From the NCBI GenBank assembly GCA_963788655.1, contig CAWBHS010000038.1, positions 160,001 through 224,000 on the forward strand: 64,000 bases of DNA. Direction: 5' to 3'. Origin of the DNA: an uncultured Verrucomicrobiae bacterium (GTDB lineage: Bacteria > Verrucomicrobiota > Verrucomicrobiia > Limisphaerales > JAFGQR01). Of this stretch, positions 1-64,000 are shown one piece after another; within the stretch, counting starts at the first letter, position 1; the number at the start of each line of letters is the position of its first letter. The notes below the pieces were generated by a model. The model worked only from the letters and a program-made list of their open reading frames with translations. It searched no databases and was not told the origin of the DNA. The position numbers were made by a program, and so were the translations under genes.

Positions 1-283
1 GACGCACCCGCACCGCCAACCTAAAGAGGCGGAGCAGGGACAGAGTGGATCGGGTCCGCCTCCTTCCGTTGGTGGCTACAGTGCGCTCCTCCGGTCTTCG
101 ATTAGTGCTTTCCTCTCGGGCGCGCGTTTCCCTTCGGGCCGGCAGTGGCTGGCGGCGCTGTTTCTTGGCGCGGCATTTCCCGCGAGCGCATTTCAATTAC
201 CGACCGCCAACCGTGCTCTGCTCGATCCGCGTCACGAAGAGGAGTTTTACGTCGGCACCGTCGGCAAACCGTGGACCAGCGGC

Positions 284-1132
284 ATGTTTGGCTGCGTGCG
301 TACCAGCGGCTGGCAAATGCACGAGGGTCTGGATATTCGTTGCTTGCAACGCGATAAATCCGGCGAACCGACGGACCCGGTCCTCGCGACGGCCGATGGC
401 ACGGTTGTTTACATCAACGCGCGCGCGGCGCTCTCGACCTACGGCATTTACCTCATCATCCGGCACGTCGTGGAAGGCTTGGAAGTCTATTCGCTCTATG
501 CCCATTTGAGTGAGGTTCGTCCGGGCCTGAGCATTGGGCAAAACGTCCAATCCGGTGAGCCGATTGCGATCATGGGTCGCACGGCGAACACCCGGCAAAG
601 CATTTCCCGCGAACGGGCGCACCTGCACTTCGAAGTGGGGCTACTCCTCAACGATCGTTACGATCAATGGCACCACCACACCTACCCCAAAGGCGTCAAT
701 GACCACGGCGTCTGGAACGGATTGAACCTGGCCGGACTGGATCCGCGCCGGCTGCTGCTGGACCAATATCAGCAAGGACGGAACTTTAGCATGCTCAATT
801 TCGTGCGCTGTCAGACCGAGTTGTTTCGCGTGGTGGTCCGCGACATCCAATTCTCCTGGTTGCGGCGATATGCGGTCTTGGTGCAACTCAATCCGGTGGC
901 CCAGCGCGAGGGAATCGCCGGCTACGAAATCGCCTTCAACTTCAACGGAGTGCCGTTCCACCTTCTGCCACTCGCCCCGTCGGAAATCCCCAGCCGCCGC
1001 CGCGTGCAATTGCAATCGGTCAATGAGGACGAATACCGCCTGCGCCCATGCCGGAAGCTGGTGACCAAGAGCGGTGGCCGCTGGAAGTTGACCGCGAGCG
1101 GAGAACGCCTCATCGACTTGCTGACGTATTGA
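284..1132 (+). CDS. M23-family metallopeptidase
   Basis: HEGLD (HxxxD), YSLYAHL and AHLHFE (HxH) motifs. The frame stays open upstream (WLAALFLGAAFPASAFQLPTAN, signal-peptide-like), so the true start is probably earlier, ~80-150. Confidence 0.85.
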   Translation: MFGCVRTSGWQMHEGLDIRCLQRDKSGEPTDPVLATADGTVVYINARAALSTYGIYLIIRHVVEGLEVYSLYAHLSEVRPGLSIGQNVQSGEPIAIMGRTANTRQSISRERAHLHFEVGLLLNDRYDQWHHHTYPKGVNDHGVWNGLNLAGLDPRRLLLDQYQQGRNFSMLNFVRCQTELFRVVVRDIQFSWLRRYAVLVQLNPVAQREGIAGYEIAFNFNGVPFHLLPLAPSEIPSRRRVQLQSVNEDEYRLRPCRKLVTKSGGRWKLTASGERLIDLLTY

Positions 1133-1182
1133 GCGACGGACAAGGATGCGTCAAAGCCAGAAATAAGGCGGTCAGGCTTGGG

Positions 1183-1333
1183 CCAAATCCAAAATCCGAA
1201 ATCCGAGGGCCGAAAGAAGCTTGAAAGCCGAATCCAAAGGGCGGTGATTGAGACGCATCTGACCAGACGCGGTCGTCCCGGCGGGATTCGGATTTCGGAT
1301 TTTTCATGGATTTCGGCCTTCGGTCTTCGGATT
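1183..1333. repeat. Palindromic intergenic element of short tandem repeats (AATCCGA/TTCGGAT type)
   Basis: aaatccgaaatccga units are followed by their reverse complements ttcggatttcggattt. Confidence 0.7.
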
Positions 1334-1395
1334 TACTTCGAACCGCACTTCCCGCTTGCACGGGCTCGCCCGGCTCGTTATTTGTTGCCGGCATT

Positions 1396-2572
1396 ATGAA
1401 TTATCGCATTTCCAATCGTGCTGCTTCGCTGTCCCCGTCGCTCACGCTGGCTATTACCTCCAAGGCCAAGCAACTCAGGGCCGAGGGCCAGGATGTCGTC
1501 GGGTTTGGCGCCGGTGAGCCTGATTTCGATACGCCTCAGCACATCAAAGATGCTGCCGCCAAAGCCCTGGCTGAGGGCTTCACCAAATACACGCCGAGCA
1601 GCGGCATTCCCGAATTGCGCCAGGCCATTGTGGAGAAATTCAAGCGGGAGAACGGGCTGACCTACAAGCCCAACCAGATCATCGTCTCCTGCGGCGGCAA
1701 ACATTCTTGCTACAACGTGATCCTGGCCACCTGCCAGGAAGGCGACGAAGTGATCATTCCTTCGCCGTACTGGCTGAGTTATCCGGAAATGGTCAAGCTC
1801 GCCGGAGCCACGCCGGTGACGTTGGCCACGACCGATCAAGACGGAATTTAAAGTCACGCCCGATCAACTGCGCGCCGCGATCACGCCCCGGACGCGCCTG
1901 CTCATTTTGAATTCGCCGAGCAATCCGACCGGCTCGGTGTACACGCCTGACGAAGTCAAAGCCTTGGGCGACGTCTGCGTCGAAAAGGACGTGCTCATTA
2001 TGAGCGACGAAATTTACGAGCACCTGCTGTACGAGGGCGCCGTCCACAAAAGTGTCGCCAGCTTCTCGCCGGCGCACCAGGAACACACCATCATCGTCCA
2101 CGGCCTGGCCAAGGCCTGGAGCATGACCGGTTGGCGGCTGGGATTTTTCGCCGCGCCCGAACCGATTGCCAAGGCCATTGATGCCATCCAGAGTCACAGC
2201 ACCAGCAACCCGACCAGTTTCGCCCAGAAGGGCGGCGTGGTGGCCTTGACTGGTGGTATGGATCATCTCAAAGGTTGGCTGGCCGAGTTCGACAAGCGTC
2301 GCCGTTTTGCCCTCGAACAATTGAACAACATCCCGGGCCTCACCTGCTGTAAGGCTAAAGGCGCGTTCTATCTGTTCCCCAACATCAGTGGCACGGGCCT
2401 AAAGTCCGCCGAATTCTGCGACCAATTGCTGCAAACCGAGAAAGTGGCGGCCGTGCCGGGCATCGCCTTTGGCGCCGACGATTACCTCCGCCTCAGCTAC
2501 GCCACCAGTTTGGCAAACATCGAAAAGGGATTGGCCCGGTTGAACAAGTTTGTCCGAAGCTTGAGCAAGTAG
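1396..2572 (+). CDS. aspC: PLP-dependent class I/II (aspartate) aminotransferase, split by one frameshift near 1845
   Basis: GEPDF, KYT and PYWLSY in the first frame; [13 protein letters not shown] and [12 protein letters not shown] in the second frame. Probably a sequencing indel. Confidence 0.85.
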
Positions 2573-3031
2573 CCGCGACAAGTCACGGTTGAGCAGTCAC
2601 CCGACACAAGCTGTCGGGCTGGACGCCGACTACGCTTTGGGGGGTGCCGTTCGACCAGAAGATCTCCAAGTCCACTGGTGTGGAGTGTTGGCCCAGGCCG
2701 AAATGCAGTGGCCCAGCAGTTGCGGCGCATGGCCCGTGACGGCTCGGCAGGCGGGCGCGTGACGACGTCGGACTGCCGGCGCGAGGCGCGCCGGCGCACA
2801 GGGGGGGCGCCTGTGCGCCCCTCACGGTTGGGAGCGCGCCCGCCTCGGGCGCTGTCCACGGCGCCTCGCCGTGGACTCGAATGCCGCCCGGCACTGAAAA
2901 TTTTCCTGGGCATTCGACTACCGGGTCATTAGGATTCCTCCCGTTCTTTTGGTTTGCCACAAGCGGAAAGCTGCCAATCGTGTTCACCAACTGAGCCATG
3001 GAATTCGACAACACAGAAAATCAGCGTGCCC

Positions 3032-3355
3032 ATGGAACCGACTACCATCAATCTGACGGCGTCATCAAGCCCGACTCAGGACATCCTCAGCCTGGTCGCA
3101 ATGATCACCCTTGGAGTCACCGTTCTGGTTCATCTCATCGTTGCCATCGGAATCCTGAATGACTCGATGGAGATACAGCGACGAGGCGCTCGCCTGATGT
3201 TTTTTGGTGCTCTGACCTGGGCGTTTGTGGGACTCATGACGGGTGTGTTCGGGCTGCTGGCCTACTGGTTCATGCATCACTCTTCATTTCGCGCGGCAAG
3301 TAGTTCTCCGGCTACGGTTGGCGAACATAAAGAATGTGCAGAGCGCGTAACTTAA
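3032..3355 (+). CDS. Small hypothetical membrane protein (2 TM segments)
   Basis: Two hydrophobic stretches; ATG at 3032. Confidence 0.6.
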   Translation: MEPTTINLTASSSPTQDILSLVAMITLGVTVLVHLIVAIGILNDSMEIQRRGARLMFFGALTWAFVGLMTGVFGLLAYWFMHHSSFRAASSSPATVGEHKECAERVT

Positions 3356-3372
3356 GCAGCTATTGGAAATCC

Positions 3373-5211
3373 ATGCGCAAAACACCTCCAATCACCCTGT
3401 TGTGCCGCGGAGCTATAATTGCGGCGGCGTGGGCAATTCCCTTAGCCGCCCGCGCCGACATGATGGCCGATTCGCCGGTCACGTTTCCCGCGAAAGGCGC
3501 ATTGCCGGCGAGGTATGCGCCCGATCGGTCGTTGCGAACCAACGAGGCGACCGAAGCCGGCTATTACATCTTCCCCACGCCGGAACGGTCATTGGCCCAA
3601 ATCCGGCAAATCCAATCCGAGATGCCGGCGGGCAAATTCACTCCGCCGCCCCCGGATTGGGCGTATATGCATCGCACCCGACGAATGCTGATTGAAGGCG
3701 GCGAATTGCGTCTGTTGGCGTTGGGCGACAGCATCGTCAACGATACGATGCGCTCCGGTTGGGTGGCTTTGCTGCAGGAGGCTTACCCGAAGGCGAACAT
3801 CACGGCCACGGTTTATGTGCGCGGCGGCGGGGGCTGCCAGCATTACCGGGAGGAAGAGCGGATTGCGAAAAACGTTATCCCGCGCAAGCCGGACCTGGTG
3901 TTCATCGGCGGCATCAGTCAGAAGAGGATCGCCGATATCCGCGAAGTGATCCACCAGTTACGCGCCGGTTTGCCGGAGGTCGAAATCCTGCTGGCTACCG
4001 GCGCATTCGGAACGGCCGATCCGCGCGATCCGAAGGCGTTGGCGAAGGCTGGCCATTCGGGCACCGGAATTTATGGCGCCGCGCTCAAGCAGTTGGCGGC
4101 CGAGGAACGTTGCGCCTACCTGGACATGACCGCCCCCTGGGCTGAATATATCCGGTCCTCCGGCCTCCACCCGCACCGGTTCTATCGCGACGTGGTTCAC
4201 GCCAACGAGTATGGCGAACAAATCCTGGCCAAAATCCTGATGGCATTTTGGAAGACGGACGGTTTCCAGATCGAGGAGAGCGACGAGCGAATCACCCTGC
4301 GCGGCGAAGCGTTGGAAGCATGCATCAGGAAAAAGGGCTACGTCAGTGGGATCGAGGGCGGCACGTTCCTCGACCAGCAAACCGGCGTGCGCGACCACAG
4401 CTTTGGCTTGGACATCCAGGATTGGATCATGGAGCCGGGCAGCGACGCCGCGTATCGCGACCAACTGCCCGGCGATTTGCGGTATGACTTCAACAATCTC
4501 GTGCATGGCCGGCGGGCAAAACGCAGCATCGAAGGACCGCAGATTTGCACACAGGCCAAGGAACTGACGCCGCGGGTGATCGAAGGCGCGGACTTCGTCG
4601 CTATCGAGCAAAGTTGGGAATACCGTCTCGCGGCTCCTGGCAAACAAGTTGGCTCCGCGTGGCAACAAACGTTGGTGTTCCCCGCCCGCAAGCGTTATTT
4701 CCTTTCGTCGGATCGCATCCTCAGCCGCAATTCCGGCGCGGCGATCTTCTTCCGCCAGGATATGCCCGGCCACATCAAACACCACCGGGGCGACACGTTC
4801 AGCGAGATTTACCTCAGCTATCGCGGACGCATTCCCGCCAGTGAGTTCTTTACTAATTTTCCGCCCGACGAAAAATTCAATTACCGCCGCGACCGCGATG
4901 GCGTGCCCCAGCGCATGATTCGCGCCGTTCACCTTCGCGACCCCCAGACCGGCGCCGCCGGCCCGTGGCTGGCCGGGATGACGCTCAATCCCGCCGACAC
5001 CTCGGAAGCGTGGTGCCATCAACGCGGCTACGTGTGCATGATTCACGAGGTCGGCGAACGGCCCATCAAGGCTGGGGAATCCTTTGGCGCGGCCTACGTC
5101 GTCGGATATTTCGATTCCATCGCGGAGATGGAAAAGGTCTATGACGAATACCACGGCGCCAGCGCCATTGAAGTGACGACCAATGGCTGGTGGTTGATTC
5201 CGGACAAGTGA
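3373..5211 (+). CDS. Secreted SGNH/GDSL-like hydrolase fused to an uncharacterised C-terminal domain
   Basis: Signal peptide; LALGDSI block I and DVVHAN (DxxH) block V; ~310 further residues of unknown function. Confidence 0.7.
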   Translation: MRKTPPITLLCRGAIIAAAWAIPLAARADMMADSPVTFPAKGALPARYAPDRSLRTNEATEAGYYIFPTPERSLAQIRQIQSEMPAGKFTPPPPDWAYMHRTRRMLIEGGELRLLALGDSIVNDTMRSGWVALLQEAYPKANITATVYVRGGGGCQHYREEERIAKNVIPRKPDLVFIGGISQKRIADIREVIHQLRAGLPEVEILLATGAFGTADPRDPKALAKAGHSGTGIYGAALKQLAAEERCAYLDMTAPWAEYIRSSGLHPHRFYRDVVHANEYGEQILAKILMAFWKTDGFQIEESDERITLRGEALEACIRKKGYVSGIEGGTFLDQQTGVRDHSFGLDIQDWIMEPGSDAAYRDQLPGDLRYDFNNLVHGRRAKRSIEGPQICTQAKELTPRVIEGADFVAIEQSWEYRLAAPGKQVGSAWQQTLVFPARKRYFLSSDRILSRNSGAAIFFRQDMPGHIKHHRGDTFSEIYLSYRGRIPASEFFTNFPPDEKFNYRRDRDGVPQRMIRAVHLRDPQTGAAGPWLAGMTLNPADTSEAWCHQRGYVCMIHEVGERPIKAGESFGAAYVVGYFDSIAEMEKVYDEYHGASAIEVTTNGWWLIPDK

Positions 5212-5268
5212 AAATCGAACCGGCGGAGTTGACGACCGGGAATTCGGCGTGTAGAAACCTCCCGGTTC

Positions 5269-5991
5269 ATGAAAAACATCGGCACACCTAAATACCGTCG
5301 CATCCTTCTCAAACTTACGGGCGAATCACTGGGCGAAAAAAATGGTGTCGGCATTTCTCCGGCGGCGGTCAATCGGATGGCCGAGCAAATCCGCGAGGTC
5401 CAGGAATTGGGGGTCGAAGTGGTGGTCGTGATCGGCGGGGGAAACATCCTCCGCGGAATGTCAGCCAGTCAGAAAGGCATCGAGCGAGCTACGGCCGATT
5501 ACATGGGCATGTTGGCTACCGTCATCAATGCGCTCGCCCTCCAGGATGCGCTGGAACGGATGGGCATTTCGACCCGCGTCCAGAGCGCCATCACCATGCA
5601 CCAGATTGCCGAGCCGTTCATTCGCCGGCGCGCGGTCCGGCACCTCGAGAAAGGACGCGTGGTGATCTTTGGTGGGGGTACCGGCAATCCTTACTTTTCG
5701 ACGGATACCGCTGCGGCCTTGCGCGCCAATGAAATTGCGGCCGATGTCATTCTTAAAGGCACGAAAGTGGACGGCGTGTACGACAAGGACCCGAAAAAGT
5801 TTCCCCACGCCAAGCTTTACGCCAAGGTGAGCTATCTCGAAGCGTTGCGAAAGCAGCTCAGGGTGATGGATTCAACCGCCTTCACCCTGTGCATGGACAA
5901 CAAAATGCCTATCATCGTCTTCAATATGTTCAAGCCTCACGTTTTGCGACGGGTGATTTTGGGCGAGCTCGTGGGCACAACGGTCACTTAA
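5269..5991 (+). CDS. pyrH: UMP kinase
   Basis: [52 protein letters not shown]. Confidence 0.97.
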
Positions 5992-6007
5992 TAGCCTGGC
6001 CTAACAC

Positions 6008-6037
6008 AGAAAAACCGGCCTCGAAATCGAGGCCGGT
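6008..6037 (-). terminator. Intrinsic terminator between convergent genes
   Basis: Stem accggcctcg/cgaggccggt (6014-6037), with an A-run on the left that forms a U-tract on the minus strand. Confidence 0.7.
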
Positions 6038-6077
6038 GGGCATTCTAAATGGTTTTCGGAAATAGTGGTTTGCTCGC

Positions 6078-6863
6078 TTATTCGGTAGGCTGTGCGTAAT
6101 TGCGGGCGCCTTCTTGCACAATGCCCGAATCTGCCGGGGAGGTTTCGGTAATGGTGTCAGGAAAGACCTTGAACGGCGGCCCCGGAGTGGGCGGAGGAGC
6201 CGGAATGAATTCGGGACGGAAATCTGCTGTGTTATTCGCCAACTCCAGTTCGACCGGTTTTTCTTTTTCCGGCGTCAACTTGTCGGCCTTGTTGATGAGG
6301 TCGGAAAGCGTGGTCGGCTGATTCCCGGATTGTTGGGCGGCTTCCAAAATGTAAGGCTTCAGCGTGGGGATCGCCAGCGTGACGGCGCCCAGAATCTCGC
6401 TGCTGGAATGGGGAACCGCGCTGGCCACGGACGTTGCCACCGTTTTATAGCTGGTCGGGAGCCCCTTGCACACCGAGTAAACGATCCGCCAAGCCTGTTT
6501 CGGAGCCGCCGCCGCGGCCGCTTTGGAAATGGGGCCGACCTGCTTGGGTTGAAGCATCGCACCTCGCGCCGCGGCAATCGGGGCCATGTCCGGGACCAGC
6601 TTGGAAATTTCAGCCACCACGGCCGCCGTCACCGCCGGGTGCGTCGCCACGACGGCGTCCACGACCAGCACGGTGGTCAATTCTTTCGCCGCTTGGGGTG
6701 CTTTGATTACCAATCCCGCGCATTGAGTCGGCAGATCCAGTGGTTTGCTGGTGCTGAGCATTTCCTTATATGGGTTCGTCTTCGCCGGCTCCTTGGCAAA
6801 CGTGTTTGCGGTCGTCACCGATAGTGATACCGCAAGACAAATGAACAATTGGATGGTTCTCAT
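6078..6863 (-). CDS. Secreted Ala/Pro-rich hypothetical protein
   Basis: N-terminal signal peptide, Ala-rich helical core, Pro-rich tail. Confidence 0.7.
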   Translation of the reverse strand: MRTIQLFICLAVSLSVTTANTFAKEPAKTNPYKEMLSTSKPLDLPTQCAGLVIKAPQAAKELTTVLVVDAVVATHPAVTAAVVAEISKLVPDMAPIAAARGAMLQPKQVGPISKAAAAAAPKQAWRIVYSVCKGLPTSYKTVATSVASAVPHSSSEILGAVTLAIPTLKPYILEAAQQSGNQPTTLSDLINKADKLTPEKEKPVELELANNTADFRPEFIPAPPPTPGPPFKVFPDTITETSPADSGIVQEGARNYAQPTE

Positions 6864-7029
6864 ATCTCGTCTTTCTTCAGGCCGTTTGTATCGGCCTTAT
6901 GTAACAGAGAGCACGGCTCCCGTCAATTTAATTTTTCCCGAATTCAAATCGGGCTTTGGAGAACCAAAGCGGAAGATTACACCCCCGAAGGAACTCCCGA
7001 GATTTGCCGGCTGAGAGGCGCTGAGAGGA

Positions 7030-7403
7030 TCTTCCGCGTCAAACTTTCTCAGGAGACACTCCGTCCTTTGCTGCGGGAGTTAAAGCAGAAGTCATCCTCG
7101 GCAACCCGGCCGGAGTCCCAACCAACAACCGCAGAGGGTCTCCCACAGTTGGGCCAGAATGCTTCTGATGATCAACCTCTTAGCCCGCCGATATGGGAGA
7201 AGGCTTGCGATTGTCCGCCGGCCGATGGGGAGCGAGAGCCGGAGACGAGTTGGCCGCTGGAAGCGGTGCCACAGACCCTGTGGTGTAATCACATTGGCCT
7301 GCTGCTGTTGGCGCCGGTCGTGGATCCGCCGCAAGCCCTCCTCAAGCAGTGGCTGGCCAGCTTGGGCGCCCTGAACATCGAGCAGACCAAGTTCCGATTT
7401 TGA
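7030..7403 (+). pseudogene. Possible transposase or hypothetical gene remnant
   Basis: Truncated peptide WCNHIGLLLL...LLKQWLASLGALNIEQTKF with no clear start, beside the tRNA 3' end. Family assignment is tentative. Confidence 0.3.
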
Positions 7404-7514
7404 TGCGGGATTCTGGGAATGAAAATGTGGCGGCAAGGCTTTGGAACGAATGATGAGCGGGTTGCCGCCACATGTTCGTTCCTGTGACAAGACATGGTTG
7501 TTACGGAGGGAAAA

Positions 7515-7591
7515 TGGGGTGACCGACGGGACTCGAACCCGCGACAGCCAGAACCACAATCTGGAGCTCTACCAACTGAGCTACGGCCACC
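7515..7591 (-). tRNA. tRNA-His (GTG)
   Basis: Reverse complement GGTGGCCGTAGCTCAGTTGGTAGAGCTCCAGATTGTGGTTCTGG...GGTTCGAGTCCCGTCGGTCACCCCA; G-1 present and CCA encoded. Confidence 0.97.
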
Positions 7592-7843
7592 AACCGTGCG
7601 AGGAACGCTAGATTCCCCGCCGAAAACCGTCAAGCCCAACGTAATCCTCGACAGCAAACCGAGACTTCGGCGAAAACCCTGCCGGGAATGACCAAGATCC
7701 AATGGCCGATGACCAGAGAACGATCAAGGCACAATGCCCGTCGGGCCCGGGGGAGAGTGCTTGATTTTGATGGGTGCTTGGGGACTTGGGGACTTGGTCA
7801 TACGCGGTTGCTTGGGTGTCGGCCATTGGTCCTTCCTGCGCGG

Positions 7844-8947
7844 TCACCACGTTTCCACCGGCCCCTTGGGCACCGGGATGCTAACGGGGCCGGGCGCGTT
7901 TTCTTCGGCCATGAAGGAGGCAACCAAGGGCGGCGGACGGAACTGTGGTTTCAGTTCGCCCGATTCATCCAGGAACTGCTGACGCCAATGCAGGTAGTCG
8001 GCGAGAATTTCCTGAAGTTCTGCACGGCAGGACAACAACACGACGCGCTTCTTGAATTCCACGGCGGGGCCGAACCGTTTGGCATACCAAGGCGCCACCT
8101 TGCGAAACATCCGACAACCCAGTTCTTCGCCAAATACCTCGACCATCAGGTCCAGATGCCGGCCCATCACGCGCACGCGTTCGGCAAACTCCGGCTCCGG
8201 CAATAACTCGCCGGTCATCAGATAATGTCCGGTCTGCTGAAAAATCCAGGGGTTGTAGAAGGCGCCCCGGCCGATGCTGACGCCCGCGCACCCGGTTTCG
8301 TCCATCATCCTCCGCGCCGCGGTGGGCGTGGTGACATCGCCGTTGCCGATAACCGGGATGCGCTTCACCGCCTGCGTCACCGCGCGAATGCCCGCCAAGT
8401 TGACGGTGCCGCCAAAGCCCTGTTCACGGGTCCGTCCGTGAACAAACACCGCCGCCACGCCCACGTCTTCCAATGTGCGCGCCAAATCAGGCGCGGTGAT
8501 GTTCTGATTATCCCAACCCAAGCGCATCTTGGCGGTCACGGGTATCTTGACGGCTTCCACCATGCCTTTGACCAGGCGCGCGGTTTGGTCCAACTCGATC
8601 ATCATCGCCGAACCGCCGCCGACCTTGCAAACCTTGCGCACTGGGCAGCCCATGTTGATATCCACCGAAGCCAGTCCCAAGGATTCCAACAGGCTGGCCG
8701 CGTCGCGCATCTCTTCCGGCACGGAACCAAATAACTGGGTGGCGAGCGGCCGGTCCGCCGGCCGGCTCTCAATGAGCTTGAACGCCTTGGGTCTTTTTTC
8801 TAATAGCGATCGGGCATTGACCAAATCCGTCGTGGCCAGTCCCAAGCCACCAATTTCACGCAGCACCAACCGGAACGGCAGGTTGGTGTAGCCCGCGAGC
8901 GGGGAAAGGAACAAGCTGGATTCAAGTTCAAGCGATCCGAAACGCAT
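7844..8947 (-). CDS. dusB: tRNA-dihydrouridine synthase
   Basis: LSPLAGYTN, DINMGCP, KMRLGW, VHGRTR, IGNGDV, IGRGA. Confidence 0.92.
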   Translation of the reverse strand: MRFGSLELESSLFLSPLAGYTNLPFRLVLREIGGLGLATTDLVNARSLLEKRPKAFKLIESRPADRPLATQLFGSVPEEMRDAASLLESLGLASVDINMGCPVRKVCKVGGGSAMMIELDQTARLVKGMVEAVKIPVTAKMRLGWDNQNITAPDLARTLEDVGVAAVFVHGRTREQGFGGTVNLAGIRAVTQAVKRIPVIGNGDVTTPTAARRMMDETGCAGVSIGRGAFYNPWIFQQTGHYLMTGELLPEPEFAERVRVMGRHLDLMVEVFGEELGCRMFRKVAPWYAKRFGPAVEFKKRVVLLSCRAELQEILADYLHWRQQFLDESGELKPQFRPPPLVASFMAEENAPGPVSIPVPKGPVETW

Positions 8948-9162
8948 CAGGGGCGTTTAATCCAACTGGCCCGCTCAAGCAAGCCCCCAGCTTTCCGTCG
9001 CCTCCAACGGCGCCGGCGAACGCGGCGGCGGCGGAGAGCGGCCGACATTCGCGCGCACGTTATCCTTCCGTTTCTGCCGGCGGGACGCCGGCAGCACGTT
9101 GGCGCGCAGGTGGCCAAATAACGCGCTTGCGATTCGTAACGGCTTAAGGAAAAATTAGCGCA

Positions 9163-10242
9163 ATGATGAGTTTGCGTGTTAGTTCGTTGATCCGTTTCCT
9201 GACCGTGCCCGGCGCGGTCATGCTCGGATTGCTGCTCCTGGCCGGCTGTGGCCGGGACGAGGTGCGCGTTCAGCAAGTGCCAAAGGAACGGGCGCTTTCA
9301 TTCGCTCAGGATGCATCCGCTCCGCAATCCACGGCGGCGTCTCCCGGCATTTCCTGGACGGTTCCCCAAGGCTGGACGGATCAGGGCGCCAGCGGCATGC
9401 GCGCAGGCAGTTTCGCAGCTACCGGTCCTAATGGCGACAAGGTGGACATCTCGGTCATTGCGCTGCAAAGCTGGACCGGGCAGGAATTGGGTAATGTGAA
9501 TCGCTGGCGCGGCCAGGTGGGCTTGGCGCCCATCAGCGACGCCGAACTGCCCAAGGAAACCACCCAACTGCAAATCGCCGGCCACCCGGCCTTTCTGTTC
9601 GACATGGCCGGCACGCCGCCCGGCGACCAGAAATCCACGCGCATTATTGTAGCGGTCTTACCCTTGCCGGCGGTTGCCTGGTATTTCAAAATGACCGGTG
9701 CCGATGCCCCGGTGGCCGAACAGAAACCGGCTTTCCTTGAATTTCTAAAATCCGTGACCTTCGGCCAGGGCGCCGCTCCCGGCAATATGGCTTCCGCTCC
9801 CCCGGAAACGGCCATGGGCGAGGGGTCGGCGGCCAATTTGCCCCAATGGACCGTGCCGGAAAACTGGAAGCAAGAAGCCCCAAAGCAGATGCAGGAGGCG
9901 CGTTTTTCCGCCCCCGGCCCCGACAATACCGAGGCGGAAGTATCATTCGCTGTGTTGGGCGGCACCGGGGGTGGCGTCTTGGCCAACGTCAACCGCTGGC
10001 GTCGCCAACTGGGGATGGAACCAGTCGATCAAGCCGGCTTGGGGAAAATCACGGCCGCCCTTGACGTTCCCGCAGGAATTGCCACTTTAGTAGATATGAC
10101 GGCTGAAGCTAAACAGACTCGAATTGTTGCCGCGATTGTCCCGCGCGGCAACGCGACGTGGTTTTTCCGGCTCTCCGGCCCCAGTTCCGCGGTAGAGACT
10201 CAGAAGGCGGCCTTTGTGAAATTCGTCAAGTCCGCCCAATAG
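9163..10242 (+). CDS. Lipoprotein with a duplicated NVNRWR domain, upstream of cytochrome c biogenesis genes
   Basis: Lipobox LLAGC; two internal repeats (GNVNRWRGQVGL and ANVNRWRRQLGM). Confidence 0.75.
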   Translation: MMSLRVSSLIRFLTVPGAVMLGLLLLAGCGRDEVRVQQVPKERALSFAQDASAPQSTAASPGISWTVPQGWTDQGASGMRAGSFAATGPNGDKVDISVIALQSWTGQELGNVNRWRGQVGLAPISDAELPKETTQLQIAGHPAFLFDMAGTPPGDQKSTRIIVAVLPLPAVAWYFKMTGADAPVAEQKPAFLEFLKSVTFGQGAAPGNMASAPPETAMGEGSAANLPQWTVPENWKQEAPKQMQEARFSAPGPDNTEAEVSFAVLGGTGGGVLANVNRWRRQLGMEPVDQAGLGKITAALDVPAGIATLVDMTAEAKQTRIVAAIVPRGNATWFFRLSGPSSAVETQKAAFVKFVKSAQ

Positions 10243-10243
10243 A

Positions 10244-11449
10244 ATGCTCGAAAGTCTCTATAGATTCTTCTCTTCCCTCAAGCTGACGTTCGTGCTGCTC
10301 TGCGCAGCCACGGTGTTGGTTTTTCTGGGAACCATGGCCCAGGTGGAAATGGGCCTCTACAACGCGCAAAGTCATTTCTTCCGCAGCCTGGTCGTGTTCT
10401 GGGGGCCCAAGGGCGCGGGCTGGCAAATCCCGGTCTTCCCCGGCGGCTATCTGATCGGCACCCTGTTGCTGATCAACTTGGCCACAGCCCATTTGCGGTA
10501 TTACCGGGCCGGGCGAAGGAAGCTTGGCATTGCTCTGATTCACAGCGGCATCGTGCTCCTGCTCCTGGGCCAATTCGCCACCGACATGCTGCAAACTGAA
10601 AGCCACATGCGCCTGTCCGAAGGCGAGACGAAGAATTACTCGGAAAACGGGCGATACAGCGAACTGGTGGTCACGGACACGACCGATCCGAAAGTGAACA
10701 CCGAGGTGGCCCTGGCCGAATCCTCCGTAGCCAAAGGCGGTGAACACAGTCTGCCCCAGCTTCCGCTGACCGTTCGGGTTAACGAGTATTACGCGAATGC
10801 CCAACCGGAATTCGCCACGTCGAAAAGTGCGGACGTACCGATCCAAGGGATTGGCCAGCGGGTCAATTTCCAGCGGCTCAAGCCGGTAACACGCATGGAG
10901 TCGCGCGACGTTCCGGCCGCGCGGGTCGAAGTATTGGCCGGCGGCAATTCATTGGGTCAATGGTGGGTGTCCAATTGGTTCACGGAACAACAGTTGGCCA
11001 ACATCATCTGGCGTCAGGCCAGTCCCGCATTGCGGAAGCTCATGGAGCAAGGGCAATCGTTCAGTTACAAGGGCCGCAATTATCAAATCGCCATGCGGCC
11101 GGTGCGCTATTACAAGCCCTATTCGCTCGAGCTCGTCAAATTCCGGCACGACAAATATCCGGGCACCGACATCCCGAAAAACTTTTCCAGCCGGGTGCGC
11201 ATTCTCAATCCCCAGCACGACGAAAACCGGGAAGTGCTCATTTACATGAACCATCCGCTGCGTTACAGCGGCGAAACCTATTATCAATCCGGTTTCGACC
11301 AAAATGACCCGCGCGTGACCATTCTCCAAGTGGTGCGGAATCCTGGTTGGCTGACGCCGTACCTGGCCTGCATCCTGGTGGCGGTGGGGATGGCCACGCA
11401 ATTTCTTATGCACCTGTTTGGCTTTGTCGGGAAATGGAAGACCGCATGA
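10244..11449 (+). CDS. ResB/Ccs1-like cytochrome c biogenesis protein
   Basis: FFSSLKL N-terminus, TM helices with IHSG, IYMNHPLRYSGETYYQS and a C-terminal TM; adjacent to CcsA. Confidence 0.8.
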   Translation: MLESLYRFFSSLKLTFVLLCAATVLVFLGTMAQVEMGLYNAQSHFFRSLVVFWGPKGAGWQIPVFPGGYLIGTLLLINLATAHLRYYRAGRRKLGIALIHSGIVLLLLGQFATDMLQTESHMRLSEGETKNYSENGRYSELVVTDTTDPKVNTEVALAESSVAKGGEHSLPQLPLTVRVNEYYANAQPEFATSKSADVPIQGIGQRVNFQRLKPVTRMESRDVPAARVEVLAGGNSLGQWWVSNWFTEQQLANIIWRQASPALRKLMEQGQSFSYKGRNYQIAMRPVRYYKPYSLELVKFRHDKYPGTDIPKNFSSRVRILNPQHDENREVLIYMNHPLRYSGETYYQSGFDQNDPRVTILQVVRNPGWLTPYLACILVAVGMATQFLMHLFGFVGKWKTA

Positions 11450-13418
11450 AAACTGCTTTAAAAATTCTCCCCTGGTTCCTGCTGGCGCTGTTTGGCGCCG
11501 ACATCGTGGGCATGCTCATGCCCAAAAAAGAGGGCGTCTTTCACGTTCAGGAGTTCGGGCGCCTGCCGGTGCTGCTCAATGGACGCATTCAACCGTTCGA
11601 CTCCGTCGGCCGCAACGCGCTGCTGCAGATTCGCGGCACTTCCGACGTGCCCCTGGTCGAGAAGAAGTCCTGGGAATTCTGGAAACATCCGCCCAAGCTC
11701 CGCTCTTCGCAGTGGCTGCTCGAAGTGATGACCCGTCCCGAACAGGCCGATGAACGGCCGATCTTCCTGATCCATCACCCGGAATTGCTGGAAGAATTGA
11801 ACCTGCAAAACCAAGGGATCGAGAAATCCGGCCTGCGCTACTACACCTTCAATGAAATCCGGCCGGTGTTGACGGACATCAACAAGCAAGGCAGTCAAGC
11901 GAGCCAGGTGGAAGCCCCCGTCCGCAATGCCTACCAGAAACAGGCGATCAAACTGGCCAACGCGGTCATGCTTTATCACCGCTTAAAAAACAGCCTGCGT
12001 CCGGAAGGCGTGGATAATTTCTCCCAGGAACTGGCGGATTTTCAAAAAGCGGTTCCGGCCGGGCTGGCCGCCGTCAAAGCGCGGGAAGCCGGACAAAAGT
12101 ATGACGAGCAGGCCTTCAATGCGTTGCTCGAGCCGATGAGCCAGTTCAACGAAATGGCCAACGTGGCTTACCCCTTGATTGTTCCGCTCCAGAATTCCGG
12201 GCACGGACAACGAAAAATGGGTTAATGCGGGCGTGGCGCTCATGGACACCGTTCACACCGGCCACGTTTCACCGGCCATGCAATATCTGGCCACCATGGC
12301 GACGGCGTATCGGCACGATGAGCCGGCAGGGTTCAACCAAGCGGTGCAGGATTACCGGCAATGGTTGGAGCCGCACTTTGCCAAGGAACTGCGCAAGGGT
12401 TATTGGGAGTATTATTACAACACGGCCAAGCCGTTTCTGCACGCGATGATCGTTTACCTCTGCGCCTTCTTGTTGGCGGTCGGGGCTTTGTTGACCATGA
12501 CGTTGTCGTCGAACCTCTCCGAATCGCTCCGGCGTTCGGCCTTTTACCTGGTCCTGCTCGCGGGCGCCGTCCACACTGTGGGCCTGATATTTCGCATGGT
12601 TCTGGAAGGCCGTCCGCCGGTCACCAATTTGTATTCCTCCGCCATTTTCATTGGCTGGGGCGCGATGGTCTTCGGCCTTGGTTTGGAGCGGTTCTTCAAG
12701 CTGGGATTGGGCAGCGCCGCCGCCTCGTTATCCGGTTTTGTCACGCTGATCATCGCGCACAACCTGGCGTTGGGCGGTGATACCATGGAAATGCTGCGGG
12801 CCGTGCTGGACACGAACTTCTGGCTGGCCACGCACGTGGTGGTCATCACGCTGGGCTACTCGGCCACGTTTATGGCCGGATTGCTGGCCATCGGTTACGT
12901 GCTCCTGGGACTGTTCACCCCCGTGCTGTCCACCCAGGTCCGCAAGCTGGAGGTGGGTAAGATTCTTCACAAGATGGTTTATGCCATCATCTGTTTTGCT
13001 GCCCTGTTCAGCTTCGTCGGCACGGTCCTCGGCGGAATTTGGGCGGATCAATCCTGGGGCCGCTTCTGGGGCTGGGATCCCAAGGAAAACGGGGCCTTGA
13101 TCATCGTGCTGTGGAATGCGGCGATCTTGCACGCGCGCTGGGGCAAATTGGTTGGGCGAACGCGGGTTCATCAACATGGCAATCTTTGGCAACATCGTGA
13201 CGAGTTACTCCTGGTTCGGGGTCAACATGCTCGGCATTGGCTTGCACTCGTATGGCTTCATGGACGCCGCCTTCAAATGGCTGCTGCTCTTCATTGCGAG
13301 CCAGTTGCTGCTGATCGGCATCGGGATGTTGCCGCAGAAATACTGGGCCAGCTTCCGCCTGCGCAAAGCGACCAAGGGCACTCCGCCGCATTCCCACGGC
13401 GTATTCGCGAACAGTTAG
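11446..13418 (+). CDS. ccsA: Cytochrome c biogenesis protein CcsA/ResC, with frameshifts near 12200 and 13150
   Basis: WWD domain GGIWADQSWGRFWGWDPKE, WLATHV and GLHSYG, distributed over three frames. Confidence 0.9.
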
Positions 13419-13464
13419 TCTGGTCGGAGATCAGAATCAACCGCTGATCCAAGTCCACATTGCG

Positions 13465-13525
13465 TGCTCTTAAGCTTGCTCCTGCTCTTGCTTAAGCATA
13501 ACGAGCAAGAGCAAGCTTAAGAGCA
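13465..13525. repeat. Long imperfect palindrome (possible terminator or REP-like element)
   Basis: tgctcttaagcttgctc...gagcaagcttaagagca. Confidence 0.6.
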
Positions 13526-13681
13526 AGCGTTGGAGCTGCGCTTGTTTGGGAGAAGTGCGGCCAGGTTAGTGGGATCTGCGTCTTGGCCCGAATCGCATCA
13601 ACGACGCCGCCGACGGTGCCGGATTCCTTTTGACGCTCCCCTCCGCATCCCGTAGTTTCACCCAAAATTTGGATTGATTAC

Positions 13682-16600
13682 ATGATCGGCTTTATCCTTA
13701 AGAAAATCGTTGGCTCCAGAAATGATCGCATCGTTCGCAAACTGCGCCCACTGGTCGCCACCATCAACGAGATCGAGCAGTCCTACCAAGCGCTGTCCGA
13801 TGACGCGTTGCGCCAAAAGGTCGCCGATTGGAAAGCCAAGCTGTCCGCCATCAAGGAGAACGACGAGTTGCGCCGGGAATTGGACGCGCTGTTGCCGGAG
13901 GCCTTTGCGGTCGTCAAGAACACCTGCCGCCGGATGATGGGCCAGGAGATCATCGTGCGCGACCGCCCCTACCAATGGGACATGATCCCGTTTGATGTGC
14001 AGCTCATCGGCGGCATTGCGTTGCACCAGGGTAAAATCGCGGAAATGGCCACGGGCGAAGGCAAGACGCTGGTCGCCACCATGCCCGTGTTACCTCAACG
14101 CGCTGACCGGCCGGGGCGTGCACTGGTCACCGTCAATGATTACCTGGCCGCCCGCGACAGCGAATGGATGGGAGCCGTCTACCGGTTCCTGGGGCTGACG
14201 GTGGGCTGCATCCTGCACGACCAGTCGCCGAATGTCCGCCGCGAGCAATACAACTGCGACATCACCTACGGCACCAACGCCGAATTCGGTTTCGATTATT
14301 TGCGCGACAACGGCATGGCCTCGCGCGCGGAGGAGCAGGTCCAACGCGGCCATTACTACGCCATCGTCGATGAAGTGGACTCGATCCTCATCGACGAAGC
14401 CCGCACGCCGCTCATCATCAGCGGCCCGGCGGTGGTGGCTTCGGACAACAGCGAATACGCCCAATACAAACCGCAAGTTGACGGCCTGGTGCGCGCCCAG
14501 CAGCGGCTGTGCGACCGGTTCCTGGCCGAGGCGGAAGCCCTGATCAAGAAACTGCACCCCGAGGACGGCTCGAATCCGGCCGAACCCGGCGTGGTTGAGC
14601 GCGAGATTGGCATGCTGTTGTTCCGGGTCAAGATGGGCCAGCCGCGTTCGGAAGAACTGCTGCAGCATGCTGGAGCATCCGGAAAATCTCCGCCTGATGA
14701 ACAAGGCGGAACTGGAGCTGCACGCCGACCAGTCAAGAAGACGATCTTTACGCCGAAAAGGAAGAGCTCTTTTTCGCCATGGATGAGAAGAGCCACGAAG
14801 CCGACTTGACCGAAAAGGGCCGCAATCTTCTCAGCCCCGACGATCCGGAAGCCTTCATGCTGCCGGATCTGATCACGGCCTTCCACGAAATCGATACTGG
14901 CCCGGAAGCCGATGTCGCGCAAGCGCCTGGAGCTCAAGACCAAGATGCAGCAGGATTTCGAGAGCCAAGGCGCAACGGATCCATGCCATTTCGCCAGTTG
15001 CTCAAGGCCTACTGCCTTTACCAGAAGGACGTGCAATACGTCGTCCAGGACAACAAGGTGATCATTGTGGACGAGAACACCGGCCGCCTCATGACCGGCC
15101 GCCGTTGGAGCGACGGCTTGCACCAGGCCGTCGAAGCCAAGGAAGGCGTCGAGATCGAGACGCGAGACCCAGACGCTCGCCACCATCACCATCCAGAATT
15201 ACTTCCGGCTTTACTCAAACTGGCCGGCATGACCGGCACGGCCGAAACCGAGGCGGCCGAGTTCCTCGACATTTACAAACTGGGCGTGCTGGTGATTCCG
15301 ACCAACCGCCCCGTGCGCGCGCAAGGACGCCAACGACTCCGTCTACAAAACCAAGCGCGAGAAATACAACGCCGTGCTGCAAGGAGATCCAAGACCATCC
15401 ACGCGCAAGGCCGGCCGATCCTGGTGGGCACCATCTCGGTCGAGGTCAGCGAAGTGCTTTCGCGCATGCTGCAAGCGGGAGGGCATCGTCCATTCGGTGC
15501 TGAACGCCAAGTATCACGAGCAGGAAGCCGAAATCGTCGCCCGCGCCGGCCAGCGCGGGGCCGTGACCATCGCCACCAACATGGCCGGTCGCGGCACCGA
15601 CATCAAACTCGGGCGCGGGCGTCGCCGAAGCTGGGCGGCTTGCACGTGATGGGCACCGAACGGCACGAAGCCCGCCGCATTGACCGCCAGTTGCGCGGCC
15701 GCTGCGCGCGCCAGGGCGACCCCGGCTCATCGCACTTCTTCATCTCACTGGAGGACGATCTGATGCGGTTGTTCGGCTCCGACAAGATCGTCAAATACAT
15801 GGAGAAGATGGGCCTGGAGGAGGGCCAGGAGCTGGAGCACTCCGCTGCTGAACCGCTCCATCGAACAGGCGCAAAAACGCGTCGAGCAGCACAACTTCCA
15901 GATCCGCAAACGCACGCTCGAATACGACGACGTGATGAACAAGCAGCGCGAAGTCATCTACGGCTTCCGCAACGAGATCATCAACGGCGAGGACGTGCGC
16001 GACCGGCTCATGGACATCATGGAGGAAGTCGTCGTCCAGAAGGTCGAGCGAGTTCACGTCTCGCGGAATCCGACCCGAGCGAGTGGAACATGCGCGCGCT
16101 TGGCCGACTGGGTGAACCTGAATTTCCCGCTGGGCATGCCCGGAGGCAGGAAATCGTCGAAGGCTGCCGCAGTCCGGCGACGAAGCGCCGGTGCCAGGCT
16201 CGCTCTTCGACGGCCTGAGCGCCGCGCAGTTTGCCGTCTGCAATTCATCACCGACAGCGTCCGCAAAGCCTACGAGCTCAAGATCAGTTTCGAAGAACCC
16301 GACGCGCTGGCGGCGGTGGAGCGATACACCATCCTCAGCGCCATCGACAAGCTGTGGCAGGAGCACCTCTACGAGATGGACAGCCTGCGCTACAGCATCG
16401 GCCTGCGCGGCTTACGGCCAGCGCGATCCGCTCATCGAGTACAAGGCGGAGGCGTACAAGATGTTCGACGAGTTGATGGTCAACATCAAAGCGGAGATCT
16501 GCCACAACATCTTCCGCAGCGCGTCGAGCCTGATGGCGTTCGAAAACTTCCTGCGCAACGTTGCCGCAGCAGACGATGCACCAATCGACCAGCGCCTTTG

Positions 16601-16781
16601 GCGGCAGCGCACGGCACCGGCCAGTTCCGGCGGCGCCGAACATAAGGCCAGCGACATCGTCAGCGAAGCCGCGGAAGCCGTGGAGAAAGCCAAACCCGTC
16701 CGCACCGGCCCGAAAGTCGGCCGCAACGATCCCTGCCCATGCGGCAGCGGCAAGAAATACAAGCAGTGCTGCGGCCGGTGA
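13682..16781 (+). CDS. secA: Preprotein translocase subunit SecA, with many frameshifts
   Basis: [68 protein letters not shown] and the C-terminal SEC-C motif [18 protein letters not shown], spread over alternating frames. Confidence 0.95.
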
Positions 16782-16949
16782 GTTTGCCATAGCTCAGTGG
16801 TTCCTGGGCCATTGCGGTCCCGCAGTCCCTGATTCTCCCCTCCTTCCGCGAAGACCTCCTGATGGTCAAGTTGGACAACGCGCTGCTGGCTCTGCGCCAA
16901 TGCCCCAAGCCTGAAGTAGTCCTGGCTTCTTGTGCTCGGCACAATCGGC

Positions 16950-17650
16950 ATTCTGCCTCCTGAAGAGGCAGTTTTTCGTCGTAGCGCTGCTCACCGGCCT
17001 CAAAGAGGCATCCAACTGTGCTGTCCGGCATGAGGGCAAGATCGGAATAAGCTGCTGGACCTTTTAAAATCATATCGGACGTCTGCCATGTCTTGCCGTC
17101 ATCGGTGCTTACAAAAAACCGCAAATCACGGCGGGCCTTTTTATCCCTTCTGTTTTTCGCTGTCCGGCTGGGCGCCAGGTAAACTTGAAGGCTTTTTCCG
17201 CCCTCAATGGGATACCCCAGAATGCTGGCCTGGCATACAGGCTCGGGGACCGCGCCTTCCAGCTTCGCCCGCGACCATGTCTCTCCGCCGTCGTCGCTGC
17301 TTGCATGGGCCCGTCCGTCCTTGGCTGTGTTGTTGCGAATGGTCAAATACACCCTGCCATCGCTCAATTCGGTGGCCATGCATTCTTTTCCATCCGGGCC
17401 GCCTTCCACTTCCTCACGGGTGGTTTGGCCGGTTTTCCAGGTTCTTCCGTGGTCATCGCTGTAAATCACAAAGGATTTGCTCCCTCGCGTATTGTCCTCG
17501 GTGACGCTCTGGCCCGCATAACCGGGCACGAGCAGTCGCCCCTGGTATTTGCCTCTGGTCAGTTGGAGTCCGTGGCCGGGACCGGTCGCATAAAATCCGT
17601 TCTGCTCTTTCCGTTTCAGACTGCCGGTCAGATTGACGGGATGTGTGTTT
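16950..17650 (-). pseudogene. Sialidase (GH33-like), C-terminal half only
   Basis: ATGPGHG, GRLLVP, Asp-boxes SDDHGRTW/SDDGGETW/STDDGKTW, AYSDL and LFEAG. The N-terminus is missing. Confidence 0.75.
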
Positions 17651-17670
17651 GAGTCGAATTACGATTTCGC

Positions 17671-17955
17671 TCAATAGCCCTCCTCTGTTCGCGTCGGCGT
17701 CATCCAAACGGCCTGGCCGCCAGCAGCCCGCAATCGCACATCAAGCGTCGTCAGTGAATCTACTGGATGGGTGTCCACCACCACACGCGTCCGGGTTGGA
17801 GCGGAACGAGCGTCTGAATAAATGTGGGCGACGTATCGCCGGCCTGCCGGAAGAAAAGTTAGCGGCAATTTCAATCCGCGCGGCTCGCCGTTGTTAATGG
17901 TGCCGATAACCCGTCCTCTCCGCGACGCCGGGCGATGGTCGCATACGTTCCCATC
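17671..17955 (-). pseudogene. GH97-like C-terminal domain fragment
   Basis: YATIARR, LPLTFLPAGRRYVAHIYSD and GGQAVW resemble GH97 C-termini; no catalytic domain is present. Confidence 0.55.
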
Positions 17956-17982
17956 CCGGGATTTAACCTGATCTACCGCCCC

Positions 17983-20007
17983 TTAATCCACGCGGTCAGG
18001 CTTGGTCACGGTCACGTGGTCAAATTTGACGGTGGTTGTGACCGTGGGGAGGCGTGAACTGGCGCATAAACCAACGGACAATTCTTGTTTCAGCGGCACC
18101 TTCGCGCTGCCTACTGGCGTCCAAATTTTGCCATCGGAAGAAATGCAACCGGTAATGGTGTCGCCCGTGCGCGTCAGTTTCAGCCAGCAATAACCCGTGA
18201 GGCGACCGTGGGTTACCGTCGGTTCGGAAAAATTCTTACTGACCTGGCGAACGACCGTATTCGCGCCGGCGGAATCGCGGCTCATCAGCCGGACGTTCCA
18301 GCCGGAGGATTGGTCTTTATTGGCGGGTTTCCGACTCAGCAGCAAGGAAACATTGGCGGCATCGGCGGTCGAGGACGCGCGCATCGTAAGGCCAAATTGA
18401 GAAGAGCGCGAACTGGTTTGCGGAACAAAGCGTGCGACCATGGTGCAATTGCCGTTCATCGGGACGTAGGCAAACTGACATTGATCGTTCGTGCCACCGA
18501 TGCCCGCGCCCGCACTTTCCAACTTGAAAACATAGCCGTCAAAATTCGCATCCCCTGCCACCGCAACGGCTCCCACGTCTTGATGCGTCCACGGTTTGGG
18601 CAGGCCGGCGCAAATGGGGGTCGGATATGAATCAGGACTTTCGCCAGACGCATTCAGAGCGGAAACCACATACTGATAGTACCCGCCCGATTGGACTTTG
18701 GTATCCGTGTACGTGGTCGCCTGAATGTCGCGGGCGATGATTTGGTAACCGCCATTTTCTGTCGCGCGTTTGACCGTGTAACTCTCCGCGCCGACGGAGG
18801 CGACCCAAGTGAGTTGGTTTCCCGACGAGGAGCCTTTTGCCATGACCGCCCCCGGCGCAGCCGGCGACGATGGCGTTCGCGTGGGGGCCGCCTTGGAAAC
18901 GGGTTGGGCGAACAGCAATGTGCCGAAGCCGACATGATCCGCAGCCGACCCTCCAGCGCCTTCGGGACGGATCCGTTCCACCACGCGTTGGAGGTAAGGC
19001 ACACTCAAGCCGGCGCGGTTCACGTAGTGATGGTAAATTTGCTCGAACACGGCGCGAAACCCTCCCCGACCTTTCGCCGCAATCCGGGTATGATGATATT
19101 CTCCGGTGCGATCGAGCGTTTCCACAAAGGGAACCTCTTCGCCCAGATTGTATTGGGCCGTGTATTCGAAACCGTTCAACAGCAAGTTGTCTTCGTAGCC
19201 ATAGAGATCGAGTCCCTGATGCCAGGCCATTTCACAACAATCGCCCAGATGCGCGAGCCCGAGCTGCGTGTGCTGCTGGTCGCGTCCGCTTTCCTGGCAC
19301 TGACCGGTGCGGTTGATAATGTAATGCGTTAACCGGCCGTCGCCCGTTCCGTTGACATAATAACGCAGCGCCCGCTCGAACATCGCGCGGTCATTGCAGA
19401 AAATACCGATGGCCATCACGGTCTTTATCGCGGCCGTGTCCCAGTTGCCGTTGGCGAACGGCGCAAAATCCTTAAGGACCGGATAAACGACTTCGCGAAA
19501 ATGTTTTTCCGCTTGTTGAATTTCTGCCGGTGACCAGCCGGCGCCGGTGTAGCGAAGTAGTTCCGCCGCGTTGACCATTTTGAACGGACCCAGCCCCGCC
19601 ATGAGCACGGCGTCACGTCCGGTGATGGACTTCAATTTGGAAGACCAGGCATTGAGGATCGCCTTTGATTTGTTCGCGTACGCGATGTCGCCCGTGATGC
19701 ACCACATGACGGCGCATTGGTAGGCGGCATTGGCGTCCGAATCATACTCCGCTGCGCCGGGGCTCGGGTTTCTGCCCACCCTCGCCCGCGGACCGCGCAT
19801 TCGGTAATCCGACTGCGAGTGCTTGTCGGCGCGGAAAATCTCGTAGCCCGAATAAATGGGCTCCTCCTTCGCCGCCACGGCTATCCTGATGTGGGCAAGA
19901 TCAGCGCGGCTGTGCAGCAGACCGGGATGAACAAACGCAAAATCCGCGCCGACCGGCCGGACCAACATCAGCAAACCAAGCAGTAAGAGAAGTTGCCGGG
20001 AACGCAT
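17983..20007 (-). CDS. Secreted alginate-lyase-family protein with FN3-like and DUF1349/ConA-like C-terminal domains
   Basis: Signal peptide MRSRQLLLLL; FVHPGLLH, NGNWD and QESGRDQQHTQLG; FN3-like YQYVVSALN; C-terminal beta-sandwich. Confidence 0.8.
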   Translation of the reverse strand: MRSRQLLLLLGLLMLVRPVGADFAFVHPGLLHSRADLAHIRIAVAAKEEPIYSGYEIFRADKHSQSDYRMRGPRARVGRNPSPGAAEYDSDANAAYQCAVMWCITGDIAYANKSKAILNAWSSKLKSITGRDAVLMAGLGPFKMVNAAELLRYTGAGWSPAEIQQAEKHFREVVYPVLKDFAPFANGNWDTAAIKTVMAIGIFCNDRAMFERALRYYVNGTGDGRLTHYIINRTGQCQESGRDQQHTQLGLAHLGDCCEMAWHQGLDLYGYEDNLLLNGFEYTAQYNLGEEVPFVETLDRTGEYHHTRIAAKGRGGFRAVFEQIYHHYVNRAGLSVPYLQRVVERIRPEGAGGSAADHVGFGTLLFAQPVSKAAPTRTPSSPAAPGAVMAKGSSSGNQLTWVASVGAESYTVKRATENGGYQIIARDIQATTYTDTKVQSGGYYQYVVSALNASGESPDSYPTPICAGLPKPWTHQDVGAVAVAGDANFDGYVFKLESAGAGIGGTNDQCQFAYVPMNGNCTMVARFVPQTSSRSSQFGLTMRASSTADAANVSLLLSRKPANKDQSSGWNVRLMSRDSAGANTVVRQVSKNFSEPTVTHGRLTGYCWLKLTRTGDTITGCISSDGKIWTPVGSAKVPLKQELSVGLCASSRLPTVTTTVKFDHVTVTKPDRVD

Positions 20008-20024
20008 GCCATGCTTCGGAACTT

Positions 20025-20150
20025 TCTGGTGATTGAAATTGCCGCCGGGACCTGCAAACTGGCCGCGCCGCTCGAACCCAAAGCGGGAATGACCCTCCAC
20101 GGGGCCGGGATGGAAAAGACCATTCTTACCCATTTTCCCGCCTGGAGGCA
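20025..20150 (+). pseudogene. Short fragment of a right-handed beta-helix (pectate-lyase-3-like) protein
   Basis: IEIAAGTCKLAAPLEPKAGMTLHGAGMEKTIL. Confidence 0.4.
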
Positions 20151-20200
20151 CCGAGATTGCCCACAATCGCTCCGTCCGTATAATCTCGTTTAAGGCTGAT

Positions 20201-22072
20201 TCACTGCGCGGGCGCGGATACAGGAAAGCGCTTGATCACGGGGAAGTCGCCCACCAGTTCAAAGATGTATTCCCCGCTCTGACCCGGCCGGCGGATGCGG
20301 ACCTTTTCGACCACCTGGTTGTACGGGTTGCACGCAATCACGAGCAGCGTTTTGCCATCGCCGGAGAGCTTGGTCCGGATTAACGGTTCTTGGTGGAGGC
20401 TCACGTAGCTGGGAAAGCGCTCGTCGCCCGTGCGCCAAACGTTGTTTCTCGAGGTGCGCAGTTCGGGCATCTCCCAAGGCGTGGCGGCTTCGATGATGTC
20501 CCGGTGCTGGCTGGCCTGCCACATGCCGAGGACATGGTAATTGTAAAAGCCAAAGTATTTGACGTAGTAGTTGAGCCAGGTTTCCACCCCGTTGATGGAG
20601 CGCTTAACGATCGGCTCGCGCCTGGTCCAGTCCGAGTAATCCTGAAGTTCCTCGGAGTAGCGCGTGCCGATATCCCAACACTGGAGACCGTCCATCACGC
20701 AGTGGCCGAACAGGGAGAGAGCGTAGGTGGCGGAGGCGGGCACCTGATGTTTGATTCCTTCCCGGCGGGTCTGGCCGTTGACGTCGGTGAAGCGGTATTG
20801 CGACAGCGGATAGCCGTCCACGAACTCGACTTGGATCCACGTGGAAAGAACATTGGGAACCTTCGGACGAGCCAGCTTGCCCTGCTCCCATTCCTGTAGG
20901 AAGGCGTAAAGCTGCGAGGGCTTGGAATTGTTGATCCAATACACCGACGGATTGCCATAGTTGAGATGGCACCGTTTGAAAACCGGGTGCAGGTCGGCGG
21001 CGGGCTGATTATATTTTTCGCGCCATTGTTGGGCGCCTTTGAGATCCACCACGCCGGTGGGCTTGCCTTCCCAACGGCTGTCGAAAATGCGGAAGGAGGC
21101 GCTCAGCACGCCCACGCCCCAGCAGCCAATGAGCACATCCGGCTGGCGGGCGCGCACCTCGCCGATGAGTTTGGCAAAGGCCTCGTATTGGCGATCCTGC
21201 CAGATATTGCTGTAGGGCGCCTCGAAGTCGGGCGTAATAATGGCGCAGGTTTCGGCATAGTGGTGGAACGGCTCGAGGTTCCAATTCTTGGGCTCGGCCC
21301 CTTGTTCCCCTTGGCCGGTGACCCACTCGTTGTCCGTGAACAGATGCGCCCGATGCTCGCGAGTGCCGCGCGAGCCATTGTGGGTCATGGCGATGGGCGA
21401 GATGTGGGTGAATCCAAAATCGAGCATGGGATTCTCGCCGTGGCGATCCTGCTGCCGCGCCTTGGCCGCTCCCTGCCAGAGCGCATATTTTCCCCGCGGC
21501 AGCTTCCAGCCGGACGGAAACCAATCGCCTTCGTCAAAATCATATCCGAGCCGGTTGGTGGGCACATGAAACCAATCGGGCAGCCCAATGCGTTGCTGGC
21601 CGCCCAGGAGCAGGATTTCCTGGTAGTTTTCCTTTACCTCCCAGGGCTTGGCCGGATTGTAAAATTCCACCGTGAGATTGACCGGCAACCCGGCGAACGC
21701 CGCCGGAAAGGTGAAGTCCTTGAGTGGGCCATTCATGGGCGCCCCCATATTCAAGGTCCAACGCTTGCCGCAGCCCGCAACCTTGTAAATGTCCCACGCG
21801 GCGTCGGTCACGGTGAGGCCATCCTCGGCCACGACGCAGCGCATGGCGAGAACCCCCGCGTGGTTGGTGATGCCGTCGGTGAGTTGCGGCCAGAGCTTGA
21901 CGGCGGGCGGCGCCGCCGGCAGTGGGGTGGCTGAGGCGATGAATCCAAACGCGAGCCATCCGCCGATGAATCTGCGAAGAGGGTGCTGGGCCGATTCAAG
22001 CGGCACCGCGTCGGCGATATGGCCGAACCAATGGGAAACCCATGGCCTGGCGCGAACTAGTACGTTGTTCAT
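20201..22072 (-). CDS. Secreted hypothetical protein (623 aa)
   Basis: Long ORF with a signal-like segment, Trp/Tyr-rich, genome-like codon usage. Confidence 0.7.
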   Translation of the reverse strand: MNNVLVRARPWVSHWFGHIADAVPLESAQHPLRRFIGGWLAFGFIASATPLPAAPPAVKLWPQLTDGITNHAGVLAMRCVVAEDGLTVTDAAWDIYKVAGCGKRWTLNMGAPMNGPLKDFTFPAAFAGLPVNLTVEFYNPAKPWEVKENYQEILLLGGQQRIGLPDWFHVPTNRLGYDFDEGDWFPSGWKLPRGKYALWQGAAKARQQDRHGENPMLDFGFTHISPIAMTHNGSRGTREHRAHLFTDNEWVTGQGEQGAEPKNWNLEPFHHYAETCAIITPDFEAPYSNIWQDRQYEAFAKLIGEVRARQPDVLIGCWGVGVLSASFRIFDSRWEGKPTGVVDLKGAQQWREKYNQPAADLHPVFKRCHLNYGNPSVYWINNSKPSQLYAFLQEWEQGKLARPKVPNVLSTWIQVEFVDGYPLSQYRFTDVNGQTRREGIKHQVPASATYALSLFGHCVMDGLQCWDIGTRYSEELQDYSDWTRREPIVKRSINGVETWLNYYVKYFGFYNYHVLGMWQASQHRDIIEAATPWEMPELRTSRNNVWRTGDERFPSYVSLHQEPLIRTKLSGDGKTLLVIACNPYNQVVEKVRIRRPGQSGEYIFELVGDFPVIKRFPVSAPAQ

Positions 22073-22364
22073 AACAGAGGGTCAGACGATGCGAGCCCGT
22101 CCTTTCATTCATAAACTTCCAGTTCGGCCACAGCCATTTGTGTGCCCGGCTGATGTGCCGCATGACACTACCCTCAGCGGCTACGACCAGGGTAATCGAA
22201 CCACCCAACCACAACGCCCCAAGCCGCCGAGAGTCGAGACGGCGAAGCGGTATGGAATTCGACTCTGTGTGGTTGTCATTGCCGGGCAGGATATGGAAAG
22301 CACAGGTTCCCGTCAGGTTTCAGTCATTCCCGCTCAGAACGGGAAGGTTGCGGGTGCAAATCCT

Positions 22365-22793
22365 TCACGCGGCACCAGATTTTGAATTATAAAGGAAGAA
22401 TGAAGATTGCAGAAGACCGAAGTTGTGCAGGGGCGAGGGCGTCCAGCCACCGTTCCATGGGAAATAATTGGCATTCGTCCGCCAGCAGACCGAGCCAAAC
22501 CAGTTTTTGCCGCACGCGGTCATGCCGAACATGCTATGCCCCGCGAGCAGGGCCAGATCGATCAGATATTTGGCTTCGGTCACGCAGGTCGGCAGATAAG
22601 CCGTGGCATTGGGGATGACACGGATCAGGAACCTCAGCAGCGACACCAACCCCACGAAGGGCAGCGCCCCAGACGCCCAGCGCCATTTTCTTTGGAACTC
22701 GACGCGACGCCCGGTCTTCAGGCGAGTCTTTGGAGTTCTCTCATCGCTTCCTGAGGAAGGGGGATTTGTTGATGTTTTTATATGATTTTCCAT
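22365..22793 (-). pseudogene. DUF362-like gene remnant with large deletions
   Basis: The N-terminal leader is joined to PTCVTEAKYLIDLALLAGHSMFGMTACGKNWFGS. Confidence 0.5.
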
Positions 22794-22862
22794 GCTTACT
22801 GATTCCCTGTTAGCGGTAAGACATTTTCAGGATGGATTTAGGGATTGAGCGTTGCAATGGTG

Positions 22863-24833
22863 CTATGGAGTCGAGACTCGCAGGCGGACGAACCGCGCCG
22901 TAGCATCTTGAATCGGCGTGTTATCACGCAGGACAAGCTGGGTGGGCGTTTCGGTGAGCGTCACGAACTCCGCCGGGCCGGAGATCCACGTGAGCAGGCC
23001 GGAGGAAACCTCCACCGTGTAATTGAGTTGCGCTGCTTCGGCGGCGCGGGTGACTGTCACCACGAGATACTTCTGGCCACTGTCTTCGACGATGCTTACG
23101 GACAACCGGGGTTTCGTATATGCAATCCGCCAAATCGTGCCGTTGGCGTCCTCCGTCATCAGCAAGGCGCCATCGTGTGCGACGGCGACCCCGACGGGGC
23201 GTCCCCAAACATTGCGATCAGTCGCTACAAAGCCAGTCAGGAAATCATCATATCGACCGGTCGGCGCGCCATTATTCAAAGGGATTCGGACCACCTTGTA
23301 TCCGGTGCGGGTCGCACGGTTCCATGATCCATGGAACGCTACAAACGCGTCGCCCTGATACTCCGGAGGAAACGCTGCCGGACCATTGTTGGCCGGGTAG
23401 AACGTCATCTGCAAAGATGCCGAATGCGCCTGTTCCAACACGTCGGGAACGATTGCCTCGCCGGCCAGATCCGGCCGTTCGCCAGCATGACGGGGGTCTT
23501 CGAAACTGCCCATGTAATACCACGGCCAACCATAAAAGCCGCCTTCGGTGACGCGAGTGACAAAATCCGGCACCAGGTTATCGCCCAAACCATCCCGTTC
23601 GTTGGTGGACACCCAGAGGTCACCCGTCGTCGGATGAATGGCGAGTCCCACGGGGTTGCGAATCCCTGTGGCATAAGGGTGCGGCGGTTCGAGCCCTTCT
23701 GGATCAGTTACCAGAATATTTGCGCGATGTGTTTCTGAACCCCACGCGGCCCCCAGCCCATTCGTTGCTTCCCATGCCGTAATTTCAGCAGGCGTCTTTT
23801 GTCCCATCGATTCTCCAACATTCGATGCTGACCCGACGGCAATAAACATCCGCGTGCCATCTTGGGAGAACATGACGTCCCGCGTTGTATGCCCACCCGT
23901 TGTAGCGCTCAATGTCGGAACAACAACCTCGACAGCTCCGGTCGCTATCAGGTCTCCATTGGTATATGGAATTCGCACCACGGAGTTATTCAGCGCGATG
24001 TAGAGCCAGTGCGGGTCGTCACCTGCGGGATAGAATGCTGTGCCGAAGGGCCGGTTCAATCCCTGGGCAAAAATTCGGTTGGTCGATGGTGTGTCAGCTC
24101 CATCATTTGCGCGGAAGACACGAATACGGTTTTGCGATGTTTCTGAAACAAAAATATCCCCATTGGGCGCGACGCGGACGATTCGGGGATTACTCAGGCC
24201 CGACGCAAACTGCTTTACGGTGAACCCGGCAGGCACAGACAAGCTGGCATTCGCGGGCCGCGGCACGACGGTGGGGAAATTCCCTGCGGATGGAGTTGCG
24301 TATGGCGCCGGTAAGTCGGCTACGGTGATGTAATGTTGATTACCCGGCGCTGCTTCCTGCCAGTCATCCGGATTGAGACCTGTGACCGTGGGTAGTTTGT
24401 CCAGGTCAATGCCGTCTGGCACTATCAGGGTTGCCAAATAAGCAATCACATCCGCTCGGTCGCTCGCGTCGGGAACCGTCACTGACATCGTTGTGCCGGG
24501 AACGGCCGTGGCAGGATCGGTCAAATATTGATCGAGGGTTTCCGCGTTCCACACCAATCCTGAATCCTTGAGGGCTTGGGTAAAACCAAAATGCGGACTG
24601 GTGCCTGCCCTCCGCCCCGTCACTCCGACGAGCGTGGGTCCCTGCTTGATCACCACCGTATTGCCCGGACCGAGACTGTCGCTATGACAAAGTGCGCAAC
24701 TCGTCTGGAAAAACGCATTCCCGCGTTCCGCGTTGCCGGCGGGGTTGGTTTGGGCCGTCACCATTGTCGCTCCAGCGACGCACGAAATGCTGGCAATTGA
24801 CACCCACTTTGATGGTAGAAGACGTTTGTTCAT
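22863..24833 (-). CDS. Cytochrome c fused to an L-sorbosone/PQQ-type sugar dehydrogenase, with a C-terminal RFVRL domain
   Basis: Signal peptide; CALCH heme motif and PGTTM; GIRNPVG, NERDGLGD, GWP, HGSWNR, GRPVGV. Confidence 0.88.
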   Translation of the reverse strand: MNKRLLPSKWVSIASISCVAGATMVTAQTNPAGNAERGNAFFQTSCALCHSDSLGPGNTVVIKQGPTLVGVTGRRAGTSPHFGFTQALKDSGLVWNAETLDQYLTDPATAVPGTTMSVTVPDASDRADVIAYLATLIVPDGIDLDKLPTVTGLNPDDWQEAAPGNQHYITVADLPAPYATPSAGNFPTVVPRPANASLSVPAGFTVKQFASGLSNPRIVRVAPNGDIFVSETSQNRIRVFRANDGADTPSTNRIFAQGLNRPFGTAFYPAGDDPHWLYIALNNSVVRIPYTNGDLIATGAVEVVVPTLSATTGGHTTRDVMFSQDGTRMFIAVGSASNVGESMGQKTPAEITAWEATNGLGAAWGSETHRANILVTDPEGLEPPHPYATGIRNPVGLAIHPTTGDLWVSTNERDGLGDNLVPDFVTRVTEGGFYGWPWYYMGSFEDPRHAGERPDLAGEAIVPDVLEQAHSASLQMTFYPANNGPAAFPPEYQGDAFVAFHGSWNRATRTGYKVVRIPLNNGAPTGRYDDFLTGFVATDRNVWGRPVGVAVAHDGALLMTEDANGTIWRIAYTKPRLSVSIVEDSGQKYLVVTVTRAAEAAQLNYTVEVSSGLLTWISGPAEFVTLTETPTQLVLRDNTPIQDATARFVRLRVSTP

Positions 24834-24913
24834 AGAATTTGGTTCCTTGGCGGTAAGATATTTTCAGAATTGATGCAAGCAGACGTTTTACTCTTGAGTG
24901 GTTTTATTTTCGT

Positions 24914-25216
24914 TCACAATTCCTGCCGCGTGGGCCGGAACAGGATTTCGTTCACGTCCACGTCTTCCGGCTGGCTCATCGCGAAGGCGACCGCACGCGC
25001 AAATGATTCGGCGGGAATCGCGGTTTGCTCGTAGAAGGAGGCAAGCGCCTGGCCGCCTTTTGACTCCATTTCGGCAGCCAATGAATGAATACCTTCAACC
25101 CGCCGCGCACCCAGCACCACGGTTGCTCCTTGTGCGGAAAGATGCCGGGCCGTCGCCTCGCCCAATCCGCTGCTCGCACCAGTGATGACGACCACTTTTC
25201 CTTTGATGCTTTCCAT
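24914..25216 (-). pseudogene. SDR oxidoreductase with a large in-frame internal deletion
   Basis: The TGASSGLG N-terminus is joined directly to the C-terminal ...[19 protein letters not shown] and YxxxK are absent. Confidence 0.75.
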
Positions 25217-25341
25217 GTTTGAATCCTTTCTTTCAGTTGAATGTTAAAACGACTTTACCTCACGTGGACAAAACTGTCGCATGCGGTCTTGCCAGACCTG
25301 TTGTGAAATTGCTCGAAAGTGCGGGCACGGATTCATTGGCC

Positions 25342-25839
25342 TTACGATGCCTTGTGGACTCCCAAGCTGCTGCGGACTTCGAACCCGGGCGTCATCGCCA
25401 GTTTGACCACGAGCTCAGCCACGCTCTTACGCGAAACTTGTGCGGAGGCGTTTTTGAAATGCTCGCCCTTGTGCGTCGTGCCGTAATCAATCTCGTCGAG
25501 GTTATTCAGCCATGCGGGCCGCAGGATGGTGTAATCAAGTTCGGATGCTTCAATGATGCCGGTCTTTTGCATGGTGTTCACGATGCACCGTGCTTGTTGC
25601 TCCAAATCACCGGCGAGGTTTGCATAGACAACATCCTGGCCCGCCATAGTTGCCTCCAGCGTCTGGGTGTCCAAGACATCGCCTTCCACCACGCGCACCC
25701 GGTCGGCGTGGCCTGATATTTTGAGCCGACGGGCATTGCGCAAGTATAGCGTCAGTCGCGCATTGGTCTGTTCCAAAAACAGTTCGGCGGCCACACGGGC
25801 AATCTGGCCATTCGCGCCGAGAATCAGGATGTTGGGCAT
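25342..25839 (-). pseudogene. NAD(P)H-binding (atypical SDR) protein, probably internally deleted
   Basis: LGANGQIA and LDYTILRPAWL; the usual segment between MQKTG and IIEAS appears to be missing. Confidence 0.6.
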
Positions 25840-25850
25840 GAGCGAAGGGT

Positions 25851-27432
<1,582 letters not shown>

Positions 27433-27441
27433 AAATATGAT

Positions 27442-27509
27442 TTGAACTGGAGGCAACAGAGGCAACAGAGAAACAAAAACCTCTGTTCACTCCGTTTTCT
27501 CCTGTTCAA
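27442..27509. repeat. Palindromic repeat, right flank of the GxxExxY gene
   Basis: ttgaactggag...ctctgttcactccgttttctcctgttcaa; shares an exact 16-mer with the left copy. Confidence 0.75.
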
Positions 27510-27722
27510 TTCAGTTCACCGTTGCCGCCGGTAATCGCTTGGGGAAAGGCCCTGTTTCTTTTCGGAACAGTTACGCAAAATGGCTGGGATTGGCGTAGCC
27601 TACGTCGAGGGCGATTTCCACCACGCTCTTCTTTGTTTCGCGGAGCAGGCGTTTCGCTTCATCCATGCATCGGAGACCGAGCGCCGAGACTTCCAGATTA
27701 CTGTTACCTAATTTTCTCTTGT

Positions 27723-28366
27723 TCATTTTGGTCTTTGAGTTCGCCAATCAGCGTTGCGCCTCGACCGGGGTGGCAGCATGTCGAGTCCGCCATTCGTTGG
27801 GTGAAGTTCCTTCCCAGCCTTGAAACGCACCCGGCAGCCGAAATGGCTCTCCAACAACTCGCGATGCTGAACAGGACGCGTCAGTTCCAACCGCAGTGGT
27901 TTGATTTGGCCGTCAGTGCCCCGGCGACCCACGCCCAGAATCCAGGACATCACCATATCAACCAGCACTGCGGGCTGAGCTTCCGTGGCTTCGACATAAA
28001 AGAACTCCACCGCGGCTTCCTGCGCTTGGCGGTGGACGCGAATTTCTTCCGGCAGGTCAGTCGTTTGTAGCGACCGAGTCGCTCCAGAGAATCTCCAAAG
28101 GTCCGGCTGCATACGACGGCAATGGCCGCCGGGTGGAACCGCTCCAGTCGTTGTTCTGCGCCCAGCTTCAAGGCGATGCCCGGATCGGAATTCATTTCGC
28201 CAACGCTCCGCCAAAGCGCGAAGGCTTCAGCCGTCGTGACGTAAACCTTCTCCAGTTGGAAAAGGCCCGGCGGTAATCCTGCGCGTCGAAGTAGTGCCGG
28301 CAATGCAATCTTATGGTCTTCGAACCGCTGTGCCCAGGTGCGGGAGATTCGTAATCGATCACTCAT
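27723..28366 (-). pseudogene. AraC-family regulator N-terminal domain, frameshifted and truncated
   Basis: LLRRAGLP, FALWR..DPGIALKLG, LERLGRYKRL, PLRLEL, HFGCRVRF; the HTH is absent. Confidence 0.7.
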
Positions 28367-28634
28367 CGGTTAATGGGCTGAAATCCGAGGGATAGCTCTG
28401 TTGCCGGGCTTGCGCCATGGAATGCCCAACGAAACGGAGGCTGAGCTCGCGCTCCTTGGCATACACGTTTGGATTCCGATCGCGGTCATGGGTCCACAGT
28501 ATGCCGAACGCAGAATCTCGTCACTAGCAGAAGGCGCCAATTTACTTGCTGAACACGCCAAGCAGTCGGCCGCTCGAATCGGGTTGAACTTTGCCAACTC
28601 TCGTCAGGACTTGTTTCATCTCCATGAGTACGTT

Positions 28635-28740
28635 CGATACCAATCTCGTTCTTCCACGTGAAGTATTTCGATTGGCGGTCGTAGCGAGTGCCGCGGCCAT
28701 CGTTATCGCGCATCCGAGCAGTGAGCCGACGGCTTCATAC
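28635..28740 (+). pseudogene. RadC/JAB-domain fragment
   Basis: LVLPREVFRLAVVASAAAIVIAHPSSEPTAS resembles the RadC motif HPREVF...AHNHPSGDPTPS, with deletions. Confidence 0.6.
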
Positions 28741-28891
28741 CCCGCGTCGCGCTGGCTGAGTGCCGAGCTCCGGAGCGTTACCCCGGCTGAGCTCCATTTT
28801 CCCTTGCCCACAAAGCATTGGCGGCGATGCCCTCATTCGTTAAATCACCGCAGACCGCGGCGGGAAAATCCCGTGGTTGCTGGGCACGCCT

Positions 28892-30088
28892 TCAGTTCGG
28901 ACTGATTGAGTGACTCTGGAAATGTGGACGCAGCACCCTCATCTGTGGCCGATCCTGCCCGTTCTTCGGTTCCAAGGTAAACATGTAATCACCCCACCAC
29001 GGGCCTGCCGCCCACCAAGTGAAGCCGGCCCATACGTCCCGGTTCTGTTCCATAAACCGGAGCATGTCGTCCGTTGCCTGCAGGGCCGTCTCGTTGTTGG
29101 CTGCTCCAAACTCGCCCAGGAATGCCCGGTGCCCATGCGTCCGACACCACGACGTGACTTCCTGTAAGCGCTCGCTGCCGATAGTCCTGCTTACCGCCTC
29201 GGGCTTGGTGCCCGAACTGTTCTTGTCCAGATACTGGTGAACCTCAATCAAGTAGTGATCCAGCGGGTCAACGACCTTGAGCATCACTTGGGCGTTCCGG
29301 CTTGAAATCCAACTATGTGCCCCGGTCCACGAGTTGCCGGGCACAAGGATCAGATTGGTCGCGCCCACATTGCGGATTGCGCCGATCACGGCGTTTGCTG
29401 CCGTCAACCATTGATTATTGGGCATATCGTGTGGTTCGTTCATCAGACCAAACCAGACCCGCGGATGGTTCTTAAACGGCGTCACCAACCTGGACCAGAA
29501 ATCGGCAAACGCTGCGTGAGGCACTTCCGGACTGCCGATGATTTTCCCCCCATAGCGGGCATAATCGTGCGGATCCAGGATGATCACCAATCCCCGCTCG
29601 TTTGCTGTGCTCACGACTTTCTTCACGCGCTCCAGCGCGGCGCTTTCGAGCGGCTGTCTTAAAACCGGCTGCAGGTCTGCCCAGCGGAACGGGAAGCGGA
29701 TAATGTTGACTCCGTTGCGGACGAAATAGTCCATGTCCGTGGCGGAGGGATAGATGTAATGCTTCCCGTAGGCTCGAGTTACGCTTGCTTTCGTCGGCCC
29801 AAACTCCCCACCGGCCAAGTTGACGCCGGTGAACTCTAATGGTGCAACGGATCGAGATGACGAACCCGTGCTGTTCTTGGTCGGCTCGACAGAGGCGCGG
29901 GAGAGTGTATCGGCCGCAATGGCTGGGCTCAAACTCGTCACCAGGAGGAGGATAAGCGCGAAAGCCCATTGAATAACACCAGGCCGTGGAAACGTGCCGA
30001 CGGGATGCAGCCAGCCACAGCGCCGCGTGTGCGCAAGCCGCCACCGTCCACAGAGATGCCTATGAGTTGTTGCCCGAGACTGAGCCAT
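28892..30088 (-). CDS. GH5 endoglucanase-like glycoside hydrolase
   Basis: GVNLAGGEF, RFPFRW, ILDPHDY, GLMNEPH (acid/base), EVHQYLD, FLGEFG (nucleophile), WWAAGPWW. The start is approximate. Confidence 0.9.
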   Translation of the reverse strand: MAQSRATTHRHLCGRWRLAHTRRCGWLHPVGTFPRPGVIQWAFALILLLVTSLSPAIAADTLSRASVEPTKNSTGSSSRSVAPLEFTGVNLAGGEFGPTKASVTRAYGKHYIYPSATDMDYFVRNGVNIIRFPFRWADLQPVLRQPLESAALERVKKVVSTANERGLVIILDPHDYARYGGKIIGSPEVPHAAFADFWSRLVTPFKNHPRVWFGLMNEPHDMPNNQWLTAANAVIGAIRNVGATNLILVPGNSWTGAHSWISSRNAQVMLKVVDPLDHYLIEVHQYLDKNSSGTKPEAVSRTIGSERLQEVTSWCRTHGHRAFLGEFGAANNETALQATDDMLRFMEQNRDVWAGFTWWAAGPWWGDYMFTLEPKNGQDRPQMRVLRPHFQSHSISPN

Positions 30089-30169
30089 GTGGCGTCTGAC
30101 GAGAGCAATAGCAAGGCTATTCAAGATTGCTCCCCGAGCGCTGAGGTTGTCGGCTCGATGGATCACTTC

Positions 30170-30241
30170 GCCTCCTGGCAGCAGCCTGCAGGCTTTCTTT
30201 GTAAGCAAGCCGGGCCGGGGCAGCACCGGCGGGAGGCTCCA
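30170..30241 (+). tRNA. Atypical tRNA-Thr(TGT)-like gene
   Basis: Acceptor GCCTCCT/GGGAGGC-T-CCA, anticodon loop TTTGTAA, T-stem GCCGG/CCGGC with non-canonical loop GGCAGCA, short D-arm. Confidence 0.55.
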
Positions 30242-30356
30242 GCGCCTGCGATGCAATGACACATCGCCAATTGCAAATGGCCGAAAAGAGGCAGGGAGGT
30301 AGGGCTTTCCTTGGACGATTTGCTCTTTGCCATTGGCCATTCGCGTAAAGCGCGCC

Positions 30357-30433
30357 GCTCGCATAGTCCAACCGGCAGAGACCCGACGTCGAGAGCGTCG
30401 CCAGTGCAGGTGCGAATCCTTCCGCGAGCACCA
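30357..30433 (+). tRNA. Atypical tRNA-Leu(GAG)-like gene with a short variable arm
   Basis: GCTCGCA/CGCGAGC-A-CCA, anticodon arm CGACG-TCGAGAG-CGTCG, T-loop TGCGAAT. Confidence 0.6.
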
Positions 30434-30501
30434 GCCTGCGCTCGCCGAGCTTCCGCCTTCGCCTGCTTCGGCGGGACGAGTCGGCTTGGCGAACCGAATT
30501 C

Positions 30502-30575
30502 AGCCTGCAAGCATTAAAGTGATACAACGGACTTTTAATCCGTGGAACCGGGAGCGTTACCCTGGCGGGCCACCA
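30502..30575 (+). tRNA. Atypical tRNA-Lys(TTT)-like gene
   Basis: Anticodon arm ACGGA-CTTTTAA-TCCGT, acceptor AGCCTGC/GCGGGCC-A-CCA, non-canonical T-loop AGCGTTA. Confidence 0.65.
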
Positions 30576-30578
30576 ATT

Positions 30579-30712
30579 TGCCAGGTCGTCTAACAGTCGG
30601 ACATCGCCCTTTGAAGGCGAGCGTGGTGGTGCGTCTGCAAGTCGCGACAGCGACGGTCCATTCTCGGGAAACTGGCTGCAGGGCCGGGAGGCCAATCCAT
30701 CCCCGGCAGCCA
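30579..30712 (+). tRNA. tRNA-Gln(TTG)-like gene interrupted by a 60-nt insert in the T-loop
   Basis: Acceptor TGCCAGG/CCCGGCA-G-CCA, anticodon arm TCGCC-CTTTGAA-GGCGA, T-stem GGTGG/CCATC. Removing 30634-30693 restores the loop TGCGAAT and a 74-nt tRNA. Confidence 0.6.
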
Positions 30713-30794
30713 GTTTAATTGCGGAGTGAGGAATGCGGATTGCAGAGCATCTGCTGAGATTCCGCACTCCGAGCTCCAAATTCCGCGTTCAAAT

Positions 30795-30868
30795 CGCTCG
30801 GTGGTGAAATAGAATCACGTCTGGCCTACACCCAGAAATCGAGGGGGCAGAACCTTCCCGGGCGACCA
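30795..30868 (+). tRNA. Atypical tRNA-Val(TAC)-like gene
   Basis: CGCTCGG/CCGGGCG-A-CCA, anticodon arm TCTGG-CCTACAC-CCAGA, T-loop GGCAGAA. Confidence 0.6.
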
Positions 30869-31291
30869 TGGCTTCGCCTCTCGGCTATAGCCCAGCAGGC
30901 CATTTGCCTCGTGGTGCTATTAGTCAGATCGGCCTGCTTCGGCAGGCTGATGCGGACGGCCAGATAGATTCAAAATTCGAATGTAATCCCTGAATTGGAC
31001 AACAAGTTCCCTCTGCGGGCCGGAGGCTGGTTTCAGCCAACTTGGAGCGGTTTGGTTCCCGCTTCTCCCCCATGTGGCGCCGCAAAAGGGCGCGTTTCGT
31101 GCCAAAAGCTTGCGGCACGCGGACGGTATGATCGGCCAACCCGTCCTGTAGCGGGTCTTCAGGTTGGCGTATTTTGAGATCAGCATGAGCAGCGCCGACC
31201 GATCGTTCGCCAACTACCCGAAACAAACCTGCCGCTGATATGCTGACCAGGCCGGTTTCTTTGGGCTGCTTTTGAGTGCATTTACCGTGAC

Positions 31292-32448
31292 ATGAACCGG
31301 CAAGCGTCAATCACGCGTCGCTCGCAAAGTGGGATTCGTGGCTGCCCTCGGGGCTGTGGGAGCCCTGGTGCTCCTGTTTGCGGCGCCCATTCGCATCGAC
31401 CGTCCCGCACCGTTCATGTCGCCAGCAGGTTACATTCGGAGCGTCTTTTTGGGCGCTTCGGCTGTTGTTCCTACCGGTCGTGGCGTCGCCCTCTTTCCGC
31501 TTTTCCGATAGAACGGAAGAAACTCCCTTCTGGGAGTGTCTCCATTTGTAGCCTGCCTCCTCATCGTCTTGCCAGAGGGCTGCCTTTCGCGGTCTGACCC
31601 GGATCACTCCTCCTCTGCAACGTTCGCAGACGCCCGGGCGATCGCCGGGGTTCGAGAAATGGTTAGGCTGGGGCCGCCGGGTGCGTTCACTTCATTTTCT
31701 TGCGCTTCGCGCCGCTCTGGACGTTCTGGTCTATTCGTCTTTAGTGGGCGTTGGCCAGGCAATCAGGAATTTTCGAAGTTCGCAGGAGCGGGAACGGCAG
31801 GCGGCCGAATTAGAGGCCAGGCTCACAAGCGCCAAACTGCAAGCGCTGCGGATGCAGATCACCCGCATTTTCTTTCAACACGCTCGACTCGATTGCCGCG
31901 TTGGTTTATGTCAACCCGCGAGCGGCCGACGAGATGCTGGGTGATTGAGCGAGTTGCTGCGCCGCTCTCTTCATTCGATGGCGGAACAGGAGTTTCCCCT
32001 GGGGCAAGAGCTTGAATTCATTGGGGCCTATCTCAGCATCGAGCAAAAGCGTTTTGGCGAACGGCTTCGACTGGAACAGAGCGTCCGGATGAACTCAGGA
32101 AAGCCCTGGTCCAGCTCTCAATCTTCAAGCCCTGGTCGAGACGCTATCGACACGGCATCGAACCGCGGCGAGGCCCGGGGCTCATCGCGATCGAGGCACA
32201 ACAGGAAGATCAGCATCTGCACCTGATTGTCCGGGACAACGGCAGGGGCTTGCCGCTCGCGGATTTGAACCGCACCGTGCGGCGTGGTATCGGGCTGGCC
32301 AACACCAGCAAGACTGCACGGACTCTATGGCCAGGACCAACGTTTCTCGTTCGGCAGGGCTGAACCTCAAGGTTCAGTCGATATTCACCTCCCCTTTCAC
32401 TTGGAGCCGGTGCATGTTCCCACCATCTCGAACGAGCCAGCCGCATGA
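31292..32448 (+). pseudogene. LytS/YehU-type sensor histidine kinase with multiple frameshifts
   Basis: AKLQALRMQI, (P)HFL(F)NTL, LGQELEFIGAYLSIEQKRFGERL, VRDNGRG and GIGLANT in changing frames. Confidence 0.8.
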
Positions 32449-33206
32449 AAATCCGAGCACTCATCGTGGATGACGAACCGTTGGCAAGGCAGCGTGTTCG
32501 TTTGCTATTGAGTGAAGAACCTGACGTGGAGGTCATGGGAGAAAGCGAAGATGGTTTTGCGGCGGTAGACCGAATCCAGGCAACCAAGCCGGACCTGGTC
32601 TTTCTCGACGTGCAGATGCCGGACATGGATGGATTTGAGGTGTTGCGACGAGTCCCGCAGGCATTGCTGCCGGTCGTGATCTTCACGACGGCTTACGACC
32701 AGCACGCGCTTCGGGCGTTCGAGGTGAATGCGCTGGATTATCTCTTAAAGCCATTCAAGCCCACTCGGTTCAAGGAAGCGGTCCAGCGGGTGCGGGACCT
32801 CATTGCCAACAAACAGGTCGGCGTCGCCGCCCGCGGGCTTCTCGCGCTCTTAGGTCAGCCGCCGGCACTTGCAGGTCAACTCACTCGATTGGCGGTCAAG
32901 ACCCCGGGCAAGATCACGTTTGTGGAGTTGGCCCAGATCCAGACCATCGAGGCCGCCGGCAAATACGCTGTCGTGAATGTCGGCAAGGAAAATCATATCC
33001 TGCGCGAGACCATGAGCGCGTTGGAATCCCGTCTCCCTCCGCAACGATTCCTGCGCATCAGCCGCTCGGTCATCGTCAACATTGACCAGGTCCAGGAGCT
33101 TCAACCCCTGTTCAAGGGCGAGAACGTGGTCTTGCTGAAGAACGGGAAGAGCTATCCCACGACACGTCCGCTTCGCGAACTCCAACAAAGACTGGAATTC
33201 CGGTAG
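32445..33206 (+). CDS. LytTR-family response regulator
   Basis: IVDDEPLAR, FLDVQMP, FTTAYD, DYLLKP; LytTR tail FLRISRSVIVN. Confidence 0.93.
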   Translation: MKIRALIVDDEPLARQRVRLLLSEEPDVEVMGESEDGFAAVDRIQATKPDLVFLDVQMPDMDGFEVLRRVPQALLPVVIFTTAYDQHALRAFEVNALDYLLKPFKPTRFKEAVQRVRDLIANKQVGVAARGLLALLGQPPALAGQLTRLAVKTPGKITFVELAQIQTIEAAGKYAVVNVGKENHILRETMSALESRLPPQRFLRISRSVIVNIDQVQELQPLFKGENVVLLKNGKSYPTTRPLRELQQRLEFR

Positions 33207-33451
33207 AGCCTGAGATTTTCATTTCGCGGAAGGTCTCAAGCACCGACTCAACGTGCGCAGTCTGGGTGGTTTTGCGTTTCAATGGGTGCGCTCCTGACGG
33301 GGATCTCAACATGTGATCGACTCGGCGGGGATCAGGTTCATTCCTTCTCGCTGGCGTTTCGCACCAGAATTACCCGCCTTCGTTCCAAACCGAAAGCCAA
33401 CTCCCAGAAATTCGCGCACAATGGTGCAGCGAAAGTGAACTTAGAGCTTCA

Positions 33452-33790
33452 ATGGAAAAGCAAACGAAAATGAAACGGAAATATCTCTTCCTGGCAGCAG
33501 CAGCGCTGCTCGTCGCCGGAGGATTGTGCCTCGTTCGGTCGGCCTGGCGCACGCAATCGTTCCCAAAATCGAGCACGGACGTCGGCCTTAAAATGCCACG
33601 CGACCAACCCCAGTCCAACCAGGTGCTCGGTTCTCCCGATTCGCGCCTGGGGATCGGCTCTGAAATGCCAGGCGGCCAACACGAGTCCGGCCAGATGCTC
33701 CGGCCTCCCAATCTGAATCGGCGGTTTCTGGACTTCACTCCGGAACAACGGGTCGAGTTCGCAAGACAGGGGCACGGCCCCGGAGGATGA
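33452..33790 (+). CDS. Small exported hypothetical protein
   Basis: Signal or TM segment KRKYLFLAAAALLVAGG, ending ...ARQGHGPGG. Confidence 0.6.
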   Translation: MEKQTKMKRKYLFLAAAALLVAGGLCLVRSAWRTQSFPKSSTDVGLKMPRDQPQSNQVLGSPDSRLGIGSEMPGGQHESGQMLRPPNLNRRFLDFTPEQRVEFARQGHGPGG

Positions 33791-33830
33791 GAAATATCTG
33801 CCTAACCCGACGACCACCAATGACTGAACT

Positions 33831-34601
33831 ATGACTCTGCTTATGAAAACATACCCTCTTGAGGCGAACTGCTGCGCAGGGAGACGCAACCGCCCGACCC
33901 GGTGTTACAACGCGCTCAAAAACAATCTGCGACGAGCTTTCGGATTCGGATTTCGGGCTTATTTCGATTTCGAAACTCGGATTTCGGACTTCCGACGCGC
34001 CATTACTCTCATTGAATTGCTTGTGGTGATCGCCATCATTGCCATTCTGGCGGGCCTGTTGCTGCCCGCTTTGGGCCGTGCGAAAGCCAGAGCCTACAAC
34101 GCGGCTTGCGCGAACAATCTTCGGCAACTGGGGATTGCCACCCGTCTTTATTCTGATGACCACCAGGAGCGCTTGCCGAGTGCGGAGATCCTTCCCACGC
34201 TGCCCATCGATCCCCAAAATCCGTTACCACGTATCTGCGATGTCCTGGCGCGTTACGTTGGCCGAACCACTGGCACCACCCCAAACAGTGCAACGGCCTT
34301 CAAATGCCCGGCCGATCAACGGGGTAGGTTCACCGCCGAAGGATCGAGTTACGAATGGAATGCCGAGCTGAACGGGCATCGCATTGATGAAACTCGAACC
34401 GATAGCGCCTTCCTTTTATTGCAACCGGGGAACCTCTCCGGCGGAATTACAAACTTCGTCCTAACGTTTCCTCCAGGAACGACTCCGCTCTTTCTCGATT
34501 ATGACGAGTTTCACCCTCGTCCACCCGAATCCGGCAAGAACGTTGTCTTTATGGACGGGCACGTGGCACCTCTGGAAGCCATTCGCCACGACTCCGAGTA
34601 A
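33831..34601 (+). CDS. Prepilin-type N-methylation / H-X9-DG domain protein
   Basis: [38 protein letters not shown], and H...NVVFMDGHV. Confidence 0.9.
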
Positions 34602-34693
34602 AGGCCGAGGCCAGCAACGCCAGCATTAGTGCAGAACACAAGTCGCGTTTTTGGAGTTTCAAGAGATTCCGGCGTGCGACATCAGGACGCGAC

Positions 34694-34988
34694 GTGTATG
34701 TATGTGGCCTGAGCAATCTCGATTCAATCGCCGTCATCTGGCTGGCCGCTTTCAACCTGGCGGCATTCGGCGCATATGCTTTCGACAAATGGTGCGCCAA
34801 ACGGTCTGACGCGTCGAGTCCCCGAAACCCTGTTAGTGATGCTGGGTGCCCTGGGAGGATGGCCCGGCGGGGCCCTCGCCATGAGTCTGTTTCGTCACAA
34901 GACGGCCAAGTGGTCGTTTAAGCTCAAGTATGCCCTCGGATTGATTCCTTTTACCGCCGCCATCTGGCTCTGGCTCCGCTGGCGCTGA
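34694..34988 (+). CDS. DUF1294-family membrane protein, frameshifted
   Basis: FGAYAFDK, then RRVPETLL..LGGWPGG....FRHKTAK. Confidence 0.8.
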
Positions 34989-35100
34989 TTCCCATCTCAT
35001 CAAAGAACAAACACCTCGGGGTGAAACATCAAGCGTGAAGCGTGAATACACACCGCCGCTTCTACGACTTTTCACGCATCACGTTTCACGCATCAATTTT

Positions 35101-35283
35101 ATGAGCAATGTTCTGAACCAGACGATTGTGCTGGTGTTGAACCGCAATTGGCAGGCGATCAACATTCGCACGCCGCAGGACGCGTTCTGTCAGATGGCGA
35201 CGAACGTGGCCACGGGCCTGGACATTGAAAGCGAGGCTTGCATCCGTCCCGTCACTTGGGATGCAACTTATTCACCTAATTGA
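35101..35283 (+). pseudogene. HNH endonuclease, N-terminal fragment
   Basis: VLVLNRNWQAIN is typical of McrA-like HNH N-termini; truncated before the HNH motif. Confidence 0.65.
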
Positions 35284-35330
35284 CATTTGTTTTACAAGCG
35301 GCGGTATCCGGTTCATCCTGCCGTAGTATT

Positions 35331-36566
35331 ATGACATCACGCGAACGAGTTCTGACCGCATTAAACCACCAGCCGCCGGATCGCATTCCCATTGATCTCT
35401 CCGGACACCGTTCCTCCGGTATTGCGGCGATTGCGTATGCCCGGCTGCGCGATTACCTCGGGCTGCCCCCAAAGCCCATCCGCGTTTACGATCCGGTCCA
35501 GCAACTGGCCATCGTGGACGAGGACGTGCTCGCGCGTTTCCGGGTGGACACCATCGAATTAGGGCGGGCGTTTGCTCTGGAAGACAAGCATTGGGCCGAC
35601 TGGGTGTTGCCGGACGGCACGCCTTGCCAGATGCCGGTCTGGGCATTGCCGCAACAGGAAAACGGCGGTTGGGTGCTGCGTTCGCCCAGCGGACGCGTGG
35701 TCGCGCAGATGCCGGAAGGCGTGCTCTACTTCGAGCAAACATATTATCCCTTCGCGGAGCAGGATGATTTGGATCGGATCGAGGAATTGTTCGACGAAGG
35801 AATGTGGACCGGCGTCAAGTCGCCCCCCGGACCGCTGGTTGCCGGACCGGACGGCGCCAAGACCTTGGCTGCGGGCGCCCAACGGCTGCGTGAACAAACC
35901 GACCGCGCCATCCTGGGATTATTCGGCGGCAATCTACTGGAGATGGGCCAGTTCTTTTATCGCAACGACAACTTTCTGATGCTGCTGGCGGGCGATCCCC
36001 AACGCGCCCACGCGTTCCTGGACAAGGTGGTTGAAATCCATCTCCGCAACCTCGACTGGTTCCTCGGCGCGGTGGGACCTTACATCGACATCATTCTATT
36101 TGGCGACGATCTCGGCATGCAGAAGGGTCCCCAAATCTCGCCGAAAATGTACCGCGAGTTTTTCCAGCCGCGGGAAAGAATCCTTTGGCAGCGGGCCAAG
36201 GAACTGGCGCCCAAGGTCAAGATTCAACTCCATTGCTGCGGCGGCGTGCGCGAGCTGTTGGACGGGCTTATCGAAGCGGGTTTGGAAGCCATCAACCCGG
36301 TGCAAATTACTTGCAAAGGGATGGACCCGGCCGGACTGAAAAAGGATTTTGGCAAACGCCTCACCTTCTGGGGTGGCGGTTGTGACACTCGCGATATTCT
36401 CAGCCAGGGCACCCCGCAACAGGTGCGGGACCACGTGCGGCAGTTGTTGGAGATTTGGGCGCCTGGCGGCGGATACGTCTTCCAACAGGTGCATAACATC
36501 CTGGCCGATGCGTCGCCGGCCAATGTCGTGGCGATGTATGACGCGGTGAATGAGTTCGCCGGTTAA
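35331..36566 (+). CDS. Uroporphyrinogen-decarboxylase-family (MtaA/CmuA-like) protein
   Basis: MTSRERV..PDRIP, GDDLGMQ, HCCG, INPVQ, FWGGGCDT, GGYVFQQVHNI. Confidence 0.88.
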   Translation: MTSRERVLTALNHQPPDRIPIDLSGHRSSGIAAIAYARLRDYLGLPPKPIRVYDPVQQLAIVDEDVLARFRVDTIELGRAFALEDKHWADWVLPDGTPCQMPVWALPQQENGGWVLRSPSGRVVAQMPEGVLYFEQTYYPFAEQDDLDRIEELFDEGMWTGVKSPPGPLVAGPDGAKTLAAGAQRLREQTDRAILGLFGGNLLEMGQFFYRNDNFLMLLAGDPQRAHAFLDKVVEIHLRNLDWFLGAVGPYIDIILFGDDLGMQKGPQISPKMYREFFQPRERILWQRAKELAPKVKIQLHCCGGVRELLDGLIEAGLEAINPVQITCKGMDPAGLKKDFGKRLTFWGGGCDTRDILSQGTPQQVRDHVRQLLEIWAPGGGYVFQQVHNILADASPANVVAMYDAVNEFAG

Positions 36567-37185
36567 CACCGCGGCCGGTTCGCTTTCACTGGGTGTCGTC
36601 ATCCTGGCGGCGGGGGCCAGTCAGCGTATGGGGCGACCGAAACTGCTGCTGCCGTGGGGCGGCACTTCCGTGCTGGGGCATTTGCTGAGTCAGTGGCAGC
36701 AACTCGGGGCCGCGCAAATCGCCGTGGTGTGCGCCCAAGGGAACACGGCTTTGGATACTGAATTGGATCGCCTGCAATTCCCTGTCTCGGGTCGCATTGT
36801 AAATCCCCATCCCGAACAAGGGATGTTCAGTTCCATCCGTTGCGCGGCGGGCTGGAGCGGTTGGCGGTCCGAGTTGAACTTAACGCATTGGGCCATCGTG
36901 TTGGGCGACCAACCGCACTTGCAGCCGGCAACCTTGCGCAAGTTGCTCGAGTTGGTTGCCGCGCATCCGGAAAACATTTGTCAACCCAGCCGGAACGGAC
37001 GCGGTCGGCATCCAGTGGTGTTGCCGAAGCGGGTCTTCCAACAACTGCCGGATGCCCCGGAATCAAACCTCAAGCAATTCCTTGGACGTTGGGCGTCCCT
37101 CGTGGCCCGCTGCGAACAGGACGATCCGGGATTGGACCTCGATCTGGACATGCCCGCGGATTACGAACGCGCCCGGCGATTGTGA
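36550..37185 (+). CDS. MocA/YgfJ-like nucleotidyltransferase
   Basis: ILAAGASQRMGRPKLLL, GMFSSI, LGDQP, GHP-like RHPV, DLDMPADY. Confidence 0.85.
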   Translation: MSSPVNTAAGSLSLGVVILAAGASQRMGRPKLLLPWGGTSVLGHLLSQWQQLGAAQIAVVCAQGNTALDTELDRLQFPVSGRIVNPHPEQGMFSSIRCAAGWSGWRSELNLTHWAIVLGDQPHLQPATLRKLLELVAAHPENICQPSRNGRGRHPVVLPKRVFQQLPDAPESNLKQFLGRWASLVARCEQDDPGLDLDLDMPADYERARRL

Positions 37186-37383
37186 TTCGGTGGGCGGACT
37201 GAATTGTACGGACTTTGAGGTGGCCAGAGCCTGTGTCACTTTGAGCACCCTCATGGTTCCTACAGATGCCAAGCCAATCCAAAGCCAACATCCAGCCGGC
37301 TTTGAATGAGCACTCCTCCACTGCAAGAGTGAACAGGTCAGGCTGCTTACAGACGATACTCTCCATTTCGAGACGAAGGATTC

Positions 37384-38178
37384 CTATTGCTTGGGGGCCG
37401 CCCATGCTACGGCGTTGCGCATGATTTGCCGGACCTCGGGGCGGAAGAAATCGTTGTAGGTTTCGTGGCCGGGTGTGAAGTAGAAGACCCGCCCCTTGCC
37501 CACAGTCCAGCAGAGACCCATTCGACCCGTTTGCGTCTGGCCGTTGGGCTTGGTGTAGATGCCGTCCAAGGGCACCGCTTCCGGTTCCGGCACGGCAAAC
37601 GGTTCGCCATAGCGTTCAATCTTCGGCAACTCAAAATCTTTCACGCCTTGGACAATCGGGTGATTGGGTTCCTTGATAATGATCTTCACCGAGGTGCCAT
37701 CGGCCTGGTATTCGCGCCAACTGCACCGCGTGCCCATCAGTCGCTTATATGGCTTGGCAAAATGCGACGAGTGGAGCGCGATGAATCCCATGCCGTCCTG
37801 TTTCACCCGGCGCTCGATGCGGTCCACGAGACCGTTCTTCACGTCGCCGTGCTTCTGGTGCCCCCACCACATCAGCACATCCGTCGCATTCAGCCGTTCG
37901 TCATTCAGCCCTTGATCGGGATCGTTGAGGCTGGCAGTGATGACTTCCCAGCCTTCCAGGCTTTTGAAGCCCTCGGCGATGGCACCGCTGATGTCGTGCG
38001 GATACGTGTCCTTGGGCGCGGTGCCTTCGGTCCAGATCACAACCCGGCGTTGGCCGGTCGCGGCATGGAGCGCGGAGGGTAACAGCAAGGTGCCGACCGC
38101 GGCGGCACTGAGGCCAAGCATGCGGCGACGGGAAATGGGTAAGGTGGCTGAATTGTCGGTAAGAGTAGTTGATTTCAT
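37384..38178 (-). CDS. ThuA-like (trehalose utilisation) domain protein with a Tat signal
   Basis: SRRRML twin-arginine; DVLMWWGH, ALHSSHFAK, FYFTPGHETY. Confidence 0.88.
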   Translation of the reverse strand: MKSTTLTDNSATLPISRRRMLGLSAAAVGTLLLPSALHAATGQRRVVIWTEGTAPKDTYPHDISGAIAEGFKSLEGWEVITASLNDPDQGLNDERLNATDVLMWWGHQKHGDVKNGLVDRIERRVKQDGMGFIALHSSHFAKPYKRLMGTRCSWREYQADGTSVKIIIKEPNHPIVQGVKDFELPKIERYGEPFAVPEPEAVPLDGIYTKPNGQTQTGRMGLCWTVGKGRVFYFTPGHETYNDFFRPEVRQIMRNAVAWAAPKQ

Positions 38179-38370
38179 GCGTGGATGGTTGAGACACCAA
38201 AGATGGGAATCAAGGAGGAAATGCGGTTGGAGAGGTTAAAGGTTGAAAGGTTAAAGATTTGATGCGGAAGAAATGTTGAAATGCCAGCGAACGTCTTCTT
38301 CCGCTTCAATCTTTCAATCCTTCAACGGGTTTGCGCCTATCGTGCTCCCGAGTCAAAACAGCATTGCCAA

Positions 38371-38970
38371 CTACACCGACTTCTTCCGCTTCCGTTTGGG
38401 CTTGAACAGTTCGAGCTGGGGCTCGCGGATGAAATCGTAATTCTTCAAAATGCGAATCATCTGGAGCAGGTCAGATTTCTGGTAATTGCGGTTCACCTCG
38501 ATTTGCGCAATCAGGTCGGCCAGCAACGTGCGAAAGGGAATCACCGCGTCCACCCCTTTGGCGCGCAGCAGTTCGAAGCTCTGCTGCCGGGCTTCTTCCT
38601 GCGCCGGCAGGGCCGGCACCACGAGCAATTTGGTCAGCGGGCCATCCGCGCCAAACGAACGTTTGGCGTGTTCGAAAATCGCCGGCTCCAAAAAACGGAA
38701 GATCTCCGGAGTGTTGGCCATCAGGCTGGCCCCGAACGTGTCCGTGTGCCAGCCCTTCACCACGACCACGGCGCGCGCGATGTGCCGCAAATCGGGCGAG
38801 GTCAACACGACGGGCAGGTCAGTGGTGGGTTCCGCCAACGGGTTGAGCACATAGAAATCAATCTCATCTACGTCGGCTCGGCCACGGGGGATGTACTTGC
38901 GCTGTTGCCGGACGAAAAAGCCGTGCAGCTCGAAATACTCGCGGACGATGGTTTCACTGACGGCAGCCAT
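38371..38970 (-). CDS. Conserved hypothetical protein (nuclease-like fold possible)
   Basis: VREYFELHGFFV, DEIDF, VKGWH; co-oriented just downstream of aroB. Confidence 0.7.
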   Translation of the reverse strand: MAAVSETIVREYFELHGFFVRQQRKYIPRGRADVDEIDFYVLNPLAEPTTDLPVVLTSPDLRHIARAVVVVKGWHTDTFGASLMANTPEIFRFLEPAIFEHAKRSFGADGPLTKLLVVPALPAQEEARQQSFELLRAKGVDAVIPFRTLLADLIAQIEVNRNYQKSDLLQMIRILKNYDFIREPQLELFKPKRKRKKSV

Positions 38971-38975
38971 AGAGC

Positions 38976-40076
38976 TTAGCGAGGAGTTGAGGATTGTTGG
39001 TCGAGCGATTGCGCCACGAGATCTTCCGGCACTTTTTGGCCCCATACGACCTGGCCAATTCGCTTCGCCAGCACGAACTTGATTTCACCGCCGCTGACTT
39101 TCTTGTCGAGGCGCATGGCGGCGAACAATCGCTTCCGTTGGCCGGTGTTCAGGTTAATTCGTGTGGGCAGACCGGCTCGTTCGAACAAGGCGCGAATCCG
39201 TTGCCCATCCTTGTCAGGCAATCCCATCAACTGCGCGGACAACCACGCCGCGGCGACCTGCCCGATGGCAATGGCTTCGCCGTGCAGGTATTTGCCGTAG
39301 CCGGAAATCGCTTCGATGCCGTGCCCAATCGTGTGCCCGAAATTCAAAATGGCGCGCAGCCCGCCCTCCTTTTCGTCCTGCCCCACCACGGCCGCCTTGA
39401 TGGCGCAACAGCGGGCGATCACTGCCGCCAGCCGCGACGGGTCAAGCTTCAGCAACTGTGGCAACTCACGTTCCAAGCGGCGGAACAAGGCCGCGTCGTA
39501 AATGATGCCGTATTTGATGACTTCCGCCATTCCGGCGCGAAATTCGCGAGGGGGCAGGGTGGTCAACGTGCCCAGATCGCACAGCACGATCCGCGGCTGA
39601 TAAAAGGCGCCGACCAGATTCTTGCCGGCTTTGAGATTGACGCCCACTTTGCCGCCCACGGAACTGTCCACCTGGGCCAACAGAGTGGTGGGTACCTGAA
39701 CAAAAGCAACACCGCGCAAATACGTGGCCGCTACGAAACCCGCCAAATCCCCCACCACGCCGCCCCCCAGCGCGATGATGAACGATTGGCGCTCGAGTCG
39801 ATGGCGGGCCAGGTGGTCATAGCAAGCTTGCACATTCTGCAAACGCTTGGCTTTTTCTCCGGCGGTCACCGTGATCAGGGTCGGATCGAAACCCGCGGCA
39901 GCCAGACTGTCCAATGCCGTGCGGGCATACCGAGTCGTCACGTTACTGTCGGAAATTACCGCGCACCGTTTGCCCAGGCCAAGCCGCCCACATTCTGTCC
40001 CCAAGCGCGGCAGCAAGCCGGTTCCAATCCGGATGGCATAGCTCCGTTCGCCCAGGGGTACACTGACATTACGCAT
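38976..40076 (-). CDS. aroB: 3-dehydroquinate synthase
   Basis: GEKAK, ALGGGVVGDLAGF, PTTLLAQVDSSVGGK, KNLVGAFYQP, LNFGHTIGH, LHGEA. Confidence 0.97.
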   Translation of the reverse strand: MRNVSVPLGERSYAIRIGTGLLPRLGTECGRLGLGKRCAVISDSNVTTRYARTALDSLAAAGFDPTLITVTAGEKAKRLQNVQACYDHLARHRLERQSFIIALGGGVVGDLAGFVAATYLRGVAFVQVPTTLLAQVDSSVGGKVGVNLKAGKNLVGAFYQPRIVLCDLGTLTTLPPREFRAGMAEVIKYGIIYDAALFRRLERELPQLLKLDPSRLAAVIARCCAIKAAVVGQDEKEGGLRAILNFGHTIGHGIEAISGYGKYLHGEAIAIGQVAAAWLSAQLMGLPDKDGQRIRALFERAGLPTRINLNTGQRKRLFAAMRLDKKVSGGEIKFVLAKRIGQVVWGQKVPEDLVAQSLDQQSSTPR

Positions 40077-40338
40077 GGCCGAAGCATAGGAATGCACCCC
40101 CCGCAGCGCAACGCGCAAAGCGCGCCGCCGCATTACAGCGTAGGATAGGCGTCCCGCCTGTCCCGAACTGGCCAACGACATTCAATCACATCTGTAACGT
40201 CCAATAAACAGTGGGCATCTGGTGGACGTTCGGGACAGCCGGGACGGCTGTCCTACGTAGGCGCGACGTTCGGAAGCCAGCGGGAATTTCCCTTCCTTTT
40301 CCATGGAGCGTTTCCTTGTTTTCGCTATAACTCTCCGC

Positions 40339-43300
40339 ATGACTTATTTGCCTGCACATCGCAAGGTACTGCCCTCCCGGAGCATCCACCTCCAATCCTT
40401 GCTGGCCTTGTTGCTGTGTCTCGGTTGCCTCGGCCCGCTGGGTGTCAATATGCCGATCGGTAAAGCTGCGGAAGCGCAAGCCCCCCTGGATCAAGATTCC
40501 ATGAACGCCGAAGAAAAAGCTCAGCCCGCTGCCGAATCAACCCAACGCCGGCTGAGGTCACATCGCTCCGCCTGATCCCTTTTCCCAAGGAGGTGCAGCG
40601 GACTGAAGGCAGTTTCGCGATGAAGATCGCCCAAGTCCTCTCGATCACCGGACCTGCCTTCGCAAAGTCCGGCGACCTCGTCCGTCAAGAAATGGAGCGA
40701 GTGGGGCTAACCACCCCCCTCTTAGTTCAATGGACCGACGCCGACCGGCCGGCGTTGCGACTGGCTGCCGCGACGGGCGGCAAAGTGCTGGATGTCAACC
40801 TGCCTGCCACGGGAACGGAGGAAGGGTACGCCCTGGCTGTGGAGCCTGACGCGATCCGCATCGTGGCAGCGACCGAAGCCGGATTGTTCCACGGCATTGA
40901 AACCCTTTGCCAACTCATCCGGGCCAATCGGGAAGGGAATCGCATTCCGTGCCTGACCATTCGCGACTGGCCATCCCTCCGCTGGCGCTGTTTCCAGGAC
41001 GACCTGACGCGCGGCCCCAGCACCAGGCCCGACGTGTTGCTGCGCCAGCTTGAACTGGGCGCCTTCTTCAAACACAATCTCTTCACCTACTACATGGAAT
41101 ATCAATATGCCTGGAAGAAACACCCCTCGCTCGGTCCGCCGGATGGCTCCTTGTCCCCGGAGGCACTGAAATGGTTGGTGGAGTATGGCCGTGACGTTCA
41201 CGTGGACATCCTGGGGAACCAACAATCGTTTGGCCACTTTGGCCGCATTCTCCAGCATCCGGAATACGCCCCGCTTCGCGAGACGGCCGATGTGTTGTGC
41301 CCGGTCCAGGAGGGGAGCTATCAGCTTCTGGACGATCTTTATTCGGAAGTCGTGCCGCTGCTGCCGCTACCCTTCTTCAACGTGTGTTGCGACGAAACCT
41401 ACGGCCTGGGCGAAGGACCGTCGAAAGATCTCGCTCGTCAAATCGGTGTCGGCGGAGTCTATGCCCGTCACCTGCGGCGCATTCATGACCTGCTGAAAGA
41501 CAAATATGGCAAACGAATGATGATGTGGGGCGACATCATTTTGCAGCATCCCGATCACCTGAAGGAGATCCCCAAGGACACGATCATGCTCACTTGGGGT
41601 TACGATCCGCGAAAGAGCTTCGAGGGACAAATCCTTCCCTTCGCGCAATCGGGCTACGACTTCTTTGTGTGTCCCGGCGTAAATAATTGGAGCCGTATTC
41701 TGCCCGATTTTGGTGCCACCCTGGTCAACATTCGCAACTTCGTCCGCGACGGCGTGAAGCACGGCGCGCTGGGCATGCTCAACACGGCCTGGGATGATGA
41801 CGGCGAGAATTTCAACGCCCCGAGTTGGCACGGTTACGCGTGGGGCGCCGAGTGCGCCTGGAACGCCTCCACCACCACGCCCGACAACTTCAACCGCCGG
41901 ATTGGCGCCGTGCTGTTCGGGGAACCTGGCGACCATTTCGGACAGGCGATTGAGTTGCTGGCCCAGACTCATCGTTTGCCGGGCATGCGCGGCATGAACA
42001 ACGCGCGTTTTTGGCAACTCGACCTCGAGGCTCCGCCAGCCAATGTCGCGACTGCCACGCGGTTGCTCGCGCTCGTTCGACCCGCGATCGACCATCTGCT
42101 GGCCTGTCAGCACGAAGCCACCGCCAATGCCGATCTGCTGGACTATTTCCTGTTTGGCGCCCGGCGGATGGAGCAGATTGGGCAACGAATTCTCGACACC
42201 ATCGAGGCCGCCAAAGCGTACCAGGATGCGGGCGAACTGCCACCGGCGCAGGCTGGATTGCATGTCGAGAAAGCTGTTGCGATCATTCAAAAACTTCGTG
42301 ATGCCCACGCCGCGCTCGGTCGGCAATTTACGCAGTTGTGGCTTGGAGAGAATAATCCTTACGCGCTCGACTGGACCATGCGCCGCTACGAGAAGGCCGT
42401 GTCCACTTACCAGGCGCTGCTCACGCGGCTCGCTGCGGCAAGAGTGGCCGCATACTCCGGTAAGGCCATTCCCACAGCACACGAAATCGGATTGGAAGAT
42501 GCGGAACCCGGTGCGCGGCGCACCCACCCGGACCGAGTGGTGCCAACGCTGCTGCAACCTGATGCGCCGTGGCTCGAGCCACAGGCCAGTCACCGCCTGG
42601 GACTGGAGATTGCCGCCGGAGCAATTGAGCGCGCCGAACTGCCGGTGGAGGTCGATCTAAAATTGCCTGCTGAACTGGCGACCAAACCCATCCGCGCCTT
42701 TCGCCGGATGGCCGGCAATGAGGCGCAGGAAGTGCCAGCCCAACTCGACCTGGTTGGCGAGACCAAACAACCGCGGCTTGTGCTCATGCTGCGCGATCCG
42801 TTGGCAAAGGATACATGCACGGTGGTTGATGTTTACCTGGGGCTGCCCGCGTCCCCCAAACCGTTGCCCGAATCGGTCTCAACCGCTGACGCGCCGAACG
42901 GAATGAAGTGGCTGGAAAATGACCAGGTGCGGCTGCTCCTTGGTCCGGAAGGCGCCCACCTTTACCGCTGGGACGTCAAGCCGCTGAACCATCGCGACCT
43001 GACGATGCCGGGCGAGACTTCGTGGTTCGGGTTTGCCGACCTTGGTGGCGAATGGCGCTCGACTCCCAACACGCTGGTGGCCATCCCCCGTGGACCTGCC
43101 CTCGTGCGCTATCGTTGCACCGACCAATTCGGCACCGAAAAGACGGTCAGCCTGTTTGCCGGTGCCTCCTGGGCGGAAGTTACGTTGAATGAAAATGTCG
43201 CGTACTTTTGGGCATTGGATGATCCGCAGAACTTTGCCGCCGACGGCCCCACGCCCGGCCGCTACCTGTTCTCCACTGGTGCTGCCGGGGCAGTGGGCCG

Positions 43301-43610
43301 CGCAGCGGATGGCGTCGCGGCGCAGGTCAAGGCCGACCGTGCGGAGTGGAGTGTCAAGTACTTGCCCGGCAAATTGGCGTTGGGTTTGGCCACGCCGGGC
43401 ACGCTTACTCGCCACGTTCTGGCGCCGGGGGGAGGGGCAGGCGGCGTGGGCATTGAAGGTGGGCCGGGGGCTAGTCATTTCGTCATCTACGGCGGCCCGC
43501 TCGGAGCCGAACTGGCAGTGCTGATGAACCGACTAATCCGGACGCTGGATTTCCGAAAACCGGTGACAGTAAGCGTCCATGGACTTCAGAGCAATCCGGC
43601 CAACCGGTAA
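40339..43610 (+). CDS. GH20 beta-N-acetylhexosaminidase-like multidomain protein, frameshift near 40555
   Basis: Signal in the 40339 frame; LIPFPKEV, EEGYAL, IRDWPSLRWR, QSFGH, CCDE catalytic pair, MMMWGD, TAWDDDG. Confidence 0.85.
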
Positions 43611-43679
43611 AAGTTGTTAAAAGAAAATGGCGACGGTGACGCGTCAGAGAGTTACGGGTGGCCTCCAACAATCGCGCAG

Positions 43680-43808
43680 CGTTTGGAGTGCGTGGCACTT
43701 GCTCCCGCTTTCGTTCGCTGCGGAACGGGCCAAGGCCAAACTAACAAGCGCGTGATTTTGACCGTCATTCCTGTCGGAAAAGCGCCGGCAAGCTCCGCGC
43801 ACTGAAAC
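43680..43808. repeat. Degenerate TTGGAGTGCG-type REP-like palindrome
   Basis: cgtttggagtgcg...cccgctttc ... aaagcg...cgcgcactgaaa; related to 49354-49430. Confidence 0.5.
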
Positions 43809-43814
43809 CCGGCA

Positions 43815-43945
43815 GCGATTGGTGGCCGACTTGGATCAAAATCATCCCGCGTGGGCCGTGCTTTATCAGGTGGACGACCTCTATGGCTACCTCGGCACGG
43901 CGGACGTGCTGGGCACCGATCCATATCCCATTCCCAAGCGTTCCG
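43815..43945 (+). pseudogene. Fragment of a glycoside-hydrolase-like gene
   Basis: LDQNHPAWAVLYQ...ADVLGTDPYPIP. Confidence 0.45.
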
Positions 43946-44068
43946 TGCGGCACCAGAGGGTGAGGTTCAAACCAAACACGAGGCTTGCGCCGAGGACATG
44001 GTGTCACTCTTTGTGCCACGCCACCTCGTTGCGGCCCACCCTCAATTGGAGCTCGGGAAAAAGAAAAG

Positions 44069-44097
44069 TTGACAGTGTGGCCGCATGAGGCCACATT
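44069..44097 (+). promoter_or_regulatory. Sigma70 promoter with an overlapping operator palindrome (TA autoregulation)
   Basis: TTGACA at 44069-44074, 17-bp spacer, weak -10 CACATT; inverted repeat tgtggcc-N6-ggccaca. Confidence 0.65.
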
Positions 44098-44140
44098 ACC
44101 TCGCGTGAAACGGAAACTGACCAAATATCCGGGGCCAAAA

Positions 44141-44428
44141 ATGAAAACGGAAGCCTTGAAAGAAGCCGCCTTGGCCAGAGAACCACCACGTCAATTGGTG
44201 AATGTCCGAGCCGCCAAAGACCAGTTGTCCAGTCTGCTGGAACAGGCCGCCAGGGGAAATGAGGTCATCATCACCAGCGACGGCGTGCCCAAAGCCAAAC
44301 TGGTGCCGTTCTTGGCGGCCCGGAAACCATTTCGGGTGGATTGGGAACACCTGCGCGCCCTGAAGCCGAAGGCTGGCGGAAAGTCCGCCGCAGAACTGGT
44401 CCGCGAAGATCGTGATGGCCGTGACTAG
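44141..44428 (+). CDS. Phd/YefM-family antitoxin
   Basis: VNVRAAKDQLSSLLEQAARGNEVIITSDGVPKAKLVP. Confidence 0.88.
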   Translation: MKTEALKEAALAREPPRQLVNVRAAKDQLSSLLEQAARGNEVIITSDGVPKAKLVPFLAARKPFRVDWEHLRALKPKAGGKSAAELVREDRDGRD

Positions 44429-44563
44429 CTGCAGCGAAGTCGGTGTGCCGAAGTGGCGGAGCGTCGTGCTTCGCCACTACCCGCATCAACACCTATCACA
44501 CTTTTCCTGGCGACTCACGGCACCGCTTCACTCCGTTTAGCCTTTCAACCCTTCACCTCGTTT

Positions 44564-44992
44564 GTGTATCTCGATACGGCCATTCTCGTAAAGCTCCTGG
44601 CACCCGAGCCGGACAGCGAGTTCTTCGGCAACCTGACCGATGGACAATTGCTTTCCTCGGCCTGGCTGGCATACACCGAAACGTGGTCAGCGCTGTTGGC
44701 CAAAGAACGCGCGGGAACGATTACCGCGCCGCAACGGCGGAAAGCGTGGCGCGTCTTTGAAACGCATCTGCGCGAGGAGACCATCTGGCTGGCCCCGACC
44801 ACGGAAGCCATTTACCGCCGGGCCAATCGGATTCTCGAAAACTGCCATCCTCAAGTGGCGTTGCGCTCGCTGGACGCGTTGCACTTGGCCACGTGCGATC
44901 AACTCCAGGATTGGCCGCTGTGTACCACGGACAAACGAATGCTCGCCGCGGCGGCGCACCTTGATTTCCCGACCACGCCCTTGCCGGCGTAA
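44564..44992 (+). CDS. VapC/PIN-domain toxin
   Basis: GTG start; YLDTAILVK, TE, LRSLDALHLATC, TTDKRM. Confidence 0.88.
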   Translation: MYLDTAILVKLLAPEPDSEFFGNLTDGQLLSSAWLAYTETWSALLAKERAGTITAPQRRKAWRVFETHLREETIWLAPTTEAIYRRANRILENCHPQVALRSLDALHLATCDQLQDWPLCTTDKRMLAAAAHLDFPTTPLPA

Positions 44993-45223
44993 TGTCATCG
45001 CCAAGTCCGAGCTGGGAACTACGGACGGACACGGATCAAAGACTGTTTAAGAGATTGTAGCCGCCGACGTAACAGGGAGGTTCCTAGCCGCCCAATCATG
45101 TCTGCCTCCTCACGTTGGTGGCCACAGTGTCGGCGGGTGAAGAGAGGTATGAAAATTCCGGGCTCGTTTTTCAAGCCCACCGTTTCCGGATTTGCGACAG
45201 ACTGAGCCGCTGCTGCCCCCTCG

Positions 45224-46051
45224 CTACGGGGCCGGGCGCCGATGCACTTTGTAAATGGCCGCCTGGTCAGTCGGTTTGATGACAAGTTCGTCGATGCATA
45301 CGTGCGCCGGGCGGCTGGCTACCCAGACCAGCGTCTCGGCAATGTCTTCGCCTGTCAGCGGGACCATGCCGTCATAAACCTTTTTGGAGCGCTCGGCATC
45401 GCCGTCGAAGCGCACCAGCGAAAACTCCGTTTCCACAAAACCGGGATCAATTGTGCAGACCCGCACCGGCTTGCCGCAAAGTTCGAGCCGCAAGGCCTGG
45501 GTGATGGCGCGTTCGCCATGCTTGGCCGCACAATAGGCGGAACCGTTTTCGTAGGCGAGACGCCCGGCAATCGAGCCAATGTTCAGGATGCAACTGCCGG
45601 GATTGTCAGTCATCAGCGGCAGACAGGCGCGGGTCATGCGCAACAAACCGAGCACGTTCGTTTGCACCATGAATTCCCAATCCGCATCCTTGCCGGTGGC
45701 CACGGGATCGAACCCTTTGGCGCCGCCGGCGTTGTTGACCAGCACGTCCAGTTGCGGCGGATGGGACGCCTGGGGGGTGAGGTTGACGAGCTGCTCCTTG
45801 GCCCACTGGACAAACGCCTCCACACTGGGCGTCTGGCTGACATCGAGTTCGCGAAACACGGCATGGGGTGCGCCAGCCTTTTGCGCTTCGGCGGCGACGG
45901 TTTTCAAGCGGTCCAGCCGACGCGCGCCCAGCAGCACATTGGCGCCGGCAGCACCGAACGCGTTGGCGGCGGCGGCGCCAATACCGCTCGAGGCGCCCGT
46001 GATCAAAATCCATTTGTTGGCAAGTGATGAAGACATCATGACCGTCATCAT
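45224..46051 (-). CDS. SDR oxidoreductase (YdfG-like)
   Basis: TGASSGIG, NNAG, GSIAG, YCAAK, PGFVETEFS. Confidence 0.9.
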   Translation of the reverse strand: MMTVMMSSSLANKWILITGASSGIGAAAANAFGAAGANVLLGARRLDRLKTVAAEAQKAGAPHAVFRELDVSQTPSVEAFVQWAKEQLVNLTPQASHPPQLDVLVNNAGGAKGFDPVATGKDADWEFMVQTNVLGLLRMTRACLPLMTDNPGSCILNIGSIAGRLAYENGSAYCAAKHGERAITQALRLELCGKPVRVCTIDPGFVETEFSLVRFDGDAERSKKVYDGMVPLTGEDIAETLVWVASRPAHVCIDELVIKPTDQAAIYKVHRRPAP

Positions 46052-46233
46052 GGGTGCGTCATCGCAACGGTCAAGTCAAAGGATAGATTACACGGCTAAG
46101 CTCAGAGAGCGCGCCTGTCACGGCCATCCAGCGTGGGCGGCGCTTGGTAGCACCCGCCACGGGCGCTCTCCTCCCTTCAAGTCACGTATAGTTTCTCCCC
46201 TTCAACTCTTCAACCATTCAACCACTCATTCGC

Positions 46234-47856
46234 TTAGGCCAATCCCGGCACCGCTTCCTTCCCATTGGCTGCAAACGGCAGCGGCGATAAGGGAATGCCC
46301 GGATTCCGTTCCATGAAATATCCACAGGTCCAGTCCTCGGGAAACAGGATGACGGTTTGACCTTGCGCATCTTTGGCCAGGCGCGCGCCGGTAGGCAGCA
46401 AGGAATCCGTGAGTGCTTGCGGAGTTACGTCTGGCGAAACCCAGCGCAGCAGATTCCACGGACCTTTCTCCAGCCGCGATTCGGCGCCGTATTCGCTTTG
46501 CAGGCGGTATTGCACGACTTCGAATTGCAGCGGACCGACCGCGGCCAGCAAGGGCACCCGTTGCGTGGAATTTTCCAAGTAAAGCGCCTGGACCACGCCT
46601 TCCTGAAGAAGTTGATCGAGCCCGGTACGGAAACGTTTGAACTGCGCGGTGTTGGGGCTGTGCAGCCAGGCAAAATGCTCCGGCGAAAATCGCGGCATTT
46701 CGGGAAAGACAATCGCGGCATCCTCCGTAAGCGTGTCGCCGATCCCAAAGTCCGAATGGCCCACCACGCCCAGCACGTCGCCGGGATACGCCTCATCGAC
46801 GGTTTCGCGGTCCTGCCCAAAAAGCTTGTGCGAACTCGAAAGACGCAGACGCCGTCCCGTACGCGCATGGATGACGCTCATGTCGCGAGTGAACTTGCCG
46901 GAACACACCCGCACGAACGCCAAGCGGTCGCGATGCCGGGGATCCATATTGGCCTGGATCTTGAAGATGAAGCCGGAGAACACCGGCTGTTCCGGGGCAA
47001 TCACTTGATTGAGCGCCGTGCGCGCCCGCGGCGGTGAAGCATACTCGAGAAAAGAATCCAACAGCAATTGCACGCCGAAGTTATTGACGGCGCTGCCGAA
47101 GAAGACCGGGGTCAGTTGGCCGGCGAGCACGGCCGCCGGATCGAACGTGGCTCCGGCACCTTCGAGCATGGCCAGTTCGTCAACGATCTTGGCGTGGGTA
47201 GCCTCGTCCAAACGAGCGCGCACTTCTTCATCGTTCAATCCGAGAATGTCCACCGGCGCGCGATAGGCGCCGCCCGGCACGCGTTCGAAGAAATGGACCT
47301 GTTGCCGCAAGCGGTCGAAGACTCCGGCAAAGTCCGTCCCATTGCCCAGCGGCCAGTTCATCGGGTAAGCATGGATTTGCAACACGCTTTCCAGTTCATC
47401 GAGCAGGGCCAGCGGATCCCGCGTCGGGCGGTCCAGCTTGTTCATGAACGTGAAGATCGGGATGTGCCGCAGTCGGCAAATCTCGAACAGTTTGCGGGTC
47501 TGGCTTTCGACCCCTTTGCCGGCATCGATCACCATCACCACGGCGTCCACCGCCATCAGCACCCGGTAGGTGTCTTCCGAAAAATCCTTGTGGCCGGGTG
47601 TGTCCAGGAGATTGACCCGGAAACCGTGGTAGTCGAATTGCAGCACGGTCGAGCTGACCGAGATGCCGCGCTGACGTTCCAGTTCCATCCAGTCCGACGT
47701 GGTGGCCCGCTGGTTCTTGCGCGCCGTCACCGACCCGGCCAACTGCACCGCGCCGCCGTATAACAGCAACTTCTCGGTTAAGGTCGTTTTGCCGGCGTCC
47801 GGGTGCGAAATGATTGCAAACGTTCGCCGCCGGGCAATTTGTTGTTTCAAAGGCAT
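46234..47856 (-). CDS. prfC: Peptide chain release factor 3
   Basis: RRTFAIISHPDAGKTTLTEK, SDWMELERQRGIS, DTPGHKDFSEDTYR, NKLD, FKIQANMDPRHRDR. Confidence 0.97.
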   Translation of the reverse strand: MPLKQQIARRRTFAIISHPDAGKTTLTEKLLLYGGAVQLAGSVTARKNQRATTSDWMELERQRGISVSSTVLQFDYHGFRVNLLDTPGHKDFSEDTYRVLMAVDAVVMVIDAGKGVESQTRKLFEICRLRHIPIFTFMNKLDRPTRDPLALLDELESVLQIHAYPMNWPLGNGTDFAGVFDRLRQQVHFFERVPGGAYRAPVDILGLNDEEVRARLDEATHAKIVDELAMLEGAGATFDPAAVLAGQLTPVFFGSAVNNFGVQLLLDSFLEYASPPRARTALNQVIAPEQPVFSGFIFKIQANMDPRHRDRLAFVRVCSGKFTRDMSVIHARTGRRLRLSSSHKLFGQDRETVDEAYPGDVLGVVGHSDFGIGDTLTEDAAIVFPEMPRFSPEHFAWLHSPNTAQFKRFRTGLDQLLQEGVVQALYLENSTQRVPLLAAVGPLQFEVVQYRLQSEYGAESRLEKGPWNLLRWVSPDVTPQALTDSLLPTGARLAKDAQGQTVILFPEDWTCGYFMERNPGIPLSPLPFAANGKEAVPGLA

Positions 47857-48354
47857 AATGTGTTCAAAACTTGTTCTTCCTCCGCGGTGACCATTGGGCA
47901 ATTGATTCCTTCCGTCGGGAAGTGAACCAGATTCGGGGTCGGCTCCATCGACCGCCTTGGGAAGCGGTCACAGAACCGGAAGACTCAGCCGGCCGAAGCC
48001 GTTCAATCCGCGGAGGAATTCGAGTGAAACGACGCCGTCCCGAGTCTGCCTGAAGGGGCGGACTAGGGCGGAGTGCAACCCGTCCAAGCCGTTGGCTGGC
48101 AGGTTACGAAAGAGGCCGTCACGTCCGTCGGAACGCGGCGCAAGTCGTTGACCATTGCAAAACTCACGAGCGTGAATGTAACCAACCGTCGCCGGTGGGC
48201 AAGTTTTCTTTTAACGGGCGGATTAGTGGTCAGAATATAGCTGAAGCTCAAGAATTGAAGTGAAGTTAAAGGGACGCTGTGTTCGTGACTGCGCAGCGGG
48301 AATGGAAAGAAATTTGCCTTCACTCTTTTAGACCGGTCCGCCACAGTACGGTCC

Positions 48355-49062
48355 ATGACCAATCCAATCATTGTCGCCCTGGACGTTCCCACGGCGGAAA
48401 GGGCTTGGGCGTTGGCGGAAGAACTGGCGCCGGTTGTTGGGGCGTTCAAGATCGGCAGCGAACTGTTCACCAGCGCCGGACCGGACATTGTCCGCCGCAT
48501 TCGGGCGACGGGTGCGGCAGTGTTCCTGGATTTGAAATTTCATGACATTCCCAACACCGTCGCCAAAGCGGTCGCCGCCGCCGTGCGCCTCGAAGTACAA
48601 ATGTTGACCATTCATACCAGCGGCGGGCTGGCGATGATGTTCGCCGCCGAAGCTGCGGCCCGGGAAATGGCCCAGGAACTGGACCACCCGCTGCCCTTGA
48701 TCCTGGGGGTAACGGTTTTGACCAGCATGGACAGCCAGGCGTTGGTCGAACTCGGGCTGGATTCCAGCGTGGGCAAGCAGGTCGAACGATTGGTCGGCTT
48801 GGCCGTCCAAGCCGGACTGCGCGGCCTGGTGTGCTCGCCGCTCGAAGTGGCGGGCTTGCGCCAGTTGCTGCCGGCTGAAATGCAACTCGTCACCCCCGGC
48901 ATTCGCGGTCCCGAAGACGCGGCCGGTGACCAGAAGCGCACGTTGAGCGCGAGCGAGGCCATGGCTGCCGGAGCCAATTGGCTCGTCATTGGCCGGCCTA
49001 TTTATGCCGCGCCGAGTCCGCGGGCGGCGGCGGAGAAAATATTGGGCACGCTGGGCGATTAG
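48355..49062 (+). CDS. pyrF: Orotidine-5'-phosphate decarboxylase
   Basis: IVALD, FKIG, FLDLKFHDIPNT, VTVLTS, VTPGIR, DQKR, VIGRPI. Confidence 0.97.
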   Translation: MTNPIIVALDVPTAERAWALAEELAPVVGAFKIGSELFTSAGPDIVRRIRATGAAVFLDLKFHDIPNTVAKAVAAAVRLEVQMLTIHTSGGLAMMFAAEAAAREMAQELDHPLPLILGVTVLTSMDSQALVELGLDSSVGKQVERLVGLAVQAGLRGLVCSPLEVAGLRQLLPAEMQLVTPGIRGPEDAAGDQKRTLSASEAMAAGANWLVIGRPIYAAPSPRAAAEKILGTLGD

Positions 49063-49196
49063 CGTTGAAGACCGAAGGCCGAAATTCGCAATCCGCTAGA
49101 AACGCAAAGCGCGAATGCCGAAAATCCAGAATGGCGTCACTTTGATTGGCTGGTGCTCGACTGGCTGGAGTTTCAAGGCGCCTTCCAGTAACGAGA

Positions 49197-49350
49197 TGAA
49201 GACTGCGTCAATTATCCTGGTGATGATTCTGGCGGGTTGCGTCACCAGCGAGGGGGCCACCAACGACTCCGTGTTGGCCAAGGCAGCTCGCGGCATCGAA
49301 GCCCATCGAAAAGGTCAGGCGACAATTCATTGGCAGCGAACGACCGTTAG
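49197..49350 (+). pseudogene. N-terminal remnant of a lipoprotein (GH10-like start), cut at a REP
   Basis: MKTASIILVMILAGC lipobox, then GIEAHRKGQATI, ending at the palindrome. Confidence 0.45.
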
Positions 49351-49353
49351 GTT

Positions 49354-49430
49354 TTGGAGTGCGGCAGTCCTCTGCCGCTGTCGAACGTAACGCCATCGCT
49401 CGAAAGCGGCAGAGGACTGCCGCACTCCAA
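49354..49430. repeat. REP-like palindrome with 26-bp perfect arms
   Basis: ttggagtgcggcagtcctctgccgct / agcggcagaggactgccgcactccaa. Confidence 0.85.
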
Positions 49431-49496
49431 GACGCTACCGCGTTGGCGCCAGCCCGAACCCATCCACCCCGGCTCCTTGGTCAGTCTCGAGCAAAT

Positions 49497-52334
49497 TCAG
49501 TTTGTTCGTTTATTGGTAATACCACCCACGTCAACCCGGGAGATGGGTTGTCCGTCCGCATCCAGACGAAGCACGGTAACGAACGCGGTGGTCGTCGTTC
49601 CGGCAAAACCAGTTGTTGCGCCTGGTCTGCCGTCGAACATGGGATCGTTGCGGATGATGATTACGTCGCTGCCCCCATCCATGCGCTGGACGCGAACGCC
49701 AGTGGCGGGGATGGGCCCGCTGGTCGTCAGTGGCTCGATCGACTTCACGAGGTCAATCTCCTGGTAGGGATCGATGAGGCAGACAAACGTGGCGTCGTTC
49801 CCCGTCTGACGGAGAATGGCTTGCTGGCGATCGCCCGGAACGTTGCCGGTGAACACCTTCATACCGGGAGCGGGCCGGACCCAGGTTTTGACTTCAGTGG
49901 CCGGGTGACCGTGGCGTTCATTGGGCGCTGCCGCGTCGGGATTGGGTTTGGTTGCGTTTCGCGACCAAATGCCGGTCCATTGGCCCGGCACTGGTTGGGG
50001 GCCGATGGCTAGAACATTGCGGTACCCCGGCGTGGTATCGGCCATGGGCCGAAGGGTGGCCCGGTCGATGCCTTGCATCCGGTCGAGCTGGCCGCGGAAA
50101 CAGAGCGGGTAATCGAACACGTGCTGCGCCGGACCCCAGGCCCGATAGACATCGAGGAGGTACCCGGGCATTTGGATAACGGTTCGGTCCAGCGCCACTC
50201 CGGCGTAAGCGCCCGCCGCCTGGGCCCGTATCACCTTCACGCCGCCTTCGTCCGCGAAGCAAATCAGCCGACCCGAAGTGGGATTCTGCGAATGCTCGTC
50301 AATGCTCAAGGTCCAGTGGGCAATGCTGGTCTTGGTCCAGTTGGCATGCCGGTCGTCTTCGTAACGGAAAAACTGCGGTTCACCCGCAAGTTCGTCACCG
50401 TCGGCGAACAGGATGAGGTTGAGTTTATCGTAGTGGCCATGGACGCCTCCGTGCGGGCCGTAGTCCATCAGGAGAAAGGTTTCGCCGCCGGCGTCCTGGC
50501 CGCGGAGGATGGCATAGCCCAACTTGTCGAAAACGAGCGAGCGTTGGCCCTTTACGGGCACTTCGGGCAGCGGTTCGTAAATTCGGGTGGGGAAGTAGCA
50601 GGCGGGCGATTGATGGAGCTGCCGGGGCGTCTGGTTGATGGTGTGGGCATAGTTCGGATCACCATAGCGCAAATAGGCGTAGTCGAACGCCATTGCCGTC
50701 CATCCGCTGCCCACTGGGGCGCGGCTGGAATCGTTGATGCCCGGGCTGGTGCCATCGGGATACGCGTAGGCAAATTCGGAGTCGAAGAGATTTTTGAACG
50801 CGTTCGTTTTGTAGCTCCACAGGTCAATGCCTTTGCACGCCAGCGCCTCGAGCCCGCCAACCATGGCGTGCCGGGCGAATTGCTGGTAACCGATGGCGCC
50901 TTCGCCCCACATGCCGTCCTCCCCAATGCCGTTTTCGAGCATGTACTTCAACCCGTCGGCGCCCACGTCGATCCAGTCCTGATCTCCGAGCACACTGCCG
51001 CCCTGAACGAAGGCCAGATTGTAAAAAGCCGTCCAGTTGCCCAGCGCGCCCGAGCGCGTTTTCTTCGGCGCCGGATCGGTCCGCCAATTGGGATTCGCTT
51101 TCGTTTTGGCGGCGACCGTTTCGGCTGCCGGCGTCTTCCGGTTGATGAACGTGAGGGCACACCGGATGAGGTCTCGCTCAATGAGCGTTCGGTCGGCGGC
51201 GGAAAACGCCTTGCTGTCCGCGGTCAAATCGTAAGCCTGAATGAGCGGGATCAACCACATGGCTTCGCTCAAACGTTGGGCCATCACTTTCGAGGTGTCG
51301 CTGCCGTTGACACCTTTGTGTTCCTGGTAATCGTTGGGATAGAGGCGGGCGTAACCGACCAGGATTTCGCGCACGCGTTCCGCATATTTCCGGTCCCCAG
51401 TAATGCGGTAAGCGTAACCGCAAATACCGGCTTGTTTCGAAAGGGCGTCATGGGCTTGGGCCGCCGCATCGCCGCGGCTCTTGATCTGCGCAGGCATCTT
51501 CGGATCCGGATGAATGACGGGATGGTCCAGGTATTGGTCGGCGCTCGCAATGATTCCGTCGAGCACGGGCTGGCCGCGCGGACTTTGGCGCATCCTGGCA
51601 AACAGCGTCTGCCATCCCTCGGCCGTCAGGTAAATGCCCGGTCGCTCTTCCAACGGAATGGGCTTCGGCAACGTGACGGCAACCTCCGAGTAATCGTTGC
51701 GCGGCGGCCGACTGCGGATGTCGCGCGGCAGATCCGGATTGAAGTTCGGAACCGTGAGATACGGCGCCAAGTCGGCCGAAGTTACCACCTCGATCTCGCC
51801 GAAACCACCCCACCCGCATGGCTGACCGTTCTTCATTAGGCCCCCCGGATGATTGTTCCGGACAGTGACTTCGATCCAACTCGCTTTCCGTCCGCCCAGA
51901 TCCAGCGTCTGGCGCGGCTTGGGCTGACCGCGTTTCGCGGGCTCCTTGGCCAGTGTCTTCGCAAACGTGGTGCCATCGGACAGCTTGACTTCGACGTCGC
52001 AGGGGCACTGTTCCGAGGCGTAGTCACTGTCAATGAAATGAATCGCATCGAGCGACAATTCAGCGACCAGATCGATGTGGAACCGATACGGGGCGCCGGT
52101 GATGACCTGCCGCGAGTGAACATTGCCGTCCACCACGTCCGGCGGGAAGGTCTGGCGATCCTTGATCACCTTTTCGTCCAGCAGTTCGAGGCGAATCCGC
52201 CCGCCGTTATCCAGCCGGGCGGCGTTGTGGGCCTGGATGTCCCGATCCGCCTGGCGCGGATCCACCCGGTTTGGCGCTGCCCAGACGGAACCGCCAATCA
52301 TCAACAAAGCAAAGAACGTTACACGTGTCATCAT
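49497..52334 (-). CDS. Secreted alginate lyase / heparinase II/III-family polysaccharide lyase
   Basis: Signal MMTRVTFFALLMIGG; QRLSEAMW, DGMWGEG..GY, PDGTSPGIND, YGPHGGVHGHYDKL. Confidence 0.82.
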   Translation of the reverse strand: MMTRVTFFALLMIGGSVWAAPNRVDPRQADRDIQAHNAARLDNGGRIRLELLDEKVIKDRQTFPPDVVDGNVHSRQVITGAPYRFHIDLVAELSLDAIHFIDSDYASEQCPCDVEVKLSDGTTFAKTLAKEPAKRGQPKPRQTLDLGGRKASWIEVTVRNNHPGGLMKNGQPCGWGGFGEIEVVTSADLAPYLTVPNFNPDLPRDIRSRPPRNDYSEVAVTLPKPIPLEERPGIYLTAEGWQTLFARMRQSPRGQPVLDGIIASADQYLDHPVIHPDPKMPAQIKSRGDAAAQAHDALSKQAGICGYAYRITGDRKYAERVREILVGYARLYPNDYQEHKGVNGSDTSKVMAQRLSEAMWLIPLIQAYDLTADSKAFSAADRTLIERDLIRCALTFINRKTPAAETVAAKTKANPNWRTDPAPKKTRSGALGNWTAFYNLAFVQGGSVLGDQDWIDVGADGLKYMLENGIGEDGMWGEGAIGYQQFARHAMVGGLEALACKGIDLWSYKTNAFKNLFDSEFAYAYPDGTSPGINDSSRAPVGSGWTAMAFDYAYLRYGDPNYAHTINQTPRQLHQSPACYFPTRIYEPLPEVPVKGQRSLVFDKLGYAILRGQDAGGETFLLMDYGPHGGVHGHYDKLNLILFADGDELAGEPQFFRYEDDRHANWTKTSIAHWTLSIDEHSQNPTSGRLICFADEGGVKVIRAQAAGAYAGVALDRTVIQMPGYLLDVYRAWGPAQHVFDYPLCFRGQLDRMQGIDRATLRPMADTTPGYRNVLAIGPQPVPGQWTGIWSRNATKPNPDAAAPNERHGHPATEVKTWVRPAPGMKVFTGNVPGDRQQAILRQTGNDATFVCLIDPYQEIDLVKSIEPLTTSGPIPATGVRVQRMDGGSDVIIIRNDPMFDGRPGATTGFAGTTTTAFVTVLRLDADGQPISRVDVGGITNKRTN

Positions 52335-52499
52335 GGTTTCAGGAAATACCTTAAGGGCGGCGCTATTTAAGTTAAAGTCGAAAACGATGCTTTGTCCAAA
52401 ACCGCCCGGCCCGCCCGCATTAACTTGCTGCCGCAGCCCCTCAAGAAATGGCCAAGGATCAATGCTCCTTGACCAGTCCCCCATCGGCCAGAAGAACGC

Positions 52500-52673
52500 A
52501 GCCCGAACCGCCCCGGCACTGGGTTTCAAGGGAGAAAGTCCGCGCGCGATTTCGTACGCGTTCAGGAAGCGCAGGCACTTCACTTCCTTGGGCAGATACT
52601 CCTTCGCGAACGTGGTCTTCCCCGCGCCGTTGGAACCGGCAATCAAATAGATCGTTGGAGGCTGTGCGGGCAT
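52500..52673 (-). pseudogene. Zeta-toxin-like/AAA ATPase, N-terminal fragment
   Basis: IAGSNGAGKTTFA..FLNA.EIARGLSP; truncated after ~58 aa. Confidence 0.7.
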
Positions 52674-52676
52674 GGA

Positions 52677-52916
<240 letters not shown>

Positions 52917-53013
52917 CTATCGTTCCGCGAAATCCTTCTCGCCGCTTCCCAAGCGGCTGGAATCCAAGCGCGCCGCTCTTGTTGAGAAACTTTGGTTAGA
53001 GATGAGGCTCGCA

Positions 53014-53225
53014 TCACGTGAACAGTTGCCGAACCTTGGCTTTGGTTTCATCCAGTTTCGGGTTCTTCACCTTGCCGGCAGTGTAGAGGATCACCGATTG
53101 CCCGACCGTGAACAGGCGATTCGGACGGATGAAGCTGTCCAGAGCGGGACGGCGTTTGCCCGCTTGCAAGTTTGTTTGCGGAAACGGCAGGACGACAACC
53201 TCGCCGACTATAGGCTTGCCGCGTA
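53014..53225 (-). pseudogene. PemK/MazF-like toxin remnant with an internal deletion
   Basis: GEVVVLPFPQTNLQAGKRRPAL is joined directly to SFIRPNRLFTV. Confidence 0.7.
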
Positions 53226-53357
53226 GAGACTGCCCCGAATTCCCTAGTGGCTGAATTCGGTGCCCTTTCGTGACTTCTTGACCTTCGCGATGATGCGAGA
53301 ATAGTTCCGCATTAGTTCCGTATGGTCTATCTGACTCACCAAATCCCCAACAAAAAG

Positions 53358-53711
53358 TGGTGGAGGCGGCGGGAATCGAACCCGCGTCCCTAGCCAAGTT
53401 GTCAGCAGCGCCTACATGTTTAGCCGGAAGAGAGTCTCAGCGTTTGGATAACCTTCCGGCACGAATCCATCCGCCCAGTCCGCATGTAAAATCTTCAGGC
53501 CATTGCGCGCCGACTCCGCATTGACCCTAACCTGCTGTGGCGTTCGTCCGGCGTAGCAGGTGTCCACCGGCAAACGTCGCGGCGTAGTTAGGCCGCGAGA
53601 GCTAATTCATTGTTAGCAGTTAATTTTTGACCCGATGATTAACGAGGCCAACGGATCGTCCTCGACATGCCGCCTCTGACGCATCAACCAGGTCGAAACC
53701 AGTACGCCCCC
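53358..53711 (-). ncRNA. ssrA: tmRNA
   Basis: 5' GGGGGCGTACTGGTTTCGAC, 3' GGTTCGATTCCCGCCGCCTCCACCA with a G3:U pair; tag ORF ANNELALAA* at 53617-53588. Confidence 0.97.
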
Positions 53712-53993
53712 AGAGACGACGACACTATCCGCCCGATTCGTCTGAGGGTCAAGGAAACAGGGTAAAGAGTTCAAAGGTCGAATCCGGACGTTACCCACCG
53801 GGCTTAACACCCCGATGGTCTGTCGCCGCCAGATAATTTGCGCTCCGGGCTCCAGATTGCCAGGCTGCGACGCCAAATTGAAGGTGGGTTCACGGCAAAT
53901 TCGCTGCGAATTCCTCCTTCACTTCGGAAGTCAAATCGAACATGCTGTCGCACAACCGCAATAACAATTCGCAACCATAGAAAGCAATTCATC

Positions 53994-55346
53994 ATGAACC
54001 GACGACAATTTCTTCAACGCACCGGCTTGGGCGTAACCCTGTTTAACCTGGCTCCCTCCGTGGGGCTGCACGGAGCCCAGAATGCTTCCCCGAATAACAA
54101 GCTCAACCTGGCCGGCATCGGCATCGGCAGCCGCGGCGGGGCGGACATCGACGCGATGGCGGCCGAGGGGCAGAACTTCGTGGCCTTGTGCGACGTGGAC
54201 GACAAGTATGCCGCCAATGAGTTCGCGAAATATCCGCAAGCCAAGCGCTTTAAAGATTACCGAGTGATGCTTGACCGGATAGGCCGCGAGATCGATGGGG
54301 TGGTGATCGGCACTCCCGACCACACGCACGCCATTATTGCGATGGAAGCCATGAAACGCGGTAAGCACGTCTATTGCGAAAAGCCCCTGGCGCACTCGGT
54401 CCAGGAAGTTCGCAAGCTTATGGCCGCGGCGCACCAGTACAAAGTAGTCACCCAACTTGGGAACCAGGGGCATTCCGACAACTCGATCCGGCGGCTCTGC
54501 GAATGGGTTTGGGCGGGCGCCATCGGCAAGGTCCATACCGTCCACGCGGCGTGCGATGCCTTTCCCGAGGTGTATTGCCAACTCCGGAACCTCGACAAGA
54601 TCAACCAGCACTACGACGTGCCCAAGACGCTGGACTACAACCTCTGGATCGGGCCGGTTCCGTTTCGTCCCTACACCCCGTTCTGGGTGCCTTGGAATTG
54701 GCGCGGGTGGTTGCCGTTCGGCACCGGCACGATTGGCGACTGGTTCTGTCATGTGCTCGATCCGTCGTTCTGGGCCTTGGATCTCGACGCGCCGACCACA
54801 GTGCGGGCGGAGGTGACCGGTTACGATCCCGTGAAAGACGGGCTAACGTATCCGCCAGGCAGCAAAATTACATTCGAATTTCCAGCCAAAGGGCAGCGCG
54901 GCCCCGTCCAAGTAGTTTGGCACGATGGCAAAACGCGGATTCCGACCCCGAAGAATTTTCCAAACGACGAAAAGGTGCCTGGAACCGGTGGGATTTTGTT
55001 CGGGGACAAAGGCATGATTGTCCACGGTTCGCACGGGGCCGGCGGCTGCCATCTTGTTCCAGACGAACTCATGAATCAATACTCCGGCAAGAACGCGCCT
55101 GCGCAAAAAATCCCCCGCGTCAAAAGCCATGCCTGGGATTGGCTGGAAGCCATTCGCACCGGCCGGCAAGCGGGCAGCAATTTCGATTTCGGCGGGCCGC
55201 TCACTGAAACCGCCCTGCTGGGCGCCATTGCCATCCGGTTTCCGGGCCAGACCCTCAAGTGGGACACCCGGGCGATGCGCTTCACTAACCACGAGGCGGC
55301 CAATGCTTACTTGAATCCGCCGTATCGCGAGGGCTGGAGCCTGTAA
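53994..55346 (+). CDS. Gfo/Idh/MocA oxidoreductase with a Tat signal
   Basis: MNRRQFL, GIGIGSRG, GTPDHTH, HVYCEKP, GTIGDWFCH. Confidence 0.93.
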   Translation: MNRRQFLQRTGLGVTLFNLAPSVGLHGAQNASPNNKLNLAGIGIGSRGGADIDAMAAEGQNFVALCDVDDKYAANEFAKYPQAKRFKDYRVMLDRIGREIDGVVIGTPDHTHAIIAMEAMKRGKHVYCEKPLAHSVQEVRKLMAAAHQYKVVTQLGNQGHSDNSIRRLCEWVWAGAIGKVHTVHAACDAFPEVYCQLRNLDKINQHYDVPKTLDYNLWIGPVPFRPYTPFWVPWNWRGWLPFGTGTIGDWFCHVLDPSFWALDLDAPTTVRAEVTGYDPVKDGLTYPPGSKITFEFPAKGQRGPVQVVWHDGKTRIPTPKNFPNDEKVPGTGGILFGDKGMIVHGSHGAGGCHLVPDELMNQYSGKNAPAQKIPRVKSHAWDWLEAIRTGRQAGSNFDFGGPLTETALLGAIAIRFPGQTLKWDTRAMRFTNHEAANAYLNPPYREGWSL

Positions 55347-55513
55347 GTCCTCAGATCGGATGAGTCGGCCAACGTAGGAGGAGGACCAGACGCCTTACTT
55401 TCTGGTTCGCCTCTTCACGTTGGCGGCTACAACCTGGCCGAACTGGACCTCAGAACCGTTCCACGGCAAACAATCTGAAACGGACGGCCGCAAATCACGT
55501 CCAATTTCTCGAC

Positions 55514-57563
55514 ATGAAAAACGCTCTCCTCGCGCCAACAGCCATTCTACTTAGTTGCCTCACCATCCAAGCCACCGATTTTTACGTGGCCCGGGACGGC
55601 AAGGATACCCAACCCGGCACTGCCGACCAACCGTTTGCCACGCTCACCCGTGCGCGGGACGCCATCCGCCAACTCAAGCAAGCTGGACCACTCCCACAGC
55701 CCGTGACCGTCCACGTGCGCGGCGGAACCTACTATCTGGCGCAACCAGTCACATTCACGCGCGAGGATTCAGGCACCGCGAAGGCGCCGATTGCCTACGC
55801 TGCCGAACGCGGATCATCTGTGCGCCTGACGGGCGGGCGGGAAATCACTGGTTGGCGTCCAGTAACCGATCCGGTGGTGCGGCAGCGGTTGCCGGCGGAA
55901 GCTCGTGACCATGTGCGGGTGGCCGATTTGCGGGCGCAAGGCATCACCGATTTCGGCAAGCTTAGCGTACGCGGCTTTGGCGCGGGAAGCCCGCCTGCCG
56001 AAGCCGAATTGTTTTATGACGATGATCCGATGACCCTGGCCCGATGGCCGAATGAAGGATTTCGGGGCGCGAAGTCCAAAGAGAGCGATCGTACCGATTG
56101 TCGTGGATACGGATCGCGTGGCCCGCTGGACGGCGGAAACCGAGCCGTGGGTGTTTGCCTATTGGCACCATGATTGGGCGGAACTTTACGAACCGCTCGC
56201 CGGGGTGGATGCAACGAAACACGCTTTGTTGCGAACCGCAAAAGTCCGGCCGGCTTATGGAGTTACCCCAAGCCGCGCCCGTTGGTACGCCTTCAACTTG
56301 TTGGCGGAACTCGATCGTCCCGGCGAGTATTATCTCGACCGCGCCAAAGGCTTGCTCTATTTCTGGCCGCCCCGTTCCGGTGGCCATGCTGTGCTCTCGT
56401 TGACGGATCGGTTGGTTGACGCCAACGAGTTGTCCCACGTGACCTTCCAAGGATTTACCCTTGAAGCTTGCCGCGGTACCGCGTTGACCCTCCACAGCAG
56501 TGCCGATTGCCACGTGGTCGGTTGCACGATTCGCAATACCGGTAAGCAAGCCGTGCAGGTTTCCGGAGGCGAACGGGACGAGGTTTATGGATGTGACATT
56601 TACTTCACCGGTGAAGGCGGCATTACCATGAGCGGCGGTGACCGGCCCACACTCGCGCCTGCCCACCACAACGCCGAGAACAACCACGTCCACCATTACG
56701 CCCGTCGCGCGCGCACGTACAAATGCGCCATCAGCGTGAGCGGGGTGGGCAATCGCATTGCGCACAACCTCATTCACGACGGTCCTCACATGGCGTTGTC
56801 CGCCAGCGGCAACGACCACGTGGTCGAATTCAATGAAGTCCACAACGTGGTCGAAGACAGCGGCGATGCCGGCGCGTTTTATGTGGGACGGGACTGGACG
56901 CAGCGCGGCAACATTCTGCGTTATAATTATTGGCACCACATTCTCGGCTCGACCGGTTATGGGGGCATGACCATTTACCTCGACGACCAACATTGCGGCT
57001 ACACGATTTATGGCAATCTCTTCGAGCGTTGCATGCAGGCGGTGTTCATTGGCGGCGGCGATGACAACCTGGTGACCAATAACGTGTTCATCGATTGCCG
57101 CAAGGCCGCCCACCTCGACAACCGCGGGATGGGTTGGCAAAAGCAAGCCACGGACGATCCCAAGGGCACTCTGCGTACCCGTTTGCAGGCCATGCCCTAC
57201 ACCAATGCCCTGTGGCGGTCCCGTTACCCGACCTTGGTCAACATCCTCCAGGACGATCCGGGCGTGCCGAAGCGGAACGTCTTCGCCGGCAACATCAGCG
57301 CCGGCGGCACATGGGACGACATTAATCGCTCGATTCGCCAGTTCCAAACCGTCACCAACAACCTGGTGTTAGACGACAAAAACTGGGTCCGCATCGTGCG
57401 AGATGCCGCGGGCCGGATGGAACGTTTGGAATTCAAGGATCCGGCGGCTGTGCGCGCCATGGGTTTCGTGCCGTTGCCAGTCGAGAAAATGGGCCTGTAT
57501 GCCGATCCGCGCCGCCCCAGTTGGCCGGTGGCCCATGAAGTCCGGCCGGTGAACTTGCCCTGA
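55514..57563 (+). CDS. Secreted right-handed beta-helix protein, frameshift near 56080
   Basis: FYVARDGKD..GTADQPFATLTRARDA, LARWPN, ELDRPGEYYLD, DAGAFY, IYLDD. Confidence 0.85.
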
Positions 57564-58012
57564 AGCGTAATCAGTCGTACCGGGAGTCTTGGGCATCCGT
57601 TAGGGCGGAGGGCTTCACGTCGCTACTGATATTGCGTAGTCAGTCTCAATTTCTTGGATCGTGCGCCCGGCTTATCGGCTCTTCCAAATGGAAGGGACGG
57701 TCAAACCTCGCGCCTTCCGCAAAAGGCTATGCACGATCGAGAGCAATCGAAAGCGGGACCAAACACCCGTCAGTCCGGCGTGCTCGAGTGCTTTTCGTTG
57801 AACTTTCGGTTGCAAGTCATCGGAAATGTCGGATGATATTTCCAACACATGAAGACCCCGGGGCGACTTGGTATGCCCCGCACAGGTTCGATATCTGGTA
57901 AAATACAGACTTTGAAGAAAACCAGAAACGCAAACAACGGCGCAATTCAGCGGTGTCCGGCTGAATTCTGAACTACAATGCGCCCAATGAACATGGCCAG
58001 ATTTCACTCTCC

Positions 58013-60319
58013 ATGAGAACAACCTGCCTTCGATTCATCTTGGGGGTAATGGGCTGGAGCGTGTTGACGGCGGCACACGCGGGCAATGTCATTCTCCTTA
58101 TTGGCGACGGCATGGGTTTTGAGCAGGTGAAAGCCGCGCGGGTTTATGCGGCCTCACCACTGTCATTTGAAGCGTTGCCTTTCCAAGGGGAGGTTACCAC
58201 CGCTTCCTCCAATGCTACCATAACCGACTCGGCGGCCGCAGCGACGGCCATGGCGACGGGAGTCAAAGTCAATAACGGTGTCGTTAGCCTGGCCTTGCCA
58301 GGAGACGGCAGTGAATTGGAAACGTTGGTCGAGTATTATAAAGCCCGCGGCCGAACAGTGGGGCTGGTAACGACGACCTACATCACCCACGCCACCCCGG
58401 CTTGCTTTGGGGCGCATGAAACAAGCCGCAATAATTACAGCGCGATTGCCGACGATTATTTGACGCAAACAATACCCAACGTGCTGTTCGGCGGCGGCGC
58501 CAATGGGATGAGCGTCAGCGCCGCTGAGAACGCCGGCTACGTGGTGGCAACGACCACAGCTTCGTTTGACGGCTTGGATACGACTGCCGATCTCCTTTCG
58601 GCACAATTCGGAACCACTGACCTGCCTTACGAATACGACTATCTTGGTGAGGAGTATCCATATCCTCATCTGGCAAACATGGTTACCGTGGCCTTGGATG
58701 CTTTGGATAATGATCCGGATGGCTTCTTCCTGATGGTTGAAGGGGGGAACATCGACCATGCATGCCATGCGAACAATCTTCGCCGGGCGGTTCACGAGAC
58801 CTTGGCGTTTTCCGACGCGGTGCAGACAGCCCTGGATTGGGCAGCCGGCCGTGATGACACGTTGATCATGGTGACTGCCGATCATGAAACGGGCGGATTA
58901 ACGGTGTCGGACCAAGTGGATTCGGACGGCTATCCGATCGTCAGTTGGACTACTGGCGGTCATACTGGAGTGAATGTTCCGGTTTATGCCTGGGGTCAGG
59001 ATGCCGCATTGGTTGCGGGTGTCCTGGACAACACGGAAATCAACGCGGTGTGTAAGGCCCAAGTCACAGCGGTTTCCCTTGCCGGAGCGGTTCATTACTA
59101 TCCGGGTACGACGGCCATCGCGGATGCGACGGTGGCGCTGAGTGGCGACGGTTCTCAAAGCACTGTGAGCGAAAGCGATGGATCGTATGGTTTCCGCGTG
59201 CTGCCAGAACGGAATTACCGCGTGACGCCGAACGCCGTCGTTGAAGCGACGGCAAACCGGGGTGTGGACACCATGGATATCATTGCGATCCGCAAACATC
59301 TCCTTGGCCATGCGTACTTTGATTCGGCATACCAGACCATTGCGGCGGATGTCGATGGTTCCGAAGAAGTCGATACGCTGGACATCGTTTACGTGCGCAA
59401 GTTGATTCTCGGGAAGATCACCTCGTTTCCCGCCGGCCGGTGGCAGTTTGTCCCTTCGGATTATCCCTTCAGCAGTTCATCCCAACCGTGGCCCTTTCCC
59501 AACATGCGCGACTATTCCCTGCTGACGGAAGACACCGCCGACCAGGATTTCGTCGCGATGAAATTGGGCGACGTTGACGGCACTTGGGTCGGTGGATCAT
59601 CGGGCTTTGCGCCGGCGTTGGCAGGAGCCCAGGGACAAACGACAACTGGGGATGCAACCGAGTCGTGGGTGACATTTTCGATGGGCCAACAAACCGCTTT
59701 ACCAGGTCAGACGGTGACCATTCCGGTAGCCGTCGGTGGGTTTCGCGAGGTGAACGGTGTTCAATTTACGCTGGAATGGGATCCCGCTGTCCTTGAGTTT
59801 GCAACGGTCGGCGAGTTCGGGTTGCCCGGCTTGGGCGCTGGAAATTTCAATCCGCAGACCGTTCAAGGCAGACTGGCGTTTTGTTGGGAAGATCCCGCCG
59901 CCGGGAGCCAAACGTTGGACCGCAAGACTGTTTTGTTTGTCATTCAATTTGCGATCGTCGGCAAACCGGGTACGGCATCCGCGCTAGAGTTTGCAGATGT
60001 TCCCACGCCCCGAAAGGCGATCGCCAATTACCAAACAGCTTTGGCGGGCTGGCAGAATGGCATCGTCGAAGTGGGATTAGCTACGGAGTTGCCACCCGGC
60101 ACCTGCCGGGTGCGCGCTGAATCCGCCGGCGGCTACCGGATTGCGTTTGCCGGTGATCCCGAAGAAAGCTACGTCATCCAGTGCGCGGACCGACTGAACG
60201 ATCCGAACTGGCGGGCATTGGCTACCGTCACAACCGATCAACTTGGTTTCGCGGAGTATCTGGACGTGCCGGCAACCACGACCGCAACCCGATTTTACCG
60301 TCTTGTGAAACTGCCATAG
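58013..60319 (+). CDS. Alkaline phosphatase with Ig-like linker, dockerin-like module, cohesin-like module and C-terminal RFYRL domain
   Basis: ILLIGDGMG, TDSAAAATA (catalytic Ser), THATPA, MVEGGNIDHACH, VTADHETGG; dockerin-like GVDTMDIIAIRKHLLG / ADVDGSEEVDTLDIVYVRKLILG; cohesin-like PGQTVTIPVAV..VQFTLEWDPAVLEF. Confidence 0.88.
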   Translation: MRTTCLRFILGVMGWSVLTAAHAGNVILLIGDGMGFEQVKAARVYAASPLSFEALPFQGEVTTASSNATITDSAAAATAMATGVKVNNGVVSLALPGDGSELETLVEYYKARGRTVGLVTTTYITHATPACFGAHETSRNNYSAIADDYLTQTIPNVLFGGGANGMSVSAAENAGYVVATTTASFDGLDTTADLLSAQFGTTDLPYEYDYLGEEYPYPHLANMVTVALDALDNDPDGFFLMVEGGNIDHACHANNLRRAVHETLAFSDAVQTALDWAAGRDDTLIMVTADHETGGLTVSDQVDSDGYPIVSWTTGGHTGVNVPVYAWGQDAALVAGVLDNTEINAVCKAQVTAVSLAGAVHYYPGTTAIADATVALSGDGSQSTVSESDGSYGFRVLPERNYRVTPNAVVEATANRGVDTMDIIAIRKHLLGHAYFDSAYQTIAADVDGSEEVDTLDIVYVRKLILGKITSFPAGRWQFVPSDYPFSSSSQPWPFPNMRDYSLLTEDTADQDFVAMKLGDVDGTWVGGSSGFAPALAGAQGQTTTGDATESWVTFSMGQQTALPGQTVTIPVAVGGFREVNGVQFTLEWDPAVLEFATVGEFGLPGLGAGNFNPQTVQGRLAFCWEDPAAGSQTLDRKTVLFVIQFAIVGKPGTASALEFADVPTPRKAIANYQTALAGWQNGIVEVGLATELPPGTCRVRAESAGGYRIAFAGDPEESYVIQCADRLNDPNWRALATVTTDQLGFAEYLDVPATTTATRFYRLVKLP

Positions 60320-60439
60320 ACTGTCGAGTGCCCGAATTAACTGCAAATGCGACTTAAACGAACCATCTTGAAGCCGATTCCCAATGGATATTGCGACCGC
60401 CGCGGTTCTTTTCGTGTGGCAACCGACGAGTTTTAGACC

Positions 60440-61042
60440 GTGAAGACCATCAGTTCAGTTTTTTTGGCAATCATGGCAGTGGGAACGTTGTTGGCGCCTT
60501 CGGGGAAGGCGGCGTTGACGTTTTCCGCGAGCCAGGCAATCGTCGCTCCGGGCGATCCGGTGAACGTGGCCATTTCGGTTCAGGGGTTCAACGGCGTTCT
60601 GGCCATGCAGGGAAGTATCGCTTGGGACACCTCGCTCCTGACTTACGTTTCGGTGGACAATTTCGCGTCAGGTCTGAGCGGTTTGAACGAAACAAGCTTT
60701 GGTTTCCGGGACGACCACTTGACATACTCTTGGAACGATTCGGAGGACATGGGTGTTTCCATTCCCGATGAAACCGTGCTATTCACGATTCAATTGGCTG
60801 CCGGTTCCAGTCCCGGCAGCACCATGATCACGTTCGACGATTCTCCCCTCACCAGTTGGGCTGCCGATCAGGATTTGAACAAAACCTATTTCGCGGTAGA
60901 TGCTCTGCCGGGAAGCGTCACCGTCGTTCCCGAGCCCGTCAGCAGTGCGTTGGGTATCTTCGGAGGACTGGCGGTATGCGTTCAGGTGGTTCGTTGGCTC
61001 AGCCGCGCAAAGCATCGCCGCGGCAATTGCGGTTGCGGCTGA
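60440..61042 (+). CDS. Cohesin-like domain protein with a PEP-CTERM sorting signal
   Basis: Signal peptide; PGDPVNVAISV..MQGSIAWDTSLLTY..VLFTIQL; C-terminal VPEP + TM + basic tail RWLSRAKHRR. Confidence 0.82.
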   Translation: MKTISSVFLAIMAVGTLLAPSGKAALTFSASQAIVAPGDPVNVAISVQGFNGVLAMQGSIAWDTSLLTYVSVDNFASGLSGLNETSFGFRDDHLTYSWNDSEDMGVSIPDETVLFTIQLAAGSSPGSTMITFDDSPLTSWAADQDLNKTYFAVDALPGSVTVVPEPVSSALGIFGGLAVCVQVVRWLSRAKHRRGNCGCG

Positions 61043-61511
61043 CTTGTTTCCTCGGCGTGTCTGCACATGTCTCTGCGGCGCGTGACATGCAGAAGTCTGG
61101 ATCGCCATTCACCCCTCTTCGGTGCATTCGCCAAAATGTTTCTCACGCTCAGTAGCCACTGAAGTCTGGAGACAGACCCGATGTCCGAAAACGTGCTCCG
61201 CCTCCTTACATCGCGGTTATGGTCGGCTGACGTTGTGCTACGGTGCGAATTATCGGGACTCACCGGTTGTAATTGTTTTGCGCCCTCTCACGGTCGCGAC
61301 TCTGTCAACGAGTGCAAGCTCGCAACTCGAAGCCACACACGAGCCGGCGACGAACGATCCTCCGCCGACTGTAAAATGAAATAAATACGCAACGCGTTCC
61401 CTCACTATCCCGTTGACGCTGGGGCAAGCTTGCCAACATTATCGCGTTACGACCGGTAGTGAGCTACGCGGTTTGGTTGAGTAACTCAACATATTGAACA
61501 CGACATTGAAA

Positions 61512-62738
61512 ATGAAATTGGACGAACTTTATTCCGAGTTGACTTTGAAGACCCAGGCCAAGCTCGCGCTGGTGGTGCTTGATGGATTGGGTGATTTGGC
61601 GACCAAGGCGCAGGGCGAAGCCACGCCACTGGAAGCCGCCCGCACTCCCAATCTCGATGCGCTGGTGCGAGACGGTTGCGCGCAAGGCCGTATGATCCCC
61701 GTGGCTCCGGGCATCACCCCGGGCAGCGGCCCCGGTCACCTGGCTCTCTTTGGTTACGATCCCCTGGAATACATGGTGGGACGCGGCGTCATCGAAGCGC
61801 TGGGATTGGGGCTGGAATTGAAAACCGGCGACGTGGCCGCGCGCGCCAACTTCTGTTCGCTGGATTCGAAAGGCATTGTCACCGATCGCCGCGCGGGCCG
61901 CATTGAGACATCGGTTTGCGAACGGCTTTGCGACCTATTGGCCTCCAAAATCAAGAAAATCGGTCCAACTGAGGTCATTATCAAAGCCGGCAAGGGGCAC
62001 CGTTTTGTAGTGATTTTCCGCGGAAAAGGGCTGGAAGGGCCGTTGACGGACGCCGATCCGCATCGGGAAGGTGAACCCATCCCGGAAGCCAAACCGGTCA
62101 ATGCGAAATCGGCCAAAGCGCAAAAGGCCGCCGAGTTGATCGCTGAGTTTTACAAGCAGGCGCTGCCGGTCCTGGCCAAAGAAACACCGGCGAATGGTTT
62201 CCTGATGCGCGGCATTGCTCATCAGCCGCACATCCCGTTGTTCGAAGAACGCTACCAACTCAAACCGGCCTGCCTGGCCGTCTATCCGATGTACAAAGGA
62301 CTGGCGCAACTGGTCGGCATGACGAAGATCGAAGGGCCGCAAACCATCACCGAGCAGTTCCAACGATACCTGGACGAGTACGACCACTACGACTTCTTCT
62401 TCATTCATTACAAGTACCCCGACATGTACGGCGAAGACGGCAATTTCGAAGCGAAGAAGAACGCGATTGAAGAATTCGATGCCGCGCTGCCGGTGTTGCT
62501 GCGGAAGAAACCGGACGTGGTGGCGATCACTGGCGATCACTCGACGCCGTGCGCGCTCAAAGGTCACTCGTGGCATCCGCAGCCCGTGTTGTTGCACTCG
62601 GCCGTAACGGGGTCGGACAAATTGGATCGCTTCACGGAGACCGGCGCCAACCTTGGTTCGCTTGGCATCTTCGAAGCGAAATTCTTGATCCGTTACCTGC
62701 AAGCCAACGCGCGCATGTTCGACAAGTTCGGCGCGTAG
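61512..62738 (+). CDS. apgM: 2,3-bisphosphoglycerate-independent phosphoglycerate mutase (ApgM type)
   Basis: VLDGLGD, TPLEAARTPNLD, TPGSGPGHLALFGYDP, DRRAGRI, TGDHSTP, HSWHPQP. Confidence 0.92.
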   Translation: MKLDELYSELTLKTQAKLALVVLDGLGDLATKAQGEATPLEAARTPNLDALVRDGCAQGRMIPVAPGITPGSGPGHLALFGYDPLEYMVGRGVIEALGLGLELKTGDVAARANFCSLDSKGIVTDRRAGRIETSVCERLCDLLASKIKKIGPTEVIIKAGKGHRFVVIFRGKGLEGPLTDADPHREGEPIPEAKPVNAKSAKAQKAAELIAEFYKQALPVLAKETPANGFLMRGIAHQPHIPLFEERYQLKPACLAVYPMYKGLAQLVGMTKIEGPQTITEQFQRYLDEYDHYDFFFIHYKYPDMYGEDGNFEAKKNAIEEFDAALPVLLRKKPDVVAITGDHSTPCALKGHSWHPQPVLLHSAVTGSDKLDRFTETGANLGSLGIFEAKFLIRYLQANARMFDKFGA

Positions 62739-63084
62739 TTGCGATCCAAAATCGCGAAGCGCGATTCGACGGACCGCGCTTCGCGCTCCGGGCAATGACG
62801 CGGCAACTAACCGATGCGTTTTCTTTCGCGCTGCCTTCGGAAAATATTTTTAAAGAATTATGCTTGCGTTATACTGCAAGTCATCATAAGAAAGAATCCC
62901 AAGATGCTCACAGCCGCATGGCTTAACGCGCCTAAACAAAAACGATTCGCTGGCCCGCACGTTGCAGCGACCAATTATTCGCCGCTGAACAGTGCCGTGG
63001 CGAGTGAATCCCGATCCGTCGGGAACGATTTCCTTTCGCCCCCTTAGTGTTCAACCCCTCACCGATGAATGGAGGTGAAAATAG

Positions 63085-63198
63085 ATGCCAGCTAAGAAAG
63101 TAAAAGCAAAAGCAAAAGCAAAACCGAAAGCCAAAGCTAAAGCTAAAGCGAAAGCCAAAGCGAAAGCTAAGCCAAAAGCTAAAGCCAAGAAAAAGTAA
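63085..63198 (+). CDS. 37-aa Lys/Ala-rich histone-H1-like microprotein
   Basis: MPAKKVKAKAKAKPKAKAKAKAKAKAKAKPKAKAKKK; SD GGAGGTG at 63071-63077; downstream hairpin. Confidence 0.8.
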   Translation: MPAKKVKAKAKAKPKAKAKAKAKAKAKAKPKAKAKKK

Positions 63199-63222
63199 CT
63201 AGATCGTTAAGATCATAACCTA

Positions 63223-63265
63223 CCAGGGTGAAAAACCTGGTTGTACGACAGGTTTTTCATCCTGG
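63223..63265 (+). terminator. Long hairpin after the microprotein gene
   Basis: ccagggtgaaaaacctg / caggtttttcatcctgg; no clear U-tract. Confidence 0.5.
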
Positions 63266-63296
63266 AGTGAGGTTCAAACCCCATCCTCCTTCTCCC

Positions 63297-64000
63297 ATGG
63301 CCGTGTTGGTATTCGATATTGAGACTTCGGCGTTACCGTTGGACCAATTCGATGCGGTACAACACGAATACTTGTTCCGCGACGCCGAACGTTTGACCGA
63401 CGAAACCGAGCGGACCAAACGTCGGGCGGAGATTCAGCAACTGTTCAACCTCTGGCCCCTCACGGCGCGAGTGGTGTGCATTGCCATGTTGAATGCTGAA
63501 ACCAACCGTGGCCAAGTGCTCTTCATCGCGGACGATTACGCGCAAGACGCCAGCGACGTCGGCCCCGTCGAGTTCGTTGCCTGCATGGATGAGGTCGAGT
63601 TACTGACCGCGTTCTGGGATGTCGCCAAGCATTACGACCAGATTGCCACGTTCAACGGACGCAACTTTGACGTGCCGTTTATCTACTTGCGTTCCGCCGT
63701 GTTGAACGTCCCCATCACTCGCAAGAACTGGCTGGGCTACCGTTTTGCGACCGAACCACATTGTGACCTGGCCGAGCAGTTGACGTTTTACAGCGTGAGC
63801 GGTCGCGACGGTGCCGCCCGCAAGTTCAATCTCGATTTTTACTGCAAAACGTTCCGGATCGAATCGCCTAAGAGCCACGGCGTCACGGGGATGGATGTCA
63901 ACCGCCTCATGGAGGAAAAGCGATACCGGGACATCGCGGAATACTGTTTGCGCGATGTGGAAGCCACGGTAAAGCTCTATCAAATCTGGCGCGAACGGTT
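63297..64000 (+). CDS. DnaQ/PolB-like 3'-5' exonuclease, running off the window end
   Basis: Translated by hand: MAVLVFDIETS (ExoI), TFNGRNFDVPF (ExoII), YCLRDV (ExoIII). Confidence 0.85.
   Translation, partial: MAVLVFDIETSALPLDQFDAVQHEYLFRDAERLTDETERTKRRAEIQQLFNLWPLTARVVCIAMLNAETNRGQVLFIADDYAQDASDVGPVEFVACMDEVELLTAFWDVAKHYDQIATFNGRNFDVPFIYLRSAVLNVPITRKNWLGYRFATEPHCDLAEQLTFYSVSGRDGAARKFNLDFYCKTFRIESPKSHGVTGMDVNRLMEEKRYRDIAEYCLRDVEATVKLYQIWRER

What the first reader, a model, noticed from the sequence alone, without database searches (positions are those of the whole stretch)
58013..61042. Candidate cellulosome-like surface display system for a phosphatase: AP-dockerin-cohesin plus cohesin-PEP-CTERM anchor
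Seen: a secreted alkaline phosphatase carries a duplicated dockerin-like motif and then a cohesin-like beta-sandwich. The next gene (120 bp downstream, same strand) is essentially signal + one cohesin-like domain + VPEP-TM-basic tail. Known: cohesin-dockerin pairs assemble cellulosomes in Firmicutes, where anchoring uses SLH or sortase; PEP-CTERM is the exosortase-processed anchor of Gram-negative bacteria. Inference: the small protein is a minimal anchoring scaffoldin. Because the enzyme has both partners, it could chain head-to-tail into a cell-tethered phosphatase polymer for organic-phosphate scavenging.
Basis: partly seen in the sequence, partly recalled or inferred. Interest (0 to 1): 0.88.

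Follow-up and report, generated by a model that had tools for sequence, protein, structure and literature searches.

The report
Cohesin-dockerin tether for secreted phosphatase
A secreted phosphatase carries the same plug-and-socket domains that build cellulosomes, and the next gene encodes a lone socket with a Gram-negative surface-sorting tail, one example of a recurring two-gene docking system for exported proteins whose binding has not been measured.

Summary
Gene 1 (58013-60319) encodes a signal peptide, an intact PhoA, a dockerin, a type I-fold cohesin and an unnoticed 70-aa C-terminal 'FYR' domain. Gene 2 (60440-61042) encodes signal, cohesin and a PEP-CTERM-like tail; the genome has two exosortases.

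The dockerin is unusual: in the model it is inserted into a transthyretin-like sandwich, and it looks circularly permuted.

The pairing is conserved. In Bacteroidota and Verrucomicrobiota, 40 of 101 such dockerin genes precede a gene that starts with 1-7 cohesins. Cohesin-PEP-CTERM genes flank a dockerin gene in 4 of 5 loci with context.

The phosphatase is an incidental passenger; most relatives carry adhesin repeats. Covariation, a confident docked model and linker geometry point to the enzyme's OWN cohesin as the dockerin's main partner, probably in cis. Binding of the anchor cohesin has only weak support.

Best reading: a self-clasped docking module captured by a PEP-CTERM cohesin through exchange. 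Head-to-tail polymerisation is possible but not shown. This is a new variant of non-cellulosomal cohesin-dockerin systems; no paper with both cohesin and PEP-CTERM was found in the library searched.

The parts
58013..58081 (+). Sec-type signal peptide of the phosphatase (residues 1-23)
   Evidence: read from the sequence; no signal-peptide predictor was run
58082..59062 (+). PhoA-family alkaline phosphatase domain, compact type; D32, S73, H126/T128, R139, E243, D248/H249, H252, D290/H291, H317 present
   Evidence: PF00245 E 2e-72; PDB phosphatases E 2e-45, colinear with the compact 2iuc enzyme; motif positions; mapping to the E. coli active site is recalled
59069..59563 (+). Transthyretin-like/CnaB beta-sandwich that hosts the dockerin; its last strand (residues 513-517) comes after the dockerin
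   Evidence: model pLDDT 96.4; 5aq0_B 82 of 82 residues aligned over model 2-167, Z 6.8, rmsd 2.2; 1qmu_A Z 7.4; these Z values are middling
59258..59437 (+). Dockerin core: three helices, two repeats; lacks the first half of calcium loop 1
   Evidence: PF00404 profile positions 9-57 only; aligns to 4dh2_D from its residue 14; helices
59567..59581 (+). Displaced GDVDG motif, the inferred first half of calcium loop 1 (circular permutation)
   Evidence: G167 and D168 invariant in 91 rows; G167 invariant and D168 at least 90% in 98 rows; calcium binding itself is inferred
59666..60082 (+). The enzyme's own cohesin, type I fold, after a flexible linker of about 30 residues
60113..60319 (+). C-terminal 'FYR' domain, about 70 aa, candidate export or retention signal; sits where Bacteroidota relatives carry the T9SS C-terminal domain
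   Evidence: 165 of 186 profile hits in this genome are C-terminal; Atlas clusters at 0.96 with no Pfam family, commonest taxon Verrucomicrobiota; PF18962 at that position in Bacteroidota relatives
60440..60511 (+). Signal peptide of the small protein
   Evidence: read from the sequence
60512..60925 (+). Cohesin of the small protein; keeps the conserved face residue Q34
   Evidence: PF00963 29.4 bits; 32% identical to the enzyme's cohesin; column table
60926..61042 (+). PEP-CTERM-like tail: VPEP, hydrophobic helix, basic cluster
   Evidence: VPEP invariant in 20 aligned family rows; best non-seed hit (E 3.8e-4) of a profile built from 8 other PEP tails of this genome; curated HMMs not met

Best explanation
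A two-gene, non-cellulosomal cohesin-dockerin tethering module. SHOWN (sequence and models): both proteins have signal peptides; the enzyme ends in sandwich-with-inserted-dockerin, cohesin and FYR domain; the partner is one cohesin on a PEP-CTERM-like tail; the pairing recurs across two phyla with changing passengers. INFERRED: (1) the permuted dockerin binds its own cohesin in cis through repeat 1, so the free protein is self-clasped; (2) the small protein is processed by an exosortase and fixed in the envelope; (3) its cohesin competes for the same dockerin face and captures the enzyme by exchange, which holds phosphatase activity at the cell surface and leaves the enzyme's own cohesin free for a further dockerin. 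PhoA is one interchangeable cargo of a general system for linking exported proteins.
For: Pairing: 40 of 101 dockerin genes with downstream room are followed by a gene starting with signal + cohesin (30 of 87 clusters at 90% identity), against 12 of 349 other genes in the same loci. Partners carry 1, 3 or 7 tandem N-terminal cohesins. Cohesin-PEP-CTERM genes were found in 4 of 401 same-order genomes, all among the 42 of 401 with this dockerin; they are adjacent to it in G000, G156, G194 and L027, in tandem or convergent orientation. Own-cohesin binding: single-chain model pTM 0.91 despite a low-confidence linker; top inter-domain couplings Doc17-Coh77 (rank 2 overall), Doc10-Coh75 and Doc9-Coh119; enrichment on the binding face p 0.0002; associations hold in each phylum separately; Q34 invariant in 54 of 54 and 72 of 72 own cohesins. 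Cis geometry: cohesin residues 3 and 5 couple with 120 and 33, next to the 32/34/75/119 patch, and the linker is 12-14 residues in 67 of 76 Bacteroidota cases. Trans binding in the family: proteins that end at the dockerin with no own cohesin exist (L091 x3, L094, L096, L067), and L159 is followed by a cohesin-first gene. Anchor binding: complex score 0.49, best of 3 controls 0.02, runs agree in at least 96% of contacts, partner pLDDT at least 90; the mark was reached by 116 of 157 solved complexes and 2 of 215 mismatches, but at 0.60 or under by only 18 of the 157 and by both mismatches, and cohesin-dockerin is a textbook pair that may pass from memory. Neighbour cohesins lack E119 in 7 of 7 cases where dockerin position 9 is Asp, as here (about 3 lineages).
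Against: No face-wide covariation between dockerin and neighbour cohesin (p 0.42, 54 pairs), whereas 53 of the same dockerins show it with their own cohesin (p 0.007). Tree-aware pair tests reach significance for neither own nor neighbour cohesins (best median p 0.125; too few supported pairs). 61 of 101 dockerin genes have no such neighbour. A cis partner has a large concentration advantage, so exchange may not occur. Two of the four adjacent PEP cohesins have Asn instead of Q34. The tail misses the curated PEP-CTERM models. The genome holds other dockerin types that could be the true ligand.
Confidence: 0.5

Rival explanations
1. Pure intramolecular clasp. The dockerin and its own cohesin form a closed, stabilising staple near the C-terminus of exported proteins. 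The neighbouring cohesin-PEP-CTERM protein binds another dockerin, or none, and sits there through co-transfer or local duplication.
For: Covariation is with the own cohesin and not, face-wide, with the neighbour. 100 of 111 dockerin genes keep a cohesin directly behind. Short fixed linker and end-to-end geometry. In the cohesin tree a few neighbour cohesins group with the cohesin next door (L028, L029, L095; supports 84-96, short alignment). Three other PF00404 dockerin ORFs and two cohesin-dockerin-cohesin giants exist in the genome.
Against: It does not explain 3- and 7-cohesin partners placed directly downstream, dockerin-terminal proteins without a cohesin, adjacency in both orientations, or the loss of E119 in both cohesins here.
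Confidence: 0.25
2. Head-to-tail polymer. The dockerin of one chain binds the cohesin of the next; the PEP-CTERM cohesin nucleates and anchors a chain, which branches if PhoA dimerises.
For: Covariation within one gene product cannot tell cis from homotypic trans. The repeats stay symmetric (T/M-R/K and T/L-R/K here; equivalent positions 10-45, 14-49 and 18-53 covary). Many relatives have a cohesin on both sides of the dockerin.
Against: The permutation puts the chain exit next to where a bound cohesin begins, which favours cis closure (inferred). The linker here is about 30 flexible residues and the single-chain model closes confidently. No direct evidence of polymers.
Confidence: 0.2
3. Relic or structural spacer domains that no longer bind anything.
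For: The Pfam dockerin score is borderline; both cohesins here depart from the family at position 119.
Against: Invariant calcium ligands and Q34, interface covariation, a charge-complementary D9/K119 change seen in several lineages, and conserved pairing.
Confidence: 0.05

Closest known systems
Type I cohesin-dockerin pairs of clostridial cellulosomes (A. cellulolyticus ScaB/ScaC, 4uyp, 5nrk; C. thermocellum OlpA/OlpC, 3ul4, 4dh2)
   Same: Cohesin fold (Z 17.4) and dockerin core; two symmetric repeats; a single-cohesin cell-anchored protein resembles OlpA/OlpC (role recalled; PDB titles seen).
   Different: Gram-negative host, no cellulases; PEP-CTERM-like, T9SS or FYR tails instead of SLH or sortase; dockerin inserted in a sandwich and apparently permuted; own cohesin attached behind it.
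Archaeoglobus fulgidus non-cellulosomal cohesin/dockerin genes (PDB 2xdh; Bayer et al. 1999)
   Same: From recall: a protein with dockerin and cohesin in tandem next to a gene with a single cohesin. 2xdh matches at Z 15.9; binding of archaeal pairs is stated in PMC9012536 (passage).
   Different: Archaeal. The gene layout is recalled, not checked. I know of no PEP-CTERM anchor or permuted dockerin there.
'Planctosome' of freshwater Planctomycetes (PMC6461901) and the cellulosome-like complex of Ca. Stygibacter (PMC8542988)
   Same: Genome-inferred cohesin-dockerin assemblies in Gram-negative bacteria; an adaptor with both dockerin and cohesin (planctosome); a scaffoldin with a C-terminal domain for surface attachment (Stygibacter) (passages).
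   Different: Other phyla and anchors; the passages read do not mention PEP-CTERM, an inserted or permuted dockerin, or this two-gene layout.
X-dockerin dyads (type II CipA/ScaA, type III CttA)
   Same: A beta-sandwich fixed to a dockerin; weak fold hits to 4u3s_B, 4wi0_B, 5m0y_B (E about 0.01).
   Different: There the X module precedes the dockerin (recalled); here the dockerin lies inside the sandwich and the cohesins are closest to type I.
PEP-CTERM/exosortase system (PMC1569441)
   Same: PEP motif, hydrophobic helix, basic cluster, N-terminal signal, exosortase in the genome (passages).
   Different: The tail is a divergent subtype below the curated models, and its passenger is a cohesin.

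Membership tests
Cohesin (type I fold) | PF00963 above gathering score | tested here: met
   37.7 and 29.4 bits against 24.1
Cohesin (type I fold) | Nine-stranded jelly-roll matching solved cohesins | tested here: met
   enzyme's cohesin Z 17.4, rmsd 1.9, 134 aligned; small protein by profile only, E 2e-14
Dockerin | PF00404 above gathering score | tested here: inconclusive
   20.3 bits, 25 bits (cut-off 22.9); several relatives pass, e.g. 31.6 and 35.6 bits
Dockerin | Three-helix fold with two repeats | tested here: met
   helices 68-78, 87-93, 103-113; 4dh2_D rmsd 1.9 over 60 residues, Z 5.3; 4uyq_B TM 0.68; profile E 1e-11
Dockerin | Two contiguous 12-residue calcium loops | tested here: not met
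   loop 2 is complete; loop 1 lacks its first half in place (profile positions 9-57) and a conserved GDV[DN] follows about 100 residues later; read as a permutation
Dockerin | Calcium-dependent binding to a cohesin | not testable with these tools
   indirect only: covariation, models
Cellulosome | Multi-cohesin scaffoldin with dockerin-bearing polysaccharidases in this genome | tested here: not met
   3 PF00963 matches in separate ORFs, at most two cohesins per protein seen, one dockerin of this family; the genome is 86% complete
PEP-CTERM/exosortase substrate | PEP motif + transmembrane helix + basic cluster at the C-terminus, N-terminal signal | tested here: met
PEP-CTERM/exosortase substrate | TIGR02595 or PF07589 match | tested here: not met
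   not listed for this protein; one family member scores 17 bits against 20.7
PEP-CTERM/exosortase substrate | Exosortase with Cys/Arg/His residues in the genome | tested here: met
   two PF09721 hits, 157 and 145 bits, each with ACSG, NxxR and HxxxG motifs
PEP-CTERM/exosortase substrate | Cleavage and surface location | not testable with these tools
   needs proteomics or fractionation
PhoA alkaline phosphatase | PF00245 and intact metal and catalytic residues | tested here: met
   residue roles recalled
T9SS cargo | PF18962 tail and SprA in the genome | tested here: inconclusive
   no match in this genome, but the controls did not ring either; the FYR domain has no Pfam or NCBIfam match

The most novel reading that the evidence does not exclude
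A Gram-negative surface-assembly system built from self-capped subunits. Circular permutation lets each exported protein clasp its dockerin with its own cohesin; an anchored cohesin (PEP-CTERM in some Verrucomicrobiota, 3- to 7-cohesin T9SS scaffoldins in Bacteroidota) opens the clasp, the freed cohesin captures the next subunit, and chains or networks of adhesins and enzymes grow outward from the cell. Dockerin-terminal proteins without an export tail might even ride out on a cohesin partner.
Probability: 0.2. Interest if true: 0.85.

Novelty: new variant of a known kind. Interest (0 to 1): 0.62.

Why it matters
It extends cohesin-dockerin assembly to Gram-negative envelopes and links it to three different C-terminal tails (PEP-CTERM-like, T9SS, FYR). 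It gives a PEP-CTERM-type protein a concrete, testable ligand. It shows a natural dockerin architecture, inserted and apparently permuted, that HMM surveys score only marginally and so may under-count. Cultured carriers exist (records titled Sabulibacter ruber, Pontibacter aydingkolensis, Botryobacter ruber), the domains are small, and a phosphatase passenger gives an easy readout, so cis clasp, exchange and polymerisation can be tested directly. A self-capped, orthogonal docking pair could also serve enzyme-display engineering.

Tried and rejected
Single-sequence search with the small protein found only itself; a 4-row profile was needed to find the family. The search of cluster representatives was filled with multi-cohesin proteins and gave no context. 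Promoter and terminator scans were at chance level (1 against 1.9; 7 against 4.9 +/- 2.1), so the weak hairpin between the genes is not evidence. No sequencing run was listed, so there is no information on expression or co-transcription. T9SS searches were uninformative because the controls did not ring. Foldseek gave no match at E <= 0.001 for the sandwich-dockerin model. The cohesin tree is poorly resolved (83 of 220 branches open); own and free cohesins cluster but are not clean clades. Dockerin against the cohesin that precedes it (46 rows) gave no face-consistent couplings, but the depth is too low to conclude. Tree-aware pair tests were underpowered. The G170 cohesin-PEP gene lies about 150 bases from a contig end and shows no exact overlap with the contig that bears its dockerin gene, so adjacency is open. 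Phosphatase-specific system: rejected; the genome also has three PhoD matches and no PhoX match. Peer et al. 2009 was not held. Look-ups of earlier findings by relatives and by words returned nothing. No model coordinates were available, so contacts in the docked model were not inspected. Supplements were not read; domain lists there could hold this architecture.
Full report
OBSERVATION. Gene 1 (58013-60319, +, 768 aa) and gene 2 (60440-61042, +, 200 aa from GTG) lie 120 bp apart. Gene 1 has PF00245 at E 2e-72, a weak carboxypeptidase-regulatory-like hit (357-415), a borderline PF00404 hit (417-466, profile positions 9-57) and PF00963 at 37.7 bits; gene 2 has PF00963 at 29.4 bits. The phosphatase motifs are all present (roles recalled from E. 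coli PhoA), and it is the only PhoA found in this 86%-complete genome. Gene 2 ends in VPEP, a hydrophobic stretch and a basic cluster. TIGR02595 and PF07589 do not list it, but it is the best non-seed hit of a profile made from eight other PEP tails of this genome (E 3.8e-4). Two exosortases with the expected motifs are present. The host looks verrucomicrobial: the Atlas clusters of its tail domain are mostly Verrucomicrobiota where known, and named loci with the same module and tail are mostly so titled.

A model of residues 353-528 (98 rows, pLDDT 96.4) aligns with transthyretin-like and CnaB sandwiches over residues 2-167 although those domains have only about 80 residues (5aq0_B 82 of 82 aligned, Z 6.8, rmsd 2.2). 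The dockerin is therefore inserted, and the strand after it completes the sandwich. The Z values are middling, but dozens of rows agree on the range. The dockerin aligns to 4dh2_D only from that chain's residue 14, and Pfam matches only from profile position 9. The missing GDVxG appears about 100 residues later and is among the most conserved motifs of the family. I read this as a circular permutation of calcium loop 1; calcium binding was not tested and no coordinates were available. The last 70 residues form a domain ending in FYR; an iterated profile gave 186 hits in this genome, 165 of them C-terminal. Bacteroidota relatives have the T9SS tail at that position, so it is a candidate export or retention signal (inference).

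A FAMILY, NOT A ONE-OFF. The sandwich-dockerin-cohesin block was found in 77 genome loci (best 80 of 106 matches kept) and 20 metagenome loci, in Bacteroidota and Verrucomicrobiota, and in 42 of 401 same-order genomes. Of 111 dockerin genes, 100 have a cohesin directly behind. Of the 101 with downstream room, 40 are followed by a gene that begins with signal + cohesin (30 of 87 clusters at 90% identity), against 12 of 349 other genes in the same loci. By eye one of the 40 is a frameshift artefact (L118), one true case was missed (L093), and the convergent L027 was not counted. Partners carry one, three or seven tandem N-terminal cohesins. Passengers in 30 scanned proteins are mostly Ig, PKD, LamG, Kelch and LRR repeats, or subtilase; one dockerin-terminal protein is a metallophosphoesterase. 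PhoA occurs on the module only here, and none of 8 related PhoA loci in 201 genomes showed dockerin or cohesin in the DNA held.

COHESIN-PEP-CTERM. A 4-row profile returned 24 proteins. The 19 full family members aligned, plus L027, share an invariant VPEP; two weak hits are a more distant cohesin-PEP type. Genomic context exists for five. G000 and G194 are tandem and G156 and L027 convergent with a dockerin-cohesin-FYR gene. The G170 gene has an unrelated upstream neighbour and a contig end downstream, though that genome has the dockerin. All four found among the 401 genomes lie in dockerin-positive genomes (base rate 42 of 401). Limits: G156 and G194 share a genus, only 8 candidates per genome were scored, and the E cut-off favours this cohesin type.

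WHO BINDS WHOM. The single-chain model of sandwich-dockerin-linker-cohesin has pTM 0.91 with a linker at pLDDT 51-60, which implies a confidently docked own cohesin, possibly from memory of solved complexes. Covariation on 148 pairs ranks Doc17-Coh77 second overall and Doc10-Coh75 and Doc9-Coh119 among the top nine inter-domain pairs. Positions 10, 11, 17 and 18 are the canonical recognition sites (recalled). Coupling on the binding face beats random column sets (p 0.0002 for repeat 1, 0.001 for repeat 2; the face was chosen) and holds within each phylum. Tree-aware pair tests point the same way but are not significant (best median p 0.125). Here D9 pairs with K119; all 12 Asp9 dockerins lack E119 in their own cohesin. 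Covariation on 1025 cohesins puts residues 32, 34, 73, 75 and 119 on one patch and the cohesin N-terminus beside 120 and 33. Since the permuted chain leaves the dockerin at loop 1, the attached cohesin starts next to its binding site; the linker is 12-14 residues in 67 of 76 Bacteroidota cases and 12-64 in Verrucomicrobiota. This favours a cis clasp (inference).

For neighbour cohesins there is no face-wide signal (p 0.42, 54 pairs), whereas 53 of the same dockerins show one with their own cohesin (p 0.007). Only the 9-119 pair carries over: E119 is absent in 7 of 7 neighbours of Asp9 dockerins and present in 32 of 47 others, from about three lineages. The complex prediction of the whole block with the small protein's cohesin gave weak support: 0.49 against a best control of 0.02, at least 96% contact agreement, partner pLDDT at least 90. 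The mark was reached by 116 of 157 solved complexes and 2 of 215 mismatches, but at 0.60 or under by only 18 of the 157 and by both mismatches; no interface was given, and this is a textbook pair. Trans binding somewhere in the family is implied by proteins that stop at the dockerin with no own cohesin or tail (L091 x3, L094, L096, L067, L159), L159 being followed by a cohesin-first gene.

MECHANISM AND RIVALS. Most likely (0.5): exported, self-clasped cargo is captured by the anchored cohesin through exchange. Pure clasp with an unrelated or otherwise-engaged neighbour: 0.25. Head-to-tail polymer: 0.2. Relic: 0.05. Export, exosortase processing, surface location, binding and any role in phosphate scavenging are all inferred.

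COMPARISON WITH WHAT IS KNOWN. It works like a single-cohesin anchoring scaffoldin with type I-like domains, but it is not a cellulosome. Non-cellulosomal pairs are known in archaea and other bacteria (PMC9012536, passages), in the planctosome, whose adaptor has both domains (PMC6461901, passages), and in Ca. Stygibacter (PMC8542988, passages). Dockerins and cohesins in rumen Bacteroidetes bins are reported (PMC6071333, passages). Binding modes: PMC12484212, section 3.1 and passages. PEP-CTERM definition: PMC1569441, passages. PMC11557425 mentions only one PVC organism (passages). The A. fulgidus layout is recalled; I saw only the reference title and the PDB entry title. Peer et al. 2009 was not held and may list such proteins. 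Searches for cohesin + dockerin + PEP-CTERM and for PEP-CTERM + cohesin found 0 papers. Dockerin + circular permutation + cohesin gave 5 listings and cohesin + dockerin + type IX secretion gave 10; I saw these as listings only, apart from PMC8542988, and none is by title about this system. The library lacks most subscription papers, and supplements were not read.

VERDICT. A real, conserved and apparently undescribed variant of non-cellulosomal cohesin-dockerin assembly. The phosphatase is incidental, the anchor role is plausible but weakly supported, and the polymer is unproven. Interest 0.62.

Noticed in passing
window 55514-57563 (+): A right-handed beta-helix gene (PF13229, GH141/Pel9A-like hits) is split into two overlapping ORFs of 219 and 503 aa, suggesting a frameshift near 56050-56170.
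   Followed up: no
window 49497-52673 (-): An alginate-lyase/heparinase II-III ORF whose first ~110 codons look like the start of a small P-loop ATPase gene run into the lyase frame; the lyase probably starts at a later Met.
   Followed up: no
G000 C57:228718-232869, C88:187176-190781, C99:129069-135413: Three large FYR-type or giant proteins with a more distant cohesin type; two carry a different dockerin-like pair (DxAPRPxGNG) directly before a cohesin.
   Followed up: partly
G000 whole genome: The FYR C-terminal domain occurs at the end of about 165 ORFs and has no Pfam or NCBIfam model; its partner machinery is unknown.
   Followed up: partly
L065:3039-16481: Cytophagales locus: a dockerin-cohesin-T9SS protein followed by a 2409-aa protein with seven tandem N-terminal cohesins and a T9SS tail, a true scaffoldin layout.
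   Followed up: partly
L042, L051-L053, L057, L058, L063, L064, L066, L069, L070, L076, L078, L108, L110-L115: Recurrent Bacteroidota operon: giant dockerin-cohesin-CTD protein, sometimes a small one-cohesin-CTD gene, then in most cases a three-cohesin-CTD protein.
   Followed up: partly
L091:6234-12394, L094, L096, L067:4219-4830: Chitinophagales and Saprospiraceae proteins that end at the dockerin with no cohesin and no T9SS tail; one is a purple-acid-phosphatase-like metallophosphoesterase. They may depend on a cohesin partner for export or retention.
   Followed up: partly
P0023-P0171: 146 of 149 top cluster representatives carry three or more cohesins of this type and most lack this dockerin: a large pool of scaffoldin-like proteins without context.
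   Followed up: no
P0193, P0194: A more distant cohesin-PEP-CTERM type with a more canonical tail; whether it has dockerin partners is unknown.
   Followed up: no
L127 (G074:C218), L129 (G178:C222): In-frame stops in or next to the dockerin-cohesin block (1 TGA, 1 TAG): broken genes or assembly errors.
   Followed up: no
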